Shown: positions 1 through 57,371 of the stretch, piece after piece
Layout: each line of letters opens with the position of its first letter
Numbering within the stretch: the first letter of the stretch is position 1
Assembly: GCA_009788085.1 (NCBI GenBank)
Contig: WQSB01000002.1
Coordinates: 1-57,371 of the forward strand
From: Defluviitaleaceae bacterium
GTDB lineage: Bacteria; Bacillota; Clostridia; Lachnospirales; WQUN01
Reading direction: 5' to 3'
Length of the DNA stretch: 57,371 nt
Program-made: the position numbers and the translations under genes
The notes under the pieces: model-generated
What the model was told of the DNA's origin: nothing
Seen by the model: only the letters and a program-made list of their open reading frames with translations
Databases searched by the model: none

Positions 1-1
1 G

Positions 2-1033
2 GAGCTGCCCGCCGCCCTCGACCCGGACGAATTCGACGAGGTCAACAAGGGCCATCACAGAGGAGTGCTGTCGTCGCTGCGGGACGATTACGGTAATCTT
101 ACAACCAAGCGAATCTGCCCGTTTTGCCACAACGATATCCCCCAAAGCGCGGGATTTGCACCCAGCACGATTATCTCCGTGGTGGGCGCGACCCAATCGG
201 GCAAATCGGTGTATCTCACCAGTTTGATTCACACGTTAAAAACCGTTACGCCCCGCAACTTTCCTATTTTCTGTACGCCCATCAGCAACGAAATGGGGCG
301 CAAATTCAAATTCGAATACGAGGACCCGCTAATCGAAAACGGAATGCTGCTTAATCCCACCCAAAAGGAAAAGCAGCAGGAGCCGTTTATTTTTACGTTT
401 TCGTTTTCAGACGACACCAAACCGGAAATTAATATCGCTTTCTTTGACGTGGCCGGTGAGGGTATGGTTGACACATCTTACATGGATATCTACGCCGCTC
501 ATATCCGCAACTCGTCGGGGATTCTTTTCTTGGTTGACCCGTTGCAGTTCCGTTCTGTAGGGCGCAAAATTTTATTAAAAAATAATTTGGATTACGAACT
601 GCGCTTCTCAGACGAGCCCACGGATGTTCTCAGCGGCCTGGTGGAGGATTACATTTACAAGCAGGGGGGCGGCGTTTCGGATATCCCAACGGCAGTTGTT
701 TTGACCAAAACGGATTTGCTGGAGGCCCTGCAAGCCGACGGTGAATATATCCACAAGGACAGTCATTTTTTTGCAAACTACACTCACAAGGGATTTTTTA
801 ATATGCTCGAATTTTACAATATCGACGGCGAAACAGACGAGTTCATCGGCGATGTTGACCCAAATTTTCGAAACGCTCTGAAGCGGCGTTTTTCAGACTT
901 GGGATTTTTTGCCGTTTCCGCGCTGGGAACGCAGCCCGACGGGCAACGAGTGGCATCCTTTACGCCCATTCGTGTGGATGAGCCGTTTTTGTGGCTGCTT
1001 TTCCGGCTGGGTTACATCGAAGGCCGTGATTGA
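2..1033 (+). CDS. P-loop GTPase (TRAFAC-type, DO-GTPase-like), 5' end cut by window edge
   Basis: The frame is open from nt 2, with no stop before the listed start at 65. A CPFC zinc-ribbon-like motif is followed by Walker A GATQSGKS, Walker B/switch II DVAGEG and [NT]KxD as TKTD. Confidence 0.7.
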   Translation, partial: ELPAALDPDEFDEVNKGHHRGVLSSLRDDYGNLTTKRICPFCHNDIPQSAGFAPSTIISVVGATQSGKSVYLTSLIHTLKTVTPRNFPIFCTPISNEMGRKFKFEYEDPLIENGMLLNPTQKEKQQEPFIFTFSFSDDTKPEINIAFFDVAGEGMVDTSYMDIYAAHIRNSSGILFLVDPLQFRSVGRKILLKNNLDYELRFSDEPTDVLSGLVEDYIYKQGGGVSDIPTAVVLTKTDLLEALQADGEYIHKDSHFFANYTHKGFFNMLEFYNIDGETDEFIGDVDPNFRNALKRRFSDLGFFAVSALGTQPDGQRVASFTPIRVDEPFLWLLFRLGYIEGRD

Positions 1034-2153
1034 GCGGCAGTTTTACACACGCGAACGGCGAGGGCTGTTCCGTTCTTCGGAGGGGTATGACAGCGTGGCA
1101 AGGTCTCCGGGTTTGACGGACGCTTTCATAAAGGAAAAAATTCATCCCTATTGCACGTATTCCTCCCCCGCACCAAGGGTACAAACCGTCGTTCATTATC
1201 CCTGCGGAAGAATGCTGCTTGGTCAGGCCGCCTATGTACCCGAGGATTTTACCGGACGGCGGTCTACTTTTTTTTCTCACAATTATGTAATCCCCCCGGC
1301 GATTGCCGGGCTGCTACTGGAGGACATGGCGGGGCTGCTGACAACCCGGTTTGAAACTTCCTATGATATTTCCCTTGATGGCGTGCTTGAGCCGCTGGAG
1401 TTTTTGCCGCGGGATACACACTTGTGCACCGGTTCACTCTTGCCGCAAGTGGAGGAAGGGATAATCTCCAAAATTGCGGAATGCGTTTGCGAGTCCGTAC
1501 AAGCCTCGAAAAAAACCTATGTTCTTGTACCCGATTCCACCGGCGATATGTTTGAATTCGTACGCGGGGTGCTGATTTCGTTATATCAGCGACTGCCGGA
1601 ATGGGTCAAACATCAGCTGGGCTTTTGCACCTTTGCCCGTGAGCCCGATAAAAGAAAGGGCATTCATTTAGTCTTTTTGGTACAACCTTTTTTACGCCCC
1701 ACAGATTCATGCTTTGCCGGGGATTTTATCATACATATAAGCAACGAGGATGAGAATAATAACCGGGACGTTACGGCCGTAAGCGGCGTTTTTGGAGCGT
1801 TTTTGGATTCCCGGATTCAGGCCTTTACAATCGGGCGTTTCTTTACGGAAATGGATTTCTGGCGTGTGCGACTGCCTAGTTACTGTGATATAATCTCAAA
1901 AACGGAGCGGAACTGGCTGGATAAAAAATTAGACAGCTTAACGCTCTCGCAGCTTAGGGAGATTCCGCAAAAATTTATCAAACGCGGGCTGGCCGACGAT
2001 GATTTTTCGATTTATGTGATGCTTTCCATTTTAAAAACAGCGGTTACCGATTTTAATACAGACCCCCGATATCTCTTGGGCAGTTACTTTTTAAGCCCCG
2101 CAAACTATGATAGAATTGCAAAAAATCTGCGCCGCCTTGAAGGAGCAATTTAA
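1026..2153 (+). CDS. GTPase-associated protein, GAP1-N2-like N-terminus (uncharacterised)
   Basis: GTG at 1026 overlaps the upstream stop (GTGATTGA). The N-terminus QFYTRERRGLFRSSEGYDSVARSPGL and the segment GRRSTFFSHNYVIPP resemble GAP1-type partners of double-GTPase systems, recognised from memory only. Confidence 0.5.
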   Translation: MIERQFYTRERRGLFRSSEGYDSVARSPGLTDAFIKEKIHPYCTYSSPAPRVQTVVHYPCGRMLLGQAAYVPEDFTGRRSTFFSHNYVIPPAIAGLLLEDMAGLLTTRFETSYDISLDGVLEPLEFLPRDTHLCTGSLLPQVEEGIISKIAECVCESVQASKKTYVLVPDSTGDMFEFVRGVLISLYQRLPEWVKHQLGFCTFAREPDKRKGIHLVFLVQPFLRPTDSCFAGDFIIHISNEDENNNRDVTAVSGVFGAFLDSRIQAFTIGRFFTEMDFWRVRLPSYCDIISKTERNWLDKKLDSLTLSQLREIPQKFIKRGLADDDFSIYVMLSILKTAVTDFNTDPRYLLGSYFLSPANYDRIAKNLRRLEGAI

Positions 2154-2154
2154 A

Positions 2155-3057
2155 ATGACCATCATACGAACAACCTTTGATTGGGCAGGGGCATTGTACA
2201 GCCGGTGGTTTGCCGATTGGTTGCATGTGCATTTTATAATACGCACCGTTTTGCTTCTTCTGTTAATGTGGCTGATAATTTTCCTTGGGGCGCAGTTGTT
2301 CAAATACGTTTTGCTGCCCCTTGTTTTAATGCTCTATTATCATGTTTTTTTCCGCGCTTGGAACTTTCTGTTTGTGGAAACCCCTCAGGAATGGCTTTAT
2401 TTGCGATATCATTCCAAGGACAAGCCCGACCACGCCCAGCTGTACTCTCGCCTGTGCGACAAGGTCAAAAGGAATCGTTTGATTTTGAAGCATACAAAAT
2501 TTGCCGGCATGATGATTCGCGCGAGACGCCCGGCCTCCGTTTTAATGTTCATTTGTCTTGTGGCGTCTACCCTTTGGATATCGGCCTTTGGCCTGCATCA
2601 GGAATATGCGGCCCCGGCTTTGGTCTTGATTGATAACACGGCCGACAGAGACATGCAGGATTCAGACGTGCCGGATTTGGACTTGCCTCCCGACGAGAGC
2701 AGCAATAACGAAAATGATTTGTACGATTATTATACTCCCGGGGAAGCTGAAGCAGAGCCCACCCCCGGAAGCCATGCAGTCTACGCGCCCGGCACAATAA
2801 ACCCCGCCGGGTGGCCGGCTGAGTCGAATATTAGGCTTTCCTTAACAGAGCAGGGAGCCCAAGGCGCAAGACTGCGCGACGGCCCCGGCATCGCCGGGAA
2901 TACGATTATAGAAATCTTATGGGACGACACATTAGTGACGTATCTTCATTCCTTTGTGCCGGACGTTTATGTAAACGGCTTATACTGGCTTCGCGTTCGC
3001 ACCCCCGGCGGCGCGGAGGGTTATATCAGCAGTCAGCTGGTGGAGGTCGCGGGCTAG
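2155..3057 (+). CDS. Multi-pass membrane protein with acidic linker and C-terminal SH3b-like domain
   Basis: ATG lies 1 nt after the upstream stop (TAAAATG). There are three hydrophobic segments. The C-terminus ARLRDGPGIAGNTIIEILWDD...YWLRVRTPGGAEGYISSQLVEV is typical of bacterial SH3. Confidence 0.6.
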   Translation: MTIIRTTFDWAGALYSRWFADWLHVHFIIRTVLLLLLMWLIIFLGAQLFKYVLLPLVLMLYYHVFFRAWNFLFVETPQEWLYLRYHSKDKPDHAQLYSRLCDKVKRNRLILKHTKFAGMMIRARRPASVLMFICLVASTLWISAFGLHQEYAAPALVLIDNTADRDMQDSDVPDLDLPPDESSNNENDLYDYYTPGEAEAEPTPGSHAVYAPGTINPAGWPAESNIRLSLTEQGAQGARLRDGPGIAGNTIIEILWDDTLVTYLHSFVPDVYVNGLYWLRVRTPGGAEGYISSQLVEVAG

Positions 3058-3071
3058 TGTCCCATCCGACG

Positions 3072-3293
3072 AAAAGCCGAAGGGTTTAGTTTGGAGCTCA
3101 TGAGGCGTGGGAATGCTCGCGCTAACGCTTGCCATGCGATGATTGAGACTGCTCGGGAAGTGCCTGTGCAGGTCTTGCTCCGCAAGCCCGGCGATGGCAC
3201 TAACCCTCGCCTGTCTCACTAATCGCACGACTTCGCTAGTCGCACTCGTCATTCCCACGCCTCATGAGCTCCAAACTAAGCCCTTCGGCTTTT
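3072..3293. repeat. Long palindromic element: 44-bp terminal inverted repeats around a 134-nt partly self-complementary core (MITE-like or structured RNA)
   Basis: Segment 3072-3115 is the reverse complement of 3250-3293 at 43/44 positions, and the one mismatch would be a G-U pair. Inner segments such as GCGATGATTGAGAC/GTCTCACTAATCGC and AGTGCC/GGCACT also pair. Confidence 0.8.
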
Positions 3294-3331
3294 TGCCGGA
3301 TAGGGTGAGGGTGGGCGGTAGGAGAGATAGT

Positions 3332-4852
3332 ATGTATATTGTAAAAGGGCATGAAATGCGCGAATTAGAAAACCGCGCCATGAAAAAATATGCTATTCCG
3401 TCTGTTTTGCTGATGGAAAATGCCGCGCTACAAGTGGTTAAGAACGGGCTTAGGCTGTTGAATGATAGGTCCGCCGGGAATGTAACAGTGGTTTGCGGCA
3501 GCGGCAACAACGGCGGAGACGGACTGGCATCGGCGCGGCTTTTTTATACAAAGGGGCACAATGTGCGGGTGGCGTACATTGGGGATATATCAAAAGCCCA
3601 AGGGGACGTTTTAATAAATTTGCGGATGGTTCAGCAAATGGGCATTCCCATCGAGGCCGACCCGGAAGCTTTGCCGGAGCTAGTAGCCGAATCCCATTTG
3701 GTGGTGGACGCCCTTCTGGGCATAGGCCTGTCGGGCCCGCTTCGCCCGAATTATGCCCGGGCCATAAACGCCATAAATACAGCGACGGTGCCGGTTTTAT
3801 CCGTTGACATCCCCTCTGGCGTGGACGCCGACACGGGAAAAGTCATGGATACCGCGGTTCACGCCCATACAACAGTAACCTTCGGACTGGCGAAAATCGG
3901 GCTGATGGCATATCCCGGCGCGGAATACGCCGGGCAGGTAATAATCGAAGATATTTCCCTTCCAGCGGAGGCGTTGAGCCCACCAGCGGGAGATCATTGG
4001 TTGCAAGCTTTGTGCCAGCCCGACATCGCGGCTTTGCTGCCGAAAAGGCCGGCCCGCTCCAACAAAGGCACCTTCGGTCGCATGTGCGTAATAGCAGGGT
4101 GCCGGGAAATGCCCGGGGCGGCAGTGCTGTGCTGCAAAGCCGCATACAAAGCGGGGGCGGGGTTGGTACACGCCTGCGTGGTTTGGGATGTTGCAAAAGT
4201 GATTCAGTCCTACGCTCACGAGGTCATTACAACAATTTTACCCGAAATTTTGCCCAATTCGGAACCCGACACCGAAGCCGTAGTCCCGCCGCAAGCCGAT
4301 GTAATCGCCATAGGGCCGGGCCTGGGGCGCAATCCCGAAAGCTTTGTTTTCGTGCGGAAAATAATGAACCAAGCCTCTGTACCACTGGTTATTGACGCGG
4401 ACGGCCTAATGGCCATTGCCGATGATATAACCGCCCTTAAATCCATAAAAGTGCCCTGCGTAATCACACCACACCCTGGGGAAATGGCCGCCCTAACCAA
4501 GCTTACGACCCCGGAGGTCACGGGCAATCTAATTGCCATCGCTCAAGAATTTGCCAAAACCCATGGCATAGTGACACTATTAAAAGACGCCCGCACGGTA
4601 ATTGCCTCACCGGACGGACGCACTTTTATAAATCTTACAGGAACACCGGCCCTTGCAAAGGCCGGAACCGGCGATGTCCTAACCGGCGTAATTGCCGCCT
4701 TAATCGCCCAGGGGCTGGCTGCTTTTGACGCGGCGGTGCTGGCTGCATATGTACACGGCTTTGCAGGCGAACTGGCCGCAAAGTCGCTTTCTGTTTATGG
4801 GGTAAATGCTAGCGATTTATTGGAATACCTGCCCTATGCTTTTATGCTGTAG
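3332..4852 (+). CDS. nnr: Bifunctional NAD(P)H-hydrate repair enzyme (epimerase + ADP-dependent dehydratase)
   Basis: The N-terminal YjeF_N-like segment reads MENAALQVV...VVCGSGNNGGDGL. The C-terminal carbohydrate-kinase domain reads GPGLG...TPHPGEMA...AKAGTGDVLTG. SD GGAGAG lies 5 nt upstream of ATG 3332. Confidence 0.9.
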   Translation: MYIVKGHEMRELENRAMKKYAIPSVLLMENAALQVVKNGLRLLNDRSAGNVTVVCGSGNNGGDGLASARLFYTKGHNVRVAYIGDISKAQGDVLINLRMVQQMGIPIEADPEALPELVAESHLVVDALLGIGLSGPLRPNYARAINAINTATVPVLSVDIPSGVDADTGKVMDTAVHAHTTVTFGLAKIGLMAYPGAEYAGQVIIEDISLPAEALSPPAGDHWLQALCQPDIAALLPKRPARSNKGTFGRMCVIAGCREMPGAAVLCCKAAYKAGAGLVHACVVWDVAKVIQSYAHEVITTILPEILPNSEPDTEAVVPPQADVIAIGPGLGRNPESFVFVRKIMNQASVPLVIDADGLMAIADDITALKSIKVPCVITPHPGEMAALTKLTTPEVTGNLIAIAQEFAKTHGIVTLLKDARTVIASPDGRTFINLTGTPALAKAGTGDVLTGVIAALIAQGLAAFDAAVLAAYVHGFAGELAAKSLSVYGVNASDLLEYLPYAFML

Positions 4853-5697
4853 GTATACGGAATACCCATCTGTTGCAGGCGTCCTATTCTTTCGTGTGTA
4901 TTTGGATGGGTTGAGTAAAGGGCTTTTAAAAAAGATTTCTGCGGGCTGTTTCTGCCAGTAGCATCTAACGCCTTGGCCAGCTGAACGCCATACCCTAGTT
5001 GAACGGCATAAGCATCAGCAGCATATTCATTTTCCCGCATCGACCATGATAGGAACAATATACAAAATTTTGTCCACAGCCAAATGATACCTCCAATCAC
5101 TATTCCTACAGCGGCTTTGACCCATGACCGGTTTCTGATTGCGGATATGACGGACCCTGTTGCTATAAGTACAGCAATCCCTCTCAAAATAAGGATAAAC
5201 ACAGTAATGAAAATATTGCCCCCTCCTATAAGCAGTTGTATTTCCGTATGACGATGTGCTAAATGTGCTATTTCATGTGATAGAAGCCCCAAGATTATTT
5301 CATCCGGCAGACGCATCAAACCTTCGGTAATGCAAATAGTCTTTCTGCCGATAGCATAGGCCTTAGCATCCGATGTGTATACTATTCTCAATTCAATCGT
5401 ATCAGCTAGGCCGGGCGTTTTCATTTTCGCCGTCCTATACACAGTTTCAAACAACGGTTCGATTCGTTTTTGCATATCAATCCTTTTTATCTTTTTTGCC
5501 CCAGCAAAAAAGCATAGCACCCATTCTCCAAACGGCGAAAAGGCCGCAAAAATTGACGCGATGTAAATTGCAAATACCACAGCCAAAACTTGAATGCCGC
5601 CACCTGAGAAAAATATTAGGACGGTCATTATATTAAGAAGGAAGAAAACGATTACACCTATGCCGGATTTTTTGAAGAGGTTTTTTGCTATATTCAT
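4834..5697 (-). CDS. M48-family (HtpX-like) integral-membrane zinc metalloprotease
   Basis: The protein has the HEIAHLAHRH (HExxH) motif, several TM segments and a C-terminal STHPNTHERI. Its ATG overlaps the upstream stop (ATGA). Confidence 0.8.
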   Translation of the reverse strand: MNIAKNLFKKSGIGVIVFFLLNIMTVLIFFSGGGIQVLAVVFAIYIASIFAAFSPFGEWVLCFFAGAKKIKRIDMQKRIEPLFETVYRTAKMKTPGLADTIELRIVYTSDAKAYAIGRKTICITEGLMRLPDEIILGLLSHEIAHLAHRHTEIQLLIGGGNIFITVFILILRGIAVLIATGSVISAIRNRSWVKAAVGIVIGGIIWLWTKFCILFLSWSMRENEYAADAYAVQLGYGVQLAKALDATGRNSPQKSFLKALYSTHPNTHERIGRLQQMGIPYTYSIKA

Positions 5698-6386
5698 TTG
5701 TCTTCACCAAATTCTGCCACAAAGTTTATGTATGTTATTGCGTCTCTTGCCATTTCCCGCGTTGCCCCTTCGCTAATGAGCCTGTCAATTAAATTATGCT
5801 TTGTAAAAATATCATTGCCCGCACGGCTTTCTATTAATAAAGCAAGGGCATTAAGCTCAAAAAGCGAAACACTCAACCACCGAATAATACCCCTGCACTC
5901 ATAATCATTTCGCAACAAATCAGACGCAAGTGCCTTAAAGGTACGCGAGCATAAAAACGCTTGGGGATAATCACGATGCATGGTTTGAAGCATACATATA
6001 ATTTTTTCAGAATGTCCATTGTCTACAACGAAAGTATCTTCATCCGGTTCGGGCTGATGGCCCTGTTTAATACAGGTGCTGTCCTCTACATATTTGGGTT
6101 GTCCGCTTCGCCTCTGTAGTAGCCTCATTGCTTCCAACATAGGCCCCGTATCCGGATAACCAAGCTCCGCCGCTTTTTCAAGCCAGTATACGGCACTCGC
6201 ATAATCATCTTCTTTAAGGTAACAATGACTTAGAATAGAATAATAATCGCCCATAGCACATTGGGCGTGAATATCGCCATTATCAGCCATTTGGTTCAGC
6301 TCATTAATGGAATATCTACGCCCTGTGCTAACATCGCAACCAAAAAGCTCCTTATTGTTATTGCTCATCTTTATTTCGATTTTCAT
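5694..6386 (-). CDS. Sel1-like repeat protein with uncharacterised C-terminal domain
   Basis: The N-terminus NGDIHAQCAMGDYY...ASAVYWLEKAAELGYPD is Sel1/TPR-like. The remaining ~130 aa were not recognised. The start is uncertain because there is no clear SD. Confidence 0.55.
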   Translation of the reverse strand: MKIEIKMSNNNKELFGCDVSTGRRYSINELNQMADNGDIHAQCAMGDYYSILSHCYLKEDDYASAVYWLEKAAELGYPDTGPMLEAMRLLQRRSGQPKYVEDSTCIKQGHQPEPDEDTFVVDNGHSEKIICMLQTMHRDYPQAFLCSRTFKALASDLLRNDYECRGIIRWLSVSLFELNALALLIESRAGNDIFTKHNLIDRLISEGATREMARDAITYINFVAEFGEDK

Positions 6387-6398
6387 AAAATATAAATA

Positions 6399-7808
6399 TT
6401 AAAGCTTTCCACGCAAGGTGCTTTTTAGCTTTTCAAACTCTTCCTTCAATTCGGGATTGTTTTCAATTTTCCGCCTTAAATTTGCTTCTTCTACTGATGC
6501 GGAATTATATTTTGATGATACACTATTGCGCCTGTTACTTTGGACGTCGGTTGTATTAATAAGATAGTACCCTGGAACAGCACATGCACCTGAAATGAGA
6601 AGAGAGATTACAATGACCCCACTTCCTCCCGAGAGGGCACCGATAAATGAGAGTAACATAAGGACTGCGATACCTAAGAGCATGAATCCAATGATACGCT
6701 TAATAGTTCTTAGCGCGGGATATTGCTCTTTACTGGCTTCGGCAGCTTTCTCATTAACAATCAGCACTTCTTCTTTTCGTTCTTCATCTTTTTTTCGTTC
6801 CTCATCTTTTTTGCGCTCTTCATCTTTACGGCGTTGTGCATCTTGTGAGAGTTGTTCTTCGCTTGGAAATGCATCTCGTATCAAGTGACTAATGTCCGCC
6901 CCATTCTTTTTCCACCGAGAACCGAGAGCTTTTATTATTTCATCTACAATGCGCGGCTCGGTTGCTTTTGGGCCCTTGGAAATTACCATCCCTAAGAAAG
7001 AGCTAAATTTCTCCTTTGCAGTTGCCAACTCTTGCTCGTGCAACTTCTCCATTGCCGTAATATGCATCGCGGGAAGGTGCGGGGGCGGATTTTTTTTGAA
7101 CAGGGCATGAGCTTTCTCTGCATATCCGATTCGCTTGGCAAGGGCAATAGCGACATTCACATCCGATTTGAAATAAGAATCTACTTGGCCACGGTCATCA
7201 AGACGCGAGTGAGCTTGATATGCAAGACTAATCCCGTTGTACTGCATGTATTCCAACGGGTTTTCAGATTCACTTTCCGCACGATGAACAGCTTCTGTTA
7301 TTAAACGAAAACCTTCTGCGGGGTTAGAAAACTTCACAAGTCCCGGCAATTTACTTATGTGCATGGTATCGGGTGAACCACAATATATTGTGCCAAGTTC
7401 AGCCATCGCTATAATATTTTTGTGGTCATAGACCAGCTTCTTGAAGCATTCAATAACGGTTGCCTCATTATCGCCCTCAATGCGGTTAGCGTACAAGTCC
7501 ATCAGTCCGAAGCGTGCGTGGGAATCCCCATTTTCCATAGCCTTTACTAACCAACGCACCGCTTCTTTAGGATTGTCCTCTATACATACAGGAAAATCAG
7601 AATCATAAAAAGCAGCAAACTCACGCTGGGCAACGCAATGACTTTGTTTTGCCGCTTTCTCCAGCCAGTCAAATGCTTTCTTTGGGTCTTGGTCAAAACC
7701 ATCTTCTCCATACCTGTATGCCCAGCCCAATTCAAATTGGCTTTCCACGTCGTTCTGTTCAGCACGGGTAATTAACTCTTGTTTTTGAGTTTCACTTAAC
7801 ATACGCAC
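6399..7808 (-). CDS. Sel1-like repeat protein with charged KDEER repeat and C-terminal double TM anchor
   Basis: Repeated Sel1 signatures are present (ESQFELGWAYRYG...KKAFDWLEKAAKQ; AVRWLVKAMENGD). These are followed by RRKDEERKKDEERKKDEERKEE and then two hydrophobic helices. SD GGGAGG precedes the ATG. Confidence 0.7.
   Translation of the reverse strand: MRMLSETQKQELITRAEQNDVESQFELGWAYRYGEDGFDQDPKKAFDWLEKAAKQSHCVAQREFAAFYDSDFPVCIEDNPKEAVRWLVKAMENGDSHARFGLMDLYANRIEGDNEATVIECFKKLVYDHKNIIAMAELGTIYCGSPDTMHISKLPGLVKFSNPAEGFRLITEAVHRAESESENPLEYMQYNGISLAYQAHSRLDDRGQVDSYFKSDVNVAIALAKRIGYAEKAHALFKKNPPPHLPAMHITAMEKLHEQELATAKEKFSSFLGMVISKGPKATEPRIVDEIIKALGSRWKKNGADISHLIRDAFPSEEQLSQDAQRRKDEERKKDEERKKDEERKEEVLIVNEKAAEASKEQYPALRTIKRIIGFMLLGIAVLMLLSFIGALSGGSGVIVISLLISGACAVPGYYLINTTDVQSNRRNSVSSKYNSASVEEANLRRKIENNPELKEEFEKLKSTLRGKL
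6781..6834. repeat. 3 x 18-bp in-frame tandem repeat (encodes RKKDEE units) inside CDS 6399-7808
   Basis: The units are TCTTCATCTTTTTTTCGT, TCCTCATCTTTTTTGCGC and TCTTCATCTTTACGGCGT on the + strand. Confidence 0.8.
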
Positions 7809-7830
7809 CTCCCTGTACGGTTATAAAATT

Positions 7831-8214
7831 TTATAGCGCGTCCCGAATAAGCTGACGAACCTCTTTGATGTGGTCAAAGCAGTTGTTACACCTTTTAATC
7901 ATCATAGCGATGCGTTGTTCTTGAGAGTTCTGCTTCTGCAACAATTGTAGAGCATCAAGCCATTGTTCAGCTTTTTGGGTGAGAGCAGGAAGGAATTCAC
8001 CTTCTTGTTCCCGGCGATAATTTTCCATGCTTGCACCTTTTCGCCCCCGACTATAATCGTCTATAGCATTCAGACGGTCTATGGATTTCACTCTGTCTAT
8101 CCCTTCTTTGTACTTACTGATACTAAAGGGCTGTCCGTCAGTAAAAAACAGATGCTCCATATTGGCTATTTCACCTTCAAGAACATTCAGTCTTTCGTTT
8201 ACAGCACTATCCAT
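7831..8214 (-). CDS. Hypothetical helical protein (127 aa)
   Basis: The ORF has SD GGGAGGA 8 nt upstream. It is packed 22 nt from the next gene. I recognised no family. Confidence 0.6.
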   Translation of the reverse strand: MDSAVNERLNVLEGEIANMEHLFFTDGQPFSISKYKEGIDRVKSIDRLNAIDDYSRGRKGASMENYRREQEGEFLPALTQKAEQWLDALQLLQKQNSQEQRIAMMIKRCNNCFDHIKEVRQLIRDAL

Positions 8215-8252
8215 TTATACATCCTCCCACAAAATATAATTTGATGCCTCGC

Positions 8253-8459
8253 TTAAAGCTCGTCTATAACTTTTTTCAACAAAGCAACTGTATGTTCATT
8301 CGCCTTGTATATTGCCATATTAACAAGACTTGCTGGTTCCATGTCTTTGCCAAAAGATTTAACCCAATTCATCCTGACTTCAGACATTTCATTTTGAACT
8401 CCAGACATAAGTTCATCTGCGAGTTTATCAATTGCATCATGTATTTTGTTTTTGTTCAT
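8253..8459 (-). CDS. Small hypothetical protein (68 aa)
   Basis: The internal ATG (MNKNKIHD...) has SD GAAGGGGG 8 nt upstream. The listed start at 8477 lacks an SD. Confidence 0.55.
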   Translation of the reverse strand: MNKNKIHDAIDKLADELMSGVQNEMSEVRMNWVKSFGKDMEPASLVNMAIYKANEHTVALLKKVIDEL

Positions 8460-8764
8460 GTTGGACACCCCCTTCATTTTTTAAATGCTGATGCACTATA
8501 ACATAGACGAGTGTAGCTCTACATTTCAAAACCATTTACGCTACCAGAATATGACCTATTGTCCGCGTTGAACTCACCAACCTTACTGCCGCCAGAAGTG
8601 TAAACGAAAAAGTTTCACTTAAACATAAGAACCTCCACGTATTTCCAGCCACCGTCGCCCTACAAAGCTTTCTATGTAGGACAATTCGTTCGACATGGTA
8701 AGTAAATCGCTGTTTTTTGTTGCTTTTAAACTAAGAACCAGCAAACTCACAGGCTGCCGCTCGT

Positions 8765-8986
8765 TTAATCCATTATTTCTGACCACTTTCGCGCACAACC
8801 CGAACAACCATCATTCTTAACTAGCCTCATCACCATAGCTAATGCCATTTGTTGCCCTTGTGGGATACCACCTGTTTCACGCAAACTTTTTTTAACCAAA
8901 TCAAGGGCTGCTCCGACATTGCCATTTGCTAAACCTCTACATGGGTTACATAAAGTGAAAGCGCGAATTTCGTCAAAAAAGTCCAT
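8765..8986 (-). CDS. Small Cys4 protein (73 aa; CNPC...CSGC)
   Basis: ATG at 8986 (MDFFDEI...) is preceded by AAGGAG 8 nt upstream. That SD sits directly after the stop of the 52-aa ORF. Confidence 0.6.
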   Translation of the reverse strand: MDFFDEIRAFTLCNPCRGLANGNVGAALDLVKKSLRETGGIPQGQQMALAMVMRLVKNDGCSGCARKWSEIMD

Positions 8987-8999
8987 AATTTCATCTCCT

Positions 9000-9158
9000 T
9001 TACAGCCTTGGGCTGTTTGATTTCTTTGCTTCTTCGTAATTGGGGCATTTTTGCCAGTTGCTGCTTGATTCACAGTTGTTTTGCCGTCTGTAATCGTCTT
9101 GCTTTGTGTTGTAAAGCTTACATTCGTGGCCGAGTTCATTGTAATATGGACATTTCAT
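9000..9158 (-). CDS. Small Cys-rich protein (52 aa), absent from the ORF track
   Basis: The sequence is MKCPYYNELGHECKLYNTKQDDYRRQNNCESSSNWQKCPNYEEAKKSNSPRL. SD AAGGTGA lies 5 nt upstream of the ATG. Its stop abuts the SD of the next gene. Confidence 0.55.
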   Translation of the reverse strand: MKCPYYNELGHECKLYNTKQDDYRRQNNCESSSNWQKCPNYEEAKKSNSPRL

Positions 9159-9225
9159 TAATTTCACCTTGCTTGCTCAATATAACAAATCCCTCCAATT
9201 ATGCTACAGCTGGATGTTTACTTAA

Positions 9226-9552
9226 TTAACGTATGTTGTGTAGTCTCTGCAACAGTTCCGTCTTTTTTGTATACTCCTCAGCCGCATGTATCATTTTTTC
9301 CAATTGCGCTTTTACTCCATTTTGTTCATTTATTAAATTATTGAAATTAAGGCTTGAACGCTTCTCTTGCGGAGTATCCCTGTACTTTTGTTCGATAGTA
9401 GATAGAATATCTTCCATCTGTTTCAAATGAGCCTTAACCTCTTGAACTACGTCCCGTTCCGTGCCCACATCTATATACTTTTTTGCAAGCCGTATGTTCT
9501 CATTAAGGATGTCCCTTATACCCTTTAAATCGTGGTTTTCTTGTTTATCCAT
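9226..9552 (-). CDS. Hypothetical coiled-coil protein (about 108 aa; start uncertain, ORF open to 9639)
   Basis: The ORF is charged and helical. ATG at 9552 (MDKQEN...) has GGAG 9 nt upstream, while the listed TTG at 9639 has no SD. Confidence 0.55.
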   Translation of the reverse strand: MDKQENHDLKGIRDILNENIRLAKKYIDVGTERDVVQEVKAHLKQMEDILSTIEQKYRDTPQEKRSSLNFNNLINEQNGVKAQLEKMIHAAEEYTKKTELLQRLHNIR

Positions 9553-9837
9553 TCTAATCCACTCCATTTCTTTTTTTATTTTTTCCTCAATTTTCAAGTT
9601 GGCACTTTCAAAGCCTTTGACGAGGATTCTTTTTAGCAATTTTGCTCTTTTCTGAAAGTATTAACTGTAATGTTTTTAAGACTTAGTGTAGTGCCTCTCA
9701 CCACCATTATCAGACGTCACTATTAACTCACTCCCGGCAATCTCATATTCCTCCATAATAATACATTTTATTTCATCCCTTTGGATGTCTTTGCATCGAA
9801 CAAAATATTAGATTTGTTCATGTTATTTTTGTCGATT

Positions 9838-9882
9838 TCATTTGTTAAACTGCCGCTGTAATCGCGGTGGCGGGTTGCTCAT
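9838..9882 (-). CDS. Possible 14-codon leader ORF (MSNPPPRLQRQFNK)
   Basis: Strong SD GAGGGGAGG lies 5 nt upstream of the ATG, immediately after IR-L. There is no other support. Confidence 0.25.
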   Translation of the reverse strand: MSNPPPRLQRQFNK

Positions 9883-9896
9883 GTGCACCTCCCCTC

Positions 9897-9924
9897 ATGC
9901 AACAAAATATCTAGAAAGTTGCAT
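9897..9924. repeat. Left inverted repeat (IR-L) of candidate invertible switch
   Basis: ATGCAACAAAATATCTAGAAAGTTGCAT is complementary at 25/28 positions to IR-R at 10039-10066. Confidence 0.75.
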
Positions 9925-9949
9925 CCTGTAAAATTCTACAATTCCGGAC

Positions 9950-9982
9950 AAAAAAAGAGGCGAAGCACATTCGTCTTCGCCT
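9950..9982 (-). terminator. Intrinsic terminator inside the invertible segment, functional only for leftward (minus-strand) transcription in this orientation
   Basis: The minus strand reads AGGCGAAG-ACGAATGTG-CTTCGCCT followed by C TTTTTTT. On the + strand the same hairpin is followed by TGGAGC. Confidence 0.7.
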
Positions 9983-10038
9983 TGGAGCTATGTCGTCATA
10001 GGGGAATTGCCAAGTATTTTCGCAGCTTTGCGACATCA

Positions 10039-10066
10039 ATGCAACTTTCTAGATAAAATGTTGCAT
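10039..10066. repeat. Right inverted repeat (IR-R) of candidate invertible switch
   Basis: ATGCAACTTTCTAGATAAAATGTTGCAT is the partner of IR-L. The two repeats flank a 114-bp segment. Confidence 0.75.
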
Positions 10067-10076
10067 CAACATACTT

Positions 10077-10105
10077 ATTATATTAGGAGGATTTTCCAAT
10101 GTCAA
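10077..10105 (-). promoter_or_regulatory. Consensus sigma-A-type promoter firing leftward into IR-R
   Basis: The minus strand reads TTGACA (10105-10100), a 17-nt spacer, then TATAAT (10082-10077). It overlaps the SD and start of the recombinase on the opposite strand. Confidence 0.65.
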
Positions 10106-10665
10106 CTACCCAACCCATAAGAAATTTAGACCACGTCCGTGCCCTTGCAAATTACTATATGGACAAAGGTGAACTTCGAAATTACAGACTTATCGTATTA
10201 AGCCTCCACACAGCGTTGCGGGTGTCCGACTTGCTTTCCCTGCGCTGGTCGGACGTGTATGACTTCAAATTAAACCGCCCCTGCAAAGAGTTCACCCTAA
10301 CAGAGCAAAAAACCGGCAAAAGCAAAACCGTCGCAATCAATCACCATGCGGCAAAAGCATTAAAAAAAGGTGCAGATACAGCCGCACCCTACCATTTTCT
10401 ATTTGCCAATGCGCATTCCGGCAAAGCCTTAGTCCGCGCCCAAGCCTACCGCATAATTCGCAATGCTGGGGAAGCCCTGGAACTCCCTGGGCGCATATCC
10501 TGTCATTCGCTCCGAAAAACCTTTGGATACCATGCATGGAAAAAGGGAATTTCCCCAGCCGTGATTATGGAAATATACAACCATTCTAGCCTAAGCCAAA
10601 CCCGCCGTTACCTGGGCATAAATCAAGATGACCTCAACACCGTTTACATGAGTATGGCGTTTTAA
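10099..10665 (+). CDS. Small tyrosine recombinase (catalytic domain only, FimB/FimE-sized, 188 aa)
   Basis: Catalytic signatures are present: ALRVSDL (Arg), CHSLRKTF (HxxR), HAW and RRYLG (Tyr). SD AGGAGG lies 8 nt upstream. Confidence 0.85.
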   Translation: MSTTQPIRNLDHVRALANYYMDKGELRNYRLIVLSLHTALRVSDLLSLRWSDVYDFKLNRPCKEFTLTEQKTGKSKTVAINHHAAKALKKGADTAAPYHFLFANAHSGKALVRAQAYRIIRNAGEALELPGRISCHSLRKTFGYHAWKKGISPAVIMEIYNHSSLSQTRRYLGINQDDLNTVYMSMAF

Positions 10666-10668
10666 AGC

Positions 10669-10695
10669 AAAAAAAACCGCTAACGCGGTTTTTTG
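10669..10695. terminator. Bidirectional intrinsic terminator between recombinase and atpC
   Basis: The sequence is AAAAAAAACCGCTAACGCGGTTTTTTG, a stem flanked by an A-run and a T-run. Confidence 0.7.
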
Positions 10696-10703
10696 ATTGA
10701 TTT

Positions 10704-11129
10704 TCATGCTTTGCTCTTACCAGTCAATTCCAGCTGAATCTTACAACGCCTTGAATCATTCCGATAAGTGTCTTTTTCAAGTAAGTTTTCAGTTTCGTTT
10801 ATCTTGCGCTCGATTTCTTTTAAGTCTTCGCTGACCTTTTTAACGTCTATGTCCTCCGGCCATTGGGCAGAATCGGACAAAACGGTCACGATGTTGTTGC
10901 TGACATGTGCCACTCCGCCCATTACCGCCATGTGGGACTCTGTGTCGCCGTCGAAAACGCGCAACAGTCCTAAATCCAGCACCATGGAGCAGGGCACCCG
11001 GCCGGGCAAAATGCCCATCTCGCCCGTTGTGCAGCGCAGAATTACCATGTCAACATCACGCTTATACTTATAAGGGCTTTTGTCTGTGGCTTGTGTCGGT
11101 GCGATTACGCGCAGTTCGAGCTTACTCAT
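10704..11129 (-). CDS. atpC: F1 ATP synthase epsilon subunit
   Basis: It is last in the atp operon, and LRVIAP...GEMGILPGRVP...GGVAHVSNNIVTVL is typical of epsilon. Confidence 0.9.
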   Translation of the reverse strand: MSKLELRVIAPTQATDKSPYKYKRDVDMVILRCTTGEMGILPGRVPCSMVLDLGLLRVFDGDTESHMAVMGGVAHVSNNIVTVLSDSAQWPEDIDVKKVSEDLKEIERKINETENLLEKDTYRNDSRRCKIQLELTGKSKA

Positions 11130-11272
11130 GCAAACTATCCTTTCACGACCGCCCAGCAGTCATGCCATAGACAATTCCGTTGAGAATGGGCTCAGCCATC
11201 GCGCAAAGCACCGCCGACGCAGTCGCGGCACGCGCTCGGCTTCACCTTTCTCAACTGAAATCGCTATATAGC

Positions 11273-12721
<1,449 letters not shown>

Positions 12722-12767
12722 CTACGCCCCCAAGCCCCCTCGCTACGCAATGGGTGGAAGTCTATAG

Positions 12768-13757
12768 CTATTTCAGCGCGTTCGCGCCACTGACGATTTC
12801 GGTGATTTCCTGAGTAATAATGCTTTGACGCTGTCTGTTAAACATGAGTGTCAGCTTTTCAATGATGTCTCCGGCGTTTTTGGTGGCCGAGTCCATGCTG
12901 GTCATGCGGGCGGCCTGCTCACACAGTGCCGACGATGCCAAAGCGGCATGAATAAACATACACAGATACCATGGCACTACCGCCCTTAAAACCTCGTCCA
13001 GCCCCGGCTCATACTCGATTTCCTGTTGCAAAGAGGACGCGGATTTTGCCTTGGGTCGTGGGAAGAAGCCTAAATCCTCCCATGCTTCGCCGTCGTGTAA
13101 GTCCGTACCGACAACGCGGCGAAGATATGCCGGGTCGATGGGCAGAACCTTTCTGATAATCGGCTCAAGGTTGAGCACTGTACGAAACTGCGTATAAACC
13201 AAGTAAATTTCGTCTATTTTCCAAGTTTTGTCTTCGTTTCGGGTTTCGTACATGGATACAAGACTGTCTGCGACAACCTTTGCGTCAGCGAAAGTCGGGG
13301 ACTCCGCAGGCATGGGCACTTCGAATAAATTGGCATTGCGCCGTTTGAAATAATCGCGCCCCTTAGTCCCCAGCGGGACAATGATTGGCTTGATGTTATT
13401 CGCTTTGGCATGTTTTACCAGTTCCTTACATACAGCGGAGTTGTATCCGCCGCATAAACCGCGGTTACTGGTTATTAGCACATATGCCGCGGTCTTTTGC
13501 GGATTTTCCGCCGTCGTCCCGTCTACATGGGGTACGATAAAGGGGCGGTCGAAGTTTTCTTCCATTGCAAAAGGGTCTACGTCGCTAACCGTGTTGTACA
13601 CCATATCAAAGGTGGCCTGAACGGGCTTGCCTACCGCGGCCAGCGCGGCACGAGCCCTTTGTAGCTTAGAGGTAGCAACAAGATTCATTGCCTTGGTGAT
13701 TTGCGATATATTTTTTACAGTCAAACGCCTGCGTTTAATCGCCTTCATTGAGGGCAT
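12768..13757 (-). CDS. atpG: F1 ATP synthase gamma subunit
   Basis: The N-terminus is MPSMKAIKRRRLTVKNISQITKAMNLVATSKL and the C-terminus is RQSIITQEITEIVSGA. Confidence 0.95.
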   Translation of the reverse strand: MPSMKAIKRRRLTVKNISQITKAMNLVATSKLQRARAALAAVGKPVQATFDMVYNTVSDVDPFAMEENFDRPFIVPHVDGTTAENPQKTAAYVLITSNRGLCGGYNSAVCKELVKHAKANNIKPIIVPLGTKGRDYFKRRNANLFEVPMPAESPTFADAKVVADSLVSMYETRNEDKTWKIDEIYLVYTQFRTVLNLEPIIRKVLPIDPAYLRRVVGTDLHDGEAWEDLGFFPRPKAKSASSLQQEIEYEPGLDEVLRAVVPWYLCMFIHAALASSALCEQAARMTSMDSATKNAGDIIEKLTLMFNRQRQSIITQEITEIVSGANALK

Positions 13758-13768
13758 ACGCTACCTCC

Positions 13769-15319
13769 TTACTTTATGGTTGCTTTAAATGCGGCGATGG
13801 CCTTTTCCAAATCTTCGCCCAGTTCCTTGCTGATGGCTTTTTCGGTACGGATTTGAGAAAGAATGCTATCGTGGTTTTCTATGAAGAATTTCAGGAAAGC
13901 TCGCTCCGTGGCTTGAATATCCTCCACGGAAACGTCTGCGAAATGCTTCTTGGTGACGGCATAGAATAATAATACCTGCTGCTCAACGGGCAACGGATTA
14001 TTCTGGGGCTGTTTGAGAATTTCAACGATACGACGTCCTTGGTCGAGACGTTCGAGGGTGTCCTTTGTTAAATCCGAGCCAAATTGCGCAAAGGCTTCCA
14101 GCTCACGGAACTGCGCAAGCTCCAAACGAAGGGGGCCGGCCAAAGTTTTCATGGCTTTGATTTGCGCCGCACCACCAACACGGGATACGGATAAGCCGGG
14201 GTTAATCGCCGGTCGGATACCCTTGTTGAAGGATTCGGACTCAAGGAAAATCTGGCCGTCGGTAATTGAGATAACATTCGTGGGAATGTACGCGGAAATA
14301 TCGCCGGCTTGGGTTTCAATGATGGGCAAGGCGGTAAGCGTTCCGCCGCCGCGCTCTTTTGTCAGACAAGCGGCTCTTTCGAGCAAACGTGAATGCAAGT
14401 AGAAAACGTCACCGGGATAGGCTTCGCGGCCGGGCGGGCGGCGAAGCAGAAGGCTAAGCGCGCGGTACGCAACGGCGTGTTTGGAAAGGTCGTCGTAGAT
14501 TACAAGCACGTCTCTGCCGTTTTCCTCCATCCACTCTTCACCGATGGCACATCCCGCGTATGGCGCGATGTATTGCATGGGCGCAGTATCGGAAGCGTTC
14601 GCGCTGACAATACATGTATAATCCATCGCTCCGGCGTCCTCAAGAGTACGCGCAACCCGCGCAACTGTAGACGCCTTTTGGCCGATAGCAACATATACAC
14701 AGTATACCCGCGTATCCTTTTCACCCGGTTGGGGCGCGGGTATCTTCTTATTAATAAGAGCCTGATTGATAATCGTGTCGATGGCAATTGCCGTTTTTCC
14801 CGTTTGGCGGTCACCGATAATCAGTTCGCGCTGGCCGCGCCCAATGGGAATCATGGCGTCAATAGCCTTGATACCCGTTTGCAAAGGCACGTTTACCTCT
14901 TGGCGTTCGATAACACCGGGGGCAATGCGCTCGATTACACGCTTTTTGCTGCTGTTTACCGGGCCCTTGTTGTCCACGGGTTTTCCGGTGGGGTCAACGA
15001 CGCGCCCAAGAAGAGCGTCACCCACGGGAACTTCCGCGATACGCCCGGTACGTTTGACAGGGTCTCCTTCGCTGACATGGTCGTCCGCGCCAAGGAGTAC
15101 CGCACCGATGCTGTCCTCATCAAGGTTTAGGGCTATGCCGAACAATTCGCCGGGGAATTCCAAAAGCTCGCCGCTCATGGCGTTGTTTAATCCGTAAACA
15201 CGGGCGATACCATCGCCGACGTGAATAACGCTCCCCGCTTCGGCCACATCCATTTTAGAGGAATATGCTTTTATTTGTTGCTTTATAATGGAGCTTACTT
15301 CATCTGGCCTAAGAATCAT
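13769..15319 (-). CDS. atpA: F1 ATP synthase alpha subunit
   Basis: The N-terminus is [25 protein letters not shown] (Walker A) and typical alpha motifs are present. Confidence 0.95.
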
Positions 15320-15333
15320 TCTCTCGTTCCCCT

Positions 15334-15406
15334 TTAACATGCTCCGGATTCAAAATTGCAACGGAGCGTTTTAACATGCTCCGGATTTAAATTGTATCGG
15401 AGCGTT
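15334..15406. repeat. Tandem ~37-nt duplication at the atpH/atpA junction
   Basis: TTAACATGCTCCGGATTCAAAATTGCAACGGAGCGTT is followed by TTAACATGCTCCGGATTTAAATTGTATCGGAGCGTT. The second copy holds the last codons and stop of atpH. Confidence 0.8.
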
Positions 15407-15926
15407 TAATTGATTCTCTCATGTCTTTCAACATGGTTCTTACCGTGCGGTCAAGAAAATAGCCTTCAACCTGAATGCTTATGCCCGCAATTACGGACGG
15501 GTCAACAATTACCGTAATATCAACCATTTTGCCCAGCTTCCTTGTGAGAGTTGCGGTAAGCTGCGCGGCCTGCCCGTCGGTGAGGGGCACGGCGGAAACA
15601 ACACGCGCCGTGGTTTGATTGCTGTGGGCTTTTATCATTTCCGACAGCTTTATGAGGGCAGGCAAAAGATAAGCTTCACGGTTTTTGGCGATGACCAATT
15701 TCATAAAACCAAGGAGGTCTTGATGCACAGATTCCCCAAAAGCCTTTGACAAAAAGTCGTTCTTTTCGCCGGCTGATATAAGGGGATGGGTGAGGATGCG
15801 AAGGGCATCTTCATCTTTTAATACGGAGCACAAAAATAACGATTGCTCCAGATATTCGTTTAGCAAGCCGCCTTCTTCGGACATTTCGAACAATGCAGTC
15901 GCGTAACGGATGCCTAAGTCAGACAA
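15387..15926 (-). CDS. atpH: F1 ATP synthase delta subunit
   Basis: The call rests on its position between atpF and atpA and its OSCP-like sequence (YATALFE...). Confidence 0.9.
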   Translation of the reverse strand: MSDLGIRYATALFEMSEEGGLLNEYLEQSLFLCSVLKDEDALRILTHPLISAGEKNDFLSKAFGESVHQDLLGFMKLVIAKNREAYLLPALIKLSEMIKAHSNQTTARVVSAVPLTDGQAAQLTATLTRKLGKMVDITVIVDPSVIAGISIQVEGYFLDRTVRTMLKDMRESIKRSDTI

Positions 15927-15946
15927 GATAAAGACCTCCTAAAAAG

Positions 15947-16531
15947 TTACGCAGTAACAGTATCCGCCCTAAAAGCCGTGGTAGCCTCAAGCTCCTCCAT
16001 GGCCTCGGCAAATAATTTGTCATGCGCGTTTTTATCAATGCTGGTTGAAATTAAACGAGCCGCCATATCTGTTGAAATGTCAACAATAGCCTCAACCACC
16101 GCGCTTTTGATTTGCTCGCGCTCTGTGGCGATATCGCGTGCGGCGCGTTCTTTTACGTCTTGGGCTTCGGATTTGGCCTCGTCCAAGATTTGAGTGCGCC
16201 GTTCACCGGCCTGTTTGCGGGCCTCATCTAAAATAGAAACACGCTCCTGCTCAATTTCCGATACCTTTTGCTCATACTTAGCCTTTAATTGCGCGGCAGA
16301 CAGCTTGCTGTCCTCGGCACTGGAAAGGTCGCCCTCAATGCGGTCCGCACGGGCCTTAAGCACTCTTCTAACCGGATTATACAGCAAATAGGTCAAAAAT
16401 CCGGCAACAACTATAAAGCTGAACAGGTTGGGAATCATACCGATGAAGGTATCAGCGTCAAGGGCAAACAGCGACCTGTACCATTCCACGACGTTCCCTA
16501 AAAACAACATTTGAGGATTCAACTGAATCAT
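15947..16531 (-). CDS. atpF: Fo ATP synthase subunit b
   Basis: A single N-terminal TM segment is followed by a long charged helix, and the gene is in the expected operon position. Confidence 0.9.
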   Translation of the reverse strand: MIQLNPQMLFLGNVVEWYRSLFALDADTFIGMIPNLFSFIVVAGFLTYLLYNPVRRVLKARADRIEGDLSSAEDSKLSAAQLKAKYEQKVSEIEQERVSILDEARKQAGERRTQILDEAKSEAQDVKERAARDIATEREQIKSAVVEAIVDISTDMAARLISTSIDKNAHDKLFAEAMEELEATTAFRADTVTA

Positions 16532-16540
16532 CCCCTCGCT

Positions 16541-16804
16541 TTAGCCGACCATCCCAAGAAGCGGGTTAGCAAACAGAATGATAATGGCAATAACCAATCC
16601 GTAAACGCCGGAAGTTTCGGCGAAGGCGCAACCTATAATCATTGAGGTTGTGATAGAGCCTTTTGCTTCGGGTTGGCGTGCGATACCTTCAACCGCGGCG
16701 GAAGCAACTCTACCCTGCCCCAAGGTTGTAAGAATACCGTTTAGAAGTGCGATTACGGCCGCAATATGAGCGACAGCTACAGCAAAAGCCATAGGATCTT
16801 GCAT
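16541..16804 (-). CDS. atpE: Fo ATP synthase subunit c (with Na+-type ion-site signature)
   Basis: It is an 87-aa hairpin proteolipid with loop ARQPEAKG, Q30 and E63-T64-S65...Y68. Confidence 0.95.
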   Translation of the reverse strand: MQDPMAFAVAVAHIAAVIALLNGILTTLGQGRVASAAVEGIARQPEAKGSITTSMIIGCAFAETSGVYGLVIAIIILFANPLLGMVG

Positions 16805-16856
16805 TTTGATTCCTCCTAAAAAATTATTTATCTATATAAACCTGCCGCGTCGCGCC

Positions 16857-17549
16857 TTAATCACCGGAAGCCAAGCCTACAAAGGCAATGCTTAACATGG
16901 TGAAAATAAAGGCTTGAAGCAAGCCGGCCGCAAGATCAAAGTACATATGAAGGAAAGCGGGCAAAACAAACTGCAAGGCAAGAGGAGCTATGCCGTAAAT
17001 CAAAGACAAAAGAATCATGCCGCCCAGCACGTTTCCGAAAAGACGGAAGCTCATGGCGATGGGCTTTGCGATTTCGCCCATAAGATTGATGGGCGCGAAA
17101 ATGAACACCGGTTCTAAAAATATGCCCTTTAGATATGCCTTGGGACGGGATTTCAGGCCGGCGTAATTGAACATGAGAAAGGACGAAAATGCCAAGGGGA
17201 AGGTCATTCCCCAGTCCGCCGTGGGTGGGCGAATTCCAACGATTCCGATTATGTTTGAGAAGATTAAAAACGTAAACAGGGAAAAGAACCAAGGCGTAAG
17301 GAAAGCCATCTTGTCGCCCGCGTTGCCTCGGAAGAGCTTTTCAAAAGCATCAACGGCCATTTCCATGACATTTTGCAGGCCGCTGGGCCTCTTTGAAGCG
17401 TCCCAATTTCTCGACGATATACGCACAATGATGGCAAAAATCAGGAGCAGTGCCATTACAATCCAAGTAGACACTTGGGTGTCCGTAATTAAAATTGTAA
17501 TATTGTCTGTGATGTGCAGTCTTGCGAAAATTTGTATTGCAAAGTCCAC
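16857..17549 (-). CDS. atpB: Fo ATP synthase subunit a
   Basis: It is polytopic, with the conserved segment FRLFGNVLGG, and is in the expected operon position. Confidence 0.9.
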   Translation of the reverse strand: MDFAIQIFARLHITDNITILITDTQVSTWIVMALLLIFAIIVRISSRNWDASKRPSGLQNVMEMAVDAFEKLFRGNAGDKMAFLTPWFFSLFTFLIFSNIIGIVGIRPPTADWGMTFPLAFSSFLMFNYAGLKSRPKAYLKGIFLEPVFIFAPINLMGEIAKPIAMSFRLFGNVLGGMILLSLIYGIAPLALQFVLPAFLHMYFDLAAGLLQAFIFTMLSIAFVGLASGD

Positions 17550-17570
17550 ACCAATCCCACCTTACTGATA

Positions 17571-18092
17571 TTATTCTGACGCTTCTGTTGATTTTTCAGC
17601 TTCCGCGACTATGGCGTTGATTTCGTCAACGGCATTCTGCGCCGGATTTTTCGACGAGCCCCCCGGTGCGTTTATAACCGACTCGGCCAACTTGTCCTTG
17701 GGAACAAAAAATTGCATTGAATAAGAAGCAATAGGCATCGTGGCAAGCAACGCGATTGCCACGCCAATGAGATTTATAAAAGTTCCGTGTAAAAAACCTG
17801 ATATAAGTAATACTGCCAAGGTAAGCATCAACCTCAGGAAATACTGCCCTTTTAAATGAAGACTTGCAGAGGTTGCGTCCAAATTAACGGCTCTGCTGAC
17901 GGTTCTTTTGAGCCACAACACTTTTATAATATTCACGCCGCCGCCGGTTGCCGCCCCTACCGCAAAGGGAATCGCCCCAAGGATGTCTCCGGTAAAGTGG
18001 TAAAACACAAGTCCGCCGAGGGCAATCACAAGAGAGAGCAACGCGATTATAAAAACCATTTTGTTGGCCACGGCGTTGACGGAGTAATCCAT
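17571..18092 (-). CDS. atpI: ATP synthase protein I-like membrane protein
   Basis: It is a four-TM small membrane protein directly upstream of atpB. It is longer than typical AtpI because of a C-terminal tail. Confidence 0.5.
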   Translation of the reverse strand: MDYSVNAVANKMVFIIALLSLVIALGGLVFYHFTGDILGAIPFAVGAATGGGVNIIKVLWLKRTVSRAVNLDATSASLHLKGQYFLRLMLTLAVLLISGFLHGTFINLIGVAIALLATMPIASYSMQFFVPKDKLAESVINAPGGSSKNPAQNAVDEINAIVAEAEKSTEASE

Positions 18093-18136
18093 TGTATAAG
18101 TTCCTCCTTCACCGTGCTGGCAGTTATGCTAAGACT

Positions 18137-18424
18137 TTAGAATTTTTTGGCTACATCTATGATGACCTTAAAGGCAGACACGCAACCAAGAAATATAAAT
18201 ATAATAAGCAACCAAGGTGTTGTGCCAAGCCAGTTATCCAAAAGCCGCCCCAAAAAAACACCCGCAAACACACACGCGATTGCCGAAAACGCAATTTGCG
18301 ACATAAGGGCCATGGCGCGGGCAATCGTGCGCTTCTCTTCCCCGGTGAAACCCGTTGCATTGGATAACCCGGTTTTCTTACCAAAGCTTTCCTTAGGTTC
18401 TTCTGGCTTGGTTGTATTTTCCAT
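18137..18424 (-). CDS. atpZ: AtpZ/AtpR-type small membrane protein
   Basis: It has two TM segments, FSAIACVFAGVFLGRLLDNWLGTTPWLLIIFIFLG, and is the first gene of the atp operon. Confidence 0.6.
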   Translation of the reverse strand: MENTTKPEEPKESFGKKTGLSNATGFTGEEKRTIARAMALMSQIAFSAIACVFAGVFLGRLLDNWLGTTPWLLIIFIFLGCVSAFKVIIDVAKKF

Positions 18425-18517
18425 TTATTGCACCCCAGCTTTTTGGGTGAAGCTGTGTTTGCACACACCTTTTGCTATAATAACAAAGATCTTAGAAAAT
18501 GTCATATGAAGATTTTG

Positions 18518-19240
18518 TTAAGATTCTGTTAGGGCAATTTTTAAAGCGTGCAAAACTTTTTTTTCGATGCGGGACACCTGAACCTGAGACACGCCTATGG
18601 CCTTGGCAACCTCCATTTGTGTTTTATCTTGAAAATATCTTAAAATTATTACCTGACGCTCCTTAGGTTTCAGTCGTTCGATTAGCTGCTTTAGCGCGAG
18701 GATATTTATTGTCTGCTCGCTGTCGTCATTGCTGCGGGCGACTTTGTCTATCAAAAAGATTGGACTTCCGTCGCCTTGGTAAATTGTGGCGTGAAGGGAT
18801 TCTACGTCCATCCCGGCCTCCATGGCCACCAGTAAATCCTCCTGCTCCGCGCCGATTTCCGACGCAAGTTCGCTGATTGTGGGCTGACGTCCCAGCTTGG
18901 CCGTTAAGGCTTCCGTGGCGTAACGTGCCTTTGTGGCCATTTCCTTCATGGGGCGCGAAACCTTTATCATGCCATCGTCTCGCAGAAATCGCTTGATTTC
19001 TCCTATTATCATGGGAATCGCATAGGTGGAAAATTTAACGTCAAAGGATGAGTCAAATTTCCGGATACACTTCAATAAGCCGATTGCCCCGATTTGATAC
19101 AGGTCATCCGGCTCATATCCGCGTTTGGCGAATTTTTTTACAACAGACCATACTAGCCCGCTGTTTTCCCTTATTAACTGCTCCGCCGCGTCGTTGTCCC
19201 CCTCTTGAGCGCGGGCGATTAAAGCTAAGGTCAGATTCAT
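18518..19240 (-). CDS. sigF: Sporulation sigma factor F
   Basis: It has sigma-70 regions 2-4 (DLYQIGAIGLLKCIRKFD, FSTYAIPMIIGEIKRFLRD) and lies immediately downstream of spoIIAB with an overlapping stop/start. Confidence 0.9.
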   Translation of the reverse strand: MNLTLALIARAQEGDNDAAEQLIRENSGLVWSVVKKFAKRGYEPDDLYQIGAIGLLKCIRKFDSSFDVKFSTYAIPMIIGEIKRFLRDDGMIKVSRPMKEMATKARYATEALTAKLGRQPTISELASEIGAEQEDLLVAMEAGMDVESLHATIYQGDGSPIFLIDKVARSNDDSEQTINILALKQLIERLKPKERQVIILRYFQDKTQMEVAKAIGVSQVQVSRIEKKVLHALKIALTES

Positions 19241-19671
19241 TTAAACGCCCCTAGCTTCCTTGTCATTGTCACCGTAGTGCCAGCCCCCGGATTTGATTCG
19301 ATTTTTACATCGTCCATAAAGGATTCCATCACCGTAAAACCCAGCCCGGAACGCTCCATTTCGGGTTTGGTTGTGAACAGCGGCTCTTTTGCGGATTCGA
19401 TGTCTTCTATTCCGACGCCTTTGTCGGATATTTTAATGGAAAGAATATTTTCTTTAACGGAAAGCTCCATCGTTACGATGCTTGAGTCTGCGGCCCCTGC
19501 GTAGCCGTGGATGATTGCATTTGTTACCGCTTCGGATATGGCGGTTTTTATGTCGGTTACTTCGCCCACGGTGGCGTCCCAGGGTGTGAGGAATCCAGCC
19601 GCCACAACCCGCGCAAGGGATACATTTTCCGATTTTGCTTCTATTTCCAATTTAATAAAGTTATCATTCAT
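19237..19671 (-). CDS. spoIIAB: Anti-sigma F factor (serine kinase)
   Basis: It has HATPase-like motifs (EAVTNAIIHG, DKGVGI, GLGF) and lies between spoIIAA and sigF. Confidence 0.9.
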   Translation of the reverse strand: MNDNFIKLEIEAKSENVSLARVVAAGFLTPWDATVGEVTDIKTAISEAVTNAIIHGYAGAADSSIVTMELSVKENILSIKISDKGVGIEDIESAKEPLFTTKPEMERSGLGFTVMESFMDDVKIESNPGAGTTVTMTRKLGAFK

Positions 19672-20017
19672 TTTGAGTGCCTCCCAAAACTAAAAGCGCG
19701 TCTGTTACCGTTACCGTTTTTAACACGATTTTCGCCAGCCCTGAAATTTCAAAAAGCCGTGCTATGGGGTCGCTCATTTCGGCTAAGGCCAATTTTCCGC
19801 CTCGCTTTTCCGCGTTCTTGTAACGGCCTATTATCAAGCCTATTCCCGATGAGTCCATGAATGTTATTTCCGCCATGTTCAGCAAAATGTGCCGGCAGGA
19901 CGACTTTTCAAATGCCGCGTCTATCTGTGCGCGCATACGTTCGGTTTGGTGATGGTCCATCTCGCCGCTTAGGTTTGCAACCAACACGCGGTTTTGTATG
20001 TCAATTTGTAATCCCAT
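19664..20017 (-). CDS. spoIIAA: Anti-sigma F factor antagonist (STAS domain)
   Basis: STAS-domain features are present, including the phosphorylatable DSSGIG motif. It is the first gene of the operon. Confidence 0.9.
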   Translation of the reverse strand: MGLQIDIQNRVLVANLSGEMDHHQTERMRAQIDAAFEKSSCRHILLNMAEITFMDSSGIGLIIGRYKNAEKRGGKLALAEMSDPIARLFEISGLAKIVLKTVTVTDALLVLGGTQNE

Positions 20018-20167
20018 GTCACTTAGACCTCACTTCCATAAAATGTAATTTACCCTATCATAATGAAAAAATCTTAGACATGCAATAGTTTTAACATTTT
20101 TTGTGGTATACTACTGAGCAGAATCACGGAGCAATTGTGTAAATGTAGCAAAGAGAGGTGCTTTTAA

Positions 20168-20653
20168 ATGTTCTTTAAAAAATCCAATGCGCCCACCGCC
20201 AGCCTTGACGCGCCAAATACTGTCATCGGCAAAGGCATGTATCTTGAAGCCGCAAGGCTTTCCGGCAACGAATCCGTCCGTATCGACGGAATCTATAAGG
20301 GGCAAATCGACATCGACGGCTCCCTTGTGCTGGGCGACAGCGGCTCTGTTGCCGGAGATGTCCGGGCAAATTACTTCCTTGTGGCGGGGGAAGTCACAGG
20401 AAATATCAATTGCAGCTCACAGCTGCACTTTGCTTCCACCGCGAAAATTTTTGGTGATGTGCAGGCCTCTTCTTTGATTGTGGACGAGGGAGCGCAGGTT
20501 TCCGGGAAATATGCAATCGGCGCGCAAAAGGTCGCACCCGAAGCCGCCATCGAAACCACTCAAGAAGAACGGCTGCGGCTTACGGGCGAAGGCGAGCAAA
20601 GCGGCCTCCATTCGGACGAGCAGGCCGTTATATCGTCCATCTGGCATGATTAA
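20168..20653 (+). CDS. Bactofilin-family polymer-forming protein
   Basis: A repetitive beta-helix pattern runs through IDGIYKGQIDIDGSLVLGDSGSVAGDVRANYFLVAGEVTGNINCSS...IFGDVQASSLIVDEGAQVSG. Confidence 0.8.
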   Translation: MFFKKSNAPTASLDAPNTVIGKGMYLEAARLSGNESVRIDGIYKGQIDIDGSLVLGDSGSVAGDVRANYFLVAGEVTGNINCSSQLHFASTAKIFGDVQASSLIVDEGAQVSGKYAIGAQKVAPEAAIETTQEERLRLTGEGEQSGLHSDEQAVISSIWHD

Positions 20654-21629
20654 GCTTAGGAGGATTGCTGCATTCGCATTAGTGTTCGCGCTTTCTTTTG
20701 TCACGCTTGGGTTTGTGGTTTTTTATTCCGTTTTGGCGGATGAATACGAGTACTCAATCGACGCGCCTCCCATTGACGTGGTTCTGCTTATCGACGTAAG
20801 CGGTTCGATGCGGTTTACAGACCCTAATCGCGCCGCTCTTTCCGGTGCGGCTGATTTTATTGAGATGCTGTCAGTCGGCGAGTCCCGGGTTGGGGTTATT
20901 GGCTTTTCCGGGCGTATGCAGTATTATCTGCCGCTACGCTTGCTTGAGGACGAGTACACAGTGGCGGATTTTCGCCGAGAAATCACGGCATTTCAATATG
21001 TGGGCTACACGGATATCGGCATGGCTCTTCTGGCCGCGGCGGAAATGCTTTACAATACGGAAAATTTGCAGAACCCGATGATTCTACTGATGTCGGACGG
21101 ATGGATTCAAATCAGCCGGCATGTGCCAGACCGCACGGCGGCAGATTCCTTTGCCGATGTGGAAGCCGCCTTGGATTTGCTTGAGAGGACCGTTCCCGTG
21201 TATACTGTGGGACTGCATAACCCCCAAGGCGTGGACGTGGAGCTTTTGGAGATGATTGCTGAACGCAGTGATGCTCACGCGCAGTTCACCGACGACGCAA
21301 ACGACCTGCCGAAAATATTTATCTCCATATTGGAAGCACATATTGACTCGATTCCCAAGCCGGAACCCGAACCCGAGCCGATATATGAAGCAGAAATCGA
21401 GCCTGAATATTTTGAAGAATATGAATATGAAAGTGACCATGACTACGACCACGCGGAAGATGAATACGAATACGATGATTATGACGAATATGCGGAAGAA
21501 GCCGAGCCTGAAATTGAAGACGATGAGCCGGATGTTCAAAGCAGCAGCCTTTTATATGTACTGGCAATATTTTCGGGCTTGCTGGCAACAGTGGGCACGG
21601 CGAGATTTATTAGAGCGGTGATGAAATGA
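20646..21629 (+). CDS. Membrane-anchored von Willebrand factor A (VWA) protein with acidic Tyr/Glu/Asp-rich tail
   Basis: ATG overlaps the bactofilin stop (ATGATTAA). It has an N-terminal TM, MIDAS motif DVSGS, the tail EYFEEYEYESDHDYDHAEDEYEYDDYDEYAEE and a C-terminal TM. Confidence 0.8.
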   Translation: MIKLRRIAAFALVFALSFVTLGFVVFYSVLADEYEYSIDAPPIDVVLLIDVSGSMRFTDPNRAALSGAADFIEMLSVGESRVGVIGFSGRMQYYLPLRLLEDEYTVADFRREITAFQYVGYTDIGMALLAAAEMLYNTENLQNPMILLMSDGWIQISRHVPDRTAADSFADVEAALDLLERTVPVYTVGLHNPQGVDVELLEMIAERSDAHAQFTDDANDLPKIFISILEAHIDSIPKPEPEPEPIYEAEIEPEYFEEYEYESDHDYDHAEDEYEYDDYDEYAEEAEPEIEDDEPDVQSSSLLYVLAIFSGLLATVGTARFIRAVMK

Positions 21630-22726
21630 AGAATAAAAACGAGCCTGTCTATTACGGCGGCCAAGCCGTGATGGAGGGCATTTTGATGCGCGGAACAAAA
21701 GCGTATGCAATGGCGGTGCGCCGCCCAAACGGAGAAATTGTAATAATCGAAAAGCCTCTTTCCACCTTGACCCAGCGATACCCTTTTTTAAAATGGCCGC
21801 TGATTCGGGGCGTTGTGGCATTGTGCAGCTCTATGGCATTGGGGTTTAGCGCGTTGTCCCAGTCTGCGGACATCGCCATGGAAGATGAAGCCCCGCCAGA
21901 GTCTCGCTTCGAAAAATTTCTGATGGATAAGCTGGGCGACAGGTTCAACGATATTTTGAAAATACTGGCCATGGTGCTGGCGGTTATTATTGCCGTGGGA
22001 TTGTTTATGCTGCTGCCGGCCTTTATCGGCTCGCGGATTAACGCACCCGGGGCTTTTACCGGGGTAATCGAGGGCCTTGTGCGCATTGCTATTTTTGTGG
22101 GATATGTATTTGTGGTCTCCCGCTCAAAGGATATCCAGCGGGTGTTTCAATATCACGGCGCGGAACATAAGGCAATCAATTGCCATGAGGCAAATATGCC
22201 TCTGACAACGGAAAATGTGGCCGCCTGCAACCGTCTGCACAAGCGTTGCGGCACCAGCTTTATGCTGGTGGTAATGGTCATAACGATGCTACTGTTTATG
22301 ATAATTCAAATAGACGGAATCTGGCTGCGTTTCGCGTCGCGGATTTTGCTTTTGCCCGTAATTGCGGGACTTTCCTATGAAGTGAGCGTGAAATGGGCCG
22401 GGCGGCGGGACAACGCTTTGGTTCGCGCAATCATCGCCCCCGGGATGCTGATGCAACGCCTGACCACGGTTGAACCTGAGGTCGACCAAATCGAAGTTGC
22501 CATAACCGCGCTGAACAAATGCCTTGAGCAGGAAAACCCGCCAAAGCTGCCGGAGATTGTACTGATAAACGAGTTGGATGAAAATGAACCGGTTGAGCTG
22601 GTAGAATCTATCGACGAGCCAGCTGATATTTTAGATGCATCCGCGCCAAAACCTAATGTTTTCGCGCTGCCTACAATAGAATTTGAGCCCTTGGAAAAAA
22701 TTAAAACAGGGGCACAAGAAGAATGA
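21626..22726 (+). CDS. DUF1385-family membrane protein
   Basis: The N-terminus YYGGQAVMEGILMRG and the HGAEHKAINC motif are present. It lies in the usual position upstream of prmC. Confidence 0.8.
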   Translation: MKNKNEPVYYGGQAVMEGILMRGTKAYAMAVRRPNGEIVIIEKPLSTLTQRYPFLKWPLIRGVVALCSSMALGFSALSQSADIAMEDEAPPESRFEKFLMDKLGDRFNDILKILAMVLAVIIAVGLFMLLPAFIGSRINAPGAFTGVIEGLVRIAIFVGYVFVVSRSKDIQRVFQYHGAEHKAINCHEANMPLTTENVAACNRLHKRCGTSFMLVVMVITMLLFMIIQIDGIWLRFASRILLLPVIAGLSYEVSVKWAGRRDNALVRAIIAPGMLMQRLTTVEPEVDQIEVAITALNKCLEQENPPKLPEIVLINELDENEPVELVESIDEPADILDASAPKPNVFALPTIEFEPLEKIKTGAQEE

Positions 22727-23583
22727 CACTGGCTGAAGCCCTAAAGCATGGCACGGAAAAAATCGGGCGGCGCGAGGCGATGCTTTTATTATCCCATGCG
22801 TCGGGTTTTTCCGGGTCGAAAATACTTCTTCACAGGGACGAAAGCTTAACCGACTGTGCCTGTGCGATTTATTTAAAATGCTTGGAAAGACGCAATCAAA
22901 ACGAACCACTGCAATACATTATAGGCAAATGGGATTTCATGGGGCTGGAGTTCAACGTAGACAAGCGAGCCCTAATCCCCCGCCCGGAAACAGAATTGCT
23001 GGTGGAAGAAGTTCTGAAATTTATTAAATCACGGCGCAATAATGTCAACTTCTCGCCGCTAAGGGTATTGGACGTTTGTACGGGCAGCGGTTGTATAGCC
23101 TTGGCAATCGTGTGTTTAACCGACGCCAAAACCGTGGCAAGCGTAACCGCAACAGATATATCTCGCGACGCGCTGGCTCTAGCGGAGGAAAACGCCAACA
23201 AGCTGAACATTCCTCCCGGGCGAGTAAATTTTATCGAATCGGACTTAGTTGAACGCTTGCTCAACTGTGGAAACGATAAATTCGATATTGTAATTTCCAA
23301 CCCGCCATATATTTTGCATAATGATATGGCCGGGCTTTCCCAAGACGTCCGCGATTTCGAGCCGCATCTGGCCTTGGACGGTGGAGTGGATGGCCTAGAC
23401 ATCTATCGCCGGTTGATTCCACAAAGCAAAAAAATTTTGCGCCCCGGTGGGGGTTTGTTTTTGGAAATAGGGCCAGTGCAGGTAGCAGATTTGTTGTCTG
23501 ACGCAGGCTTTTTCGATATAGCCATTAAACGCGATTACGCGGGGCTTGATAGAATTGTAACAGGGAGAGTGTTAAATGTTTGA
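22723..23583 (+). CDS. prmC: Release-factor glutamine N5-methyltransferase
   Basis: It has SAM-binding [12 protein letters not shown] and catalytic NPPY (SNPPYI), and lies upstream of prfA. Confidence 0.9.
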
Positions 23584-24643
23584 CCGATTAGACGAACTGG
23601 AAACAAAATTTACGGAGTTATCCGACACCATCAGCGACCCGGCGGTTATTGCCGACACGAACCGCTGGCGCGACCTGATGAAGGAGCATAGCGACCTTAC
23701 GCCCGTGATTGACGCCTATCGCGAATTTAAGAGGCTGCGTATTCAAGTGGAGGACGCAAAAACTTTGCTAAACGAAGAATCCGACGAGGAGCTTCGTCAA
23801 TTGGCCAAGGAAGAAATTAAGGAGGGGCAAGACGCGCTGGAGAAAATCAGCGAAGAGCTGAAAGTCCTTCTTCTGCCCAAAGACCCCAACGATGAGAAAA
23901 ATGTAATCGTGGAGATTCGCGGCGGGGCTGGCGGCGACGAGGCCGCGCTTTTTGCGTCAAATTTATATCGTATGTACGGCCTCTATGCCGAACGCCGCCG
24001 CTGGAAAACGGAAATCATGTCCCTCAATGAGAACGGCATCGGCGGTTTTAAAGAGGTTTCCTTTATGATACAAGGGCGCGGGGCGTATTCCCGCCTCAAA
24101 TACGAAAGCGGCGTGCATCGTGTGCAGCGTGTGCCCGCGACGGAATCCAGCGGGCGCATTCACACATCCACCGTCACAGTGGCGGTTTTGCCCGAGGCCG
24201 AAGATTTGGACGTAAACCTGAACATGGCTGACGTCCGCGTGGACATCTATCGTTCGTCGGGCAATGGCGGCCAAAGCGTAAACACCACGGACTCCGCCGT
24301 GCGCGTAACACACACGCCGTCGGGAATAGTTGTGGCCTGCCAGGACGAAAAATCCCAACTTAAAAACAAGGAGAAGGCCCTGAAAATCCTTCGCGCGCGC
24401 CTCTACGACATGGAGCAGGAACGCCTTCACGCAGAACAAAGCGCGGAACGTCGCTCTCAGGTTGGCACCGGCGACCGCAGCGAACGCATCCGCACCTACA
24501 ATTATCCCCAAAGCCGCGTGACAGACCATCGCATCGGCCTGACCCTTCACAAGCTTGACGCGGTTCTCAACGGCGACCTGGACGAAATTTTAGACACCTG
24601 CATCACCCACGACCAAGCGAAAAAATTGCAGGGGACGCAATGA
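23576..24643 (+). CDS. prfA: Peptide chain release factor 1
   Basis: It has the GGQ motif ([16 protein letters not shown]), the RF1 recognition-loop motif [12 protein letters not shown] (PxT) and typical RF1 length. Confidence 0.95.
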
Positions 24644-24647
24644 AAAG

Positions 24648-24702
24648 TGGCCATCTCGCGAACGGCACCGGACAGCGGGATATGCAGGATGCGAGACGGC
24701 CA
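24648..24702. repeat. Decayed copy of the GGCCGTCTCGCGAACGGCACCGG palindromic terminator family
   Basis: GTGGCCATCTCGCGAACGGCACCGG...GCGAGACGGCCA shares its left arm with the copies at 45591 and 57297. It has no T-run. Confidence 0.6.
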
Positions 24703-24710
24703 TTCGTCCT

Positions 24711-26927
24711 TTAATCATCCTGTGCCTTTAAACCTTCCACAATATCAAGAATTCTAATATGCCGTGACGTTATTAAAGCCATTAAGGCTGTAACTGTTAT
24801 TACAACTGTTGCCGCTATAAAATAACTTTGTGGAAAAATTGCGGTTGAAACCACAAAATTTTCACCCGAAAATTCCCCCCGGATATTTTCTAACAAAAAA
24901 TATCCCAATAGAAATCCAAGCGGTATTGCCAGTACAAGCTGTATTACTGCTTCTTTGATGTGCGCCGACAGGATACGCTTGTGCGGATAACCCATAACAC
25001 CCATAAACATATACTCGTACTCTCTTGCGGAAAGGTTAATCATTCCCACGGAATACAGCACGGTAAACCCAAGAATAATTGAGCAGGCAATCAGAAATAT
25101 AACGAGTACCGACATACTCTCCATGACAGAATAAAAACTTGCCCTATCATCATCAATCGTAGAGAAATCAATGCCGTTTTCAATAAGGTATGCGATAAGC
25201 GTTGGCATATCTTCGCTTCGCCCGTAAATCATATTGTAAACCGGGGGTATATCGTCTGATATGCTGTTGATATAATCAAACCCGGTAAAAAGCGTGAGTG
25301 CGAGAAATTGCGGCACTACCGCAGAAACAATAACACTATATCCCCCGGCCTGTAAAATGTCGCCCACGCCAACGCCCCATTCGTTTGCAAAAAATTCCGG
25401 AATAATTACGCCGGTTTGCAAAGCGTAATGGGGAATATTAAGCATATCAAAATCATTTTGAACAATTGCAAGCACATAGTTTGAGCCAAAAATTTCAACA
25501 GGCATGACCAACGCTTTTTGGCTCTCATCCAGCCGTTTAAGTGCAGGGTGAGAAACAGCAAGCGGAATAGGGTCAAAGCTGACAATAACATCATAGTTAG
25601 CAAATTCGTTGAAATATCTGTCCCGTGTACTAACGATAGAATCATTAAAGCCGAGTGAAAAAGCCAGTAACGCGCAGGCACCGCACATACCCAATACAAC
25701 AGCCGCAAACCGCCCCTTGTTACGCAAGGAATTTTTTAATGCGTATCGAGTGTTAAATGACATCCGTTTCCATAGAAATGACACACGTTCAATGAATAGC
25801 CGCTTACTATCTTTTGGTGTTCGCGGGCGCATGGTATGAGCGGGCAAAAGCGGTAAAATTGAGGACAACGCAATTACGCCGGAGATGGCACACAACAGAA
25901 CTGAAACCAACAGTGCAGACAGCCACAATCCCGGATAAAAGAAAAAACTTAGCGTAGGCACTTCAAACATAGAGGAAAAAATGTTTATGATAATATCGCT
26001 TAGAATGATTGAAGAAACGCCGCCCATAAGTGCGCCAACCAATGCCGCAAGACAAAACTGGAGCAGATATATCCCCATGATTTTTTTATCTGACACGCCA
26101 AGAGCCTTCATCGTGCCGATTTGCTTTCTATCTTTTTGAATAGTTCGGGAGAGCATTACATAAATCACAAGGGCAATCAACACAGCAAAAACAAGCGGAA
26201 AAATATATGCAAAACTCCGCAACTGCTCCAAGTCATCAAGATGTAGGTTATAGCTTATTTGGTCGCTACGCATAACAACCCTAAACACGCCGGGCATTTC
26301 CGAAATATCATTAACAGAAACGCCGTCATCGGCAAGGATAACAATTTCATTATAACCCTCACCAAAAAATCCATCAGCGACAAACACAACGCCAAAACTA
26401 TTCGCCTGTGCCATCATATTTCGCTCGTTCTGCACAAGGTAAATATACTCCGGGGAAGCGGCAAGCCCTGTAATTAAAAAGATTCTGCCGCCAAGTGTCA
26501 GATTGTCGCCAAGCGTAAAACCCATCGCATTTGCCGTGCGATTCAAAAGCATAATTTCATTTTCATTTTGCGGCAACCTGCCATCATAAATAAATGGAAT
26601 ATTTATTCCATCGGTCAGCGATATTGCCCTAAAAATCCGCTTATCCTCACGGAAGTCACGGACATTTCTGCCCTGCGCTAAAATAACGCCGTCAAGTTCT
26701 GCCACGAGCCGTGTACTCTCCGTGTCAAACGCACCATGTACGGTAATATTGGCATACGCATGGTCTACAAAATATTGCTGCGCAGTTTCTTCATAACGCA
26801 TGGCAATAGTAAAGAGGGTTATGTAAAGCCCCGCGCCTACTGACAAAAGCAATATTATTCCCATGAGTTGGGATATGTTTGATTTCGCTTTTTTACGGAT
26901 GAGCTGAATCGTTGTTTTTTTCACCAT
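24711..26927 (-). CDS. ABC transporter permease, double FtsX/MacB-type
   Basis: It is 738 aa with about 10 TM segments and two large extracytoplasmic loops. It overlaps the upstream ATPase gene. Confidence 0.8.
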   Translation of the reverse strand: MVKKTTIQLIRKKAKSNISQLMGIILLLSVGAGLYITLFTIAMRYEETAQQYFVDHAYANITVHGAFDTESTRLVAELDGVILAQGRNVRDFREDKRIFRAISLTDGINIPFIYDGRLPQNENEIMLLNRTANAMGFTLGDNLTLGGRIFLITGLAASPEYIYLVQNERNMMAQANSFGVVFVADGFFGEGYNEIVILADDGVSVNDISEMPGVFRVVMRSDQISYNLHLDDLEQLRSFAYIFPLVFAVLIALVIYVMLSRTIQKDRKQIGTMKALGVSDKKIMGIYLLQFCLAALVGALMGGVSSIILSDIIINIFSSMFEVPTLSFFFYPGLWLSALLVSVLLCAISGVIALSSILPLLPAHTMRPRTPKDSKRLFIERVSFLWKRMSFNTRYALKNSLRNKGRFAAVVLGMCGACALLAFSLGFNDSIVSTRDRYFNEFANYDVIVSFDPIPLAVSHPALKRLDESQKALVMPVEIFGSNYVLAIVQNDFDMLNIPHYALQTGVIIPEFFANEWGVGVGDILQAGGYSVIVSAVVPQFLALTLFTGFDYINSISDDIPPVYNMIYGRSEDMPTLIAYLIENGIDFSTIDDDRASFYSVMESMSVLVIFLIACSIILGFTVLYSVGMINLSAREYEYMFMGVMGYPHKRILSAHIKEAVIQLVLAIPLGFLLGYFLLENIRGEFSGENFVVSTAIFPQSYFIAATVVITVTALMALITSRHIRILDIVEGLKAQDD

Positions 26928-27625
26928 GTCACCTCCGAGGGAGCGAGGATTGTGTCGTTTTCGTACATATCAAGAATTTCGCCGCTTCTTAGACTGATTA
27001 CCATATCCGCGATTTTCGCTATCTCTTGATTGTGGGTGATAAAGAGAATAGATGTTTTTCTTTCCCGATGGATTTGTTTTAACACATCCAGCACCATAAT
27101 CCCCGTGTTGAAATCCAGTGCCCCTGTGGGTTCATCGGCAAGCAACACTTTTGGATTTTTTGCTATGGCTCTGGCGATAGATACCCTCTGCTGCTCGCCT
27201 CCCGAAAGCTCCGCAGGATAATGGTTCACGCGCTCGGTTAAGCCAACCATGTTGAGTGCGTTTTCAGCTTCTGTGCGGGATAGATTGGCAAGCTCGGTGG
27301 AAAATTCAACATTTTCAAGCGCGGTTAAATCGGGAAGAAGATTATAACTTTGAAATACGAAGCCGATATTTTCACCACGGAAATCAGTCATTTGCCGCTT
27401 GTTAAAAGCCGTGATGTCAGTTTCGTTGAAGTAAATTTTGCCGGAAGTCGGCCTGTCCATACAACCGAGCATATTAAGCATTGTAGATTTGCCGGAGCCG
27501 CTTGCGCCCAAAATTACGATGAATTTCCCCTGCGGTATGGTCAGGCTAATTTTTTTCAAAGCGGAAACCTTTGCGCCTCCCTCACCATACTCTTTTGATA
27601 AATCCGTGATTGTAAACAGATTCAT
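26921..27625 (-). CDS. ABC transporter ATP-binding protein (MacB/LolD-like)
   Basis: It has Walker [10 protein letters not shown], signature LSGGEQQR and Walker B LLADEPT. Confidence 0.9.
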
Positions 27626-27661
27626 TGCCCACCTCCAAAATTATTTTGAAATTCAACTAAA

Positions 27662-27697
27662 TAAAAAACTCATGTACAGCCAAAGCCATACATGAGT
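27662..27697 (-). terminator. Intrinsic terminator 37 nt upstream of the ABC ATPase start (leader attenuator or terminator of upstream gene)
   Basis: The minus strand reads ACTCATGTA-TGGCTTTGGCTG-TACATGAGT followed by TTTTTTA. Confidence 0.65.
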
Positions 27698-27801
27698 CTC
27701 GTTCATTAAAGCAAGCCAGACCGTTTCGGGTCAGTATGTTGACTTGCCACGCGATGTACCGCGCAAACTACTCCCTCATGGGGTATTTATTTGTGAGTTT
27801 G

Positions 27802-27831
27802 AGTGTAGCACGGCAAGATGGTCATATTCAA
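27802..27831 (-). promoter_or_regulatory. Possible sigma-A promoter for the ABC operon leader
   Basis: The minus strand reads TTGAAT, an 18-nt spacer with TGC, then TACACT (extended -10 like). Confidence 0.35.
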
Positions 27832-27880
27832 GCCTTTTTTGCAAAAATTTCAGCCAGCTTTGATACTGTTTCAAAAACTG

Positions 27881-29656
27881 CTATATTTGGGAGTTTCCGG
27901 CCAACACGCCATTTATCCTAAGCCCTGTCAGATTCTCAACGTCGATGACCATGCCGCCGAAGCTTATTGACAGGTGGGCGATGGTTTGAGGGTCTTCGCT
28001 AAAGGTCATAGCTGAGCCGCCGGACCATCCCATAAACGGAGTTTCTATGCCGTCTGCAAAAACCATCGTTATTTCAAAAAGCTCGTGGATAGACCTTTGA
28101 ATAATGAGGCTATGGTCGGCTAATTCTTCAAACAACGAGCCGTCGCCGTCTACCGTGAAGCGGATTTCCATGAGGCTTACTTGGATGTTGCTGAGCTGGT
28201 AAACATCACCGTCGGCTGTTACTTCAATGTCTTCAAGTTTGATGGTATGACCGATTACGGGAATTTCAAAGGCTTGGACGGCCAGGTTTACGTCTTGAAT
28301 ATTAGCGAAATAGGACATTGACGCATTAAACACCAGGTCATTGATGACGTCCATGTCTTCGAAATGGAAGACCCTTTCGGTGATGCGGCGGTCGGGTAAG
28401 CTTATTAAATATTCGTCAAATTCCCGTGGGGTTACGTCAATGCTGAACAGCTCGCGAGGGTATCTGCGCACAAACTGCGCGTTCATTTCATCCCAGAAAT
28501 CTTCGCCGATGCTGTCCCAATCAAAGCCTTCCGGGATTTCCAGCACCGGAATTTCCACGGCGGGGTTAATCAGCTGAACAAAGGTCCAGCTTGAAGCCAG
28601 TCCGCCGAAGAAGAGGGGTTCGCTCATTTGAATGTGGAGCAAATTGTCTCTTACAGCGATGTTTGTAAGATAAATGTCGCCGAAGATGTGTATGCTGAGC
28701 TCATCCACAGCCATGAATTCGCGGTCGGGGGAGAATGGGTCAAAGTCTTCGCCCATGATTTCACGCATTTCTGCGGAGGCCGAGCCGCCCCAACCGAAAA
28801 AGCTATCTTCCTGTGTAATGAAAGTGGCTTCATGACTGGCCGCAAGCCCGGCAAAGTCGATGTCGATTTGCTCGGAGACAAACTGCTGGTCGGACAGGAA
28901 ACGCTCTATTGTAAAGTCCACGACGATATTTGCATCCTCTGCGACGGAGACACTGTGGCGCGCTACAAAGTAGCCTATTCCGGTAGCCTCGTCCAAGTAC
29001 AAAAAGTTTACGCTGCCGAACATTGTGCGGGCGTAGTTATGGCTAAAAGGCATATCAAAGAACATTCCATCAAAGCCATCCGCCAAGATAACGGACGTAC
29101 CCCAATCAAGATTGGTTTGGCCGGTGATGTCACGCAGGCTGAAAAATGTGTACACCTGCGCGTGATTGATTAGGATTTCTTCGTACTCTGCGTCCTCGTT
29201 GAGCAAATATGAGCCGGTTTCCTCACAAAAAATAATCCAGTCGTCGTTCAGCCAATTTTGAAAAGCAAATGACGGCCCGGCTATTGCCACGGAAGAAAGC
29301 ACTTCCATTTCGATATTGCCGCTGGTAATAATTTGATTGACGGGTGTGCTGTGCTGTTGGATTATCTCAAATCCTTCGCGGAAGGTGTTGAAATAAATCC
29401 GGTCGATAGGGTTGTCAAAGGTGCGCGGCTCTGCCCATGGCGGGAGACTTATGCCGGAGTGCGCCATTACAGATATCGGACGCGCCACTTCTGCAACCCC
29501 CTCTACCCTAGTTGACAGAGGTTCGCAACAGGATGCATCTTCATAGGCGCAATCCTCCGCCGGTTGGTATTCTGTTGTCGGCCCTGCGGCCAATACGCTT
29601 GTGCTTAAAACTGCCACTGCCAGCGTTACTGCAATTAATCTTTTTAACATTTTCAC
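27881..29656 (-). CDS. Secreted hypothetical protein (591 aa)
   Basis: It has a signal peptide, MKMLKRLIAVTLAVAVLSTSVLAAG. It is acidic and beta-rich, and I recognised no family. Confidence 0.65.
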   Translation of the reverse strand: MKMLKRLIAVTLAVAVLSTSVLAAGPTTEYQPAEDCAYEDASCCEPLSTRVEGVAEVARPISVMAHSGISLPPWAEPRTFDNPIDRIYFNTFREGFEIIQQHSTPVNQIITSGNIEMEVLSSVAIAGPSFAFQNWLNDDWIIFCEETGSYLLNEDAEYEEILINHAQVYTFFSLRDITGQTNLDWGTSVILADGFDGMFFDMPFSHNYARTMFGSVNFLYLDEATGIGYFVARHSVSVAEDANIVVDFTIERFLSDQQFVSEQIDIDFAGLAASHEATFITQEDSFFGWGGSASAEMREIMGEDFDPFSPDREFMAVDELSIHIFGDIYLTNIAVRDNLLHIQMSEPLFFGGLASSWTFVQLINPAVEIPVLEIPEGFDWDSIGEDFWDEMNAQFVRRYPRELFSIDVTPREFDEYLISLPDRRITERVFHFEDMDVINDLVFNASMSYFANIQDVNLAVQAFEIPVIGHTIKLEDIEVTADGDVYQLSNIQVSLMEIRFTVDGDGSLFEELADHSLIIQRSIHELFEITMVFADGIETPFMGWSGGSAMTFSEDPQTIAHLSISFGGMVIDVENLTGLRINGVLAGNSQI

Positions 29657-29800
29657 TTTCCTTTCTATTTAAATGGGGACTGGTTTGTGTTCATTATAGT
29701 ATAAACTTTGGTTATGAAGGAATCATTACATTGTACGTGTTAAGAAAATGTCATATACTACTACTGCAAACGCTAATTCAGAGCGTGAGGTGGGCGCGAT

Positions 29801-29829
29801 GCCTTGTGGTGAGCGCACAAGGCGTTTTT
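29801..29829 (+). terminator. Orphan intrinsic terminator in the region upstream of hflX
   Basis: GCCTTGTG-GTGAGCG-CACAAGGC is followed by GTTTTT. There is no + strand CDS upstream of it. Confidence 0.55.
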
Positions 29830-29947
29830 CGATGTTTTCCGAAAAATGCAAGTGCGTGAGCCGTTTACAAGGCGTAGCCCAACTTACGCTTCTGAAGCCG
29901 TTTGCAGAGCTTTCCAACTATCTAAAAAGAGAAGAGTTCTGTTAAAT

Positions 29948-31732
29948 ATGTCAAAAGTTACGGGAAACATAGACGGAATCCGCCGTTCCTATATCGAGCG
30001 GCTGGAAATGGTTTTCGAAATGGAAACAGACCGGAAGCAGTTTTGCTCAGAGGAAATGCTGGCAGCTCTGGCGTTTTTTACGGGGGTTACCGGACGCGAG
30101 GCCATGGTGTACATCGACCGGGCGGGGCGAATCGAAGCCGTTGTTGTGGGCGAGCAGGACCGGGTGAGCCTACCGGCCTTGCGGAAGCGTCGTTCGGAAA
30201 GCCGTTTGAGCGGAATCCGCTGCATTCACACCCACCCGGGCGGGGATGGAAATTTGTCAAAGGTGGATATACAGGCGTTAAAATCCGCGCGGCTGGACGC
30301 CATGGCGGCGGTGGGAGTAGTCGATGGGCGGGCTACTTTTATGCAGGTGGGCATTTTGGGCGAAGTCACGGGGGATGATGTTTCCGTCAATTTATTTGGC
30401 CCGTACGAGACTGTTCCCGACGATGTTTTGTGGGCGGAAATCGAGGCCGCCGACCAGCGTATCCGCCCGGAGGAATCCAAAAAGTCCGAGGCGGAAATCG
30501 CCCGGGCAATTCTTGTGGGCATCGACCCCAAGAACGATGGTGACGACGAGCCCCTGCGAGAACTGCGCCAACTGGCCGATACAGCCGGGTTTATTACAAT
30601 CGGCTGCATTGTACAATCGCGCCCTAGGCCGGACAAGAGCTTTTATCTAGGGTATGGCAAGTTGCACGATTTGATTCTTGAAATTCAAAAATTAGGGGCC
30701 GACACCGTAATTTTTGACGACGAGCTTACCCCGTCGCAGATTCGCAATATTCAAAAGGAGCTTGGCAAAACGGAAATTATCGACAGAACCGCACTTATCT
30801 TGGATATTTTCTCAAGCCGCGCCTCAACCCACGAAGGACGGCTGCAAGTGGAGCTGGCCCAGACAAAGTATCTGCTTCCGCGAATGACCGGATATTGGGG
30901 GCATTTCACGCGGATGGCCGGTGGCGGTGGCGGCGGCGGCGGCGCACGTCGCGGCGAGGGTGAAACCCAGCTTGAGGTTGACCGTAGGCTTTTGCGCAGG
31001 CGCGTCGTGGAGCTGGAAAAGGAAATCGACAAAATAAAATCCCGGCGGGAGGTTGCGCGTGTCGCGCGGGAACGAACAGGGATTCCTATAGTTGCTTTAG
31101 TCGGTTATACAAACGCGGGCAAGTCCACTTTAATGAACGCCCTTTCCGGCAGTGATGTTCTGGCCGAAAATAAGCTGTTCGCCACCCTCGACCCAATTTC
31201 CCGGCGGATAAACCTTGGCGGCGGGGAATTATTGCTGGTGGACACCGTAGGATTTATCAACAAGCTGCCCCACGATTTGGTAAATGCTTTCCGCGCCACA
31301 CTGGAAGAAGCGCGGTTCGCGGATTTACTTCTGCATGTGGTGGACTCATCCTCAGACAACCGGGAGAGGCAAATGGAAGTCGTAAACGACGTGCTGGAGC
31401 AGCTAAAAGCCAGCACCAATCCGATTTTAACTGTTTACAATAAATGTGACATCGCCAACGAGGCGGATATCCCTAAAAAAGGCAGCGTGACCGTTTCTGC
31501 AGTAACCGGCGCGGGCATGGAGGATTTAAAAGCCGCCGTCGTGCAAAAGATTTCCGAAATGAGAAGAATTGTTTCTCTTATTTTGCCGCTGGACTCCGGT
31601 GCGCTGGTTTCCCGAATCTACGCTGTAGGGCAGGTGCACGAATGCGAATACAAGGAGAACGGCATTCATATTACCGCCACCGTAACGGGTGAGGACGAGT
31701 CCCGCCTGCGCGCCGTGGTCTGTAGTAAGTAG
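29948..31732 (+). CDS. hflX: GTPase HflX (long form)
   Basis: It has the HflX N-domain (RGEGETQLEVDRRLLRRR), then G1 GYTNAGKST, DTVGF and NKCD. Confidence 0.9.
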   Translation: MSKVTGNIDGIRRSYIERLEMVFEMETDRKQFCSEEMLAALAFFTGVTGREAMVYIDRAGRIEAVVVGEQDRVSLPALRKRRSESRLSGIRCIHTHPGGDGNLSKVDIQALKSARLDAMAAVGVVDGRATFMQVGILGEVTGDDVSVNLFGPYETVPDDVLWAEIEAADQRIRPEESKKSEAEIARAILVGIDPKNDGDDEPLRELRQLADTAGFITIGCIVQSRPRPDKSFYLGYGKLHDLILEIQKLGADTVIFDDELTPSQIRNIQKELGKTEIIDRTALILDIFSSRASTHEGRLQVELAQTKYLLPRMTGYWGHFTRMAGGGGGGGGARRGEGETQLEVDRRLLRRRVVELEKEIDKIKSRREVARVARERTGIPIVALVGYTNAGKSTLMNALSGSDVLAENKLFATLDPISRRINLGGGELLLVDTVGFINKLPHDLVNAFRATLEEARFADLLLHVVDSSSDNRERQMEVVNDVLEQLKASTNPILTVYNKCDIANEADIPKKGSVTVSAVTGAGMEDLKAAVVQKISEMRRIVSLILPLDSGALVSRIYAVGQVHECEYKENGIHITATVTGEDESRLRAVVCSK

Positions 31733-31745
31733 GAGGGCACCATAG

Positions 31746-33269
31746 ATGAAAAAATCCACAAAGCCGCTGTTTATCGGCCTGTATGACGCAAAGCTAATGG
31801 GTATACGCTACTTGTCCTCCACGCTTAAAACCCACGGCTACGAGCCGAGCCTGATTTTTTTAAAAACATTTAACTCCTATTCCGTGGACGAGCCTACGGA
31901 GGATGAGTACAAACTGCTGTACTCAACCATTAAGGAGCTGAACCCCGGCTACATTGGTTTAAGTGTAATGTGCTCGTTTTACTTAACCGTGGTGCGGCGA
32001 ATCGTGGCGGATTTGCGAAAATTCACCGATGTGAAAATAATCATGGGAGGCGCGTACGCAACACTTTTCCCGGAAAAATGTCTGGAGATGGCCGACGTGG
32101 TTTTCCGGGGGGAAAGCGAAGAGGCCATAGTGGAATTTTCCGACGCAATAGAAAACGACCGGCCCTTTGACCATTTTGACAATTTAGCCACGCTGACCCC
32201 CGGGGGAGAACCGAAAATAAATCCTCTGCGCCCATTGATGCAAGACCTGAACCGCATACCTTTTCCCGATTTCGGCGGGGAGAATATGTACTATATAAAT
32301 AATAACCGTTTGCACAAAGGCGACCCAGCGGCGTCCGGCCACAGCTACGAGCTTACAACCAGCCGGGGCTGTCCCAACCGTTGCTCCTACTGCTCAAACA
32401 GCACCATTCGGGATATGTACAAAAACAAAGGGCCGTTTATCCGCCAGCGGGAAGTTTCCGATGTTATGGACGAGCTGGTAGCCGCACGCAAGCGTAATCC
32501 GGGCTTGCAAATGCTGCGCTTTTGGGATGAAATTTTCCCGTGGAACAAGGAATGGGTGCGGGAATTCGCCAAAACCTATAAGGCACAAATCGGCCTGCCC
32601 TTCGAAGTATGGGGGCATCCGCGATTAAGCGCGGATGTGGAATTGCTAAAATTGCTGGTGGACGCCGGGCTTTCCAAAATAGTAATAGGCGTGCAAAGCG
32701 GCTGTTCGAAAATCCGCAAGGAAATCTACACCCGCAACGAAACCCAAGAGGATATTCTAAAATGCTCCCGGGCTTTGGCGGAGGCCAAGGTGCCGCTGGT
32801 AATTTATGATTTTATCCTGGGCCATCCTTTTGAAACATCGGAGGATTTAAAAGAGACTCTGGAATTATGTCGCTCTTTGACAAAACCTTTCCGGCTGCAA
32901 TTGCATGGGCTTTCGTTTTTGCCGGGCACTCCTATTGAGGAAATCGCCATAGAGCGCGGTGTGAAAACATGGGAGGAAATCCACGCAGAGCAAGCCCGCC
33001 CATTGCGTGAGCAGTATCACTCCATGCACTGGTGGAGGCAGGGTCACGGCGCGAGCGACAGCGAAAAAGTATTTTGGTACACGCTGATTTACCTGACACA
33101 ATTCCCCTCCGGCGAACGCATAATCGCCAAATCTCTCAAAAATGACAAACTGAAAAAAGACCCCCGGCCGCTGCTGCGCGTTCACAAGTGGTATAATTAT
33201 CTAGTCAAATTTCAGATGGGCTGGCGCAAGCTAAAATTTATAATAAATTCCCGGTTGTCGGGAAAATAG
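31746..33269 (+). CDS. B12-binding-domain radical SAM protein
   Basis: The N-terminal region is Rossmann-like and cobalamin-domain-like. It is followed by SRGCPNRCSYCSN (CxxxCxxC). Confidence 0.8.
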   Translation: MKKSTKPLFIGLYDAKLMGIRYLSSTLKTHGYEPSLIFLKTFNSYSVDEPTEDEYKLLYSTIKELNPGYIGLSVMCSFYLTVVRRIVADLRKFTDVKIIMGGAYATLFPEKCLEMADVVFRGESEEAIVEFSDAIENDRPFDHFDNLATLTPGGEPKINPLRPLMQDLNRIPFPDFGGENMYYINNNRLHKGDPAASGHSYELTTSRGCPNRCSYCSNSTIRDMYKNKGPFIRQREVSDVMDELVAARKRNPGLQMLRFWDEIFPWNKEWVREFAKTYKAQIGLPFEVWGHPRLSADVELLKLLVDAGLSKIVIGVQSGCSKIRKEIYTRNETQEDILKCSRALAEAKVPLVIYDFILGHPFETSEDLKETLELCRSLTKPFRLQLHGLSFLPGTPIEEIAIERGVKTWEEIHAEQARPLREQYHSMHWWRQGHGASDSEKVFWYTLIYLTQFPSGERIIAKSLKNDKLKKDPRPLLRVHKWYNYLVKFQMGWRKLKFIINSRLSGK

Positions 33270-34266
33270 CGTTTCGGATAAAATACCCCACGGCGGCGTT
33301 GGCCATATGCAGGCGTTCTTCCAAGCCTTTTCCCTCCAGCCTTGCCGCGATATAGCCGCCGTTGAAGGTATCCCCTGCCCCGGCGGTTCTGACTGGCTTT
33401 TCGCAAAATACGGATGCGGCAAAAGCAGGGCGTTCCCTTGAGGACGCCGCCACCGCAAACTCCGGCGAGTGTATTACAAACTCATCCAACCCGATTTTTT
33501 GGCGGATATATTCCGCCTTTTCTTTTATGGAGCGGCCCGGGTCGTCGCTGAAAGCCTCGCCATAAGAGGCGAACAAGGCCGCGGCCTCATGCTCGTTGAC
33601 GCTGAGGGTCATTGGGAATGCGGAATTCGCGGCCTTTAATTTTTCCAAGCTGATTGCTAACGACGCCTCGTCTTTTTTGCGGAAGTCCGCAAAATCAAAA
33701 AAGAAGCGGCGTTCTTTGCCGTCTTGCGGCAGACTTGCGCAGATATTTTCAAAAATTTCATCAAAGCTTGGCATCAGCGACCAGTATCCGATGCCTATTA
33801 TATCGGACTCCTCCAATAGGGCCATCATCGCCGAATGTCCCACACAATCCACAATTTGTTTCCAATTTATATCCTGTACCGCCTCCATATGGGACATTAG
33901 GATTTTCCCGTCGTCGAATTCGAAAACATGAGTCGTGGCCGGGTCGCCCAGCGAGAACACGCGGCATAACTCGCTTACCTCCTCAAAAACCGGGTCAGGC
34001 TTGTTTTTGCCGTATACCCCAATCAGCGTAGTATCCACGCCCAGCCGCGCCGCCGCATAACCGATATTTGCCGTAAATCCGCCAAAGGCGCGGCGTTTGC
34101 GCAGGATTTCCAGCCCTACCCCTCCCGTGCCGCTGCTTGCGATACGACCGGCGAATTGAGACATTTGCGTGTAAAGCGCGAAATTATCCCGGCTTGACCG
34201 GGTGCTTATAATTTCCCATACCTCATCCACAAAGCCGTCGGCCAGCATGGTTATCTTTTTTCCCAT
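33238..34266 (-). CDS. PfkB-family carbohydrate kinase
   Basis: It has the C-terminal GAGDTFNGGY motif and an N-terminal GG pair. The start was taken at MGKKITML. Confidence 0.8.
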   Translation of the reverse strand: MGKKITMLADGFVDEVWEIISTRSSRDNFALYTQMSQFAGRIASSGTGGVGLEILRKRRAFGGFTANIGYAAARLGVDTTLIGVYGKNKPDPVFEEVSELCRVFSLGDPATTHVFEFDDGKILMSHMEAVQDINWKQIVDCVGHSAMMALLEESDIIGIGYWSLMPSFDEIFENICASLPQDGKERRFFFDFADFRKKDEASLAISLEKLKAANSAFPMTLSVNEHEAAALFASYGEAFSDDPGRSIKEKAEYIRQKIGLDEFVIHSPEFAVAASSRERPAFAASVFCEKPVRTAGAGDTFNGGYIAARLEGKGLEERLHMANAAVGYFIRNAIFPTTGNLL

Positions 34267-34284
34267 TACGCACATCCTTTCCAT

Positions 34285-35214
34285 CTATAGGTGTTTCTCA
34301 CCGGGAATCTGAGCCACTAAAATGGCAATAAAAATAAGGGCGCAGCCCAGCAGCTCTCTTGGTGTCAAAAACTGGCTGAGAACAAACCACCCAACAAAAG
34401 CGGCCACAACGCCCTCAAAGCTGAAAAGCACCGCCGCCACTGTAACATCGGTTGTTTTTTGCGCTTTCATTTGTAAAATATACGCCACGCCACTGGAAAG
34501 CACCCCTGTGTACAGCACATAGGGCGCGGCGGCAAGAATGGCCGCAATTGAAGGGGTTTCAAAAATCAGCGCGAGGGCCAGGGATATAACGGCCACAACA
34601 TAAAACTGCACGCAAGCCAGTGCGAGCACATTATGCTTTGGGGAGAAATGGCTGATTATAAGAATTTGCGCGGTAAACCCAATGGCACACAAAAACACAA
34701 GTATATCCCCCAGATTGACATACAGTCCACCGGAGAAGCTGAGAAAATACATGCCTATCATGGCCACGGCCACGCTAATCCAAATAAAAAGGCGAGCCTT
34801 TTTCTTAAAAAAAATAAGACTCGCGATGGGCACCATAATTACATACAAAGTCGTAATAAAGCTGGCGTTGGCAACAGAAGTAAAAAGAAGGCCGAATTGC
34901 TGCAAATTAATTGCCACACAAAGAACCGCTCCACAAATAATCCCAGCAACAACCGTGCCCTTGCCGATGACCACAGGCGAGTGCGAATGGGCGTGACCCG
35001 TGCGGCACCCGCGGGAACGGGCTTTTCTTTGGTGCGCCAAAAAATACAAAGCCGGCCCGAGGGCTATGGTTCCGCCTATGGCAAAACGAACGGCATTAAA
35101 AGTAAGGGGGGAAACATGGTACATCCCTCCGGCCTGCGCCACATATCCCGCCCCCCAGATAAGTGTGGCTATGATTATCATTAAATTTCCGCTCGCGCTA
35201 GATGATTTGGACAT
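34285..35214 (-). CDS. DMT/EamA-family transporter
   Basis: It has ten TM segments as two EamA-like halves. Confidence 0.8.
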   Translation of the reverse strand: MSKSSSASGNLMIIIATLIWGAGYVAQAGGMYHVSPLTFNAVRFAIGGTIALGPALYFLAHQRKARSRGCRTGHAHSHSPVVIGKGTVVAGIICGAVLCVAINLQQFGLLFTSVANASFITTLYVIMVPIASLIFFKKKARLFIWISVAVAMIGMYFLSFSGGLYVNLGDILVFLCAIGFTAQILIISHFSPKHNVLALACVQFYVVAVISLALALIFETPSIAAILAAAPYVLYTGVLSSGVAYILQMKAQKTTDVTVAAVLFSFEGVVAAFVGWFVLSQFLTPRELLGCALIFIAILVAQIPGEKHL

Positions 35215-35220
35215 ACCTTT

Positions 35221-36351
35221 TTATTGCGTCAACGCGGCGTGAGTTTCCTTTAATTGCTGTATGATAGAAAGCTTCTGCGGGCACTTTGTCTCGCATACAC
35301 CGCATTCTATACATGCATCCGCGCCCGCGCTTTTTACAAAGGTCTCACCACGCAGCAGCTTGCTGTATTCTTTTTTGGCGTAGTCGGTCAGCTCGTAAAC
35401 CCGATGGGTGTTCATTATCCCAAAGATATGGGCAATTTTTATGTCCTGGGGACAAGGATTGCAATAGTCGCATTTTGTACAATATAACTGTGCCAGCTTG
35501 CGGTTTTCTTCCATCATAGCCTTTACTTGCAAAAGCTCGGCCTCGGTTAAATGTCCGCTTTTGGCCGCTATTGCAGCGTTTTCCTCTACCATTGCAATGG
35601 TTTCCATTCCGGAGAGTGCAATGTCCACACTCGGGTTGGCCAAAACAAAGCGCATGGCCATTTCGGCGGTGCTGGCCGGAGGGGTTTTAAGCAGGCCGCG
35701 AATGACCTCGCTTGGCGCACCAAGGCGTCCGCCGCCTACGGGCCCCATGTCAACCACGCCAAGTCCCTTCTCCTTACAATATGCCAGATTTTCCTCATTG
35801 GAACGGTCCAGCAGATTATATTGAATCAAAACCGTTTCGAATCGGCCGCTGTCCACAATGTAGCGCAGATTTTCCGGTTTATCGTGATAAGAAAAGGATA
35901 TATGCTTAATCAGCCCCTCGGCCTTTGCCCTTTCGGCCGCTTGAAACGGGCCAGCTGCTAAGGTTTCCCAGCGGCGGAAATTCTCTTGATTGATTCCCCA
36001 GAAATGATAGAAATCAATATAATCCGTATCCAGCTTTTTAAGCGAGGTCTCCAGACGCCCGCGCCAGTCACCGGGGTCGTCGTTTTCGATTGGGTTCTTG
36101 GTGGAGAGGTACACCTTGTCGCGCCAGCCTTTTAGAGCCTTACCCACTGCCACTTCGCTGTCCTTGTCGCAATAATAGGGCGCGGTGTCGATGTAGTTTA
36201 CTCCCAGCTCGAAAGCACGGTGCATCATGGGCGTCGCCAAGTCATAGTTTACCTTGCGGTCGTTGCCCTCGCCTTTCATCGGCAGACGCATCGCCCCAAA
36301 ACCCAACGCCGACATTTTAATACCTGTTTTTCCAAATTCCCTGTACAGCAT
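35221..36351 (-). CDS. Aldo/keto reductase with C-terminal 4Fe-4S ferredoxin-like domain
   Basis: The AKR N-terminus is MLYREFGKTGIKMSALGFGAMRL. The C-terminus carries CTKCDYCNPCP and CIECGVCETKCP. SD GGAGGA lies upstream of ATG 36351. Confidence 0.85.
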   Translation of the reverse strand: MLYREFGKTGIKMSALGFGAMRLPMKGEGNDRKVNYDLATPMMHRAFELGVNYIDTAPYYCDKDSEVAVGKALKGWRDKVYLSTKNPIENDDPGDWRGRLETSLKKLDTDYIDFYHFWGINQENFRRWETLAAGPFQAAERAKAEGLIKHISFSYHDKPENLRYIVDSGRFETVLIQYNLLDRSNEENLAYCKEKGLGVVDMGPVGGGRLGAPSEVIRGLLKTPPASTAEMAMRFVLANPSVDIALSGMETIAMVEENAAIAAKSGHLTEAELLQVKAMMEENRKLAQLYCTKCDYCNPCPQDIKIAHIFGIMNTHRVYELTDYAKKEYSKLLRGETFVKSAGADACIECGVCETKCPQKLSIIQQLKETHAALTQ

Positions 36352-36419
36352 AAAATATCCTCCTCTAAATGGGGCTTTGCCCCAAGCCCCGCCGGGCATC
36401 GCACTTTGCACGATGGCAG

Positions 36420-36446
36420 AAAAAAACCCTAATCACAATGTTAGGG
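36420..36446 (-). terminator. rpsT intrinsic terminator
   Basis: The minus strand reads CCCTAA-CATTGTGA-TTAGGG followed by TTTTTTT. Confidence 0.7.
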
Positions 36447-36480
36447 CGTTTCTTCTGAATTTATTATTTAGATTCTAATA

Positions 36481-36747
36481 TTATACCACGGTTTTGTTAA
36501 CCAGCTTGGTAAGTCTGGATTTTTTTCTTGCGGCGGTGTTCTTGTGGTACACACCCTTTGAGGCTGCTTTGTCTATAGCGGCATATGCCTGCACCAGCAT
36601 CGCCTGCGTGTTATCCGCGTCACCCGCGCCCACCGCTGTAGTCAACTTTTTAATAGCCGTCTTGGTTGTAGATTTAATATGTTTATTCCTCGCCTGGCGT
36701 TTCGCCGCGACACGGATACGCTTTTGCGCTGACTTGATGTTCGCCAA
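36481..36747 (-). CDS. rpsT: 30S ribosomal protein S20
   Basis: The N-terminus is MANIKSAQKRIRVAAKRQARNK. It is an 88-aa basic helical protein. Confidence 0.95.
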   Translation of the reverse strand: MANIKSAQKRIRVAAKRQARNKHIKSTTKTAIKKLTTAVGAGDADNTQAMLVQAYAAIDKAASKGVYHKNTAARKKSRLTKLVNKTVV

Positions 36748-36894
36748 ATCTTGTCACCTCCTTGCATGTAAAGCCATTGTAACCATTAACACCAGCAGAT
36801 GTCAAGTATTACAATTGGGGGTCACGGGCCGATATCCTTAGAATTTGTCAAAAGAAGGAAGATTGTATAAAATAAATCAAAGGGGGCGGGCACC

Positions 36895-38823
36895 ATGGCA
36901 ATGTTTGAATATGGCAATACGATAAATGCAATGAGGGTGCGCAGACAGTGGCAGCAATATAAGCTGGCGCAAACAAGACCCAAGGGTGCAAGCTCGATGG
37001 CGTTTGAAACCGTGTCCCGCATAGAAAACCACCGACGCCAGCCCGACACAAAAACCATGCGCAAGCTATTGTCAACCCTTGAGCTGCCGGAGCAATTCAT
37101 ATTTCCTTACTTGGAAAACACGTCATCGGTAGCTTTTACGCTTCGCGAGGCTCTGCTTGACGCGCTGGATACTGCGGAAAACGAGTTTCGGGAGTTAAAC
37201 ACCGCCGAAGAATTGTTTGCTCAAATATGCCCTAAGATAAGCATACACTCGGTCATAAACAGGCAATTTATCATAAGCTGCCAAGCCCGGTTGTATAGAA
37301 TGCAGAGCAAAGCCGCAAAAGAGCTTTATCCGCTTATAAATGAGGGGATGCGGCTTACATATCCCGAATTTAATATGCAATCCTTTAAATACAAGCTGCT
37401 TCTTTATGAAGAAGCCAGCCTCTTGCACACTTTAGCTTTGACTTTGGCTGGTGACGGCAAGCCGGACGATGCCATTGAGGTATTGCATAAACTTAAACAA
37501 GGGCTTGAAGACATGCCGGAGGACAATAGGAAAAAAGAACTCAAACTGCCCCAAGTGATTATGACCTTATGCAAGCTGCTGATAAATAAACAAGACTATG
37601 AAAACGCCTTAAACATGTGCGAGTTGGGGCGCGATACTTCCATCAAGCGCAATAAGGGGCGGCTTACGCCATGCTTTTTATATAACAAAGCCCTATGCCT
37701 ATTCCATATGAAAAGCCCGGATGAATGCCCAAGCCTATTAAGACAGGCATATTTTGGCTTTGCTCTAATGGGAATGAAAGACCACGCAAATGACGTGTTG
37801 GCAAATTCCCGCGCTATTTTTGGCATAGATATCAACACCTACGGAACAGAAAATTTGCAGCCCATCGTAGCTACCCCACCAAAAAAACACGGCAGCGCGG
37901 AGGCTTGCGAAAATATAGGCGACCTAATGCGCCAGTTTAGAGAAGAGGCCGGTGTAAGCGCGAAAACCATATATCAAGGCATATGCACCCCTTCGGCCTA
38001 TACCCGCATCGAATACGGAGCAATAGAGCGGCCTGATATATACGTAATAGAAGCCCTGATGCAAAGGCTGGGCCGCGACCCGGACAAATACTATAATATG
38101 TTTCTTATCAAAAATGAATTTGACGACAAACAAACCCGTGATGAAATCATGTCACTGTTGGTTGCACGAAAATATGACGAGGCGGAAAAATTGCTGGAAA
38201 GTATAAAGGATACCAAGGCTTTCAAAAAAAATGTCGGCAAGCAGTTTGTATTAAGCGTAGAAGCATCCATTTACCGCAGCCGCCAGGGATACATCCCTGA
38301 ATACGAAGAAATGCTTCTTAAAGCACTAAAGACAACCTTGCCAAATTTTGACGAACGCTGGATTGCCGGATACCACCTGACACACCGGGAAATCACGATA
38401 ATCATGCAACTGGCAAATTATCATGCCGAAAAAAAGGCAAAAGAATTAGACCGCAGCATAAAGATATATGAACGACTTAGAACCAGCATGAACAAAATCT
38501 ATGTAGACGGGAATGAAATGATACGAACATACGGAACCTTGCTATACAATTACTCCAAGTATCTTGGGCTTGCTGGTCAGTATCAAAAAGCCCTCGAAAT
38601 TGTGAACGAGGGCGAATTGCTGTGCTTTTCATATGGGCGAGTTAGACAGCTTCCGGGGTTTGCAATCAATAGAGCATATGACCTCTTACATCTTGGTAAA
38701 AAAGAAGAAAGCATTCCCTATTTTGCTATGGCGTACTATGGCTCTGCCCTAATTGGAAGAACCGGAAACCAAAATGTAACTGGCAAATTTGCAGAGGAGC
38801 GACTTAATATTATTTTCGATTAA
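36895..38823 (+). CDS. Tandem double HTH (XRE-type) + helical-repeat regulator, RNPP/Rgg-like pseudo-dimer
   Basis: There are two consecutive modules of about 320 aa. Each opens with an XRE-like HTH (VSRIENHRRQPDTKTMRKLL; YTRIEYGAIERPDIYVIEALMQRL) and ends similarly (LRQAYFGFALMGMKDHAN versus YFAMAYYGSALIGRTGNQN). Confidence 0.65.
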   Translation: MAMFEYGNTINAMRVRRQWQQYKLAQTRPKGASSMAFETVSRIENHRRQPDTKTMRKLLSTLELPEQFIFPYLENTSSVAFTLREALLDALDTAENEFRELNTAEELFAQICPKISIHSVINRQFIISCQARLYRMQSKAAKELYPLINEGMRLTYPEFNMQSFKYKLLLYEEASLLHTLALTLAGDGKPDDAIEVLHKLKQGLEDMPEDNRKKELKLPQVIMTLCKLLINKQDYENALNMCELGRDTSIKRNKGRLTPCFLYNKALCLFHMKSPDECPSLLRQAYFGFALMGMKDHANDVLANSRAIFGIDINTYGTENLQPIVATPPKKHGSAEACENIGDLMRQFREEAGVSAKTIYQGICTPSAYTRIEYGAIERPDIYVIEALMQRLGRDPDKYYNMFLIKNEFDDKQTRDEIMSLLVARKYDEAEKLLESIKDTKAFKKNVGKQFVLSVEASIYRSRQGYIPEYEEMLLKALKTTLPNFDERWIAGYHLTHREITIIMQLANYHAEKKAKELDRSIKIYERLRTSMNKIYVDGNEMIRTYGTLLYNYSKYLGLAGQYQKALEIVNEGELLCFSYGRVRQLPGFAINRAYDLLHLGKKEESIPYFAMAYYGSALIGRTGNQNVTGKFAEERLNIIFD

Positions 38824-38978
38824 TCGGTTTCGTTCTCTGTATCATGTATACTGCTGGGTGAAGGCACATCATAGCAACCAGCAACACCCTCGCCACCACT
38901 CACCGGAATCGCGGACAACACAACCACCATACAACAGACCAACGCGCACAACTTCCTTGCCAAACCAGACTTACGCAT
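38820..38978 (-). CDS. Small secreted pro-peptide (52 aa), absent from the ORF track
   Basis: The sequence is MRKSGLARKLCALVCCMVVVLSAIPVSGGEGVAGCYDVPSPSSIHDTENETD. SD AAGGAG lies 8 nt upstream. It has a Sec-type signal-like N-terminus, and its stop overlaps the regulator stop by 3 nt. Confidence 0.55.
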   Translation of the reverse strand: MRKSGLARKLCALVCCMVVVLSAIPVSGGEGVAGCYDVPSPSSIHDTENETD

Positions 38979-39034
38979 ACCATCAACTCCTTAAAATTTT
39001 TGTATCTTCATTATAATACGACATGATTCATCAA

Positions 39035-39078
39035 AACTTGACACCTTATGCAAAAATCTTTGAGTAAGGTGTCAAGTT
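39035..39078. promoter_or_regulatory. Perfect 14-bp inverted repeat (candidate regulator box) centred between two divergent promoters
   Basis: The repeat is AACTTGACACCTTA-N16-TAAGGTGTCAAGTT. TATAAT boxes at 39010-39015 (minus strand) and 39098-39103 (plus strand) are each centred 44 bp from the dyad centre. Confidence 0.65.
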
Positions 39079-39144
39079 GCGATGCTGAACTATGGATTAT
39101 AATAGCTACAGCAACAAAATTTAAAATGAAAGGAGGAGATACTT

Positions 39145-39309
39145 ATGACACCAATCATTACTACAGAGTGGGCAGCTGATGATGTTATAAATCCAGCATC
39201 AATAACAACCCATTGTAATCTTGACCCGCAGTGCTACACTCGGCCTACACCACCGCAACCGCCACAAATTTCGCCAATAGGATGCTTTGTACCTCAATCC
39301 ATAAGCTAA
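39145..39309 (+). CDS. Small Cys/Pro-rich peptide (54 aa), absent from the ORF track; possible RiPP precursor
   Basis: The sequence is MTPIITTEWAADDVINPASITTHCNLDPQCYTRPTPPQPPQISPIGCFVPQSIS. SD AGGAGG lies 8 nt upstream of the ATG. Confidence 0.5.
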   Translation: MTPIITTEWAADDVINPASITTHCNLDPQCYTRPTPPQPPQISPIGCFVPQSIS

Positions 39310-39393
39310 CCATTAGCTAGGGAAGGTTCAACAAGCCACGCTTTGTTGTTGGTTTGTTGAACCTTTTGGCGCATGAGAGGATGATGTAATTTT

Positions 39394-40977
39394 ATGAAGA
39401 AGAGAATACTGCTTCTTGGGCTAGTGATTTTTATTTTAGCTTCTTGCGGCTCAAGAACCAACCGTGACGAGGCTTCAAGTACAGGGGAAGCATATGAAAT
39501 TGAAACCGCACCATCCTCAGAAATTGAATATACAGTTGCACATCTGAATGAAGAAACGGAAATTGAATATTCCGCGGAAGTTATAACGCCCACCTTACAA
39601 GAAGTGCTGCAACGCGCAAATGAGCGCAGAGAGGGCATAATCAAGAGGGATTATAGCGATATCCTTGTAATGATAGAGGGGCATGTGCCCAACCCTGAAA
39701 GCATTTTAAATTTCCAAACCTCCCCGCAGGCGCGAAATATATCCCAAGAGGATGCTATCGCGGATGCAATGGATTTCTTTCAGCTAATGCGGGATATGTA
39801 TGCCGGGTACTTTTACTTTGGCGGCGATGAGGTGTTCTTGCCCGTGCGCGACGCTGTTTTGGAGGAGCTTGCAACCCTTGGGGCAGAGTTCCCGGCATTT
39901 AGGCTTGGGCAGATTTTGCGGGTGCATCTTTCCGGGGTCATTTGGGACAGTAATTTTGGCATAGACGGGCACAATTTAGGCCGCCCGTTGGCTTACTTTA
40001 TCGGCAGCACCCCTTTTGACAGGACAGCGGACGGATTCCGCAACAGGGAAACTGGCCTGTATGCCGTGGAAGTGGATGGCATACCGATAAATGAAGTGAT
40101 GGAACTGTCCCTAAGTCAATCCGGGGAATTTTACTATAACATTGTCATGCTACTGGAAAGTTCCTATTCGCTCATAATGCCCACTGTGACATACAGCAAT
40201 GGCACAAGCGAAGAACTTCGCCTTACCAGAGTACAAACCCAGAGAAGAGGCGTTTTTCCGCCCAGTCTTGAAGTTATCAACGGCGTACCCGTAGTCACCA
40301 TACGTCGAATGACTCACGAAGGGCTCTTGGAAGCTCCTTTCATGGACGGAATTCAGCTGGAATTGACAAATACTTTCATGTCTTTTGCGGAAGAACTAAA
40401 AGACGAGCCCGTAGTAATTGTAGATTTGCGGGGCAATACCGGCGGCGCGGGCCTCCTTTCCGCCAGATGGCTGCATACGTTTACGGGCGAATTTGTTCCA
40501 AGCAATTTTGTTGAATTTGGCGTAAGCGAAGTCCGCCCTGAATTGCGCCCCATCACCCCGGAATGCACTTGGTCGTATGTTTCCGCCGAAAATATAGAAC
40601 GGTATTGGCCGTCAATATTGGTTGGCGAAGGATACTTTCTGACCGGGCACTTGCCTGACAGGATTATTGAACGGGATAATCTGCTTATTGTATTAACAGA
40701 CAGGTATGTATGGTCGGCGGCGGAAATGTTTGTTGATTTATCCACAAATATTTCCAACACATTGATTATAGGAACCAACACCGGCGGTGTTGTGCATTTT
40801 AAAGGCTATCAATCAGGAACTATGCCTCGTTCCGGCGTTCGGTTTAATTTTGCTTCCGCCGCAATTGTTTGGCCGGAAGGGCATTGCCCCGAAAGAGTGG
40901 GCATCACGCCGGATATATGGGTGCGCGGCGACGCACTGGCCGCCACACTGGCCATGCTTGGCGAATTGGAGGGATAA
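39394..40977 (+). CDS. Lipoprotein, S41-family (C-terminal processing type) serine peptidase
   Basis: It has lipobox LASCG and the motifs DLRGNTGGAG, VWSAAEMF and IIGTNTGG. Confidence 0.65.
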   Translation: MKKRILLLGLVIFILASCGSRTNRDEASSTGEAYEIETAPSSEIEYTVAHLNEETEIEYSAEVITPTLQEVLQRANERREGIIKRDYSDILVMIEGHVPNPESILNFQTSPQARNISQEDAIADAMDFFQLMRDMYAGYFYFGGDEVFLPVRDAVLEELATLGAEFPAFRLGQILRVHLSGVIWDSNFGIDGHNLGRPLAYFIGSTPFDRTADGFRNRETGLYAVEVDGIPINEVMELSLSQSGEFYYNIVMLLESSYSLIMPTVTYSNGTSEELRLTRVQTQRRGVFPPSLEVINGVPVVTIRRMTHEGLLEAPFMDGIQLELTNTFMSFAEELKDEPVVIVDLRGNTGGAGLLSARWLHTFTGEFVPSNFVEFGVSEVRPELRPITPECTWSYVSAENIERYWPSILVGEGYFLTGHLPDRIIERDNLLIVLTDRYVWSAAEMFVDLSTNISNTLIIGTNTGGVVHFKGYQSGTMPRSGVRFNFASAAIVWPEGHCPERVGITPDIWVRGDALAATLAMLGELEG

Positions 40978-40979
40978 TA

Positions 40980-41257
40980 ATGAAGCTTATTAAGCACATG
41001 ATTTTTGTAGATGTCGATGAGGACAAGAAGCTGAGCTGTACAGCAACCTACAATCCCGTGGATATTTAGTTCAAAACGATGGCGAAGAAGCTGCTATGAA
41101 AGATAAAGTATTGAATGATTTGCGTGAAAGGCACTCCCACATCAAGGCACAGTGTAGGTCAATGACATTTATACTGACATATGACTGCAACTTTAGATGC
41201 GCGTACGTTTATACAAGAAAACCCCCTTCAGCGTATGTTGGAATATTTTTCTTGTAG
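40980..41257 (+). pseudogene. Decayed 5' remnant of a radical SAM/SPASM peptide maturase
   Basis: Two frames read MKLIKHMIFVDVDEDKKL... and ...ELYSNLQSRGYLVQNDGEE...SMTFILTYDCNFRCAYVY. This matches the usual N-terminus and CxxxCxxC box, but the third Cys is Val and a stop follows about 15 codons later. The rest of the gene is missing. Confidence 0.65.
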
Positions 41258-41318
41258 AATTATGTATTATATTGCTTAATGTGTCAATACTTTTTGTTGG
41301 CAGATTTTAAATAAAATG

Positions 41319-41356
41319 AAAAAGCCCATCCAACAATATGAACTGATGGGCTTTTT
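41319..41356. terminator. Bidirectional intrinsic terminator
   Basis: The sequence is AAAAAGCCCATC-N14-GATGGGCTTTTT. Confidence 0.65.
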
Positions 41357-41397
41357 CATTTAGAAAATATACAAAATGCTGAGATGGAAAATCATAG

Positions 41398-41426
41398 TTG
41401 ATTTCTTTATGCCTATGGAATATAAT
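41398..41426 (+). promoter_or_regulatory. Sigma-A-type promoter upstream of the FliD-like gene
   Basis: The sequence is TTGATT, a 17-nt spacer, then TATAAT. Confidence 0.55.
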
Positions 41427-41479
41427 ACATACATAAAAGTATAGTTCTTAGAAAGCTACTAGAAAGCGGGGTAATTCTC

Positions 41480-42667
41480 ATGACTATACGTAGTATGGCT
41501 TTACAAACTATGCGCATGGGCAACTTCCAAGGTCTCCCCGGGGCGGCGTCGCCCGTTCCCGGTTTGCCGGGCAATAATGCGGGAAGTCAAAGCATCGCCC
41601 GAACCAACGAAAATATCCGCAATGCCGGAAGCGCGATGTCAGCGGCCTTGGAGATTTTAACTGGCCGGGATTCAGCCCCCTTACAGGGGCGTACTTCCGA
41701 TGCGGACGTAGCCACGGTCAGTGTGGACAGCAGGCGTTTGATAACGTCCATGCCGCCCCGGGACACAAGAATTGACGTGGAGCAAATCGCCCAAGCCCAA
41801 GTCAATACCGGAGACGCTCTGACAGCGAACTTAAGAACCATTGACTCCGGCGCGTTTTCCTTTGAAATTGAGGCTAACGGCAGAACCCACACCTTCAATA
41901 TTAATGTGACGGACAATCACGATAACGTATCCATCCAGCGGTTAATGGCCAATGCTATCAATGACAGAAATATCGGCGTAAACGCCACCGTTCAAACCGG
42001 AACGGATGATGGCAGCGCAACCTCCACTCTGACCTTGACCTCCGCCCAAACCGGCGAGGGCGCGGCGTTTAGAGTAACGGATGCAAGTGGCGGCCTTGCG
42101 GCGGCCATGGGCATAGACACTGTTGACCAGCAGGCCAGAAACGCGATATTTTCCATAAACGGCGGCGAGGCAAGAACGTCTCAGTCCAATGATGTAAACA
42201 TTGCGGCGGGCGTAACAGCCACGCTGACGGGCGAAGGCCGGACAGATATCACCTTTGGCCGCGAGCCTGGGCAGCTGATTGGCGCGGTTACAGACCTTGT
42301 AAACGCCATCAACTCCGCCATGAGAAGCACCAATGCCAATGATGGCCGCGGTTCGTCAAGATTCCTTCAAGACCTTCACGGCATGAACGTAACCTTCGCC
42401 TCCGCGCTTTCGCGAGTGGGCATTGATGTCCAGAACAACGGTCAGTTGTCCATACACGCGGGCCGCTTGGAAGCCGCCGCAGCAGACGGCAGCTTATCAA
42501 GCTTCTTTGAAGGCCGGGGCTTTGGTGCGCGGGTAGAGCGTATCGCAAACAACGCCATCAATACCAATCACTACGCAAACGCTGCCGCTCCCGTCAATTT
42601 CAATAACAATATGTTTAACTTCGAAAACACCAATAATCAGTGGAACATGTTTAATCTGTTTGGATAA
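41480..42667 (+). CDS. FliD-like (flagellar filament cap-like) protein lacking the usual N-terminal region, with N/Q-rich tail
   Basis: FliD-type middle and C-terminal patterns are present: VDVEQIAQAQVNTG, NAIFSINGGEARTSQSNDVNIAAGVTATLTG, LSRVGIDVQNNGQLSIHAGRLEAAAADGSLSSFF. This was recognised by eye only. Confidence 0.45.
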   Translation: MTIRSMALQTMRMGNFQGLPGAASPVPGLPGNNAGSQSIARTNENIRNAGSAMSAALEILTGRDSAPLQGRTSDADVATVSVDSRRLITSMPPRDTRIDVEQIAQAQVNTGDALTANLRTIDSGAFSFEIEANGRTHTFNINVTDNHDNVSIQRLMANAINDRNIGVNATVQTGTDDGSATSTLTLTSAQTGEGAAFRVTDASGGLAAAMGIDTVDQQARNAIFSINGGEARTSQSNDVNIAAGVTATLTGEGRTDITFGREPGQLIGAVTDLVNAINSAMRSTNANDGRGSSRFLQDLHGMNVTFASALSRVGIDVQNNGQLSIHAGRLEAAAADGSLSSFFEGRGFGARVERIANNAINTNHYANAAAPVNFNNNMFNFENTNNQWNMFNLFG

Positions 42668-43685
42668 TCCACTCTACAAGGGCTTTAATTGTAAAATCAA
42701 TGTCTGCCTTGGTGATGTCATTGTGTGTGACAAAGCGGTATTCGGTATTTTCGGACGAATTGATTTTTATACCTTTTTCTATTAAATGCCTCTCAAAGCC
42801 GGCATGGTCGAAGGATGGGTTTGGGATTTTGAAAAATACCATGTTTATGTGAACCGCCTCCGGGTCTATGGAAATTTGCGGGATTTCGTTGAGACGCTTG
42901 GTTAAGTAGCGGGCATTTTCATGGTCTATGTGGAGCCGCCGGGTCATTTTTTCCAGGGCGATTAAGCCCGCAGCCGCCAGAATCCCAACCTGCCGCATTC
43001 CTCCGCCGAGAAGCTTTCTAAATTTTCGCGCACGCTTTATAAAGGAAGCTTCTCCGCACAGCATCGAGCCAACGGGGGCGCACAGCCCTTTTGACAGGCA
43101 GAACATCACGGAATCGCAATACCGCGTGATTTCTTTTGCCTCAATGTTTAAATGTACGGCGGCGTTAAAAAGCCTTGCGCCGTCCATGTGAACGGGAAGC
43201 TTATGCCGCTTTGCTGCGTCGTAGGCTTCCTTCATTTTTGCCAAAGAAACTACTTTGCCGTTTGACAGCGCGTTTTCCACGCACACAAGCCCCGTGTCAG
43301 GATAGTGAATGTCGTCGCCGCGAACAGCCGCGTCTATATCCGCGCCGCCGATGGTATCGTCGGGGTTGTTTACTATTCGATAGCTCACGCCTGCCAGCAA
43401 TGCCGCGCCGCCGACCTCATGGGCGACTATATGGGAATTCTGGCCGAGGATAATTTCGTCGCCCCGTTTTGTGTGCGCCATTATGGCAAGCTGATTACCC
43501 ATGGTGCCTGACGGCACAAACAACGCCGCTTCGTATCCTACAATTTCCGCCGCCATTTTTTCCAGTGCTATTACGGTGGGGTCGTCCTCGTAAACGTCGT
43601 CACCCACGACAGCGTTGGTCATGGCTGCGCGCATTTCATCCGTGGGTAAAGTAACCGTATCCGAACGCAAATCAATAAATTTCAT
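42651..43685 (-). CDS. ltaE: Low-specificity L-threonine aldolase
   Basis: The N-terminus is MKFIDLRSDTVTLPTDEMRAAM...GDDVYEDDPT...SGTMGNQ, and the PLP-Lys region is CLSKGL. SD AAAGGAG lies 8 nt upstream of ATG 43685. Confidence 0.85.
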   Translation of the reverse strand: MKFIDLRSDTVTLPTDEMRAAMTNAVVGDDVYEDDPTVIALEKMAAEIVGYEAALFVPSGTMGNQLAIMAHTKRGDEIILGQNSHIVAHEVGGAALLAGVSYRIVNNPDDTIGGADIDAAVRGDDIHYPDTGLVCVENALSNGKVVSLAKMKEAYDAAKRHKLPVHMDGARLFNAAVHLNIEAKEITRYCDSVMFCLSKGLCAPVGSMLCGEASFIKRARKFRKLLGGGMRQVGILAAAGLIALEKMTRRLHIDHENARYLTKRLNEIPQISIDPEAVHINMVFFKIPNPSFDHAGFERHLIEKGIKINSSENTEYRFVTHNDITKADIDFTIKALVEWIIQTD

Positions 43686-43819
43686 ATGCATCGCTCCTTT
43701 TTCTATATAAATCCCGAAAATAATCGTCTCAGTCTGTCGCTCAAAACGCCGCCGACGCAGTCGCAGCATCGCTCCGTCTGGGACGTTATTTTCTGGGATT
43801 CATATAAGTATACCAAAAT

Positions 43820-43848
43820 TTGACGCATAAATAATATGTACATATAAT
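43820..43848 (+). promoter_or_regulatory. Near-consensus promoter abutting the trmL start codon
   Basis: The sequence is TTGACG, a 17-nt spacer, then TATAAT. The -10 box ends 6 nt before ATG 43855, and no SD lies between them. Confidence 0.55.
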
Positions 43849-43854
43849 TCATGC

Positions 43855-44316
43855 ATGAATATAGTTCTATTTGAGCCGGAAATTCCCCATAACACAGGTG
43901 CTATTGGCCGTACATGCCTTGTAACGGGCACGGGGTTGCATCTTATCCGCCCGCTGGGCTTTTTTTTGGATGAAAAATCCTTAAAGCGGGCGGGGATGGA
44001 TTACTGGCCGCAAATTAATGCCCGCGAGTATGATAATTTTGAGCATTTTATGGTGGAGAACCCTAAGATTCGATTCCACCTGGTGGAAACGGGTGGCGTG
44101 AAAACCTACGCCCAAGCCGAATTCCAGTCGGGGGATTTTTTCATTTTCGGCAGCGAATCCAAAGGCCTGCCCCCACGGCTTTTAAAAAAATATCCGGACC
44201 GGGTTATCTCAATTCCCATGAAGGGCGAGCGGTCTCTGAATTTATCTGTGTCTGTCGGAATTGTGCTGTACGAGGCGTTGCGGCAAAATGATTTTTTTTG
44301 CCTTTCGCGGGAATAA
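43855..44316 (+). CDS. trmL: tRNA (cytidine/uridine-2'-O)-methyltransferase TrmL (SpoU family)
   Basis: MNIVLFEPEIPHNTGAIGRTC...FGSESKGLP...SLNLSVSVGIVLYEALRQ is close to the canonical TrmL pattern. Confidence 0.9.
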   Translation: MNIVLFEPEIPHNTGAIGRTCLVTGTGLHLIRPLGFFLDEKSLKRAGMDYWPQINAREYDNFEHFMVENPKIRFHLVETGGVKTYAQAEFQSGDFFIFGSESKGLPPRLLKKYPDRVISIPMKGERSLNLSVSVGIVLYEALRQNDFFCLSRE

Positions 44317-44375
44317 TATTACCGTTCAGTTACAGACGGAACCTTCGTGCATATGAATCGTTTACTAGGATGAAA

Positions 44376-44442
44376 AGTGTGAAAATTTGCGAAGCGAATT
44401 TTTGCACCAACCGATTTCTGCCGCCGCTTTCAGGCGGCATGG
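44376..44442. repeat. 67-bp repeat, copy A (intergenic)
   Basis: It is identical at 64/67 positions to 49296-49362 in the same orientation. It contains hairpin TGCCGCC-GCTTTCA-GGCGGCA. Confidence 0.85.
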
Positions 44443-44470
44443 ATTAAATATTAAAAGAGAGGTGCTAGAA

Positions 44471-45589
44471 ATGAAAAAATTTAAGAAATTGGCGGCCTTA
44501 ATAATAGCCGCAATCATGGTGACATCCATTGCAACAGCGGCATTTGGTATTACCGAGCACACCGATGACGGAGGCATCATCAAAACCCCAGCTTTACCCG
44601 CAACTGTTTTCAGCGTTGAAAGAGGCGAGGTAGTTGATTTCATTTACCATTGGGACAACGCCGATGAGCTAATGTTTATCGTAATCCAGGGTGAACACGG
44701 CTACATCCACCTGCGCACAGATTTTAACACATTCATGCCTGATGGTTTTCCGGAAATCGGCGACACAATCCGCGCTTTTCACGACAGATACGCTTTTATA
44801 CCAATGATTTATCCCCCGCAGTATCTGGCTCACGCTATCACAATTGAAGACGAGGATACCGTATCCTTTTCCTTCATGGGGCAATTTGACGAAAACATGG
44901 TCAGCCGCAACAACGAAGTCCGCCTGATTGTTGGTGAGGACACAGAAATTATTTTCCAAGGCGGCGACCCCTTTGAGGGCGACTTCGAGGAGCTGCTTGG
45001 CGACTTTGGCCGTACGCTTTTTGTAGAGTTTACGCTTTCACACCGCGACATCAACCCCACAACGATTTTGCCTGAGCGTATCGTTATTATGTATGTGCGC
45101 ATTGCCTTTGGCCCGGAGTATATCGGCTGGGATTTAGGCTGGGACATCGACCTTGATTGGGATGACTACTTCGAATTCGACCTAGGCTGGTTTGACGACG
45201 ACTTTGACATTTTTGTGTACCCTGTGACTGTCAACGGTGTTGGCCTCCCCGGCGTTGAACCCGTAACAGTCGGCGATTCCATCTGGCCAAACTATGTGCC
45301 CCTCCGCCCCATTATGCAGCACTTGGGCCAAGCCCTTCGTTGGTACGGCGACATTCGCGAAGTGCGCGCCAGCAGCCCCCGGGGTGAAATCTCCTTCCGT
45401 ATTGACCAGCCCTATTATTTCGTTACGGCTGCCGACGGCACGGTCACAACCTACACCCTCGACGTCCCTGTAATCATCAACGATTACACCTATGTACCCA
45501 TTCGCTTCTTCCGCGACGTTTACGGTTTTAACAACGCATTTTTCCACGCCGACACTGTTGTTATTGATAATAATGAAGTGATGGAGTAG
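44471..45589 (+). CDS. Secreted protein with C-terminal copper-amine-oxidase-N-terminal-like (stalk) domain
   Basis: It has signal peptide MKKFKKLAALIIAAIMVTSIATAAFG and C-terminal motifs YVPLRPIMQHLGQALRW and TYVPIRFFRDVYGF. Confidence 0.65.
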   Translation: MKKFKKLAALIIAAIMVTSIATAAFGITEHTDDGGIIKTPALPATVFSVERGEVVDFIYHWDNADELMFIVIQGEHGYIHLRTDFNTFMPDGFPEIGDTIRAFHDRYAFIPMIYPPQYLAHAITIEDEDTVSFSFMGQFDENMVSRNNEVRLIVGEDTEIIFQGGDPFEGDFEELLGDFGRTLFVEFTLSHRDINPTTILPERIVIMYVRIAFGPEYIGWDLGWDIDLDWDDYFEFDLGWFDDDFDIFVYPVTVNGVGLPGVEPVTVGDSIWPNYVPLRPIMQHLGQALRWYGDIREVRASSPRGEISFRIDQPYYFVTAADGTVTTYTLDVPVIINDYTYVPIRFFRDVYGFNNAFFHADTVVIDNNEVME

Positions 45590-45590
45590 G

Positions 45591-45665
45591 AAAAAGGGGC
45601 CGTCTTGCGAATGGCATTAGGCGCACTTCCGGTGCCCAATGTCGTTCGCGAGACGGCCCTTTTTT
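45591..45665. terminator. Long palindromic terminator, member of the GGCCGTCT(C/T)GCGAA family
   Basis: The sequence is AAAAAGGGGCCGTCTTGCGAA...TTCGCGAGACGGCCCTTTTTT. Confidence 0.75.
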
Positions 45666-45723
45666 GCATTTTGAGAGCTTGCTTTATACATAACGAAATT
45701 TTACAAATGAATTGTTAAACGGT

Positions 45724-47097
45724 TTAACGTGATGGCAATAATGCCCTGAGTTCGCTGTAAAAGGCCGCTGTTTCTTCCCGTGTGCTTCCGTTTAGGAAAA
45801 TCCGGCCGCTTTCTAATTTAATAACAATGTAAGGTGCGTTTCCGCGAAACACAAAAACATTGCTTTCGCCGTACCCGGTTACGTTGGATATGCCGGATAT
45901 GATTCTTCCGTGGCTTACACGGTTTACACGGCCGGCGGCCGGAAAATTATATGTCAGGGACACATCCCTAATTTCATCTGCCGAAAAAGCAAATCTGTTC
46001 CAAGGCGCGTTAATGGTTGCCGTTTGTTTCGATATATTTAGGATAACCGTGCCAAAATCAAGGGGTAGCAAATAGACTGCCAATCCCAGCCATAAAATCA
46101 CCGCCGGAATAATTGAAGCGATTAGAATTTTACCGCCCCTTGACGCAATATTTACGGTAAGGCCGTACCCCGCCCTCTTCTCGACAAAAGTATTAGAATC
46201 ATTCGGGTTATTATACAAGCCGCCTTGCCAAAATTGGTCATCGTCTGTATAAACAGTTTCGTTTTCAAGCAGCAGGATTTTGTTTCTTACATCTCTGATT
46301 TTATTATACGAGATTATCACGGGAACAAAAATTATCAGAAATGCGAAAACCATGATTATTGCGTTAATAAACGGAGTAAATTCATTGCCGCGCAGTATGA
46401 ATAGCATTGCGGCAAAGAAGCAGCTTGAAATAACAGCCAAGACAACCAAGCATCTCGACCATTCCCTTTTGAACACATGGTTTAGCGCGAGATTTATTTT
46501 TGTATTTTCGCTGTAGGTTTTTGTCCTTATTTTATTAATTACGAGATATATCAAGAAATAAAATATCACAGTAGTCATCCCGGCAATAGCCGTCACCCAA
46601 AATGATACCCTGGGGCTTTCGGTCGCGGCATAAATGATTGGAAGCATTGACATCACAAATGGGAAAGCAAACCAATTCCCCGACAGCATAAACGTGTTTT
46701 TTAATCTGCTGACCTCAGTATCTACGCTGATTATATTTTGTGTGCCTGCCCACCATTCATTTTTCCTCTTTAATGCGTATAGCTCCGAAAAATATTTGTT
46801 AAAAATTATCTGGTTCAGGTAAAAAAGAGCGGAAATCCAAAGCAACAGGTAAATCAGTAAAAGAGAAAGGTATTCATACATAAACAATACAGGCACCGTC
46901 AAAGCCAAAAAAGCAATTGTGTTTAATGAATGTGCCAAACGGTACTTTTTTACAATGCCGTTTACCGCTTTGTCATTTAGGGCTTGACTTGGCAATGTTA
47001 CGCCCAAAAGCAAATTGCCGTTGGCTTTTGCCGCCGTTCGGTTTGAAACGTAAACCGCCAAAATAAATATAAGCGCGATAACCATAATTATATTCAT
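45724..47097 (-). CDS. Polytopic membrane protein (uncharacterised), coupled to the GntR regulator
   Basis: ATG overlaps the GntR stop (ATGA). It has about 10 TM segments and a soluble C-terminal domain. Confidence 0.65.
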   Translation of the reverse strand: MNIIMVIALIFILAVYVSNRTAAKANGNLLLGVTLPSQALNDKAVNGIVKKYRLAHSLNTIAFLALTVPVLFMYEYLSLLLIYLLLWISALFYLNQIIFNKYFSELYALKRKNEWWAGTQNIISVDTEVSRLKNTFMLSGNWFAFPFVMSMLPIIYAATESPRVSFWVTAIAGMTTVIFYFLIYLVINKIRTKTYSENTKINLALNHVFKREWSRCLVVLAVISSCFFAAMLFILRGNEFTPFINAIIMVFAFLIIFVPVIISYNKIRDVRNKILLLENETVYTDDDQFWQGGLYNNPNDSNTFVEKRAGYGLTVNIASRGGKILIASIIPAVILWLGLAVYLLPLDFGTVILNISKQTATINAPWNRFAFSADEIRDVSLTYNFPAAGRVNRVSHGRIISGISNVTGYGESNVFVFRGNAPYIVIKLESGRIFLNGSTREETAAFYSELRALLPSR

Positions 47098-47489
47098 ACC
47101 GCACCCCCCGCGTATGAAAGATTCAATCTGTCGTATACGCTTGCGCACAGACTCATAAACTCATCACGGTTAATGCCCTTTAACGCCGTTTCGGAAATCA
47201 GCAGCGTAAGCTCGCTTTCCACTTTTTCCTGAAACCGCCCGGACAAATCAGCCTTGGGGCTTACCTTTGCCCCATGCCTGCGGTCAATTTCAATATAGCC
47301 CTCATTTTTCAAAATGGCATATGTTTTATTTACGGTCATTGTATTAACGCCAATGTCCTCTGCCATCTGTCGGACAGTCGGAAGCCCTTCTCCAATTTTT
47401 AACTCGCCCCGACCAATCCCCATAACAATTTGATTGCGAAGCTGCACATACAGCGGTGTTTCGCCGGATGTGTCCAATCTTATAATCAT
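47094..47489 (-). CDS. GntR-family transcriptional regulator (short, YhcF-like)
   Basis: The winged HTH reads PLYVQLRNQIVMGIGRGELKIGEGLPTVRQMAEDIGVNTMTVNKTYAILKNEGYI. Confidence 0.85.
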   Translation of the reverse strand: MIIRLDTSGETPLYVQLRNQIVMGIGRGELKIGEGLPTVRQMAEDIGVNTMTVNKTYAILKNEGYIEIDRRHGAKVSPKADLSGRFQEKVESELTLLISETALKGINRDEFMSLCASVYDRLNLSYAGGAV

Positions 47490-47555
47490 ATTAAAATCCC
47501 TTTCGCACTTAAGTCTGATTTGTATTATTTACAATAATACAAATCAGACTTACTG

Positions 47556-49265
47556 TCAAGGGGTCTTTTTTTTGACTCTAAACCTCTCGATAAGCAAACT
47601 GAGCTCACCGGCTTGAGCGGAAAGCTCTTGGCTTACGGCAACCGCCCCCTGCACCAAGCCGGAATTATCCGCCGCTCCTCGGGAGAGAGCCTCCATTCTG
47701 TTTTGGATGCGTCTTATTTCCTCGGATTGTTCCTTGGAGGATTCTGTTATATTGGCTATGGCGTCGGCTACGCTTGAAGTAATCTCCACAATGCTTAAGA
47801 GGTCGCCTGTAGTCTGTTTTGTGCCTGTGACACCGGATTCTACGCTGGAGAGAGACTTGTTTAGTTTTTCGGCGGTTTCTCGGGCGGCTTGGGCACTGCG
47901 GCTGGCCAAGCTGCGCACCTCTTCGGCCACGACGGCAAAGCCCTTGCCATGCTCCCCGGCTCTTGCGGCCTCAACCGAGGCGTTAAGTGCGAGCAAATTG
48001 GTCTGAAAGGCAATGCTTTCGATAACGCCCACGACTTTTGAAATTTCTTCCGAGGACGTTTTAATATCATTCATGGCCGTGGTCATGATTTCCATGTTTT
48101 GGCTGCTGCTTACGGCGGCTTTTTTTACTTGGCCGGAAAGGGTATTGGCCTCTTGGGCATCGTCGGAATTCTTTTTGGTCTTTTCCGCCAGCTTGTAAAC
48201 GGCGTCGCTTACCTCTTGCATAGACACGGCCTGTTCTTCGAAGCCGGATAATAATTTCTGAGTGGATTGGGCTATTTGCTCCGAGCCTATCCCCACGCCG
48301 GCGGACGCGCCTTGAATCTCCGTTATTAACGAGCTTACGGAATCAACAATAAGCCCGATGGAATCCTTTATCGAGCCAAAATCCCCAATAAATTCGCGGT
48401 TAATGCTTACGTCGAAATTATTGCCGGCAATTTCCCTCAAAATCGAAGTGATTTCGTCTACATAGCTCTTGATTGTTTCTGTCGCTTTCATCACAACGGC
48501 TTCTACGCTGTCTTGCTCCCGGGCGATTGTTTCCGTGTTGCTGTCAAATTCACTTTTTGTGATGCTGATGGACAGATTACCCTTGTCAAAGGCGTTGATA
48601 ATATTATCAGTAAGTTTTTCCGTGCGATAGCTACGGTATTCGACTCGCTTTTCTGTAAGCCTTTGCATTTCCATACTATGAGTGACATTGGTGAACACCA
48701 GAATATAGGCCGTAATTTTTCCGTCATTTACAGAGGGTATGCAGCTGTAGGTTAAATCAAAGCACTGGTCGGGATTTAGCCACGCTTGTATTTCCCCGCC
48801 CATTTGAGGCGTTTTTTCCTGAGCCGCCCGCACAGTGTGGGGATGCTTTGATATCTCGTAGTTTAAAATCTCATCTGCGTGTAATCCCCTTACTTCTCTG
48901 CCCTCTATGCGGGTATATTTTTGCATTACAGGGTTGACAAACCAAATCTTCAGGTCTGCGCTTAAAACGATAAAGGGCTCGGTCATTAAATCAATGCAGT
49001 CGACGTACTCGCGGCGAACCAGGTTTACGCTTTGCAAAATATCGGAGTATGTACCCTCCAGCCGGGCATCCTCCAAATAATAAAGTATATTTCCCTGCCG
49101 GAGTGAATCCACCATCTCCGTGATATTTTCCTGTAAAGTCGCCAGATTTTTTTCAACATCGCGGGCATCGCTTTCTAACGTGCCAATGGATTTATGAAGC
49201 CGCCGGTTTATAAAGAACATAAAGAGCAGAAGCACCAAAGAAATTATAATGATTGCGATATTCAA
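47556..49265 (-). CDS. Methyl-accepting chemotaxis protein with PAS-like sensor
   Basis: The C-terminal signalling hairpin reads [37 protein letters not shown]. It has an N-terminal TM and uses a TTG start. Confidence 0.85.
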
Positions 49266-49266
49266 G

Positions 49267-49638
49267 TCAGTTCGCCCCCTTTTCTTTTTTGGTACAGTGT
49301 GAAAATTTGCGAAGCGAATTTTTGCACCAACCGATTTCTGCCTCCGCCGTCAGGCGGCATGGGGTAAAAAAGGAGGAGATATTTTCCTCCGAAAGCTTAT
49401 CCATGACTACGTCATAATACTCCGGTGTGTGGGGCAGATGGCAGTCCGTACACAGCTTAATTTTTATATCCCCGTGCTTAACCCAAGTAAAAACCCCCCC
49501 GCAATCGTCACCAAGAGGGTACAGCGGGCAGTAGCAGAACATGCAGTTGAACTCGTTTTCGTCAGGCTGAGAGTGACACGGGAAAAACATGCATTGCTTA
49601 TTGGAAAAAAACCTGTGACTCGGCTCCGTCCGCTGCAT
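49267..49638 (-). CDS. Cysteine-rich small domain protein with repeat-derived C-terminal extension
   Basis: The core is [13 protein letters not shown]...[11 protein letters not shown]...CGG...CTDCHLPH. The last ~35 aa are the translation of the 67-bp repeat and its flank. Confidence 0.6.
49296..49362. repeat. 67-bp repeat, copy B (inside the 3' end of a CDS)
   Basis: It matches 44376-44442 at 64/67 positions. All three differences fall in the hairpin region. Confidence 0.85.
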
Positions 49639-49728
49639 TATTAAAGCTCCTTTGAAGTTTGGGTTGACAATATCTTAGATTAAGTCATTATAGTATTAAA
49701 ATCGTATTATGAAAAGGAAGTTTTTCTT

Positions 49729-50673
49729 ATGATTAACAAATTTTTTATGCAGGAATTTCTGTTATACTCGGTCTACCTCGCTCCCCGGGGCAATGACCGA
49801 CTGATGATGTTGGGCGAACAAATCTCCCACCGGCACCTGAGTGTCAATGACCGGCTGATTGGGATTGTGGGTGATGCAGGCTCGGGCAAGTCTTCTCTGA
49901 TAAAGGGAATGTTCCCCGGTCTGGAGCTGTCTAATCACGACCACGGCATAAACCCCGGCAAAATCATGCAAATCCGCGACCCCATCGACAGCATGAACGA
50001 CGCGGCGACTTTTCATATGGACATGCGCTTCCAAACGGCGTTTACGCAAATGCATGAAATCGTCACCTTTGTGCGGACGGCGTTGGTTAAGCATCGCCGT
50101 GTAATCATCGAGCATTTTGACCTGCTGTACCCCCATATAGATATGAATGCGGAAATTTTGGTGGGAATCGGCGAGGAGATTATCATTGCGCGGCCGACGG
50201 TTTTTGGGCCGTCACCCAAGGATATTTATGAAATCGTATTTCCGTCGGCCAAGTACCGCAGAATGGCGCACACAGCCGAGGACATCACAATGCTTGTAAT
50301 AATGAAGGAATACGGAATGCCCCGCAATTGGGACACAAACGACGTGCGCAAGGGCTTTGTAATGACCTTTGCCAATCCGCCGAACGTAAGTGTCTCCGAG
50401 CTAAACACCTTGGAAGCTCGCGTAAGACAAATTATTGCCGATGATTTGCCCGTAAGCTACTTAAACGAGGAGTATATAAAAATAGGCGAAGACCACATAA
50501 AATGCGCCGGCCCGCGCATACATGTGCGCAGTACCGGCGAAATTGAGAATTTTAGACTTATGAAGGAAATTTTCCATGACCCCATGCGCGGTGAATATCT
50601 GCTGGTTGGGCTGGTCGGCGAACAGGAATATGAGCAAAGCCTGAGCAACTTAAACAAGCTAAGCAAATTCTAA
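49729..50673 (+). CDS. Uncharacterised P-loop NTPase
   Basis: It has Walker A GDAGSGKSS. The rest of the protein was not recognised. Confidence 0.6.
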   Translation: MINKFFMQEFLLYSVYLAPRGNDRLMMLGEQISHRHLSVNDRLIGIVGDAGSGKSSLIKGMFPGLELSNHDHGINPGKIMQIRDPIDSMNDAATFHMDMRFQTAFTQMHEIVTFVRTALVKHRRVIIEHFDLLYPHIDMNAEILVGIGEEIIIARPTVFGPSPKDIYEIVFPSAKYRRMAHTAEDITMLVIMKEYGMPRNWDTNDVRKGFVMTFANPPNVSVSELNTLEARVRQIIADDLPVSYLNEEYIKIGEDHIKCAGPRIHVRSTGEIENFRLMKEIFHDPMRGEYLLVGLVGEQEYEQSLSNLNKLSKF

Positions 50674-50694
50674 ATCAGCGCGACGAAAACTCAA

Positions 50695-50721
50695 CAAAAA
50701 AACCGCGATTCGCGGTTTTTT
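50695..50721. terminator. Bidirectional intrinsic terminator
   Basis: The sequence is AAAAAAACCGCGATTCGCGGTTTTTT. Confidence 0.75.
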
Positions 50722-50759
50722 GCTGTTAAAGCTTTTGCATCGCTTTTTTTCAACTGAAC

Positions 50760-51005
50760 TTAGGTATTAATCGTCTCTCTGCGTGTATCGTTGCGCATAC
50801 CGTCACGATAATCCCTTCCGAAGAAGCTGAGGCAATAAAGACCTGCCAGCGCGACGAGGGTATATATGATGCGGCTGACGATTGCCTCCATGCCGCCGAA
50901 AACTGTAGCGACTAAGTCAAACCGAAACAGCCCGATTAGCCCCCAGTTGACAGCACCGATTATAACAAGCGTCAGCGCGATGTAGTCCCATGTTCTTGAA
51001 CGCAT
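50760..51005 (-). CDS. DUF378-family small membrane protein
   Basis: WDYIALTLVIIGAVNWGLIGLFRFDLVATVFGG is characteristic of the family. Confidence 0.75.
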   Translation of the reverse strand: MRSRTWDYIALTLVIIGAVNWGLIGLFRFDLVATVFGGMEAIVSRIIYTLVALAGLYCLSFFGRDYRDGMRNDTRRETINT

Positions 51006-51083
51006 AAGATTTTCCTCCTTCCGTTCGTTATAATTTCTAGTATCTCTAATGGAAGGGGAAAATATGCGCGTTTGAATTTATTT

Positions 51084-51713
51084 TTAACGAGTCAAATCTG
51101 CTATTTCTTGGATTAAATACATACGGTTGTCAAGTTCGGCAATTTTTTCGGCACATTCTTTTAGTTCGCGCAGAAGAGTATCGGGCATTTGGTTGTTATA
51201 TTTATATCGCACCTTATGCTCCAGCGACGCCCAAAAATCCATAGCTTGGGTGCGAAGTTGAACCTCCACGGGTAAATGCTCTGTGGTGACGGTCATATAT
51301 ATCGGAACTTCTATTATAAGATGAAAACTGCGATAACCGGAGGGCTTCGGCTCTGACAGATAATCTTTTTCGCCTAAAATTTTAATGTCGGGCTGGCGTT
51401 TGATAACTTCCGCCATGAGGAAAATATCCTTGGCATAGGAGCATATGCAACGTATTCCGGCGATATCCGTAAGGTGAGTGCGGGCGTTGGCCGCCGTTAT
51501 CTCGAAGTTGCGACGATGCAGCTTTTCCGCGATGGACTCCGGGGATTTTACGCGGCTTTTCACATGCTCAACAGGATTATAGGGCTGCAAATGCGTAAAA
51601 TCCTCCAGCAATGTTTCAACACGGGTATTCATATTGTTTAATGCGCATCGGTACAGCACAAGCTGCTCCTTTAATTTACTAAACTCCTCCGGTGAAAAAA
51701 GAACTCCCAACAT
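51084..51713 (-). CDS. Small alarmone synthetase (RelQ/RelP-type GTP pyrophosphokinase)
   Basis: RelA/SpoT synthetase motifs are present: VKSRVKSPESIAEKL, DIAGIRCIC, GYRSFHLII, VEVQLRTQAMDFWASLEHK. Confidence 0.85.
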   Translation of the reverse strand: MLGVLFSPEEFSKLKEQLVLYRCALNNMNTRVETLLEDFTHLQPYNPVEHVKSRVKSPESIAEKLHRRNFEITAANARTHLTDIAGIRCICSYAKDIFLMAEVIKRQPDIKILGEKDYLSEPKPSGYRSFHLIIEVPIYMTVTTEHLPVEVQLRTQAMDFWASLEHKVRYKYNNQMPDTLLRELKECAEKIAELDNRMYLIQEIADLTR

Positions 51714-51731
51714 GTATCACTCCTTGGACTT

Positions 51732-53126
51732 TTATTTCTGCCGTGGCAGACTTAGTGTTAAAATCGCTCCGCCCTCCGGGCCGTTTTCGGCGGTGGCGAT
51801 GCCTTTGTGCTGGTCGATTATGGATTTTACAATTGAAAGACCGATTCCGGCCAGTCCGTTCTTTCCGCGGTAAAACCGCTCGAATACCAACGGAAGCACC
51901 TCCGTTTCAAAGCCCTCGCCGTCGTCGGTAACGCACAAAATGGCACGGACTCCCATTGCAAAGCATTCCACGGTAATTGTAGTGCTGGCATATCGCACTG
52001 CATTTGAGATTAAATTGTCAACGGCGCGGTCGATGTAAGATTTTACGCACAGTATGTTTATAGGCTCTCCGTCGGGGTCGTAATTTAATACAAGCCCCTT
52101 GCTTACGACCAGTTGACGCTGCTGGCGTACACGCTCATTAACGATGGCGCGAAGGTTTGCGTTTTCCATAGGCGGAAGGGTCAAATTGTCGATACGGGAT
52201 ACGTACAATATGTCATCCACCATTCCGGTCAGCCGTGCGGTGGCATCAAGAATGGTTTCGGAAGCGTCGTCGGCCGGCATTATTCCGTACTTAATGCCCT
52301 CGGCGTAGCTTTTGATGGACATAAGCGGGGTGCGCAGCTCATGGGAAACATTTTGGAAAAATGTCTTTTGGTCATTGTCATAACCGGCCAACTGCCGTGC
52401 GGTTTGGTTAAGGCTTTGGTTCAGCTCTTCAAATTCCTCGTTGGCAAAAGTAAGGCTGTTTGGAGAAAAATCACCGGAGCCGATTTTCCTTACGAAGTCG
52501 CGAAGCAGGCGAAGTGGCCGCACCATGGAATCCGCCAAAAACCCGGCGATAACCATGGAAACCAGCCAAATAAGCGTCACAAGTGCAAGCAGAAGCCGGT
52601 TGACCACAGTAACAAAATGCAGGGAATAAGTCACATCCAAGTAGAAAATTTCAATAAATTGAACTGGCTCTCGGTCGCCTCCGCTTGGGGGCGGGATTCT
52701 GAACGAAGAAGCACTGATGAAAAACACCTGGTTGTCAATGTGCACGCGCCTATTACTAAAGTCGTTCCAATCATATGGGGTGGTCGTATCAGCCAGCCAG
52801 GCGGCAATGATATCTGAATTCGGAGGTCTGTTCACATTCCACCAGACAAGGTTTCTCCACAGATGGACTTCTGACAACGTAAGCGTGTGTACTTCTGCTT
52901 GGTGAAACCGACGGTTGCCGTCCAAAGTGCGCATAAACCAGCCCCGGTGGGGGGGAGTCATTTCTTGGGCGGCCGTTAGTGCCTCCACAGCACTTGCGGT
53001 TACATATCTGTGAACAGCCAAATTAAAGGCCATTCCAACCATTGCAAAAGACAGAAACAACAACAGTGAAAAGACCGTAAGTATATGGGTTTGAAGCCTC
53101 CCCTGAATTTTTTTAAGGATTCGCAT
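51732..53126 (-). CDS. Sensor histidine kinase (TM-HAMP-HisKA-HATPase)
   Basis: It has H-box SHELRTPL, N-box LISNAVRY and G-boxes DDGEGF and GLAGIGLSI. The start is uncertain, and the ORF is open to 53165. Confidence 0.85.
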   Translation of the reverse strand: MRILKKIQGRLQTHILTVFSLLLFLSFAMVGMAFNLAVHRYVTASAVEALTAAQEMTPPHRGWFMRTLDGNRRFHQAEVHTLTLSEVHLWRNLVWWNVNRPPNSDIIAAWLADTTTPYDWNDFSNRRVHIDNQVFFISASSFRIPPPSGGDREPVQFIEIFYLDVTYSLHFVTVVNRLLLALVTLIWLVSMVIAGFLADSMVRPLRLLRDFVRKIGSGDFSPNSLTFANEEFEELNQSLNQTARQLAGYDNDQKTFFQNVSHELRTPLMSIKSYAEGIKYGIMPADDASETILDATARLTGMVDDILYVSRIDNLTLPPMENANLRAIVNERVRQQRQLVVSKGLVLNYDPDGEPINILCVKSYIDRAVDNLISNAVRYASTTITVECFAMGVRAILCVTDDGEGFETEVLPLVFERFYRGKNGLAGIGLSIVKSIIDQHKGIATAENGPEGGAILTLSLPRQK

Positions 53127-53535
53127 GACGGGCGGTTGCGGCATTTTCAAACGCGATTCGTTCAAATTCCACGCGGCGGAAGATGGCCTTTACTCGCGAA
53201 ACAATGCTCATTGGACTGGTAGGCTTAGTAAAGAAATCGTCGCTTCCCAAATCCATTGCCGTTTGATAATCCAAGTCGCTGTCTCTGGCCGACAACATTA
53301 TTATGGGCACGTGGCTGACCTTTCGCAGCTCCTCGCAAATTTTAAATCCGCTGGAGCCCGGCATCATTACATCTAAGACGACAAGGTTGGAGGGCTTTTC
53401 GAAAAAAGCCTCCAAAAGCGAATCCCCATCCTCAAAAGCGTGAACCTCGTAGCCTCCGTTTTCCAAAAATGTTTTCAAAGCTTCCCTAATACTGTAGTCA
53501 TCGTCGGCAATGTAAATCAATTTAGGTATGTCCAT
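53113..53535 (-). CDS. Response regulator, receiver domain only (no output domain)
   Basis: It has DDD...D(VLDVMMPG)...SARD...K (FFTKP) and ends about 20 aa after an OmpR-type linker (KAIFRRVE). SD GGAG lies 8 nt upstream of ATG 53535. Confidence 0.8.
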   Translation of the reverse strand: MDIPKLIYIADDDYSIREALKTFLENGGYEVHAFEDGDSLLEAFFEKPSNLVVLDVMMPGSSGFKICEELRKVSHVPIIMLSARDSDLDYQTAMDLGSDDFFTKPTSPMSIVSRVKAIFRRVEFERIAFENAATARHANP

Positions 53536-53580
53536 TATTACCACTCCAATATGTGCATTTTTTTAGACATACAAAACAGC

Positions 53581-54270
53581 CTATTCGGCCGCTTGCTCCT
53601 TGTTGCGGTTTTTAAGCCAGGAAACAAGCAGTCTAATATAGTATACGCCGTTGGAACCAATAGCCATTGCGGCTATTATAACGGCAATGGCGTTGAGGAA
53701 ATAAACATGGTTGACTATATTGAACATACGGTTGACCACGAAGCTTAGCCGCATCACGTTTTGGCCTTTTAGGACATTTCCGATGGTCAAGCCAACAAGG
53801 GTTGCGGCAATGAACCATTCAATGACAACGCCCGAAGTGGGAACCTGTAAAATGTGTACCAAGTAGATTGTTGTCGCGACAATTAGCGTGGAAAATATAA
53901 CGGCGGCGACATTATAGTATTTGCGGGGTACATGTATGCCCCTGTCCACACGCCAGTCAAAAAACCAGAATACATAGTTACGTACTGATGCCTGGGCGAA
54001 TAAAGCGGCCAAGGTCCAGTTTCCAAGGAAGGACGCCGACACAGCCAGGAAAAATGTGCCAAACCCAAGCAGAAGCATAACCTTCAGCTTTTTTTTGCAT
54101 TGAAAAGACCACACCATAAACACAAGCGCGATAAACGCAAATATTTGGCTTACAATCCATATTGGGCTGGACAATTCCGGCGGTATGAATACGTATTCAT
54201 TGATGGCGGTATCGAAATGGTAGTACCCTCTAGTGATACGTTCAAACGCATTCACAAAAAAATCAATCAT
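53581..54270 (-). CDS. Polytopic membrane protein (possibly YgjV-like)
   Basis: It has about six TM segments. The family assignment is tentative. Confidence 0.5.
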   Translation of the reverse strand: MIDFFVNAFERITRGYYHFDTAINEYVFIPPELSSPIWIVSQIFAFIALVFMVWSFQCKKKLKVMLLLGFGTFFLAVSASFLGNWTLAALFAQASVRNYVFWFFDWRVDRGIHVPRKYYNVAAVIFSTLIVATTIYLVHILQVPTSGVVIEWFIAATLVGLTIGNVLKGQNVMRLSFVVNRMFNIVNHVYFLNAIAVIIAAMAIGSNGVYYIRLLVSWLKNRNKEQAAE

Positions 54271-54367
54271 TCTAAAAATCCTCCCTATGCGAAATCCTAT
54301 GCTACTGCGACATAATACAGGAAAAAAACCCTTAATACAATACCCGCCCGGTTGACATAGTTGTTAT

Positions 54368-54395
54368 TTGACACACCCCCCCGCCGTGATATACT
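54368..54395 (+). promoter_or_regulatory. Sigma-A-type promoter with extended -10
   Basis: The sequence is TTGACA, a 16-nt spacer ending in TGA, then TATACT. Confidence 0.5.
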
Positions 54396-54424
54396 TGTCG
54401 AAAATAGCAAAAAGGGTGAATGAA

Positions 54425-55576
54425 ATGCGGACTTTCATGAAATTTTTATGCATATCATTATTGATGTGCATTCTTTTTGCCTATGGGTTGACCCTTCAAG
54501 CGGCGGAGGATACCCGTGACCTGCACCATATTCCGTTTCATTTTTTCGTATACGAAAAGCCGTGCCTTATGTCGCCGGTTGTTGCGGCGTTTAATCCGCA
54601 GTATGTTGTGGTGCTGGAGCGGGCATACGACGGATGGGGGCTGATTTCCACATCGGACGGGCCGGGATGGGCGTTTCTGCCGGGAGACAGATTTTTTGTG
54701 CCCCGAAGATTGGGGCTGCACAGCTATGTGGGCGAGGAGGCGTACACGACGTTGATTTCGCCGCAGATTGTAACGGTTTTAGATTCGCAGGAATCATGGC
54801 GGTTAATCGGAACATGGCTTGGGCCAAAATGGATAAATTTGAATTTCAGGCCGTCAACCGCCGGCTTGGATGCTTATTTGCGCCGGTTTGGCAATAATAT
54901 CGCGGTGTTTTATATGGATATCGAAACGGGCTTCACATATATGTACAATCCCGACGTCGTGTTTTTTTCGGCATCGGTGAATAAAATTCAGCACGCACTG
55001 TATCTATTTACCTTGGCGGAGCGCGGTTTGCTGGATTTGAACCGCATTCACACCTACAGGGCTTCTGATTATTGGGGCGGCACGGGCCGGATACGTACAC
55101 GGTACGCCTTTGGACGTCAGTTTACGACACGGGAGCTTCTGTATTATTCCATCCGCTACAGTGATAATATTGCGTTCCGGATGCTTGTAAGAAATTACGG
55201 CCTCGACGGATATTTGGAATTTGTGCGGGAAATCGGAGCGAATGAATACCTTGTGCGCAACATTACCGGCGCGAACGTAACCGCGCGCGACGCGGGCTTG
55301 TGGATGCGGGCTGTTCATGAACACCTAGTATCGGGTGTTGCATACTCAGATATTTTTCAGGCAGACCTGATGAATACAAATCTCACGCTCATTCACGCGG
55401 ATTACCTCATCGCCAATAAGTATGGCTGGGCGACACACTCCTTCCATGACATGGCCATTGTTTATGCGGATTCGCCCTATATTCTTGTAATTTTGTCAAA
55501 CATGGACCACGGAGCGTTTGGCACCTTCGCAAGCATCTCGCGGCGGATTGAGGCTTTCCACCGGACTTATTTTTAG
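54425..55576 (+). CDS. Secreted class-A beta-lactamase-like serine hydrolase with N-terminal SH3-like region
   Basis: It has a signal peptide, SxxK (SASVNK), SDN (YSDN) and a KTG-like NKYGW. Confidence 0.7.
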   Translation: MRTFMKFLCISLLMCILFAYGLTLQAAEDTRDLHHIPFHFFVYEKPCLMSPVVAAFNPQYVVVLERAYDGWGLISTSDGPGWAFLPGDRFFVPRRLGLHSYVGEEAYTTLISPQIVTVLDSQESWRLIGTWLGPKWINLNFRPSTAGLDAYLRRFGNNIAVFYMDIETGFTYMYNPDVVFFSASVNKIQHALYLFTLAERGLLDLNRIHTYRASDYWGGTGRIRTRYAFGRQFTTRELLYYSIRYSDNIAFRMLVRNYGLDGYLEFVREIGANEYLVRNITGANVTARDAGLWMRAVHEHLVSGVAYSDIFQADLMNTNLTLIHADYLIANKYGWATHSFHDMAIVYADSPYILVILSNMDHGAFGTFASISRRIEAFHRTYF

Positions 55577-55596
55577 CCACCCATGTAAATGTTTCG

Positions 55597-55624
55597 TTGA
55601 CAATGTAAATTAATTTGCTATAAT
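55597..55624 (+). promoter_or_regulatory. Consensus promoter upstream of the NCS2 permease
   Basis: The sequence is TTGACA, a 16-nt spacer ending in TGC, then TATAAT. It leaves a leader of about 90 nt. Confidence 0.6.
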
Positions 55625-55721
55625 GGTGCATCTTTTTGGTATATGGAATTAAATTCTGTATATTAAACCCCATATATTGAAAAACTAAGCACTCTAATTT
55701 AGTTTTAGGAGGGTTGTTTTT

Positions 55722-57227
55722 ATGTCGAAAATGTTACTAAAGTTTCTTCCCTTCACCCAAGCGCGCAAGGAACAAAATGAAAAAAGGGTGTGGGATGAAT
55801 CACCAAAAGTGGAAAAGCCAATTTTGAGAGTGGATGAAAAGCCCAAGCATTGGTATGAAACACTTTTGTACGCATGGCAAATGTCGTTGGTAAACATATC
55901 TCCTTTTATACTGCCGTTGGTGGTTGTCGCGGCCGTTGGACTGCCTGCGGAAGCAGGTGCCATTTGGGTCAACCGGGCCCTGTTTACTATGGCAATAGCA
56001 ATATTTATACACACAACTATCGGCACACGTTTTCCTCTTGTGCAAGGCCCGTCCTCCATTATGGTTGCCTCCGCTTCGTCGGTTGGTGCTGCGTCGGGCG
56101 CGGCCGCCATGTGGGGCGCAATGTTTGCGGGTGCCATTTCTCAAACTGCAATCGGTCTTTTGGGATTGCCGGGACTTTTGCGCAAATTATTCCCCGTTGC
56201 GGTATCCGGCGTCATTATCACAGCTATAGGTTTTGCCCTTGGTAGGCTGGCCGTTACGTGGATGATAGGCGACGGAAGTACCACCAACTGGATATTGGCC
56301 GGTCTTGTTATTGCCTTGATTTTCTTCTTCCAAACCGTAGGCAGAAGAATTCACCCACTGCTGGCGCGTGGCTCCATTGCCGCAGCCGTTTTTCTTGTAG
56401 GTATTGTGCTGGCAAGCATAATGGGCGTAATGAACTGGAATCTCGTAGCTGAAGCCCCTTGGTTTGCTGTTCCCAGGCTTTTCCCGGAAGGCGGGCCCGG
56501 CTTTGGATGGACATTCGTTGGGGTTGCTTTCGTTGGCATAATGATAGGCTTGGTCGGCTCTATGGCGGAGTCCCTTGGCGACTATTCGGTTATTGCCGCA
56601 ATTTGCGACGAAGAATATAAGGTAAAGCACATGAACCGTGGCGTTGCATCCGAAGGTTTGGAGTGCTTAGTGGCTGTCATGTTTGGTGGTCTCCCCATGA
56701 CCAGCTATTCTCAAGGCGTGGGTATTGTTGCTCAAACAAGAATCGCATCCCGCTTTGTAGTACAGATGTGTGCCGTGATTATGGGCTTATATGGTCTAAG
56801 CCCCAAAGTAGGAGCTTTTATGGTTGCCATGCCACGCAGCGTTATTGGTGCAGTATTCTTGATAGTTAGTGCTTCTATTCTGATGGCTGGTTTCCGTCTG
56901 CTGTCCAATATCAAACCTACCACGGCAAATATTTCTGTAGTTGGATTCAGCCTTTTGGCGGCGGTCCTGATTCCGCCCCAAGTGAACAGCCCCGCTTTGG
57001 CAGAGTTCCGGGAAAGTTTGCCCGCGCTGGTTCGCTTGGTTCTGACAGATACCGCTTTGCTTGCGGTTGTCAGCAGTATTATCATATATCAGATTATCAA
57101 CACCATATTCCGTGGAATAAATGAAGAAAAAGAGTATGACGAAAACGAAAGAGCCAGAAAAGAACGTATTGCTTTACAAGAGGCAGAAGCGGCGGGATTA
57201 GCCGTAGCTGAAGTGCCCGTTGAGTAA
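55722..57227 (+). CDS. NCS2-family nucleobase (xanthine/uracil-type) permease
   Basis: It is polytopic with LVQGPSS and GGLPMTSYSQGVGIVAQTRIASR motifs. SD AGGAGGG is present. Confidence 0.75.
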   Translation: MSKMLLKFLPFTQARKEQNEKRVWDESPKVEKPILRVDEKPKHWYETLLYAWQMSLVNISPFILPLVVVAAVGLPAEAGAIWVNRALFTMAIAIFIHTTIGTRFPLVQGPSSIMVASASSVGAASGAAAMWGAMFAGAISQTAIGLLGLPGLLRKLFPVAVSGVIITAIGFALGRLAVTWMIGDGSTTNWILAGLVIALIFFFQTVGRRIHPLLARGSIAAAVFLVGIVLASIMGVMNWNLVAEAPWFAVPRLFPEGGPGFGWTFVGVAFVGIMIGLVGSMAESLGDYSVIAAICDEEYKVKHMNRGVASEGLECLVAVMFGGLPMTSYSQGVGIVAQTRIASRFVVQMCAVIMGLYGLSPKVGAFMVAMPRSVIGAVFLIVSASILMAGFRLLSNIKPTTANISVVGFSLLAAVLIPPQVNSPALAEFRESLPALVRLVLTDTALLAVVSSIIIYQIINTIFRGINEEKEYDENERARKERIALQEAEAAGLAVAEVPVE

Positions 57228-57289
57228 GTAAACCCAACTGAAGAATAATCAAAAAAACCTTTGCCCAAATCATCAACCATTATATAGCC

Positions 57290-57357
57290 AAAAAAAGGGG
57301 CCGTCTCGCGAACGGCACCGGAGTGTACCGGTGCCGTTCGCGAGACGGCCCCTTTTT
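57290..57357. terminator. Perfect 25-bp-stem palindromic terminator (family founder copy)
   Basis: An A-run is followed by GGGGCCGTCTCGCGAACGGCACCGG-AGTGTA-CCGGTGCCGTTCGCGAGACGGCCCC and then TTTTT. Confidence 0.85.
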
Positions 57358-57371
57358 CAGGGCTTCCGTCG

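What the first reader, a model, noticed from the sequence alone, without database searches (positions are those of the whole stretch)
2..3057. Translationally coupled GTPase / GAP1-like / membrane-SH3 cassette resembling predicted GTPase-centred conflict systems (truncated by the window edge)
Seen: gene 1 is open to the window edge. It has a CPFC ribbon-like motif followed by a complete TRAFAC GTPase motif set (GATQSGKS, DVAGEG, TKTD). Gene 2 starts at a GTG overlapping the stop of gene 1 (GTGATTGA), and gene 3 starts 1 nt after the stop of gene 2. Gene 2 opens with QFYTRERRGLFRSSEGYDSVARSPGL and later GRRSTFFSHNYVIPP. I recognise this as the pattern of GAP1 (GTPase-associated protein 1) N-terminal domains, which partner the 'double GTPase' (DO-GTPase1/2) proteins. 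These were proposed by comparative genomics (Kaur, Burroughs, Iyer, Aravind, eLife 2020) as NTP-dependent conflict systems and, to my knowledge, have not been characterised experimentally. Gene 3 (three TM segments, an acidic linker and an SH3b-like domain) is a possible envelope-facing effector or sensor. Inference only: this may be a defence or conflict module whose 5' part lies off-window.
Basis: partly seen in the sequence, partly recalled or inferred. Interest (0 to 1): 0.7.

Follow-up and report, generated by a model that had tools for sequence, protein, structure and literature searches.

The report
GTPase switch operon with envelope anchor
The window starts inside a four-gene operon from an uncultured termite-gut bacterium: a GTPase, a partner protein predicted to fold like eukaryotic GTPase regulators, a fast-evolving helper protein and a membrane protein that reaches the cell wall. 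It belongs to a family predicted only by computer to act in anti-invader defence, and no experiment has yet tested it.

Summary
Gene 1 (2-1033) scores above Pfam's threshold for DO-GTPase2. Gene 2 (1026-2153) matches GAP1-N2 (96 bits) and GAP1-M. Gene 3 (2155-3057) is a three-TM protein with an outward-facing SH3b domain.

Metagenome contigs identical to the window supply the missing 5' part. It holds 71 more GTPase residues, carrying a first CxxC knuckle, and an upstream 182-aa gene that may be the family's FNIII-type component.

The order helper-GTPase-GAP1 is kept in about 70 Firmicutes genomes. The organism is a termite-gut Defluviitaleaceae bacterium.

New here:
- An AlphaFold model of GAP1 shows a longin domain, an alpha/beta domain and an all-helical domain. 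Its best structural matches are DENND10, TagF, FLCN/FNIP and GATOR1 Nprl proteins. I infer that GAP1 sets the GTPase's nucleotide state.
- The membrane-SH3b protein occurs only in this bacterial clade. It is found after GAP1, directly coupled to the GTPase without GAP1, or alone.

A defence role is not shown. There are no PADLOC hits, the GC content matches the neighbours, the flanks are housekeeping genes, and the GTPase is very conserved. This is a minimal variant of an uncharacterised predicted system. Interest is moderate.

The parts
2..1033 (+). Gene 1: the C-terminal 343 of 414 residues of a DO-GTPase-family TRAFAC GTPase. The first 71 residues lie off-window.
   Evidence: Pfam DO-GTPase2 33.2 bits against a cut-off of 27. 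The full-length protein was recovered from identical contig L001 7635-8879. AlphaFold model pLDDT 84, pTM 0.86, with Foldseek matches to Ras, Rab, Arf, MglA, atlastin and septin at about 1e-5. It is 72-86% identical within Defluviitaleaceae and 45-49% identical to Paenibacillus.
116..127 (+). CPFC, the second CxxC knuckle of the N-terminal zinc-binding module. The first knuckle, CLHC, is off-window at L001 residues 25-28.
   Evidence: Four Cys positions, two invariant and two at least 90% conserved, form two CxxC pairs about 80 residues apart in 24 aligned GTPases. The region is modelled at high confidence.
185..208 (+). P-loop (G1) GATQSGKS.
   Evidence: G, K and S are invariant in the alignment; coordinates.
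446..463 (+). G3/Walker B motif DVAGEG, with the glutamate that characterises DO-GTPases.
   Evidence: Kaur et al. 2020 describe a conserved Glu in the Walker B motif.
704..715 (+). G4 motif TKTD, an NKxD variant that gives guanine specificity.
   Evidence: T, K and D are invariant in the alignment; coordinates.
1026..2153 (+). Gene 2: a short, soluble GAP1 (GTPase-associated protein 1, N2 type) of 375 aa. Its GTG start overlaps the gene 1 stop by 8 nt.
   Evidence: Pfam GAP1-N2 96.4 bits and GAP1-M 29 bits. Alignment of 23 homologues. AlphaFold model pLDDT 84.9, pTM 0.83.
1026..1400 (+). GAP1-N2 domain, predicted to have a longin-like fold (beta-beta-alpha-beta-beta-beta-alpha-alpha). It carries near-invariant R9 and R79 and invariant F82, F83, H85 and N86.
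   Evidence: Secondary-structure order. Foldseek matches of about 90-157 columns to the longin domains of Nprl2/3, Lst4 and TagF, with probability 0.82-0.98 in the best of them. Conservation.
1452..1733 (+). GAP1-M domain, predicted to be alpha/beta.
   Evidence: Pfam GAP1-M at residues 143-236. Strands and helices in the model.
1791..2150 (+). C-terminal all-helical domain of GAP1.
   Evidence: Helices H256-374 in the model. No Pfam hit at E<=1.
2155..3057 (+). Gene 3: a 300-aa membrane protein with three TM segments, a cytoplasmic loop rich in Lys and Arg, an acidic linker and a C-terminal SH3b domain that faces outward.
   Evidence: Hydropathy scan. SH3_3 matched in 28 of 41 family members, best E 3e-07; the window protein itself scores 18.6 bits, below the cut-off of 27. 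93 homologue clusters, all named ones Defluviitaleaceae. Only 28 representatives at E<=1e-30 among 1.84 billion proteins.
2230..2598 (+). Membrane part of gene 3: TM1 2230-2292, TM2 2296-2352, cytoplasmic loop 2353-2529 and TM3 2530-2598.
   Evidence: Conserved residues R67, N70, E75, E79, W141, F145 and G146. Topology is inferred from the positive-inside rule.
2818..3054 (+). SH3b-like domain of gene 3.
   Evidence: hhalign to other SH3b proteins gives probability 94-97%.

Best explanation
The window opens inside a four-gene operon of a termite-gut Defluviitaleaceae bacterium. The gene order is: a 182-aa beta-rich helper, possibly FNIII-like (off-window); a DO-GTPase with a zinc knuckle; GAP1-N2; and a 3TM-SH3b membrane protein. 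It is a minimal member of the GAP1-N2 class of GTPase-centred systems defined by Kaur et al. 2020.

Proposed mechanism:
- The single GTPase is the switch. Its G1, G3 and G4 motifs are intact.
- GAP1 is a three-part regulator resembling the longin / DENN / d-DENN module. By analogy with DENN GEFs, the FLCN, SMCR8 and Nprl2 GAPs, and MglB, I propose that it docks on the GTPase's switch face and sets its nucleotide state. The near-invariant R9 or R79 could act as an arginine finger.
- The fast-evolving helper protein supplies specificity or sensing.
- The 3TM-SH3b protein ties the switch to the membrane and peptidoglycan, as an input (reporting envelope state) or an output.

Shown here: gene structure, family membership, conserved order and coupling, predicted folds, and relative rates of evolution. 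Inferred: the regulator role of GAP1, the membrane topology, and the biological role. On the biological role I lean slightly towards a vertically inherited, envelope-associated regulatory module of this clade rather than a mobile anti-phage island, but the conflict reading is not excluded.
For: - Family: Pfam hits are above threshold. The upstream half was recovered from contigs with 0 mismatches over 13 kb.
- Conserved order: helper-GTPase-GAP1 is kept in about 70 loci from Defluviitaleaceae, Paenibacillus, Bacillus and Neobacillus.
- Coupling: the GTPase stop and the GAP1 start overlap in 52 of 95 loci and are never more than 32 nt apart.
- GAP1 fold: the model is confident (pLDDT 84.9). The N domain has longin topology, followed by an alpha/beta domain and an all-alpha domain. 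Foldseek's high-probability matches are DENND10 (E 6e-4), TagF, the Nprl longin subunits of GATOR1 and Lst4, with weaker matches to FLCN/FNIP2 and C9orf72-SMCR8. All are longin or DENN proteins, and all but TagF regulate small GTPases.
- GTPase fold: nearest to Ras, Rab, Arf and MglA-type G domains.
- Link to gene 3: a 1-nt gap with a strong Shine-Dalgarno sequence in the window. Homologues follow GAP1 in 30 loci. In 5 complete (plus 3 partial) loci they follow a DO-GTPase directly with no GAP1, and the stop and start overlap by 4 nt in L089.
- Same MAG, separate positions: MAG FWF79 has GTPase-GAP1 at locus tags 07695/07690 and the TM-SH3 gene separately at 10045.
- Rates of change: GTPase 72-86% identical within the clade, TM-SH3 42-61%, GAP1 32-58%, helper 30-63%.
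- Native-looking context: GC 0.48-0.52, like the neighbours. Flanks are housekeeping genes. No PADLOC hits. tblastn of the GTPase finds 2 of 72,556 plasmids and 0 of 50,697 phages.
Against: - There is no experimental evidence for any member of the family.
- The longin/DENN resemblance rests on one AlphaFold model. Foldseek E-values are 6e-4 to 3e-2 and whole-chain TM-scores only 0.2-0.3. No sequence-level hit to longin, DENN or Roadblock families appeared at E<=1.
- FNIII identity of the helper is not confirmed. My hmmscan and PDB profile searches found nothing. Only precomputed weak or faint PF25835 hits exist.
- Some features fit a conflict system instead. The flanking genes differ between most related genomes. 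Operon composition varies (4, 3 or 2 genes). The helper and GAP1 evolve fast. One related locus sits beside toxin-antitoxin genes.
- Gene 3 homologues stand alone in about 30 loci, so the linkage is not obligatory.
Confidence: 0.5

Rival explanations
1. It is an anti-invader (abortive-infection type) conflict system, as Kaur et al. proposed. The fast-evolving FNIII-like protein senses a phage component, GAP1 relays this to the GTPase threshold switch, and the membrane-SH3b protein is the effector (membrane damage) or an envelope sensor.
For: - It belongs to the family for which this model was proposed.
- The helper and GAP1 evolve much faster than the GTPase.
- Operon composition and flanking genes vary between related genomes.
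- Related locus L080 lies beside MazE and Phd/PIN toxin-antitoxin genes.
- Membrane proteins of the same architecture, with an SH3b domain of the same subtype, end operons led by TIR or SIR2 genes in other bacteria (L162, L164).
Against: - No cassette or neighbouring protein hits PADLOC.
- The cassette's GC content matches its housekeeping flanks.
- The GTPase is 72-86% identical across the clade, and GTPase and TM-SH3 cluster counts are similar (about 110 and 93), as expected for near-universal genes.
- This GTPase type is almost absent from plasmids and absent from phages.
- Gene 3 has no recognisable toxic or pore-forming domain.
- Only the SH3b domain is detectably shared with the proteins in the TIR and SIR2 operons.
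Confidence: 0.35
2. Genes 1 and 2 form the system. Gene 3 is an unrelated clade-specific cell-wall protein that merely lies downstream in some genomes.
For: Homologues of gene 3 stand alone between housekeeping genes in about 30 loci. Four of the eight Defluviitaleaceae MAG loci have GTPase-GAP1 but no gene 3 downstream.
Against: - There is a 1-nt gap and no terminator between genes 2 and 3.
- Adjacency recurs in 30 loci despite only 42-61% protein identity.
- Gene 3 homologues are also coupled directly to a DO-GTPase where GAP1 is missing; the stop and start overlap by 4 nt in L089.
- Membrane and SH3 modules are a described theme of GAP1-N2 systems.
Confidence: 0.1

Closest known systems
GAP1-N2-type GTPase-centric (DO-GTPase) systems, Kaur, Burroughs, Iyer and Aravind, eLife 2020 (PMC7159879)
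   Same: - A DO-GTPase with a Walker B glutamate and an N-terminal zinc-binding module.
- GAP1 with N2 and M domains, encoded immediately downstream.
- A small, fast-evolving, beta-rich protein upstream, in the position where the FNIII component would be expected.
- A membrane component with an extracellular SH3 domain.
   Different: - One GTPase, not two.
- Four conserved Cys form two CxxC knuckles about 80 residues apart. This looks like one split zinc site rather than two ribbons.
- GAP1 is short and soluble, with no fused TM segment or effector.
- None of the three described accessory themes (tubulin+vWA, HSP70+GrpE, kinase+PP2C) lies within 10 kb.
- The TM-SH3b module is a separate gene found only in this clade, and it also pairs with the GTPase alone.
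Paenibacillus / Bacillus / Neobacillus DO-GTPase loci (L012-L074)
   Same: Same helper-GTPase-GAP1 order, often with a 4-nt overlap. The GTPase is 45-49% identical.
   Different: GAP1 is 730-990 aa. In three of the four examined it has one TM segment at about residues 735-790 and an extracellular tail. In the examined examples a TM-vWA protein and proteins of about 800 aa lie upstream. No homologue of the separate TM-SH3b protein was detected.
Eukaryotic longin/DENN GTPase regulators (DENND10, FLCN-FNIP, C9orf72-SMCR8, GATOR1 Nprl2/3, Lst4) and bacterial TagF
   Same: The predicted GAP1 has a longin-like N domain, then an alpha/beta domain, then an all-alpha domain. This parallels the u-DENN/longin, DENN and d-DENN order described by Zhang et al. 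2012. These proteins are its best Foldseek matches. Like the eukaryotic proteins (not TagF), GAP1 is paired with a Ras-like G domain.
   Different: There is no detectable sequence similarity. Whole-chain TM-scores are only 0.2-0.3. The partner GTPase belongs to a different TRAFAC family and carries a zinc module. GEF or GAP activity has not been tested.
MglA-MglB (Ras-like GTPase plus Roadblock GAP) polarity module of bacteria
   Same: An operon-encoded bacterial small-GTPase-like switch with a regulator from the Roadblock/longin structural group. MglA is among the GTPase's structural matches. It offers a non-defence precedent for such a pair.
   Different: There is no sequence relationship. 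GAP1 is three times larger, with extra domains. The helper and TM-SH3b components have no MglAB counterpart.

Membership tests
DO-GTPase / GAP1-N2 system (Kaur et al. 2020) | TRAFAC GTPase of the DO-GTPase family (Pfam PF19993/PF19975) with a conserved Glu in Walker B | tested here: met
   DO-GTPase2 scores 33.2 bits against a cut-off of 27. DO-GTPase1 scores 16.5 bits, below its cut-off. The motif is DVAGEG.
DO-GTPase / GAP1-N2 system (Kaur et al. 2020) | GAP1 encoded directly downstream of the GTPase, with an N2-type N domain and an M domain | tested here: met
   GAP1-N2 96.4 bits and GAP1-M 29 bits (cut-off 24). The genes overlap by 8 nt.
DO-GTPase / GAP1-N2 system (Kaur et al. 2020) | GAP1-C domain | tested here: inconclusive
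   No Pfam hit for the C-terminal 120 residues at E<=1. The AlphaFold model shows a confident all-helical domain there. The Paenibacillus GAP1 also lacks such a hit.
DO-GTPase / GAP1-N2 system (Kaur et al. 2020) | Protein with rapidly evolving FNIII repeats in the operon | tested here: inconclusive
   A conserved 182-aa protein lies upstream (L001 7082-7630) and is the fastest-evolving component. The only FNIII evidence is precomputed weak or faint PF25835 hits. My hmmscan and PDB profile searches found nothing. No structure prediction was possible.
DO-GTPase / GAP1-N2 system (Kaur et al. 2020) | GTPase with two N-terminal zinc ribbons | tested here: inconclusive
   Four conserved Cys positions form two CxxC knuckles about 80 residues apart. 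They sit in a confidently modelled N-terminal module. This fits one split zinc site. Metal binding is not testable here.
DO-GTPase / GAP1-N2 system (Kaur et al. 2020) | Two paralogous GTPases (present in 38% of systems, so not obligatory) | tested here: not met
   There is one GTPase hit per locus in the window, L001 and all related loci.
DO-GTPase / GAP1-N2 system (Kaur et al. 2020) | Membrane-proximal variable components with extracellular wall-binding domains such as SH3 | tested here: met
   Gene 3 has three TM segments plus SH3b. SH3_3 matches 28 of 41 family members.
DO-GTPase / GAP1-N2 system (Kaur et al. 2020) | One of the accessory themes: tubulin+vWA, HSP70+GrpE, or kinase+PP2C (76% of neighbourhoods) | tested here: not met
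   None appears among the Pfam-annotated genes within 10 kb on either side.
DO-GTPase / GAP1-N2 system (Kaur et al. 2020) | Function in biological conflict (anti-invader) | not testable with these tools
   Only indirect indicators exist, and they are mixed.
Longin / DENN module GTPase regulators | N-terminal longin fold (five-stranded sheet, beta-beta-alpha-beta-beta-beta-alpha-alpha) | tested here: met
   This is met at the level of a predicted structure only. The model has E3-10, E20-26, H32-42, E51-57, E63-71, E81-89, H91-99 and H101-105. Foldseek matches the longin domains of Nprl2/3, Lst4 and TagF with probability 0.82-0.98 in the best matches.
Longin / DENN module GTPase regulators | Central alpha/beta DENN domain followed by a helical d-DENN domain | tested here: inconclusive
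   The domain order fits. Whole-chain matches to DENND10, FLCN, FNIP2 and SMCR8 have E 6e-4 to 2.5e-2, but TM-scores of 0.19-0.31 and rmsd of 14-33 A.
Longin / DENN module GTPase regulators | Sequence homology to DENN, longin or Roadblock families | tested here: not met
   No such Pfam family is hit at E<=1. The profile search of PDB sequences found nothing.
Longin / DENN module GTPase regulators | GEF or GAP activity on the cognate GTPase | not testable with these tools
   This needs biochemistry.

The most novel reading that the evidence does not exclude
GAP1 proteins are true bacterial counterparts of the eukaryotic longin-DENN-dDENN module. On this reading, DO-GTPase/GAP1 pairs are a widespread prokaryotic switch built from a small-GTPase-like protein and a DENN-like regulator. 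In this clade the pair is wired to the cell envelope through a dedicated 3TM-SH3b protein. It would follow that the DENN-type way of regulating GTPases, usually treated as a eukaryotic invention (Zhang et al. 2012), has bacterial roots or a bacterial convergent twin.
Probability: 0.3. Interest if true: 0.75.

Novelty: new variant of a known kind. Interest (0 to 1): 0.5.

Why it matters
GTPase-centred GAP1 systems are known only from one comparative-genomics paper, and nothing is known about how they work. This locus is one of the smallest complete versions: four genes, one GTPase, a soluble GAP1 and a separate membrane partner. That makes it a practical starting point for biochemistry and for heterologous phage-challenge tests.

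If the predicted longin/DENN-like architecture of GAP1 holds, it gives a concrete, testable mechanism (GEF or GAP action on the switch face) for a whole family of uncharacterised bacterial systems. It would also link them structurally to regulators of eukaryotic membrane traffic and nutrient signalling.

Natural two-gene versions (GTPase plus TM-SH3b) suggest which pair forms the functional core in this clade.

Tried and rejected
- Gene 3 as a remnant of the second, membrane-embedded DO-GTPase that lost its G domain. Rejected: a profile search of 1.84 billion representatives found only 28 full-length relatives, all 307 aa or shorter, and none has an insert between the TM segments.
- Gene 3 relatives in TIR- and SIR2-led operons (L162, L164) as proof of a defence role. 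Downgraded: hhalign shows that only the SH3b domain is homologous.
- FNIII identity of the upstream protein. hmmscan on 21 members and a profile search of PDB sequences found nothing, so this stays unconfirmed.
- Exact look-up of gene 2 with the GTG-start sequence found nothing, because gene callers chose a later start. Gene 3 was used for the look-up instead.
- PADLOC and NCBIfam gave no meaningful hits for any cassette protein.
- Profile searches of PDB sequences with the GTPase and GAP1 alignments found no relatives.
- Rfam found nothing in bases 1-12,000.
- Promoter and terminator scans did not exceed shuffled expectation and were not used as evidence.
- The hybrid histidine kinase and REC-GGDEF genes upstream were considered as partners. 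Rejected, because they are absent upstream in all seven related Defluviitaleaceae MAG loci examined.

Full report
**1. Observation**

- Gene 1 is open at the window edge (frame of base 2) and stops at 1031-1033.
- Gene 2 begins at GTG 1026 within GTGATTGA, an 8-nt overlap with gene 1, and stops at 2151-2153.
- Gene 3 begins at ATG 2155, 1 nt later, behind a GAAGGAG Shine-Dalgarno sequence, and stops at 3055-3057.
- The quoted motifs are present: CPFC 116-127, GATQSGKS 185-208, DVAGEG 446-463 and TKTD 704-715. The two quoted GAP1 strings lie at 1038-1115 and 1254-1298.
- Both start codons agree with the N-termini of homologues.

**2. Family tests**

Pfam gives DO-GTPase2 at 33.2 bits (cut-off 27) for gene 1. 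Gene 2 gets GAP1-N2 at 96.4 bits and GAP1-M at 29 bits (cut-off 24). Gene 3 gets a sub-threshold SH3_3 hit at 18.6 bits. Across 41 aligned gene 3 homologues, 28 match SH3_3, with a best E-value of 3e-07. PADLOC and NCBIfam give nothing meaningful.

**3. The missing 5' part**

An exact look-up of gene 3 found metagenome contigs L001-L003 that are identical to the window; L001 and L002 overlap it over 13,057 bases with 0 mismatches. They show that the GTPase is 414 aa. Its missing 71 residues carry a first CxxC knuckle.

Four nt upstream of the GTPase start lies a 182-aa gene (L001 7082-7630). Precomputed annotation gives it a weak Fn3 hit (PF25835). Kaur et al. describe GAP1-N2 systems as a DO-GTPase with N-terminal zinc ribbons, GAP1, a rapidly evolving FNIII-repeat protein, and variable membrane or SH3 parts. 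The locus therefore has the full core of such a system. My own hmmscan and PDB profile searches do not confirm the FNIII fold, so that assignment stays open.

Within 10 kb on either side there are no tubulin, vWA, HSP70/GrpE or kinase/PP2C genes. The flanks are:
- upstream, a hybrid histidine kinase and REC-GGDEF, then rimM and trmD, a MatE transporter, recR, ybaB and dnaX;
- downstream, nnr and, further on, the ATP synthase operon.

**4. Organism and distribution**

Named homologues are almost all Defluviitaleaceae MAGs from guts of higher termites (MAG study PMC7024585). A species-level genome scan with the GAP1 alignment returned 71 loci: 8 Defluviitaleaceae MAGs, one Candidatus Epulonipiscium MAG, and the rest Paenibacillus, Bacillus and Neobacillus.

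phmmer on their ORFs shows the order helper-GTPase-GAP1 in nearly all of them. The GTPase stop and GAP1 start overlap in 52 of 95 loci and are never more than 32 nt apart.

In the Bacilli the locus is larger. GAP1 is 730-990 aa, and three of the four examined have one TM segment near residues 735-790. In the examined examples a TM-vWA protein and proteins of about 800 aa lie upstream. This fits the tubulin/vWA theme of Kaur et al. The Defluviitaleaceae version is a stripped-down form, with a short soluble GAP1 and a separate membrane protein.

**5. Gene 3**

Its family is small and clade-specific. There are 93 clusters, all named ones Defluviitaleaceae. An exhaustive profile search of 1.84 billion representatives found only 28 full-length relatives, none longer than 307 aa. 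Weaker hits match only the SH3b part. This rejects my idea that gene 3 is a second DO-GTPase that lost its G domain.

A metagenome scan followed by phmmer shows three settings for gene 3 homologues:
- after GAP1 in the four-gene operon, 30 loci;
- directly after a DO-GTPase with no GAP1 or helper, 5 complete loci (L089, L111, L114, L116, L148) plus 3 partial ones. In L089 the stop and start overlap by 4 nt;
- alone between housekeeping genes, about 30 loci.

In MAG FWF79 the GTPase-GAP1 pair (locus tags 07695/07690) and the TM-SH3b gene (10045) are both present but lie apart.

I read this as a real but not obligatorily operonic partnership between the GTPase and the membrane protein. GAP1 and the helper then look like regulators that some lineages have lost.

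The predicted topology puts the Lys/Arg-rich loop (residues 67-125) in the cytoplasm and the acidic linker plus SH3b outside. This is inferred from hydropathy and the positive-inside rule.

**6. Structure predictions**

GAP1 (23-sequence alignment) gave pLDDT 84.9 and pTM 0.83. It has:
- an N domain ordered beta-beta-alpha-beta-beta-beta-alpha-alpha;
- a middle alpha/beta domain;
- a C-terminal all-alpha domain.

Foldseek against the PDB returned these best matches: DENND10 (E 6e-4, probability 0.97), TagF from two species, FLCN, FNIP2, C9orf72-SMCR8, the Nprl subunits of GATOR1 (probability 0.92-0.98 over about 100 columns), the Lst4 longin domain and an Asgard Roadblock-Longin protein. Apart from TagF these are GTPase regulators of the longin or DENN kind. 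Unrelated folds such as IDH and Bcs1 appear only at low probability.

Whole-chain TM-scores are low (0.2-0.3). I therefore treat the longin N domain as supported at the level of predicted structure, and the full DENN-like architecture as plausible but unproven.

Kaur et al. never mention longin, DENN or Roadblock. Zhang et al. 2012 describe the DENN module as longin plus an alpha/beta DENN domain plus d-DENN, and treat the GEFs and GAPs of small GTPases as mostly unique to eukaryotes.

The GTPase model (pLDDT 84, pTM 0.86) matches Ras, M-Ras, Rab8, Arl13B, an Asgard Arf, MglA, atlastin, septins and GBPs at about 1e-5, with no close solved relative. Sequence searches of the PDB find nothing.

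Four Cys positions, two invariant and two at least 90% conserved, form two CxxC knuckles about 80 residues apart. This suggests one split zinc site rather than two ribbons.

**7. Mechanism proposed**

- The GTPase is the switch.
- GAP1 binds its switch face through the longin-like domain and sets the nucleotide state, as a GEF or a GAP. The near-invariant R9 and R79 and the invariant FFxHN motif (F82, F83, H85, N86) are candidate contact or catalytic residues.
- The fast-evolving helper confers specificity.
- The 3TM-SH3b protein couples the switch to the membrane and cell wall.

The direction of signalling and the biological output are inferred, not shown.

**8. Defence or housekeeping?**

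Points for a conflict role:
- family membership;
- the helper (30-63% identical) and GAP1 (32-58%) evolve far faster than the GTPase (72-86%);
- operon content and flanking genes vary;
- a related locus lies next to toxin-antitoxin genes;
- TM-SH3b proteins of the same architecture end TIR- or SIR2-led operons elsewhere, although only the SH3b domain is homologous.

Points against a typical mobile defence island:
- no PADLOC hits in the cassette or its neighbours;
- GC of 0.48-0.52, like the housekeeping flanks;
- partial synteny with the closest species, in which the ATP synthase operon also lies downstream;
- similar numbers of GTPase and TM-SH3b clusters in the clade, about 110 and 93;
- only 2 of 72,556 plasmids and none of 50,697 phages encode a detectable relative of the GTPase.

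I cannot decide between the two readings. I lean slightly towards a clade-conserved envelope-associated module.

**9. Novelty and verdict**

No experimental study of DO-GTPase/GAP1 systems exists in the searchable literature. The locus is a minimal, lineage-specific variant of a computationally predicted kind. The added value here is:
- the recovered complete operon;
- the three natural configurations of the membrane partner;
- the predicted longin/DENN-like fold of GAP1.

Interest is moderate (0.5). The most novel reading is that GAP1 is a bacterial DENN-type regulator. I give that a probability of about 0.3.

Noticed in passing
window 3061-3304: A 244-bp element lies 3 nt after the gene 3 stop. 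Its 55-nt inverted-repeat arms are 93% complementary and 134 nt apart. It folds into one long hairpin (-158 kcal/mol, z = -13.8). It has no Rfam match and no second copy in the window, and among fetched loci it occurs only in those identical to the window. It could be a MITE-like insertion or a strong terminator or insulator. The long ORF 3143-4852 (nnr) starts inside it, so the true nnr start is probably downstream, near MYIVKGHEM.
   Followed up: partly
window about 4834-10665: A low-GC stretch (0.37-0.43, against about 0.5 in the flanks) carries, mostly on the minus strand, an M48 peptidase, two Sel1-repeat proteins and several small ORFs with no Pfam or PADLOC hits. It ends with a short (188-aa) tyrosine recombinase on the plus strand. 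In the closest related species (L007) the ATP synthase operon follows the cassette directly. This stretch, together with nnr, therefore looks like an insertion between the cassette and atpC. There are no PADLOC hits.
   Followed up: partly
loci L089, L111, L114, L116, L148 (partial: L090, L113, L134): These are two-gene operons in which a DO-GTPase paralogue is followed directly by the TM-SH3b gene, with no helper and no GAP1. In L089 the stop and start overlap by 4 nt, and the GTPase lacks part of the N-terminal helical insert.
   Followed up: partly
proteins P0188, P0192, P0197, P0212, P0216, P0219, P0224: A Defluviitaleaceae sub-clade of the GTPase (55-65% identical to the window's) has degenerate catalytic motifs. 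Examples are DVADDG, DVPHED and DVTADG in place of DVAGEG, and altered P-loops such as GGSRAGKS. The named members come from MAGs other than those carrying the canonical form. They may be altered or inactive switches.
   Followed up: no
L162 1920-6789 and L164 2850-6891: In unrelated metagenome contigs, membrane proteins with the same layout (N-terminal TM segments, a loop, a TM segment, a linker and an SH3b domain of the same subtype) are the last gene of four-gene operons led by SIR2 (L162) or TIR (L164). Two unannotated proteins (734 and 300 aa; 532 and 347 aa) lie between. L162 also has an integrase, an IS66 transposase, and FRG and DUF4062 genes nearby. These may be undescribed defence operons. 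Only the SH3b domain is homologous to gene 3.
   Followed up: partly
L001 3840-7009 (upstream of the window): A hybrid histidine kinase (PAS-HisKA-HATPase-REC-Hpt) and a REC-GGDEF response regulator end 72 nt upstream of the helper gene. They are not found upstream of the cassette in the seven related Defluviitaleaceae MAG loci examined, so they are probably not part of the system.
   Followed up: partly
L007 1477-3399 (minus strand): A 640-aa vWA-domain protein is encoded about 1.8 kb upstream of the cassette in the closest related species, with a 475-aa gene in between. vWA proteins accompany the Firmicutes GAP1-N2 systems described by Kaur et al. No counterpart lies within 10 kb of the cassette in the window's genome.
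   Followed up: no

Follow-up and report, generated by a model that had tools for sequence, protein, structure and literature searches.

A termite-gut Firmicute of the family Defluviitaleaceae carries an AT-rich, foreign-looking operon behind a flippable DNA switch. Based on the stretch of 57,371 nucleotides that was analysed (the window), our best reading is that flipping a terminator would control a Sel1/M48 membrane-proximal module with a role in conflict. Taken as a whole, we regard this reading as an even call. An original prediction had described the operon as a horizontally acquired, switch-controlled module and had left its pathway unnamed.

The island and its flanks

The island is an insert-like block of 5.8 kb. 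Its GC content of 0.41 (0.52 in the left flank, 0.50 in the right) makes it the lowest-GC 5-kb stretch of the window, in which values elsewhere range from 0.454 to 0.52. The AT-rich character described before is confirmed. Homologous modules reside on low-GC termite-gut contigs (GC 0.34-0.41), a range which the island matches. The window-lowest GC and this match support, as compositional evidence, the earlier view that the island is of horizontal origin.

As predicted, the island has its own recombinase and is wedged between nnr and the atp operon terminator. On the left, the M48 protease gene and nnr converge, and their 3' ends with the stop codons share 19 nt (4834-4852); on the right, the gene of a 188-aa recombinase (10099-10665) is followed by atpC and its terminator. 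A DO-GTPase/GAP1-N2 system neighbours the island. A search for direct repeats flanking the island found none. The original prediction had named a match to a known prophage or ICE remnant with assigned functions as a finding that would speak against it. Phage and plasmid collections gave no DNA match and no match to the M48 protein, and viral contigs gave no match to M48, Sel467 or p52. By these searches the island shows no sign of being a prophage, plasmid or ICE remnant.

Anatomy of the switch

The recombinase (plus strand) is a tyrosine recombinase of the invertase type and comprises just the catalytic domain (Pfam Phage_integrase 9e-26; NCBIfam tyrosine-type DNA invertase 5e-13); the residues R...HxxR...H...Y are visible in its sequence. 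Next to it lies a core of 114 nt (9925-10038) between inverted repeats of 28 nt. The right repeat, ATGCAAC-N14-GTTGCAT (10039-10066), has in its fixed outer half a -10-like TAAAAT facing the recombinase, and the left repeat (9897-9924) is complementary to it at 25 of 28 positions. The family pattern of these repeats is matched twice in the window, with 0.02 matches expected by chance. Inverted repeats, a short segment and a tyrosine recombinase with its catalytic residues are the features of an inverton.

A predicted promoter, TTGACA-17-TATAAT (10077-10105, minus strand; 12/12 consensus positions), is fixed outside and upstream of the invertible segment, overlaps the start codon and Shine-Dalgarno sequence of the recombinase gene and reads leftward into the switch. 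Inside the core is an intrinsic terminator (9949-9982, minus strand) with the stem GGCGAAG/CTTCGCC and a following U-run. Hairpin and U-tract occur together on the minus-strand RNA, whereas the hairpin of the other strand has no U-tract; the leader thus has a terminator in one orientation only, and in the sequenced orientation it is predicted to be functional for leftward transcripts only. With the promoter outside the invertible segment and the terminator inside, the putative mechanism is more specific than the switch control first proposed.

From this anatomy we infer that the operon is turned OFF and ON by a terminator flip. The constitutive consensus promoter would send a leftward transcript through the core. 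In the sequenced orientation the terminator would face this transcript and the operon would be OFF or low; inversion would present a hairpin without U-tract and permit read-through into the operon (ON). Inversion would also bring a good -35 at one end of the core together with the fixed TAAAAT of the recombinase-side repeat; in ON cells, recombinase expression would then rise and tilt the switch back towards OFF. Such feedback would explain why OFF is found in every assembly.

Relatives of the recombinase, of which termite-gut metagenomes contain 396, are almost always encoded about 30 nt from a pair of 26-30-nt inverted repeats, an architecture common to most of about 55 relatives, whose cores span about 105-135 nt. 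The 12 closest relatives conserve the external promoter at 11-12 of 12 positions, and in them the facing terminator keeps its place and orientation. Inversion is seen in a more distant relative: L122 and L123 are one locus (99% flanks) with the core inverted between them. The switch of the window occurs 100% identical in four distinct metagenome contigs, always in the terminator-blocking, putative OFF orientation, and an exact search of metagenome contigs for its inverted junction gave 0 matches. Switch control is thus supported by anatomy and family, with a single orientation at this locus. The 12 close relatives, too, all have the blocking orientation, and the terminator-flip reading therefore rests on the logic of the parts rather than on an ON allele.

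A classic invertible promoter, with the sequenced orientation ON, would use these parts differently. A weak hybrid promoter, TTTACA-17-TATTTT (9904-9932, minus strand; 9/12), has its -35 in the core and its -10 in the left repeat, sits downstream of the terminator and could drive the operon in the present orientation. The terminator would then merely shield it from the external promoter, whose short transcript would exert antisense or occlusion control on the recombinase. Besides its score, this promoter has a semi-conserved -35, with a -35-like hexamer at that site in most close relatives; one orientation in all assemblies would be expected if ON is common, and more distant relatives do not have the external promoter. 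However, in the window and in six relatives the cargo-side -10 is a degraded copy (TATTTT, TAAATT or TATTGT), whereas the recombinase side keeps TAAAAT. Furthermore, there would be no purpose in a 12/12 promoter that points towards the cargo and is conserved at a fixed distance, and an inverted core would leave it free to read into the operon. We consider the invertible promoter unlikely and retain the terminator flip.

In the cwpV switch of Clostridioides difficile (Cdi1), the promoter is upstream of the switch and a terminator is in the OFF transcript (Emerson et al. 2009; PMC2784873). There, too, the promoter is outside the segment, the terminator acts in one orientation, a tyrosine recombinase inverts the segment and the published genome is in the OFF state (PMC2784873), as the window putatively is. 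Unlike in cwpV, the recombinase gene of the window adjoins the switch and overlaps the promoter at its start, the terminator is inside the core and not at the repeat-core junction, the core also carries a -35 with possible feedback on the recombinase, and the cargo operon encodes cytoplasmic and membrane products instead of a cell-wall protein; the window is known from sequence alone. With fimS/FimB/FimE of Escherichia coli the switch shares a small recombinase restricted to its catalytic domain (NCBIfam invertase match), a short invertible element and possibly orientation-dependent recombinase expression, but fimS itself carries the promoter, its recombinases are encoded upstream in the direction of the cargo, and the cargo is a fimbrial operon.

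Genes of the operon

Gene calling recovered all genes listed before, all on the minus strand, with short gaps of 13-67 nt and the ATGA overlap between Sel224 and M48. The strong Shine-Dalgarno sequences ascribed to most of them were seen for the 14-codon ORF (p14), p73, p127 and Sel467; those of p52, p68 and M48 are moderate, and none was seen for Sel224 or for the TTG start of p137. Reading away from the switch, the 14-codon ORF MSNPPPRLQRQFNK (9838-9882) is not conserved in related switches and its status as a gene is uncertain. It is followed by the helical p137 (137 aa, 9226-9639; 108 aa from the ATG at 9552), the four-Cys mini-protein p52 (9000-9158), p73 with two CxxC motifs (CxxC...CxxC, 8765-8986), the helical p68 (8253-8459) and p127 (7831-8214), a predicted four-helix protein (AF2 pLDDT 70) with a conserved CxxCxxH. 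No homologue was found for p137 or p68; both are supported by ORF and Shine-Dalgarno evidence alone. The gap between p73 and p68, formerly given as 287 nt, measures 305 nt by the present coordinates and holds the relic of a gene.

Both Sel1 genes are there, but the proteins of 469 aa (from a GTG start) and 230 aa (from an upstream ATG) become 467 and 224 aa. Sel467 (6399-7802; Pfam Sel1 2.5e-12) scores 47.2 bits against a gathering score of 30.7. It has an N-terminal Sel1/helical region, a linker with the KDEER repeat noted before (three copies, 18-nt spacing, 6769-6840) and a hydrophobic C-terminal anchor, which gives a single strong peak in the hydropathy scan (residues 370-388) and is read as two TM helices. 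Sel224 (5694-6368) reaches only 22.2 bits with the same model, matches solved Sel1 proteins at 4e-7 and models as helical hairpins; its N-terminal region is Sel1-like. Its C-terminal domain 'X' of about 100 aa is all-alpha, unannotated and confidently folded in the model; no fold match was found in the PDB and no second copy in the locus. Its fusion promiscuity is that of an adaptor domain.

The last gene (4834-5697; Pfam Peptidase_M48 3.2e-20, 73 bits against a cut-off of 20.3) overlaps Sel224 by ATGA and reads as translationally coupled to it. The protease has a HEIAH motif, a downstream Glu ligand and, as HtpX, four hydrophobic segments; H141, E142, H145, E224 and D228, invariant in 43 members of its clade, are intact. 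It is an HtpX-like M48 zinc metalloprotease but not HtpX proper (best NCBIfam equivalog score 46 bits against a cut-off of 341).

A conserved module and its relic

The original prediction was to be given up if homologues of the genes were scattered and never occurred together. In a second termite-gut locus, L148, homologues of five genes, p52, p73, p127, the TM-anchored Sel1 protein and the Sel1 adaptor, stand together in the same order as here, and L149 and L150 likewise have five homologues with the order kept. The L148 counterpart of p52 (51 aa) is 84% identical, retains four of four Cys and differs by codon position at 10/3/19 sites; that of p73 (73 aa) is 53% identical and retains both CxxC motifs, and that of p127 (122 aa) is 41-43% identical. 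Sel467 is 44% identical over aa 2-356 to a 516-aa L148 protein (Sel516) of common layout, with Sel1 region, charged linker and TM anchor. The module genes show the substitution pattern of purifying selection and keep their Cys motifs. The claim that the small ORFs are real genes holds for p52, p73 and p127, with their coding-type pattern; p137, p68 and the 14-codon ORF are candidate genes.

L148 additionally encodes a WYL regulator, a transglutaminase-like protein and a TraG-like ATPase. Because its module has no M48 and most M48 loci have no module, a functional coupling of M48 and module is putative here. The relic (8522-8611, minus strand; 67-73% identity, E 1e-12) comprises the last 30 codons of an approximately 80-aa family (p80); a stop codon precedes it and there is no start codon. 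In L009 and L147 the family adjoins M48 genes, and in L148 it is found inside the module. With one module gene already a pseudogene, the unit may be decaying. One could go further and see in the operon the remnant of a larger L148- or L009-type system, no longer a working unit: besides the relic, p137 and p68 are without homologues, and the kinase, ATPase, transglutaminase-like and E1/JAB partners of the relatives are absent. This reading is quite improbable in view of seven intact ORFs, mostly with good ribosome-binding sites and tight spacing, the intact catalytic residues of M48, the purifying selection seen against L148 and the intact switch elements.

Possible function

In most of about 50 genome loci, the gene of the M48 clade closes the same-strand run, behind varied operons of conflict type: WXG100/FtsK secretion-like operons with E1/E2/JAB, vWA-PP2C-kinase and vWA/TerD. 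Sel1 proteins recur upstream in L009, L015, L017, L018, L023 and L062. The clade is patchy, accessory and at least partly on mobile elements.

PADLOC 2.0 gave no defence-model match for any of nine proteins at E up to 0.1, and in PADLOC, NCBIfam, PHROGs, phages, plasmids, viral contigs and the literature no known system was recognised, in agreement with the earlier statement that the gene combination is not a described one. Resemblances are partial. E1, E2 and JAB proteins in operons closed by M48 relatives match CBASS-type models, reminiscent of Cap2/Cap3-type and Bil-type operons, but genes for E1, E2, JAB or a ubiquitin-like protein are absent from the window; WXG100 proteins and FtsK/SpoIIIE ATPases, found in relatives' loci, gave no Pfam match in the island. 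L017, with vWA, PP2C, kinase-Sel1, Sel1 and M48 in a row, resembles vWA-PP2C-kinase triads (TerY-P type), although its triad matched no PADLOC model; NTPase, vWA and kinase genes are lacking in the window. The neighbouring DO-GTPase/GAP1-N2 system and the fusion promiscuity of domain X resemble the conflict systems of Kaur et al. (2020), but the locus has domain X only once.

The protease itself suggests a dedicated unit for quality control or regulated proteolysis of membrane proteins, in the manner of HtpX, BepA and Ste24, with the Sel1 proteins as substrate adaptors and switched on for envelope remodelling. M48 resembles HtpX in sequence and topology and Ste24 distantly, and an M48 protease paired with a TPR-like domain is the design of BepA, although the Sel1 partners are separate proteins here. 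Operons with many membrane machines precede the genes of the clade, and related switches have surface proteins as their cargo. On the other hand, the clade is patchy and at least partly carried by mobile elements, the partner genes of the module vary widely, the composition of the island is foreign, and phase variation is unusual for housekeeping quality control. We consider this alternative rather unlikely.

Far less probable is a peptide or toxin-immunity set in which p52 and/or p73 would be processed or neutralised by the protease, while the Sel1 proteins would confer immunity or serve as chaperones. Type VI systems include Sel1-like immunity proteins, M48 genes lie downstream of toxin-immunity cassettes elsewhere, and p52 is very highly conserved for a Cys-rich product of 52 aa. 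But neither a leader nor a signal peptide is present in the small proteins, gene calls and Pfam found no transporter or modifying enzyme in the island, and L148 retains p52 and p73 without M48.

We return to the conflict module, whose role is the weakest step of our explanation. The cargo would be the conserved module of p52, p73, p80 (now a relic), p127, the TM-anchored Sel467 and the adaptor Sel224, joined here to the HtpX-like M48. Since no protein of the island has a signal peptide, the assembly would sit at the cytoplasmic face of the membrane, where the anchored Sel1 scaffold and the adaptor with domain X would bring the Cys-rich small proteins, which probably bind metal, or their targets to the protease. 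Because of the company kept by the M48 clade and the module, it is tempting to speculate that the output is a costly, phase-varied conflict-type function exerted by membrane-proximal proteolysis, which could be a defence against invaders or against the weapons of competitors. Our best reading makes the operon a phase-variable module of horizontal origin that would act close to the membrane in conflict or proteolysis.

Genes and surroundings of the AT-rich island

The AT-rich operon beside nnr contains every gene listed in the original prediction, all on the minus strand, as judged from the ORF list and the sequence. In ascending coordinates, these encode an M48 protease (4834-5697), a Sel1 protein of 224 aa when read from the ATG at 6368 or of 230 aa from an upstream ATG (Sel224), a second Sel1 protein of 467 aa from the ATG at 7802 or of 469 aa from a GTG (Sel467), proteins of 127, 68 and 73 aa (p127, p68 and p73), the last with a CxxC...CxxC motif, a 52-aa protein with four Cys (p52), a helical ORF of 137 or 108 aa (p137) and a 14-codon ORF with a strong ribosome-binding site (9838-9882). 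Gene spacing is as tight as described (13-67 nt) with a single exception, the ATGA overlap of the Sel224 and M48 genes is present, and so are three copies of the KDEER repeat with 18-nt spacing. The 14-codon ORF lies directly after the left repeat of the adjoining DNA switch. Its Shine-Dalgarno sequence is very strong, and its product contains a Pro-Pro-Pro run (MSNPPPRLQRQFNK). Related switches do not conserve this ORF, which may encode a stalling leader peptide or have arisen by chance. A search of 4500-11000 against Rfam gave nothing credible.

The M48 gene overlaps nnr tail-to-tail by 19 nt, as predicted, and the opposite flank of the island is formed by a gene for a 188-aa tyrosine recombinase, followed by atpC. 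With a GC content of 0.41, the island is the lowest 5-kb stretch of the 57-kb window, in which GC is elsewhere 0.454 to 0.52. The proposed horizontal acquisition is in line with this difference from the host (about 0.50), and the value equals that of low-GC contigs with homologous genes (0.34-0.41). Att-like flanking direct repeats were not found. Searches of phage, plasmid and viral-contig collections revealed no match. The host is a Firmicute, since sporulation sigma-factor genes and an atp operon are present. The window sequence was found in four other public assemblies with 100% identity over up to 15.7 kb, and relatives of the M48 protease and the recombinase come overwhelmingly from termite-gut metagenomes and MAGs.

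Across nnr from the island, positions 1-3057 of the plus strand hold a GTPase-centric conflict system of the type described by Kaur et al. 2020. It comprises a DO-GTPase2 gene cut by the window start, GAP1-N2/GAP1-M (about 1095-2153) and a gene for a 300-aa membrane protein (2155-3057); the FNIII-like gene of the system lies just outside the window and is seen in locus L001.

The cargo is a conserved module

By sequence comparison, the cargo of the switch is an undescribed yet conserved module. The small proteins had no matches in Pfam, PADLOC, NCBIfam or PHROGs, and PDB sequence searches with p52, p73 and the related family of about 80 aa (p80) were empty. An exhaustive HMMER search revealed one true full-length relative of Sel224, P0134, encoded at a locus represented by contigs L148, L149 and L150. 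There, homologues of the module occur in the same order as in the window, which speaks for the predicted unit and against genes that are merely scattered: counterparts of p52 (51 aa, 84% identity) and p73 (73 aa, 53%), then a 79-aa protein and a counterpart of p127 (122 aa, 41-43%), further along one of Sel467 (Sel516, with 516 aa; 44% over 355 residues) and, last, P0134. In layout, Sel516 matches Sel467: a charged linker joins the Sel1/helical region to a membrane anchor at the C terminus. The differences between the window and L148 are mainly at third codon positions (10/3/19 over the three positions in p52), identical residues often have different codons (17/43 in p52) and all Cys motifs are kept, including CxxCxxH in p127. 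Therefore, the small ORFs are genes under purifying selection. The putative genes p137 and p68 have no counterpart at the homologous locus.

In a word-index protein search, Sel467 and p127 had falsely seemed orphans, although the collection searched contains their homologues in L148 (41-44% identity). In such a search, the candidate list fills up when the query is rich in repeats, and a short query has too few words in common with its homologues; negatives of this kind are therefore unfit as evidence for orphans.

L148 (1-19026) also holds a Ser/Thr kinase of >983 aa with TPRs, a beta-propeller protein, further small Cys-rich ORFs (52, 61 and 67 aa), a transglutaminase-like protein, a DUF6273 protein, a WYL regulator and a TraG/VirD4-like ATPase, a relative of which matches PADLOC mad8 at 2e-17. 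L148 is probably a larger version, or the defence-island setting, of the same system.

The one large spacing in the operon, noted originally as a gap, is 305 nt long and is not empty. Positions 8522-8611 encode 30 residues after a stop codon, with no start codon, that are 67-73% identical to the C terminus of a family of 79-81 aa. The L148 module has a member of this family, and others lie directly downstream of the M48 genes of L009 and L147, the two nearest relatives. This gene relic ties the module to M48 genes historically and shows that the island is losing parts.

The unannotated C-terminal part of Sel224, domain X (residues ~117-223), is an all-alpha domain of ~100 aa for which there is no Pfam model. 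At least 17 further protein clusters have it at the N terminus; its fusion partner is mostly Sel1 repeats, with FHA, DUF6273, SRA, zinc ribbons and membrane segments as the others. This fusion pattern is that of an adaptor domain. AlphaFold, given an 18-sequence alignment, predicts the domain with a pLDDT of 95-98; Foldseek found no PDB match with E below 3, using the two-domain model of Sel224, which may reduce sensitivity. Homotypic pairing of domain X within the operon was considered and is unsupported, with only one copy per locus. Modelled from its single sequence with AF2, p127 came out as a generic helical bundle (pLDDT 70), for which there was no fold match.

An accessory M48 clade in conflict-type operons

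The catalytic residues of the M48 protease are invariant in 43 relatives, and the protein has four hydrophobic segments and is HtpX-like, with a score that falls far short of the HtpX equivalog thresholds. Gut Clostridia MAGs commonly contain relatives at 42-67% identity, and the clade was absent from phage, plasmid and viral-contig collections. In most of ~50 genome loci and seven metagenome contexts, M48 is the last gene on the same strand and the content upstream varies. About 20 loci contain WXG100, a zinc-finger membrane protein, E2, JAB, ThiF/E1 and a 1430-1770-aa FtsK/SpoIIIE ATPase, followed in many of them by WXG100-headed toxins with small immunity-like genes and then M48. About 12 have toxin cassettes and M48 beside a relaxase and belong to a mobile element, because they are identical across many species; about eight have vWA, TerD, zinc-ribbon, transglutaminase-like and TraG-like ATPase genes. 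Sel1 proteins are encoded upstream of M48 in six distinct loci, and the closest relative (67%, L009) lies in a locus with JAB, E1, an NPCBM-domain protein, two Sel1 proteins, M48 and p80. The E1, E2 and JAB proteins of M48 loci match CBASS-type models. The behaviour of M48 is thus that of a terminal component shared among membrane-proximal operons of conflict type. M48 is not specific to the module of the window, nor is it required by it, since L148 has no M48.

The WXG100/E1/E2/JAB/FtsK operon is a hybrid of ubiquitin-like conjugation and type-VII-like secretion; we found no description of such a hybrid with M48. It occupies about 10 kb upstream of each M48 in L015, L016, L027-L042, L060, L145 and L146 and includes a B-box/zinc-ribbon membrane protein, a CBASS-like E2 and the FtsK/SpoIIIE ATPase, sometimes fused to AAA+; the WXG100-headed toxins of L012 and L145 carry Endonuclease_NS_2. 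By tblastn with the M48 query, the matches in L045-L056 cannot be told apart (42% identity, same E-value), and the same 55-aa ORF, divergent relaxase and small membrane protein adjoin M48 in many species of gut Firmicutes (Butyricicoccus, Eisenbergiella, Negativibacillus, Ruminococcoides and others), which suggests a mobilisable element that is widely shared. L017 has vWA, PP2C, kinase-Sel1, Sel1 and M48 in this order, and its triad did not match PADLOC TerY-P. The context of P0140, on a contig of only 2 kb, was uninformative.

A probable invertible switch with its own invertase

Two 28-nt inverted repeats, ATGCAAC-N14-GTTGCAT (9897-9924 and 10039-10066), bound a 114-nt core, and the right repeat ends 32 nt before the ATG of the recombinase gene (10099-10665). 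The repeat pattern occurs exactly twice in the window, with 0.02 occurrences expected by chance. A metagenome scan gave 396 recombinase relatives. Most of the ~55 with enough upstream sequence have a pair of 26-30-nt repeats, ATG[T/C]AAC-N14-GTT[A/G]CAT, ~30 nt from the recombinase ATG, with cores mostly of 105-135 nt. In contigs L122 and L123, both flanks are collinear at 99%, and the 112-nt core lies in opposite orientations; therefore, this recombinase family inverts DNA in nature. The switch of the window was seen in one orientation only (window and four distinct contigs carrying it), and an exact search of the contigs of the metagenome collection for its inverted junction gave 0 matches.

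About 100 nt deeper in the leader, a degenerate third copy of the recombination site (CATCGAACAAAATATTAGATTTGTTCATG, 9793-9822) has the same orientation as the left repeat and may be a secondary site or a relic. In L069, L072, L073 and L080, cassettes closely related to this invertase cassette control quite different cargo to the left of their switches: secreted or cell-wall proteins, with N-terminal stalk motifs like those of copper amine oxidase or a C terminus resembling SH3 (both assigned by eye), as well as multi-pass membrane proteins. This makes the cassette look like a portable unit of regulation.

On the operon strand, a perfect sigma-70 consensus promoter (TTGACA-17-TATAAT, 10105..10077) is predicted outside the repeats, overlapping the start codon and Shine-Dalgarno sequence of the recombinase gene and aimed into the core. 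On this strand, a GC-rich hairpin in the core precedes a U-run; when the opposite orientation is folded, the hairpin is kept but has no U-run after it. The 12 closest relatives (63-80% identity, including L112) have the external promoter with 11-12 of 12 matches and the terminator at the same place, likewise oriented towards the promoter. More distant recombinase relatives have no external promoter. A promoter with a facing terminator is the logic proposed for cwpV of C. difficile (PMC2784873).

The core end proximal to the cargo carries a semi-conserved -35 (TTTACA or TTGCAA), and -10-like hexamers lie within the repeat spacers. In the window and six relatives, the recombinase-side repeat has TAAAAT and the cargo-side repeat a poorer TATTTT, TAAATT or TATTGT. 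These positions, the sole mismatches between the repeats, fall within the outer half of each, and so the hexamers should stay with the flanks after recombination. In a rival reading, the sequenced state could be ON by means of a weak hybrid promoter at the cargo side, which scores 9/12. According to the terminator model, the sequenced state is the one in which transcription is blocked; after inversion, the good -35 would pair with TAAAAT, boost the recombinase and push the switch back. Such a boost would make the terminator-blocking state the stable one, which fits the terminator-blocking orientation shown by every assembly. The switch is probably cwpV-like and self-biasing but, unlike cwpV, self-contained, with the invertase encoded alongside.

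Possible function and implications

The island combines an invertase switch, a foreign composition, a conserved core gene set and an intact protease, and no known defence model matches it; the original interpretation is upheld overall and sharpened. No operon protein has a signal peptide. The proteins may assemble at the inner face of the membrane, with Sel467 as anchor and Sel224 as adaptor translationally coupled to M48, and the Cys-motif proteins would be metal-binding partners or substrates. A conflict-type role is a guess from context. It draws on the genes that accompany the M48 clade, on the DO-GTPase/GAP1-N2 system beyond nnr, on L148 with its WYL, transglutaminase-like and TraG-like genes, and on phase variation, which here would affect a function that is probably costly. 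A serious alternative outside conflict is the quality control of membrane proteins. Two further ideas were considered and rejected: the helical small proteins as WXG100 proteins, for which neither a Pfam match nor a WxG motif was seen, and the cluster as a RiPP cluster, of which modifying enzyme and transporter are both absent.

It is tempting to speculate, and we do so tentatively, that p52, p73, p80, p127, the TM-anchored Sel1 scaffold and the Sel1-plus-X adaptor form an unrecognised membrane-associated conflict (defence or counter-weapon) system of gut Firmicutes, which in the window has an accessory HtpX-like protease as output and is kept mostly silent by a self-biasing invertible-terminator switch with its own invertase.

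The results that stand out are the new adaptor-like domain with its confidently predicted fold, the tie between an accessory M48 clade and ubiquitin-like conjugation, type-VII-like secretion and vWA/kinase operons, and the putative generality of terminator inversion. The cargo also defines a small set of conserved genes that includes three mini-proteins with Cys motifs. The M48 link is a concrete handle on the role of these membrane proteases in bacterial conflict systems. If the proposed control logic is true, terminator inversion would not be a curiosity of C. difficile: self-contained invertase cassettes of a subfamily (13 loci here) would be built on it, and the recombinase family to which they belong has some 400 relatives in termite-gut metagenomes. 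Tools that seek only invertible promoters would then mis-call the ON and OFF states of such cassettes.

What the first reader, a model, noticed from the sequence alone, without database searches (positions are those of the whole stretch)
9897..10105. Candidate invertible terminator switch (cwpV/fim-like) between a consensus promoter and a tightly packed minus-strand operon (eight genes plus a leader ORF), adjacent to a 188-aa tyrosine recombinase
Seen in sequence: 28-bp inverted repeats ATGCAACAAAATATCTAGAAAGTTGCAT (9897-9924) and ATGCAACTTTCTAGATAAAATGTTGCAT (10039-10066) are complementary at 25/28 positions and flank a 114-bp segment. On the minus strand a textbook promoter, TTGACA-17 nt-TATAAT (10105-10077), fires straight into IR-R. 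Inside the segment, in the assembled orientation, a leftward transcript meets an 8-bp GC-rich stem (9958-9965 / 9975-9982) followed by C plus seven U, which is an intrinsic terminator. If the segment were flipped, the same hairpin would be followed by UGGAGC with no U tract and preceded by an A-run, so read-through would be expected. Immediately to the right is a catalytic-domain-only tyrosine recombinase of FimB/FimE size. Its SD and ATG overlap the promoter on the opposite strand. Established knowledge: E. coli fimS and C. difficile cwpV/RecV switches use short IRs plus a nearby small tyrosine recombinase, and cwpV works by an orientation-dependent terminator. Inference: expression of the island at 4834-9882 is phase-variable, and this assembly captured the OFF state.
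Basis: partly seen in the sequence, partly recalled or inferred. Interest (0 to 1): 0.85.

Follow-up and report, generated by a model that had tools for sequence, protein, structure and literature searches.

The report
Flippable terminator switch with own recombinase
A 114-bp DNA segment carrying a one-way transcription stop signal sits between two recombination sites next to a small dedicated recombinase, and relatives carry such segments in both orientations, so it is very probably a heritable ON/OFF switch for the neighbouring gene island, caught here in the blocking (OFF or low) position.

Summary
In detail: 28-bp inverted repeats (25/28), a 114-bp segment, a perfect outward promoter, a one-way intrinsic terminator, and a 188-aa catalytic-domain-only tyrosine recombinase.

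The arrangement is not a chance one. At least 70 fetched loci with a related recombinase have the same compact module. Two dif-like 28-bp sites (11-6-11, ATG[T/C]AAC…GTT[A/G]CAT) start about 200 and 57 nt upstream of the recombinase ATG and usually flank 105-120 bp. Site centres differ between loci but match within a locus. About 60% of segments carry a one-way terminator. The gene beyond the far repeat nearly always points away and encodes flagellin, surface proteases, adhesin-like proteins, pilus proteins or regulators.

Homologous segments occur in opposite orientations. In L095/L113 the recombinase is collinear but the repeat-bounded piece is reversed, with arms swapped as a central crossover predicts. 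L082 and L056 carry window-type segments flipped.

However, all 15 loci of the window's own promoter-bearing clade, and all five assemblies of this strain, show the blocking orientation, so flipping at this locus is inferred, not shown.

The mechanism resembles C. difficile cwpV and the layout resembles E. coli fim. It is best filed as a new variant of a known kind.

The parts
10099..10665 (+). Small tyrosine recombinase (188 aa), catalytic domain only. It is the presumed invertase of the adjacent switch.
   Evidence: Pfam PF00589, E 9e-26, residues 15-174. R41, K71/K74, H136, R139, H162 and Y171 are invariant among 26 homologues. The only PDB match is the XerA catalytic domain, residues 117-268 of 292. 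XerA/C/D and FimB/E-type invertase models all score far below their cut-offs.
10077..10105 (-). Fixed outward promoter P_out: TTGACA (10105-10100), 17 nt, TATAAT (10082-10077). It overlaps the recombinase start codon and SD on the other strand.
   Evidence: 12/12 match and the only perfect match in the window. It is conserved at 11-12/12 in 15 distinct loci of the clade, including L059, where it lies in the 5' UTR and does not overlap the ATG.
10039..10066 (.). IR-R, a dif-like 28-bp core site: outer arm GTTGCAT side, centre TAGATA/TATCTA, inner arm ATGCAAC side. It contains TAAAAT (10054-10059, + strand), a possible -10 for the recombinase.
   Evidence: Homologues have an equivalent site starting about 57 nt upstream of the ATG. 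The 11-6-11 layout and the arm resemble dif (PMC5357621, PMC2731167).
9925..10038 (.). Invertible segment, 114 bp.
   Evidence: It is bounded by the IRs. A segment of 105-120 bp is typical of the family. A profile of this segment type hits L082 and L056 on the opposite strand.
9950..9982 (-). Unidirectional intrinsic terminator inside the segment: stem 9982-9975 / 9965-9958, 9-nt loop, then C and T7 (9957-9950). It stops leftward transcription only in the assembled orientation.
   Evidence: Fold at -16.8 kcal/mol, z = -2.0. Terminator-like at about +114 from the P_out start in the native orientation, and none after in-silico flipping. Equivalent hairpin plus T-run in 33 of 54 non-redundant family loci.
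9897..9924 (.). IR-L, the partner 28-bp core site. Its outer arm differs from IR-R at three positions (AAA vs TTT).
   Evidence: The same AAA/TTT outer-arm asymmetry is seen in L005, L165 and L167-L169.
9927..9932 (-). TTTACA, a -35-like hexamer at the terminator-distal end of the segment (tentative). It pairs with TATTTT in IR-L now, and would pair with TAAAAT in IR-R, in front of the recombinase, after flipping.
   Evidence: Family-wide enrichment is only weak.
9795..9848 (-). Conserved leader element downstream of the switch: promoter-like TTAACA-17-TAACAT (9848..9820), followed by a palindrome/hairpin with loop ATCTAATATT (9795-9836). Function unknown.
   Evidence: (I10). It is present in clade members whose cargo genes are unrelated, and a second copy in the window lies near 49640-49690.
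4834..9756 (-). Cargo island read away from the switch: M48/HtpX-like membrane protease, two Sel1-repeat proteins and several small proteins with no family match. About 40% GC against about 52% in the flanks.
   Evidence: No PADLOC match.
10671..10694 (.). Bidirectional terminator between the recombinase and atpC. It insulates the module from the ATP synthase operon.

Best explanation
The locus is a compact, self-contained phase-variation cassette.

The 188-aa recombinase acts on two dif-like 28-bp core sites, each made of 11-bp arms around a 6-bp crossover region. The sites lie in inverted orientation, and recombination between them flips the 114-bp segment they enclose.

A strong fixed promoter overlaps the recombinase start on the opposite strand and fires through IR-R toward the divergent island at 4834-9756.

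In the assembled orientation, the segment presents a hairpin plus U7 about 114 nt downstream of the transcription start, so most transcripts should end there. This is the OFF or low state.

After inversion, the same hairpin is preceded by the A-run and not followed by U. Transcription then reads through into the island. This is the ON state.

Inversion probably also changes the -35 element in front of the recombinase: GCGACA-18-TAAAAT now, TTTACA-17-TAAAAT when flipped. That would make more recombinase in the ON state and bias the population toward OFF.

Shown here: the sequence features, their conservation, co-variation of the sites, and opposite orientations among homologous loci. Inferred: that inversion happens at this locus, promoter and terminator activity, and the OFF bias.
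For: 1. All features verified and beyond chance.

2. Conserved module. 61 fetched loci (54 non-redundant) have paired G[TC]AAC-N14-GTT[AG]C sites starting about 200 and 57 nt upstream of a homologous recombinase. Eleven more were fetched later.

3. Site co-variation. The inverted match between the two sites exceeds the direct match in 53 of 54 loci, with one tie, while the centres differ between loci. L173-L175 changed the arm sequence on both sites together.

4. Opposite orientations.
- L095 vs L113: the recombinase plus right flank is collinear at 81% identity. IR-L, segment and IR-R match only in reverse, at 84%. The inner arms are swapped as a crossover in the central 6 bp predicts.
- L082 and L056 carry window-type segments flipped: flipped identity beats same-orientation identity in 19/19 and 18/19 comparisons, and the nhmmer hit in L082 lies on the opposite strand.
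- Further opposite pairs appear.

5. A one-way terminator is the commonest payload: 28 point away from the recombinase, 5 toward it and 21 have none detected.

6. In 38 of 45 loci the first ORF beyond IR-L points away from the switch. Cargo includes flagellin, S8 subtilases, BspA-type LRR proteins, a TadZ-like protein, a sigma factor, and LytTR and HD-GYP regulators. These are classic phase-variable functions.

7. In-silico flip: a terminator at +114 in the native orientation only.

8. No Rfam family in the leader.

9. The mechanism has a precedent in cwpV (PMC2784873).
Against: - No flipped copy of this locus was found. Five near-identical assemblies and all 15 distinct loci of the promoter-bearing clade have the terminator in the blocking orientation. 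A static promoter-terminator unit would give the same picture.
- Three close relatives (L165, L168, L169) have variant inner arms, so some copies may be locked.
- The clean opposite-orientation pair comes from a different clade, with recombinases 53-57% identical to the window's.
- A conserved promoter-like or operator-like element lies between the switch and the first cargo gene. A weak hybrid promoter, TTTACA-17-TATTTT, lies downstream of the terminator. The island may therefore be transcribed without passing through the switch.
- Promoter and terminator activity are consensus predictions only.
- 21 of 54 family segments show no terminator by my scan.
Confidence: 0.72

Rival explanations
1. 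The unit is static in this clade. The consensus promoter and the terminator define a short, constitutive RNA of about 115 nt, or a conditional attenuator. The inverted repeats are relics of an ancestral switch that no longer flips here.
For: All 15 distinct clade loci and 5 near-identical assemblies show one orientation. Inner arms are variant in L165, L168 and L169. Parts of the segment sequence are well conserved within the clade (TGATGTCGCAAAGC[C/T]GCGAAAA[T/C]AC in WIN, L165 and L169; L167 differs).
Against: In the window itself all four arms are canonical and the repeats match at 25/28. The recombinase keeps all catalytic residues. Window-type segments occur flipped in L082 and L056. No Rfam family matches. 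An OFF-biased switch, like cwpV with about 5% of cells ON (PMC2784873), also gives uniform assemblies.
Confidence: 0.15
2. Promoter swap is the main output, not terminator gating. The segment carries a mobile -35 hexamer that pairs with -10 boxes embedded in the outer arms. It drives the island in the present orientation and the recombinase in the other. The terminator only insulates this hybrid promoter.
For: TTTACA-17-TATTTT faces left now, and TTTACA-17-TAAAAT would face the recombinase after flipping. The three IR mismatches lie exactly in this -10 position, and the same asymmetry recurs in relatives. A -35-like hexamer is somewhat enriched at that end of the segment.
Against: The enrichment is weak (p about 0.03, relatedness not corrected). 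The leftward hybrid promoter is only 9/12 with a poor -10. This model does not explain why a 12/12 outward promoter is conserved in 15 loci. The two models are compatible, and in both the flipped state gives the higher island expression.
Confidence: 0.08
3. The two 28-mers are operators for a dimeric repressor. Each is itself a partial palindrome, and the two loop or regulate the divergent promoters. No recombination is involved.
For: Each 28-mer has dyad symmetry, ATGCAAC...GTTGCAT, and the pair brackets the promoter region.
Against: The asymmetric centres are kept in inverted, not direct, register in 53 of 54 loci. A tyrosine recombinase gene is always adjacent. The enclosed DNA is found inverted between homologous loci, with arm exchange. 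No DNA-binding regulator is encoded in the module.
Confidence: 0.03
4. The 170-bp IR-flanked unit is a miniature transposable element (Correia/MITE-like), or the attachment sites of a mobile cassette, and is not a switch.
For: The island has lower GC than its flanks. Cargo differs between loci. Toxin-antitoxin genes often lie nearby.
Against: The window has only one pair of sites, with none at the far island edge. The distance to the recombinase ATG is fixed across the family. There is no target-site duplication at the IR flanks.
Confidence: 0.02

Closest known systems
C. difficile cwpV switch (Cdi1) with RecV (PMC2784873)
   Same: The promoter lies outside the invertible region. A short IR-flanked segment sits in the 5' leader. 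An intrinsic terminator is present only in one orientation. A tyrosine recombinase flips it, the host is a Clostridia-class bacterium, and the OFF state predominates.
   Different: In cwpV the terminator forms at the LIR junction, while here it lies wholly inside the segment. The cwpV switch has 21-bp IRs around 195 bp, against 28-bp dif-like sites around 114 bp here. RecV is encoded far away and serves several switches, while here the recombinase is adjacent, apparently dedicated, and overlaps the promoter. Homology to RecV could not be tested.
E. coli fimS with FimB/FimE
   Same: A small tyrosine recombinase of about 190-200 aa is encoded next to the switch. The recombinase aligns full-length to the FimB/E-type invertase models. 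Recombinase expression may depend on orientation, which would bias the switch toward OFF (fimE-like, inferred).
   Different: fimS carries the promoter inside the element, while here the strong promoter is outside and the payload is a terminator. The NCBIfam scores of 49 and 40 bits fall far below the cut-offs of 222 and 221, so it is not a family member. The IR type also differs: fimS has 9-bp IRs around 314 bp (from memory).
Xer/dif systems, especially single-recombinase modules with an adjacent site (XerS/difSL, XerH/difH, XerA) (PMC5357621, PMC2731167)
   Same: The site is 28 bp with two 11-bp arms and a 6-bp centre. The arms (for example TTATGTTACAT) almost match the XerD arm of dif (TTATGTTAAAT). 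The best protein matches are XerA, XerC and XerD. The gene lies next to its site.
   Different: The recombinase has 188 aa and lacks the N-terminal core-binding domain. There are two sites in inverted orientation around a regulatory payload. Several copies occur per genome. The output is inversion, not dimer resolution.
Gut 'invertons' catalogued by read mapping, e.g. inverton group 139 with invertase group 35 in Clostridia (PMC11892184)
   Same: These are IR-flanked intergenic invertons in Clostridia, with an adjacent tyrosine recombinase that is itself not regulated by the inverton, and flipping is verified by reads.
   Different: Identity with this family is untested, because the IR motif is only in a figure. 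The examples cited there have spacers of 206-228 bp. No terminator payload was described; that paper names terminators as future work.
Synthetic 'transcriptor' logic (asymmetric terminator flanked by recombinase sites; Bonnet et al., Science 2013, from memory)
   Same: A one-way terminator is flipped by a recombinase to gate RNA polymerase flow from a fixed promoter.
   Different: That device is engineered and uses serine integrases with unidirectional att sites. This one is natural and uses a tyrosine recombinase, which is presumably reversible.

Membership tests
Tyrosine recombinase superfamily (Pfam PF00589) | Catalytic domain with the R-K-H-R-H/W-Y residues | tested here: met
   PF00589 at 91 bits against a cut-off of 27. 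R41, K71/K74, H136, R139, H162 and Y171 are invariant in 26 homologues. Aligned to XerA motifs LRVS.L, H.LR..F and HS.LS.T..Y.
cwpV-type terminator inversion switch | Promoter and transcription start lie outside (upstream of) the invertible region | tested here: met
   The 12/12 promoter at 10105..10077 lies outside IR-R. This is a prediction only; there is no transcript data.
cwpV-type terminator inversion switch | Intrinsic terminator present in one orientation only | tested here: met
   Hairpin of -13.5 kcal/mol plus U7 at +114 in the native orientation, and none after in-silico inversion. 33 of 54 family loci carry one-way terminators.
cwpV-type terminator inversion switch | Both orientations coexist in a population (demonstrated inversion) | not testable with these tools
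   No reads were available. Five assemblies of the same strain show one orientation. Indirect support comes from homologous loci in opposite orientations.
cwpV-type terminator inversion switch | Inversion catalysed by RecV (CD1167), encoded elsewhere in the genome | tested here: not met
   Here the recombinase is encoded 32 bp from IR-R. Sequence relation to RecV was not tested, because no RecV sequence was accessible.
FimB/FimE invertases with fimS | Recombinase scores as a member of the FimB/FimE subfamily | tested here: not met
   NF007371 scores 49 bits against a cut-off of 222, and NF007370 scores 40 against 221.
FimB/FimE invertases with fimS | Promoter carried inside the invertible element | tested here: not met
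   No promoter of 10/12 or better lies inside the segment. Only a -35-like hexamer sits at one end.
Xer/dif | 28-bp site with 11-bp arms and a 6-bp central region | tested here: met
   The site geometry and the crossover position inferred from the L095/L113 arm exchange fit. The arm is similar to dif (PMC2731167, PMC5357621).
Xer/dif | Two-domain recombinase of about 300 aa scoring as XerC/XerD/XerA/XerS | tested here: not met
   188 aa, with scores of 23-77 bits against cut-offs of 220-335. Only the catalytic domain aligns.
Xer/dif | Single site per replicon, used for dimer resolution | tested here: not met
   The two sites are inverted and 142 bp apart. Several module copies occur per genome, for example three contigs of MAG Emb289P1bin48.
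Integron platform | attI plus an array of attC-bounded cassettes downstream of an outward promoter | tested here: not met
   No further site copies exist in the island or elsewhere in the window. The integron integrase model scores 26 bits against a cut-off of 265.
Known RNA leader (riboswitch, attenuator or sRNA) | Match to an Rfam covariance model | tested here: not met
   No hit at E <= 1 in 9000-10900 except a chance isrK match at the atpC terminator.

The most novel reading that the evidence does not exclude
This is one copy of a widespread, portable 'natural transcriptor' cassette. Its parts are:

- a minimal Xer-derived recombinase that has lost its core-binding domain;
- a pair of dif-like sites whose arms co-evolve with the enzyme;
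- an invertible segment of about 115 bp carrying a one-way terminator, and possibly a mobile -35 that feeds back on recombinase expression;
- in one clade, a consensus outward promoter built into the recombinase start codon, plus a conserved leader element.

The cassette has been placed in front of many unrelated surface, motility and regulatory genes in termite-gut and other gut Clostridia and in Synergistales, giving each its own private ON/OFF switch.
Probability: 0.45. Interest if true: 0.7.

Novelty: new variant of a known kind. Interest (0 to 1): 0.6.

Why it matters
Terminator-flipping switches are known from essentially one studied case, cwpV. Inverton surveys have concentrated on promoters.

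If this family works as inferred, gating a fixed promoter with an invertible terminator is a common, modular strategy in uncultured gut Firmicutes and Synergistales. In that design each switch has a private recombinase of minimal size.

That would help annotate phase-variable flagellins, adhesins, proteases and regulators in metagenomes. It would explain orientation-dependent mis-assemblies.

It would also offer a set of very small (188-aa) recombinases with short 28-bp sites and apparently divergent specificities, such as ATGTAAC, ATGCAAC and ATGTTCC arms, for synthetic biology.

Finally, it raises the question of how a Xer-like enzyme without a core-binding domain recognises dif-like arms.

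Tried and rejected
1. I looked for the flipped state in assemblies that encode the identical recombinase and in the closest relatives P0002, P0003, P0005, P0006, P0009, P0010 and P0014. All are in the same orientation.

3. Rfam gave no leader RNA family. PADLOC gave no defence-system match for any island protein. NCBIfam gave no specific name beyond HtpX-like and Sel1.

4. The loose site motif alone is not enriched in the window: 5 matches with up to 1 mismatch against 5.65 expected. Significance rests on the exact inverted 17-mer and on family conservation.

5. I tried to tie the family to 'inverton group 139' of PMC11892184. Its IR motif is only in a figure, so this is left as an untested lead.

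6. The relation to RecV could not be tested, because no sequence was accessible. The flgB IR, AAGTT(A/G)CTAT..., shares only GTTAC with these sites (PMC5386303), which is too little to count.

7. The 'leader peptide' idea (MSNPPPRLQRQFNK) is rejected as unsupported, because the ORF is not conserved.

8. The idea of a self-contained promoter inside the segment (TAAAAT box about 17 nt from the inner arm) was considered from the alignment. I did not pursue it, because the -35 would be the poor TT[G/A]CAT of the arm.
Full report
**1. Observation**

- The arms 9897-9924 and 10039-10066 are 28 nt long, 25/28 complementary, and 114 bp apart.
- The exact 17-mer TATCTAGAAAGTTGCAT occurs in the 57-kb window only as this inverted pair. 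With up to three mismatches, 0.11 matches are expected by chance.
- On the minus strand, TTGACA-17-TATAAT (10105..10077) is a 12/12 match. It is the only perfect one in the window. With up to one mismatch there are 3 matches against 0.37 expected.
- Inside the segment, the stem 9958-9965 / 9975-9982 is followed on the minus strand by C plus seven T. It folds at -13.5 to -16.8 kcal/mol.
- The gene at 10099-10665 encodes a 188-aa protein that matches only the Pfam Phage_integrase domain. In the PDB it matches only the catalytic domain of XerA, residues 117-268 of 292. The N-terminal core-binding domain really is absent.
- Its ATG overlaps the -35 hexamer, and its Shine-Dalgarno sequence lies in the promoter spacer on the opposite strand.

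Two minor corrections apply.

- Public gene calls list seven genes in the island, and the gaps reach about 290 bp.
- The 14-codon 'leader ORF' (9882..9838) is not conserved as an ORF in the nearest relative.

**2. A conserved module**

The recombinase belongs to a large family of proteins of about 188-205 aa (4060 proteins at E <= 1e-10). The family is found mostly in termite-gut and other gut Clostridia (Defluviitaleaceae, Oscillospiraceae, Family XIII, Lachnospiraceae) and in some Synergistales.

Of the 165 sequences compared (the window plus 164 loci), 61 (54 non-redundant) have two G[TC]AAC-N14-GTT[AG]C sites starting about 200 and about 57 nt upstream of the recombinase ATG. Most of these pairs flank 105-120 bp. 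Eleven more such loci were found among closer relatives and in L082.

The 14-nt centres differ from locus to locus. Within a locus, however, they match in inverted register better than in direct register in 53 of 54 cases, with one tie. L173-L175 have changed the arm sequence (ATGTTCC or ATGTCCC ... GGAACAT) on both sites together.

This is the behaviour expected of recombination sites that co-evolve with a dedicated enzyme. It is not the behaviour of operators or chance palindromes.

Each 28-mer has the layout of a dif-type core site, with two 11-bp arms around a 6-bp centre (PMC5357621). Family arms such as TTATGTTACAT nearly equal the XerD arm of E. coli dif, TTATGTTAAAT (PMC2731167). The best-scoring curated protein models are XerA, XerC and XerD, followed by the FimB/FimE-type invertases. 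All score far below their cut-offs.

**3. Evidence that the segment inverts**

*L095 vs L113.* The cleanest case is the pair L095/L113, from two Synergistales genomes. The recombinase gene and right flank are collinear at 81% identity. IR-L, the segment and IR-R match only as a reverse complement, at 84%. The left flanks are unrelated.

The inner arms are exchanged and the outer arms stay in place, exactly as a crossover in the central TCTCAA would produce.

*L082 and L056.* A profile built from the window-type inner segment, without the repeats, hits L082 on the opposite strand next to a complete pair of sites (3282-3451, also a 114-bp segment). It hits L056 more weakly, also on the opposite strand. 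In pairwise tests, the flipped alignment beats the same-orientation alignment in 19/19 comparisons for L082 and 18/19 for L056.

Other opposite pairs appear, for example L009 vs L102 or L057, and L021 or L030 vs L103.

**4. What the segment carries and what it controls**

*Terminators.* A thermodynamic scan finds a one-way hairpin plus T-run in 33 of 54 non-redundant segments. In 28 it points away from the recombinase, as in the window, and in 5 it points toward it.

*Neighbouring genes.* In 38 of 45 loci with enough flank, the first ORF beyond IR-L starts within about 5-150 bp and is read away from the switch.

*Cargo.* The cargo is diverse and typical of phase variation:

- flagellin;
- S8 subtilases with Big_2 domains;
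- BspA-type LRR proteins;
- a TadZ-like pilus protein;
- an ECF-type sigma factor;
- LytTR and HD-GYP response regulators;
- a TIR-RCC1 protein.

*The window's island.* It encodes an M48/HtpX-like protease, two Sel1-repeat proteins and several small proteins with no family match. It has no match to known defence systems. Its GC content is about 40%, against about 52% in the flanks.

**5. Mechanism at this locus**

Simulating the leftward transcript from about 10070 gives a terminator-like site at +114 in the assembled orientation. After inverting 9925-10038 in silico there is none. The assembled state should therefore block the consensus promoter, and the flipped state should let it read into the island.

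The outward promoter is a clade feature. Fifteen distinct loci (WIN, L005-L008, L085, L059, L165, L167-L170, L173-L175) have TTGACA-17/18-TAT(A/T)(A/C/T)T at 11-12/12. In L059 it lies in the 5' UTR and does not overlap the start codon.

A second, tentative effect concerns the recombinase itself.

- Inversion would replace GCGACA-18-TAAAAT with TTTACA-17-TAAAAT in front of the recombinase. The -10 lies in the outer arm of IR-R.
- The three mismatches between the repeats fall exactly there, and the same asymmetry recurs in relatives.
- This would give more recombinase in the ON state and hence an OFF bias.
- The family-wide signal for the mobile -35 is weak, so this remains inference.

**6. Evidence against, and limits**

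- No flipped copy of this locus exists in the five assemblies that carry the identical recombinase.
- All 15 clade loci are in the blocking orientation. That fits a strongly OFF-biased switch: cwpV is ON in about 5% of cells, and its published genome is OFF (PMC2784873). It fits a static promoter-terminator unit equally well.
- Three close relatives have variant inner arms.
- Downstream of IR-L, the clade shares a promoter-like pair of boxes followed by a palindrome or hairpin with the loop TCTAAGATTT. In the window these are TTAACA-17-TAACAT at 9848..9820 and the palindrome at 9795-9836. The same motif sits behind a good TATAAT in front of an unrelated gene near 49640-49690.
- If that element is a real promoter or operator, the island has transcription that bypasses the switch.
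- No transcript or read data were available.

**7. Rivals**

- *Operators.* Disfavoured by the inverted co-variation of the centres and by the arm exchange.
- *MITE or cassette boundary.* Disfavoured because the pair is single in the window, there is no site at the far island edge, the distance to the recombinase is fixed, and there is no target duplication.
- *Known riboswitch or attenuator.* No Rfam family matches.
- *Static unit.* This is the main surviving rival, at about 0.15.

**8. Comparison and novelty**

Functionally, the switch works like cwpV: a fixed promoter and an orientation-dependent terminator. In layout it resembles fim, with a small recombinase next to the switch. Its sites and enzyme look Xer/dif-derived.

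It fails membership in three families.

- FimB/FimE: by score, and because the promoter is not internal.
- Xer: only one domain is present, and the two sites are inverted.
- The RecV system: the recombinase here acts in cis, and homology to RecV is untested.

Read-based surveys have already catalogued Clostridia invertons with an adjacent tyrosine recombinase, namely group 139 with invertase group 35 in PMC11892184. That may be the same family, but this could not be checked. Those authors did not describe terminator payloads.

I therefore file this as a new variant of a known kind.

- Confidence in the overall explanation: about 0.72.
- Confidence that these are recombination sites of the adjacent enzyme: about 0.85-0.9.
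- Confidence that terminator gating is the main output and that this assembly is OFF or low: about 0.65-0.7.

Noticed in passing
window 9795-9848 (minus strand); also L005, L007, L008, L165, L167-L170, L173, L174: A conserved leader element lies 60-115 nt beyond IR-L although the cargo genes differ. It has promoter-like boxes TTA(A/T/C)CA-17-CACTAT/TAACAT, then a palindrome/hairpin (T)GACAA...TTGTC(A) with conserved loop TCTAAGATTT and co-varying stem, then an AAAGGAGG-type SD. No Rfam match.
   Followed up: partly
window ~49640-49690 (minus strand): A second copy of the same motif, TTTTCA-17-TATAAT GAC TTAATCTAAGATAT TGTC, then CAAAGGAG, then the ATG (49638) of a 123-aa ORF. This gene is unrelated to the switch, which suggests a genome-wide promoter/operator or 5' stem-loop motif.
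   Followed up: partly
window 9838-9882 (minus strand): The short ORF MSNPPPRLQRQFNK, with a strong SD directly after IR-L, contains a PPP stalling motif. It is not conserved as an ORF in L165, although the nucleotides AACCCGCCAC are conserved.
   Followed up: partly
L170/L171 2798-2825 and 2941-2968: Both sites are the identical perfect palindrome ATGTAACATTTTATATAAAATGTTACAT. The centre therefore gives no polarity, and recombination could in principle delete the segment as well as invert it.
   Followed up: no
L173, L174, L175 (switch regions upstream of the recombinase): The arm sequence has changed to ATGTTCC or ATGTCCC ... GGAACAT on both repeats together. This implies altered recombinase specificity within a 66-67% identical clade.
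   Followed up: no
L165, L168, L169 (switch regions): The inner arms are non-canonical (ATGATAC, ATGCTAC, GGAGCAT, GTTGTAT), while the IR-L outer arm stays canonical and the IR-R outer arm varies (GTGAGAC in L165, GTGCAAC in L168, TTGCAAC in L169). These may be locked or decaying switches.
   Followed up: no
L165 1183-1921, L169 2497-3241, L170 3605-4254, L173 3599-4153, L082 ~3530-3870: Toxin-antitoxin-like genes (nucleotidyltransferase with HEPN or a substrate-binding partner, PIN, ParE, RelE-like) lie directly beside the recombinase in several loci. In L082 they separate the switch from the recombinase. This suggests the modules sit in variable, island-like regions.
   Followed up: no
window 4834-9756 against flanks 3143-4852 (nnr/YjeF-type gene) and 10704 onward (atpC and the ATP synthase operon): An island of about 40% GC is inserted between a housekeeping nnr-like gene and the end of the ATP synthase operon, which have about 52% GC. 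It encodes an M48 protease, two Sel1-repeat proteins and small Cys-rich or coiled-coil-like proteins of unknown role.
   Followed up: partly
L009 and L015, first gene beyond IR-L: In these loci the first ORF beyond IR-L begins with an N-terminus that I recognised by eye as IS200/IS605 OrfB/TnpB-like (not scanned against Pfam). Such an insertion could have displaced the original cargo.
   Followed up: no
Lachnospiraceae loci such as L140, L080, L125, L144 (single site 50-130 nt upstream of the recombinase): More distant human- and mouse-gut homologues show only one GCAAC-N15-GTTGC site near the gene within the 700 bp searched. The partner may lie further away, giving a larger invertible region, or the single site may be autoregulatory.
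   Followed up: no

Follow-up and report, generated by a model that had tools for sequence, protein, structure and literature searches.

The presence of two small ORFs either side of a divergent promoter region, next to the gene of a large HTH regulator, raises the question as to whether such a locus encodes a peptide signalling system and, if so, what it controls. The locus lies in a contiguous stretch of 57,371 nucleotides (the window) from an uncultured termite-gut Firmicute. A preliminary description had taken the first ORF for a Phr/PapR-like signalling pro-peptide, the second for a co-regulated RiPP precursor and the inverted repeat between them for the site of a PlcR/Rgg-type regulator. 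On the evidence below it is likely that the locus is a PlcR/PapR-like (RRNPP-type) peptide quorum-sensing cassette controlling a RiPP-type operon. Both small ORFs, their Shine-Dalgarno sites, the overlap of stop codons and, in the second product, the three Cys residues and the PTPPQPPQ tract were present as described, position included (Table 1); the term unannotated needs correcting, as gene callers have called both ORFs in public copies of the contig. Three other public copies are 100% identical across the region. The tandem doubling of the receptor, the longer composite palindrome and the decay of the cargo operon had gone unnoticed in the first reading.

Table 1 Features of the locus, with positions in the window
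Feature	Position	Strand	Details
Receptor/regulator gene	36895-38823	+	642 aa; PlcR-like module, internal tandem duplication
Receptor domains			Residues: HTH1 ~5-69, TPR1 ~75-320, HTH2 ~341-399, TPR2 ~405-642
Predicted secreted pro-peptide gene	38820-38978	-	52 aa; ATG start; convergent with regulator
Candidate pheromone core			Within 52-aa product: …VPSPSSIHD…
Pro-peptide stretch considered as source of the peptide ligand			GEGVAGCYDVPSPSSIHDTENETD
Shine-Dalgarno of pro-peptide gene	38987-38992	-	AAGGAG, 8 nt before ATG; read from sequence
-10 box, pro-peptide promoter	39010-39015	-	TATAAT, centred 44 bp from dyad centre 39056.5
Putative composite palindromic operator	39029-39084		Outer and inner half-sites
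Perfect outer arms	39035-39048, 39065-39078		AACTTGACACCTTA, TAAGGTGTCAAGTT; 14 nt each, 16-nt spacer
Inner PlcR-box-like half-sites	39047-39052, 39061-39066		TATGCA; TGAGTA (degenerate)
-10 box, cargo promoter	39098-39103	+	TATAAT, centred 44 bp from dyad centre 39056.5
Shine-Dalgarno of 54-aa ORF	39131-39136	+	AGGAGG, 8 nt before ATG; read from sequence
54-aa ORF	39145-39309	+	ATG start; candidate, possibly orphaned RiPP precursor
Stable hairpin, then UUUU	39322-39369	+	Attenuator- or terminator-like; between precursor ORF and peptidase gene
Peptidase_S41 family lipoprotein	39394-40977	+	527 aa; lipobox LASC; PF03572, E 8e-11
Radical SAM/SPASM RiPP maturase pseudogene remnant	40980-41257	+	Frameshifted, truncated
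Terminator hairpin closing cargo transcription unit	41314-41361		AAATGAAAAAGCCCATC…GATGGGCTTTTTCATTT

The regulator is a doubled PlcR-like receptor

The regulator consists of two PlcR-like HTH plus TPR/RNPP_C modules in one chain. Pfam places RNPP_C on it in two stretches (E 8.7e-14) together with HTH_3 and HTH_31, and TPR_2 exceeds its gathering score while TPR_12 is weak and below cut-off, the RNPP_C and TPR_2 matches marking the TPRs as of the peptide-binding type. The N- and C-terminal halves align to each other (E 4e-14). PlcR (2qfc/3u3w) was the top match of a PDB profile search (E 1.8e-16, receptor 334-601 against PlcR 2-256), in which positions 7-69 also matched XRE HTH proteins. An AlphaFold2 model of the receptor reached a pLDDT of 91 and a pTM of 0.91, and Foldseek gave a target-normalised TM-score of 0.64 against PlcR. 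Each module measures ~310-330 aa, and because the module is duplicated in tandem the whole protein falls outside the 250-500 aa range of RRNPP receptors. Relatives are numerous, with 191 representatives at E <= 1e-30 in a 50%-identity library, mostly of 620-670 aa. This is a sizeable receptor family of doubled length of which we did not find an earlier description; literature searches for fused or tandem RRNPP receptors, and likewise for termite and RRNPP, returned nothing relevant.

A predicted pro-peptide is encoded convergently with the receptor

The receptor and pro-peptide genes are direct neighbours, convergent, with a 4-nt overlap (TTAA) of their stop codons, that of the pro-peptide at 38822-38820 and that of the regulator at 38821-38823. 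The shared TTAA sits within the palindrome GATTAATC, and therefore both proteins end Asp-stop. The 52-aa product, whose length fits the 10-100 aa RRNPP range, opens with an n-region (MRKSGLARK) carrying four K/R residues, from which a hydrophobic stretch of 15 residues leads to PVSG; judged by these simple features a signal peptide is predicted at residues ~1-28, with a V-S-G cleavage-like site between …AIPVSG and GEG…. Neither small peptide of the window, nor any of the related precursors, has a Pfam or NCBIfam match, and a 44%-identical homologue of the 52-aa product (E 5e-14) is encoded beside the closest regulator, in locus L013.

A search based on a 10-sequence regulator alignment yielded ~90 related loci with the same ~640-aa receptor, the traceable ones coming from termite-gut metagenomes. 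At least 35 of the 67 distinct loci contain a convergent ORF of 39-57 aa whose N-terminus resembles a signal peptide; in the 35 that were curated a Shine-Dalgarno site precedes the ORF, and the product combines a hydrophobic core with a K/R-rich N-terminus. The stop position is the same (-3) in at least 22 of the 35, giving the same 4-nt overlap with the regulator stop. The motif P..[ILVF] occurs within the last 18 aa of 29 of these 35 peptides versus 13.8 in shuffles, a number reached by none of 2000 shuffles, and the more closely two regulators are related, the more alike their peptide tails tend to be (Mantel rho 0.35, none of 2000 permutations). Because position, features and stop geometry recur in related loci, the 52-aa ORF is very probably the pheromone pro-peptide of the receptor, its secretion, processing and receptor binding being inferred; the homologue in L013, the equivalents elsewhere and the retained C-terminal motif support the Phr/PapR-like role first suggested for it. 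For roughly half of the related regulator loci a clear pro-peptide or palindrome is missing from the expected place.

A composite palindrome lies between two -10 boxes

Our analysis of the intergenic region confirmed the 14-bp inverted repeat, the TATAAT boxes at 44 bp, the poor -35 regions and the mirrored flanks (GATG-N11-ATTATAAT on both sides of the dyad), and it places the dyad far beyond chance: when the window was simulated 200 times with a first-order Markov model, only one simulation contained a perfect inverted repeat of 14 nt spaced by at most 30 nt. The repeat extends to 26-nt arms (39029-39054 and 39059-39084) with 85% complementarity. Its right inner half-site is degenerate in the window, reading TGAGTA instead of TGCATA, whereas L013 has TATGCA … TGCATA, and the conserved islands in an alignment of the two intergenic regions are the dyad core and both -10 boxes. 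No half-site or second operator copy was found elsewhere in the 57 kb, and the matches of an Rfam scan of positions 38000-42000 were all noise below threshold.

Neither promoter has a usable -35 element (0-2 of 6 matches at 16-17 bp spacing) or an extended -10 element, and a consensus scan recognised no complete sigma-70 promoter at either. Each outer arm contains a TTGACA, which was considered as a -35 and rejected because the closest -10 on its strand is 54 bp away.

Among the related loci, a palindrome of 44-52 bp follows the ORF in 29 of 67 (at least 19 of 26 positions matched) versus 0 of 200 shuffles, and on either side of its centre -10-like hexamers are concentrated at a distance of 43.5-46.5 bp, which recurs on the pro-peptide side in ~20 and on the cargo side in ~15 of the 29. 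The family-wide recurrence of palindrome and ~44-bp geometry agrees with the proposed PlcR/Rgg-type regulator site on a two-way promoter, and the dyad is probably the operator through which the receptor drives both promoters. That it serves activation rather than repression, and which HTH would read which sub-site, we infer.

The cargo operon looks partly decayed

The 54-aa ORF encodes a peptide with the N-terminus MTPIITTEW and a Pro-rich core. It occupies the position of Cys-rich precursors in loci L002 and L081 and has an N-terminal motif in common with these, six of its first nine residues matching the L002 precursor (MxPII-T-W). The hairpin behind it has a free energy of -32 kcal/mol (z-score -4.5) and analogues in L002 and L081, and the S41 lipoprotein is 33% identical to its homologue in L013 (E 2e-61). 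Downstream of the dyad in related loci there are radical SAM/SPASM maturases (at least 13 loci), ABC exporters (8) and S41 peptidases (5); a literature search on RiPP clusters combining an S41 peptidase with a radical SAM enzyme found nothing relevant. Intact maturase copies are present in L002, L081 and L013, and none stands beside the 54-aa ORF in the window. Only residues 1-18 and 53-115 of ~442 survive here, in two frames, and the remnant (57% identity, E 4e-22, in tblastn with the L002 maturase) ends inside the CxxxCxxC motif as CNFRCAYV, with the third Cys lost.

The earlier proposal of a RiPP precursor finds partial support in the position, the N-terminal match to L002 and the hairpin, but the maturase is a pseudogene and the peptide has no homologue except itself among 5.8 billion proteins. 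A phmmer search against all small ORFs of 92 loci gave no match, nor did any family HMM match the ORF. Conservation across the family extends to the pro-peptide, the palindrome and the promoter geometry, and the 54-aa ORF is a candidate precursor by its context. Since the maturase is a frameshifted, truncated remnant, the cargo half probably no longer makes a modified peptide, while the signalling half looks intact; for the same reason the cargo function may be historical rather than current.

Alternative explanations

The 54-aa ORF may not be a functional gene at all. It could have arisen by chance in the 5' leader of the S41 transcript or be a precursor that has decayed and lost its role, and the real outputs would then be the pro-peptide and the peptidase only. 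The absence of homologues and the loss of the maturase fit such a reading, as does L013, the closest locus, where the dyad is not immediately followed by a small ORF; the Pro-rich core with just three Cys also differs from the Gly/Cys-rich cores of L002 and L081, although RiPP cores are normally hypervariable. Against it stand the consensus AGGAGG at ideal 8-nt spacing from an ATG, the shared N-terminal motif, and a gene order of precursor, hairpin, S41 peptidase and radical SAM enzyme common to the window, L002 and L081, and we regard it as a less likely though serious alternative. It is far less likely that the 52-aa product is a small secreted or membrane-anchored protein that goes unsensed by the regulator, such as a bacteriocin-like or immunity peptide. 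Its signalling function is deduced from context only and no processing or import genes for it were identified in the window, but ORFs of its type are strictly tied to the receptor gene, as the identical stop overlap illustrates, and are short (median 51 aa). Their C-termini are variable yet motif-bearing, with variants such as NILPFRF and DLLPYRY that resemble PapR7 ADLPFEF (PMC3519770), and the L008 pro-peptide carries the motif twice, as in Phr/PapR-type pro-peptides (PMC9765709).

The logic of the operator could also be reversed. Like PrgX or Rgg3, the receptor would then be a repressor, sitting on the palindrome and keeping both promoters shut until the peptide relieves repression. The outer arms overlie the -35 positions of both promoters, with which occlusion is also compatible, and repressing RRNPP members use the same type of site as activators, e.g. 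Rgg3 versus Rgg2 (PMC13361665). This is nevertheless unlikely given that promoters without a -35 or extended -10 are typical of activator dependence, that the closest solved relative of the receptor is the activator PlcR, and that the palindrome overlaps neither a -10 box nor a transcription start. The symmetry might also have arisen by chance, or reflect a structure such as a hairpin or terminator, and play no part in regulation; the sole point in favour of this is that inverted repeats can also be terminators. The rarity of such a repeat in simulated windows, its place between two divergent 5' ends without a T-run, its retention with the same geometry in 29 loci and the lack of an Rfam match above threshold leave this reading barely credible, and the comparative data effectively refute it.

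Proposed mechanism of the cassette

In the activating model that we favour, the 52-aa product would be exported via Sec and its ~24-residue pro-region trimmed extracellularly to a short peptide with the conserved P-x-x-[ILVF] core, here around SPSSIHD. The peptide would be re-imported and bind the TPR pocket(s) of the tandem receptor, which in its liganded form would bind the composite palindrome and activate both flanking promoters at once, since the outer half-sites stand where the missing -35 elements would be. The minus-strand promoter would then yield more pro-peptide (autoinduction), and the plus-strand promoter the 54-aa precursor candidate, the attenuating hairpin, the S41 lipoprotein peptidase and formerly the radical SAM/SPASM maturase.

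More speculatively, the doubled receptor may be a single-chain pseudo-dimer with two HTHs and two peptide pockets. The four HTHs of a homodimer would read the outer-inner-inner-outer palindrome and the pockets would take different ligands, e.g. one the pheromone and the other a further peptide, perhaps the mature RiPP, giving a two-input quorum-sensing gate on both divergent promoters, with the convergent stop overlap adding antisense feedback on the receptor mRNA. We think it improbable that this whole scheme holds. When HTH1, TPR1, HTH2 and TPR2 were each compared with the peptide tail and with the outer and inner arms of the operator in segment-wise Mantel tests, every correlation was weak, and no domain could be assigned in this way to an operator sub-site or pocket.

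Comparison with known systems

The closest parallel is PlcR-PapR of the Bacillus cereus group. Each receptor module has the same HTH plus TPR make-up, PlcR being the best solved match, and the pro-peptides are of ~50 aa with a Sec-type signal (predicted here) and an active part expected at the C-terminus, several family peptides carrying [DN][IL]LP[FY]x[FY], near PapR7 ADLPFEF (PMC3519770). Both systems place a palindrome upstream of promoters that are activator-dependent, or probably so in the present case, with receptor binding here assumed by analogy and autoinduction of the pro-peptide expected. The PlcR box is TATGNAN4TNCATA (PMC3519770); the inner half-sites TATGCA/TGCATA fit its half-sites TATGNA/TNCATA, but the window does not match the box as a whole, since its half-sites are 8 apart, where the box has 4, and form part of a larger palindrome. 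Across the family the operator spans 44-52 bp, with extra, variable outer arms and inner half-sites 8-9 bp apart versus 4. The receptor differs further in being a fused double module of 642 aa versus ~285 aa, the pro-peptide gene in being convergent and overlapping the receptor stop where papR-type genes are co-directional and downstream, the target in being a RiPP operon and not a virulence regulon, and the window peptide in bearing a 7-residue acidic tail after the motif.

RRNPP systems are known to control adjacent RiPP clusters, and Group III shp genes are convergent with rgg and overlap its 3' end (PMC13361665, PMC10075063). Group III Rgg/SHP systems with RaS-RiPP operons (e.g. streptide-type, Streptococcus thermophilus) thus resemble the present locus in this overlap and in a divergent promoter between the peptide gene and an operon for a radical-SAM RiPP, the first gene of which encodes a short precursor (PMC13361665). 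In contrast to what is predicted for the pro-peptides here, however, SHPs lack a Sec signal, PptAB being the exporter of these short hydrophobic peptides. Rgg has one module only and is not the receptor's nearest relative in structure, the hosts are streptococci and not termite-gut Clostridia, and the maturases here are, judging from their sequences, PapB/Clo7bot-like SPASM enzymes that would act on Cys-rich precursors. What is new relative to known RRNPP control of RiPP operons (Rgg/SHP, RaS-RiPPs) is the doubled receptor and the composite operator.

RRNPP_detector reported 196 BGCs next to candidate RRNPP systems, and its candidates share with this locus a small pro-peptide, Sec-dependent there and predicted to be so here, adjoining a TPR receptor near a BGC (PMC10075063). 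The tool retains only receptors of 250-500 aa, and the ~640-aa family lies outside its default search space (PMC10075063).

Significance

Because of its doubled length, the receptor family lies outside the filter of the standard detection tool. Its pro-peptides, operators and target operons can be read from sequence, which gives dozens of predicted receptor/peptide/operator triplets of differing specificities that would be useful for studying the co-diversification of pheromone and DNA specificity and as orthogonal parts for synthetic biology. The family would extend the link between peptide signalling and the making of radical-SAM RiPPs to termite-gut Clostridia, beyond the streptococcal Rgg/SHP paradigm, and the window genome would illustrate a signalling module outliving its cargo.

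The intergenic region and its small ORFs

The preliminary description had placed two small ORFs on either side of an inverted repeat with a -10 box on each strand, and our analysis confirms this observation with every listed element recovered at its position. It had also called the ORFs unannotated, which holds for its author's own annotation track with an ORF length cutoff only, as both were called as genes in identical public copies of the contig. A repeat finder extends the dyad to arms of 26 nt with 85% complementarity and the flanks are mirrored as GATG-N11-ATTATAAT on either side. Among 200 simulated windows, only 1 contained a perfect inverted repeat of 14 nt whose spacer was at most 30, and no further copy of the half-site was found anywhere in the 57 kb. 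A usable -35 is missing at both -10 boxes, and a consensus scan called neither promoter. The 52-aa ORF and the regulator both end in Asp-stop with a 4-base TTAA overlap because they share GATTAATC, a stop-overlap geometry seen again in at least 22 related loci. As no terminator was found between the two genes, transcription of the putative pro-peptide gene should run antisense into the regulator gene.

Table. Positions of features in and beside the regulator cassette
Feature	Position	Strand	Remarks
Regulator gene	36895-38823
Palindrome GATTAATC	38818-38825		common to regulator gene and convergent 52-aa ORF
52-aa ORF	38978..38820	minus	product MRKSGLARKLCALVCCMVVVLSAIPVSGGEGVAGCYDVPSPSSIHDTENETD; AAGGAG 8 nt 5' of ATG
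TATAAT box	39015-39010	minus	centre 44 bp from dyad centre 39056.5
Extended dyad arms	39029-39054 / 39059-39084
Inverted repeat AACTTGACACCTTA-N16-TAAGGTGTCAAGTT	39035-39078		between both small ORFs
TATAAT box	39098-39103	plus	centre 44 bp from dyad centre 39056.5
54-aa ORF	39145..39309	plus	product MTPIITTEWAADDVINPASITTHCNLDPQCYTRPTPPQPPQISPIGCFVPQSIS; AGGAGG 8 nt 5' of ATG
S41-family lipoprotein gene	39394-40977
Maturase remnant	40980-41257		directly 3' of peptidase gene
Symmetric strong terminator hairpin (AAATGAAAAAGCCCATC … GATGGGCTTTTTCATTT)	41314-41361		just 3' of maturase remnant
Weakly FliD-like gene	41480-42667		3' of terminator hairpin

A tandem-duplicated regulator and its relatives

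The regulator departs from an ordinary RRNPP receptor. Pfam places the RNPP C-terminal domain in two stretches together with an HTH that is clear at residues 341-397 and weaker at the N-terminus, and the N-terminal half aligns with the C-terminal half over 203 residues (E 4e-14, 22% identity). A profile of 43 family members matched PlcR (2qfc/3u3w) over positions 334-601 at E 1.8e-16 and, over positions 7-69, HTH proteins of the XRE type. AlphaFold2 gave a confident, all-helical model (pLDDT 91, pTM 0.91) in which a TPR-like solenoid follows each of two five-helix HTH units, and Foldseek recovered PlcR at a target-normalised TM-score of 0.64. On the basis of the alignment of the halves, the Pfam and profile matches and the modelled fold, the regulator is a PlcR-like module duplicated internally in tandem. 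Scanning 1.84 billion representatives returned 191 proteins at E <= 1e-30, the majority of 620-670 aa and aligned end to end and a minority of ~300-aa single-module proteins matching the C-module only; the doubled architecture defines a ~640-aa family of PlcR-like proteins.

In total, we retrieved 92 loci encoding relatives of the regulator (29-63% identical), 12 of these loci from species-representative genomes and 80 from metagenome contigs; the 12 genome loci all come from MAGs assigned to Oscillospiraceae, Defluviitaleaceae or Lachnospiraceae. The sample codes Th196, Lab288 and Pal332 presumably belong to the same termite-gut series as Co191P1 and Emb289P1. The latter two are termite-gut metagenomes (PMC7886697). 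Several genomes or MAGs carry multiple regulator paralogues. The window itself is chromosomal, with ATP synthase, rpsT, HflX and MCP genes present, and was found 100% identical in three other public assemblies. GC content of the cassette (36500-41500) is ~42-46%, below the ~50% of its flanks.

The 52-aa ORF as a probable pheromone pro-peptide

At the locus with the closest regulator (L013, 63% identical) a convergent ORF encodes MSKVALAKKLCALVCCLVIVFVAVPVSGATDDYNSAISPNNIYNDNPNDD, a peptide with 44% identity to the window 52-aa peptide (E 5e-14). A strict filter requiring a Shine-Dalgarno sequence, at least 2 N-terminal K/R and a hydrophobic run of 10 residues or more was passed in 28 of 67 distinct loci, with the stop positioned relative to the regulator stop exactly as in the window in 22 of these 28. 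Adding obvious near-misses gave a curated set of 35 pro-peptides (median 51 aa), whose C-terminal parts are diverse yet have a common core: P-x-x-[ILVF] lies within the last 18 residues of 29 of the 35 versus a shuffle mean of 13.8 (reached by 0/2000 shuffles), and a tighter C-terminal motif is found in 20 of the 35 versus 2.7 in shuffles. Tails such as NILPFRF, DLLPYRY and FILPFRL resemble the PlcR pheromone PapR7, ADLPFEF (PMC3519770). Similarity of the peptide tails correlates with regulator identity (Mantel rho 0.35; 0/2000 permutations), which shows stable co-inheritance of peptide and regulator. The L013 homologue, the curated equivalents and the C-terminal motif support the earlier proposal of a Phr/PapR-like pro-peptide, and the 52-aa ORF is very probably a conserved pro-peptide gene, with the features that a precursor of the cognate pheromone should have.

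One pro-peptide of 72 aa (L008, minus strand, ~119-337 nt after the regulator stop) carries the motif twice, in …SPTNDLPVQHPR and …VPMNDLPVQHPR, with the presumed mature peptide duplicated within the sequence. Repeated motifs have been described for Phr/PapR-type pro-peptides (PMC9765709).

The dyad as a probable composite operator

Scanning for the best centre of symmetry 100-420 bp downstream of each regulator stop identified palindromes with at least 19/26 matched positions in 29 loci and in 0/200 shuffled regions. They span 44-52 bp with outer arms that differ by clade (e.g. TGTCAATGACA, CAAGGCGAGT, ATCGAGTTGTGAA, GACACCTTA) and inner arms that have in common a [TC]G[CTA]AA[CA] motif a few bases off centre. 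The L013 inner arms, TATGCA-N8-TGCATA, match the PlcR-box half-sites TATGNA/TNCATA (PMC3519770) at a wider spacing, whereas the right inner half in the window is degenerate (TGAGTA). TATAAT-like hexamers (at least 5/6 matches) are concentrated at 43.5-46.5 bp from the centre; ~20/29 loci have one there on the side of the pro-peptide and ~15/29 on the opposite side. When the intergenic regions of the window and L013 are aligned pairwise, the conserved blocks are the core of the dyad and both -10 boxes. In support of the earlier view of the dyad as operator of a PlcR/Rgg-type regulator, the palindromes and -10 spacing in related loci make it part of a probable composite operator that is family-wide and has a fixed promoter geometry. 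The outer-inner-inner-outer symmetry fits a dimer of a two-HTH chain, an assignment that we infer; covariation tests gave no confirmation of such a dimer on the four-part symmetry.

Two tandem-type regulator genes (L004 and L005) lie ~10 kb apart on contig WRLH01000001.1 of a Lachnospiraceae MAG, each with its own convergent pro-peptide candidate; L005 has a palindrome score of 17/26 and L004 alone of the pair passes the 19/26 threshold.

By analogy with PlcR-PapR and Rgg-SHP, the pro-peptide would be exported by Sec and trimmed extracellularly, and the mature peptide would be re-imported and bind the TPR pocket of the receptor, which would bind the palindrome peptide-dependently and switch on two promoters at once, that of the cargo and, as positive feedback, that of the pro-peptide. 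In the chief alternative the receptor would be a repressor in an otherwise identical circuit; this is less likely, given that -35 elements are missing from both promoters and that neither the -10 box nor the start lies within the site. With the -10 centre taken as ~-9.5, each promoter has the dyad centre near -53.5 and an outer arm at about -36 to -38, the position of the missing -35. This geometry would suit an activator in contact with RNA polymerase at the two promoters.

The plus-strand operon

We show that the operons downstream of the dyad in relatives are of RiPP type, with radical SAM or radical SAM/SPASM genes in a cluster of 11 loci and two further loci (one of the two with a PqqD-like domain), ABC exporters in 8 and S41 peptidases in 5. 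Small XRE regulators and solute-binding proteins are encoded there as well. At scores below equivalog cut-offs, the maturases are similar to those of PapB-type ranthipeptides, of Clo7bot and of 'Cys-rich' peptides. Two loci, L002 and L081, have the gene order of the window: dyad, short ORF, stable hairpin, S41 peptidase and rSAM/SPASM maturase. Their short ORFs (68 and 65 aa) have Gly/Cys-rich cores and begin MKPIIETGW and MALKPVLELGW respectively; the window 54-aa ORF begins MTPIITTEW (6/9 identical to L002). After it come a hairpin (-32 kcal/mol, z-score -4.5) and then the gene of an S41 lipoprotein that shares 33% identity with its L013 counterpart.

The maturase position in the window holds only residues 1-18 and 53-115 of an L002-type maturase (tblastn), in two different frames, breaking off within CxxxCxxC (CNFRCAYV) with the third Cys lost and followed by unrelated sequence and then the terminator. 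On the grounds of the partial residues, the two frames and this break, the PapB/Clo7bot-like radical SAM/SPASM maturase gene is a pseudogene, frameshifted and 3'-truncated. No homologue of the 54-aa peptide was found among 5.8 billion clustered proteins or the small ORFs of the 92 loci. Position and leader motif incline us slightly towards the proposed RiPP precursor, one that may be orphaned through loss of the maturase, and with the caveat that the pathway has decayed in the window this reading is plausible but weaker.

The S41 lipoprotein retains the Ser of the SAAE motif and, like its L013 and L081 relatives, is without Lys at the TxGK position, a residue typical of Ctp/Tsp-type S41A peptidases; its candidate substrates are the RiPP leader or the pheromone pro-peptide. 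In L013, two paralogous Cys-rich small ORFs (3258-3401 and 5058-5213) that both start MEYLFE and share TPFEVP flank the S41 peptidase gene 3' of the rSAM/SPASM maturase, and probably encode the precursors of this cassette, the closest relative of the one in the window. The cassette is a mosaic, with regulator, pro-peptide, dyad and S41 peptidase closest to L013 and maturase remnant and gene order closest to L002.

Comparison with known systems

The window system would work like PlcR-PapR. Its genes are arranged as in Group III Rgg/SHP loci, where shp runs convergently to rgg, overlaps the 3' end of rgg and controls radical-SAM RiPP operons (PMC13361665). That RRNPP systems can adjoin biosynthetic clusters is well recognised, with 196 cases reported (PMC10075063). 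The RRNPP signature has a receptor length of 250-500 aa (PMC10075063), which the window receptor exceeds, and because of length the ~640-aa family falls outside the RRNPP_detector filter; the window operator also departs from PlcR-box spacing. Within the library of literature searched, neither a tandem-doubled RRNPP receptor nor any RRNPP system from termite-gut bacteria was found described. The main value lies in the doubled receptor family and its readable receptor/peptide/operator triplets rather than in the two small ORFs themselves.
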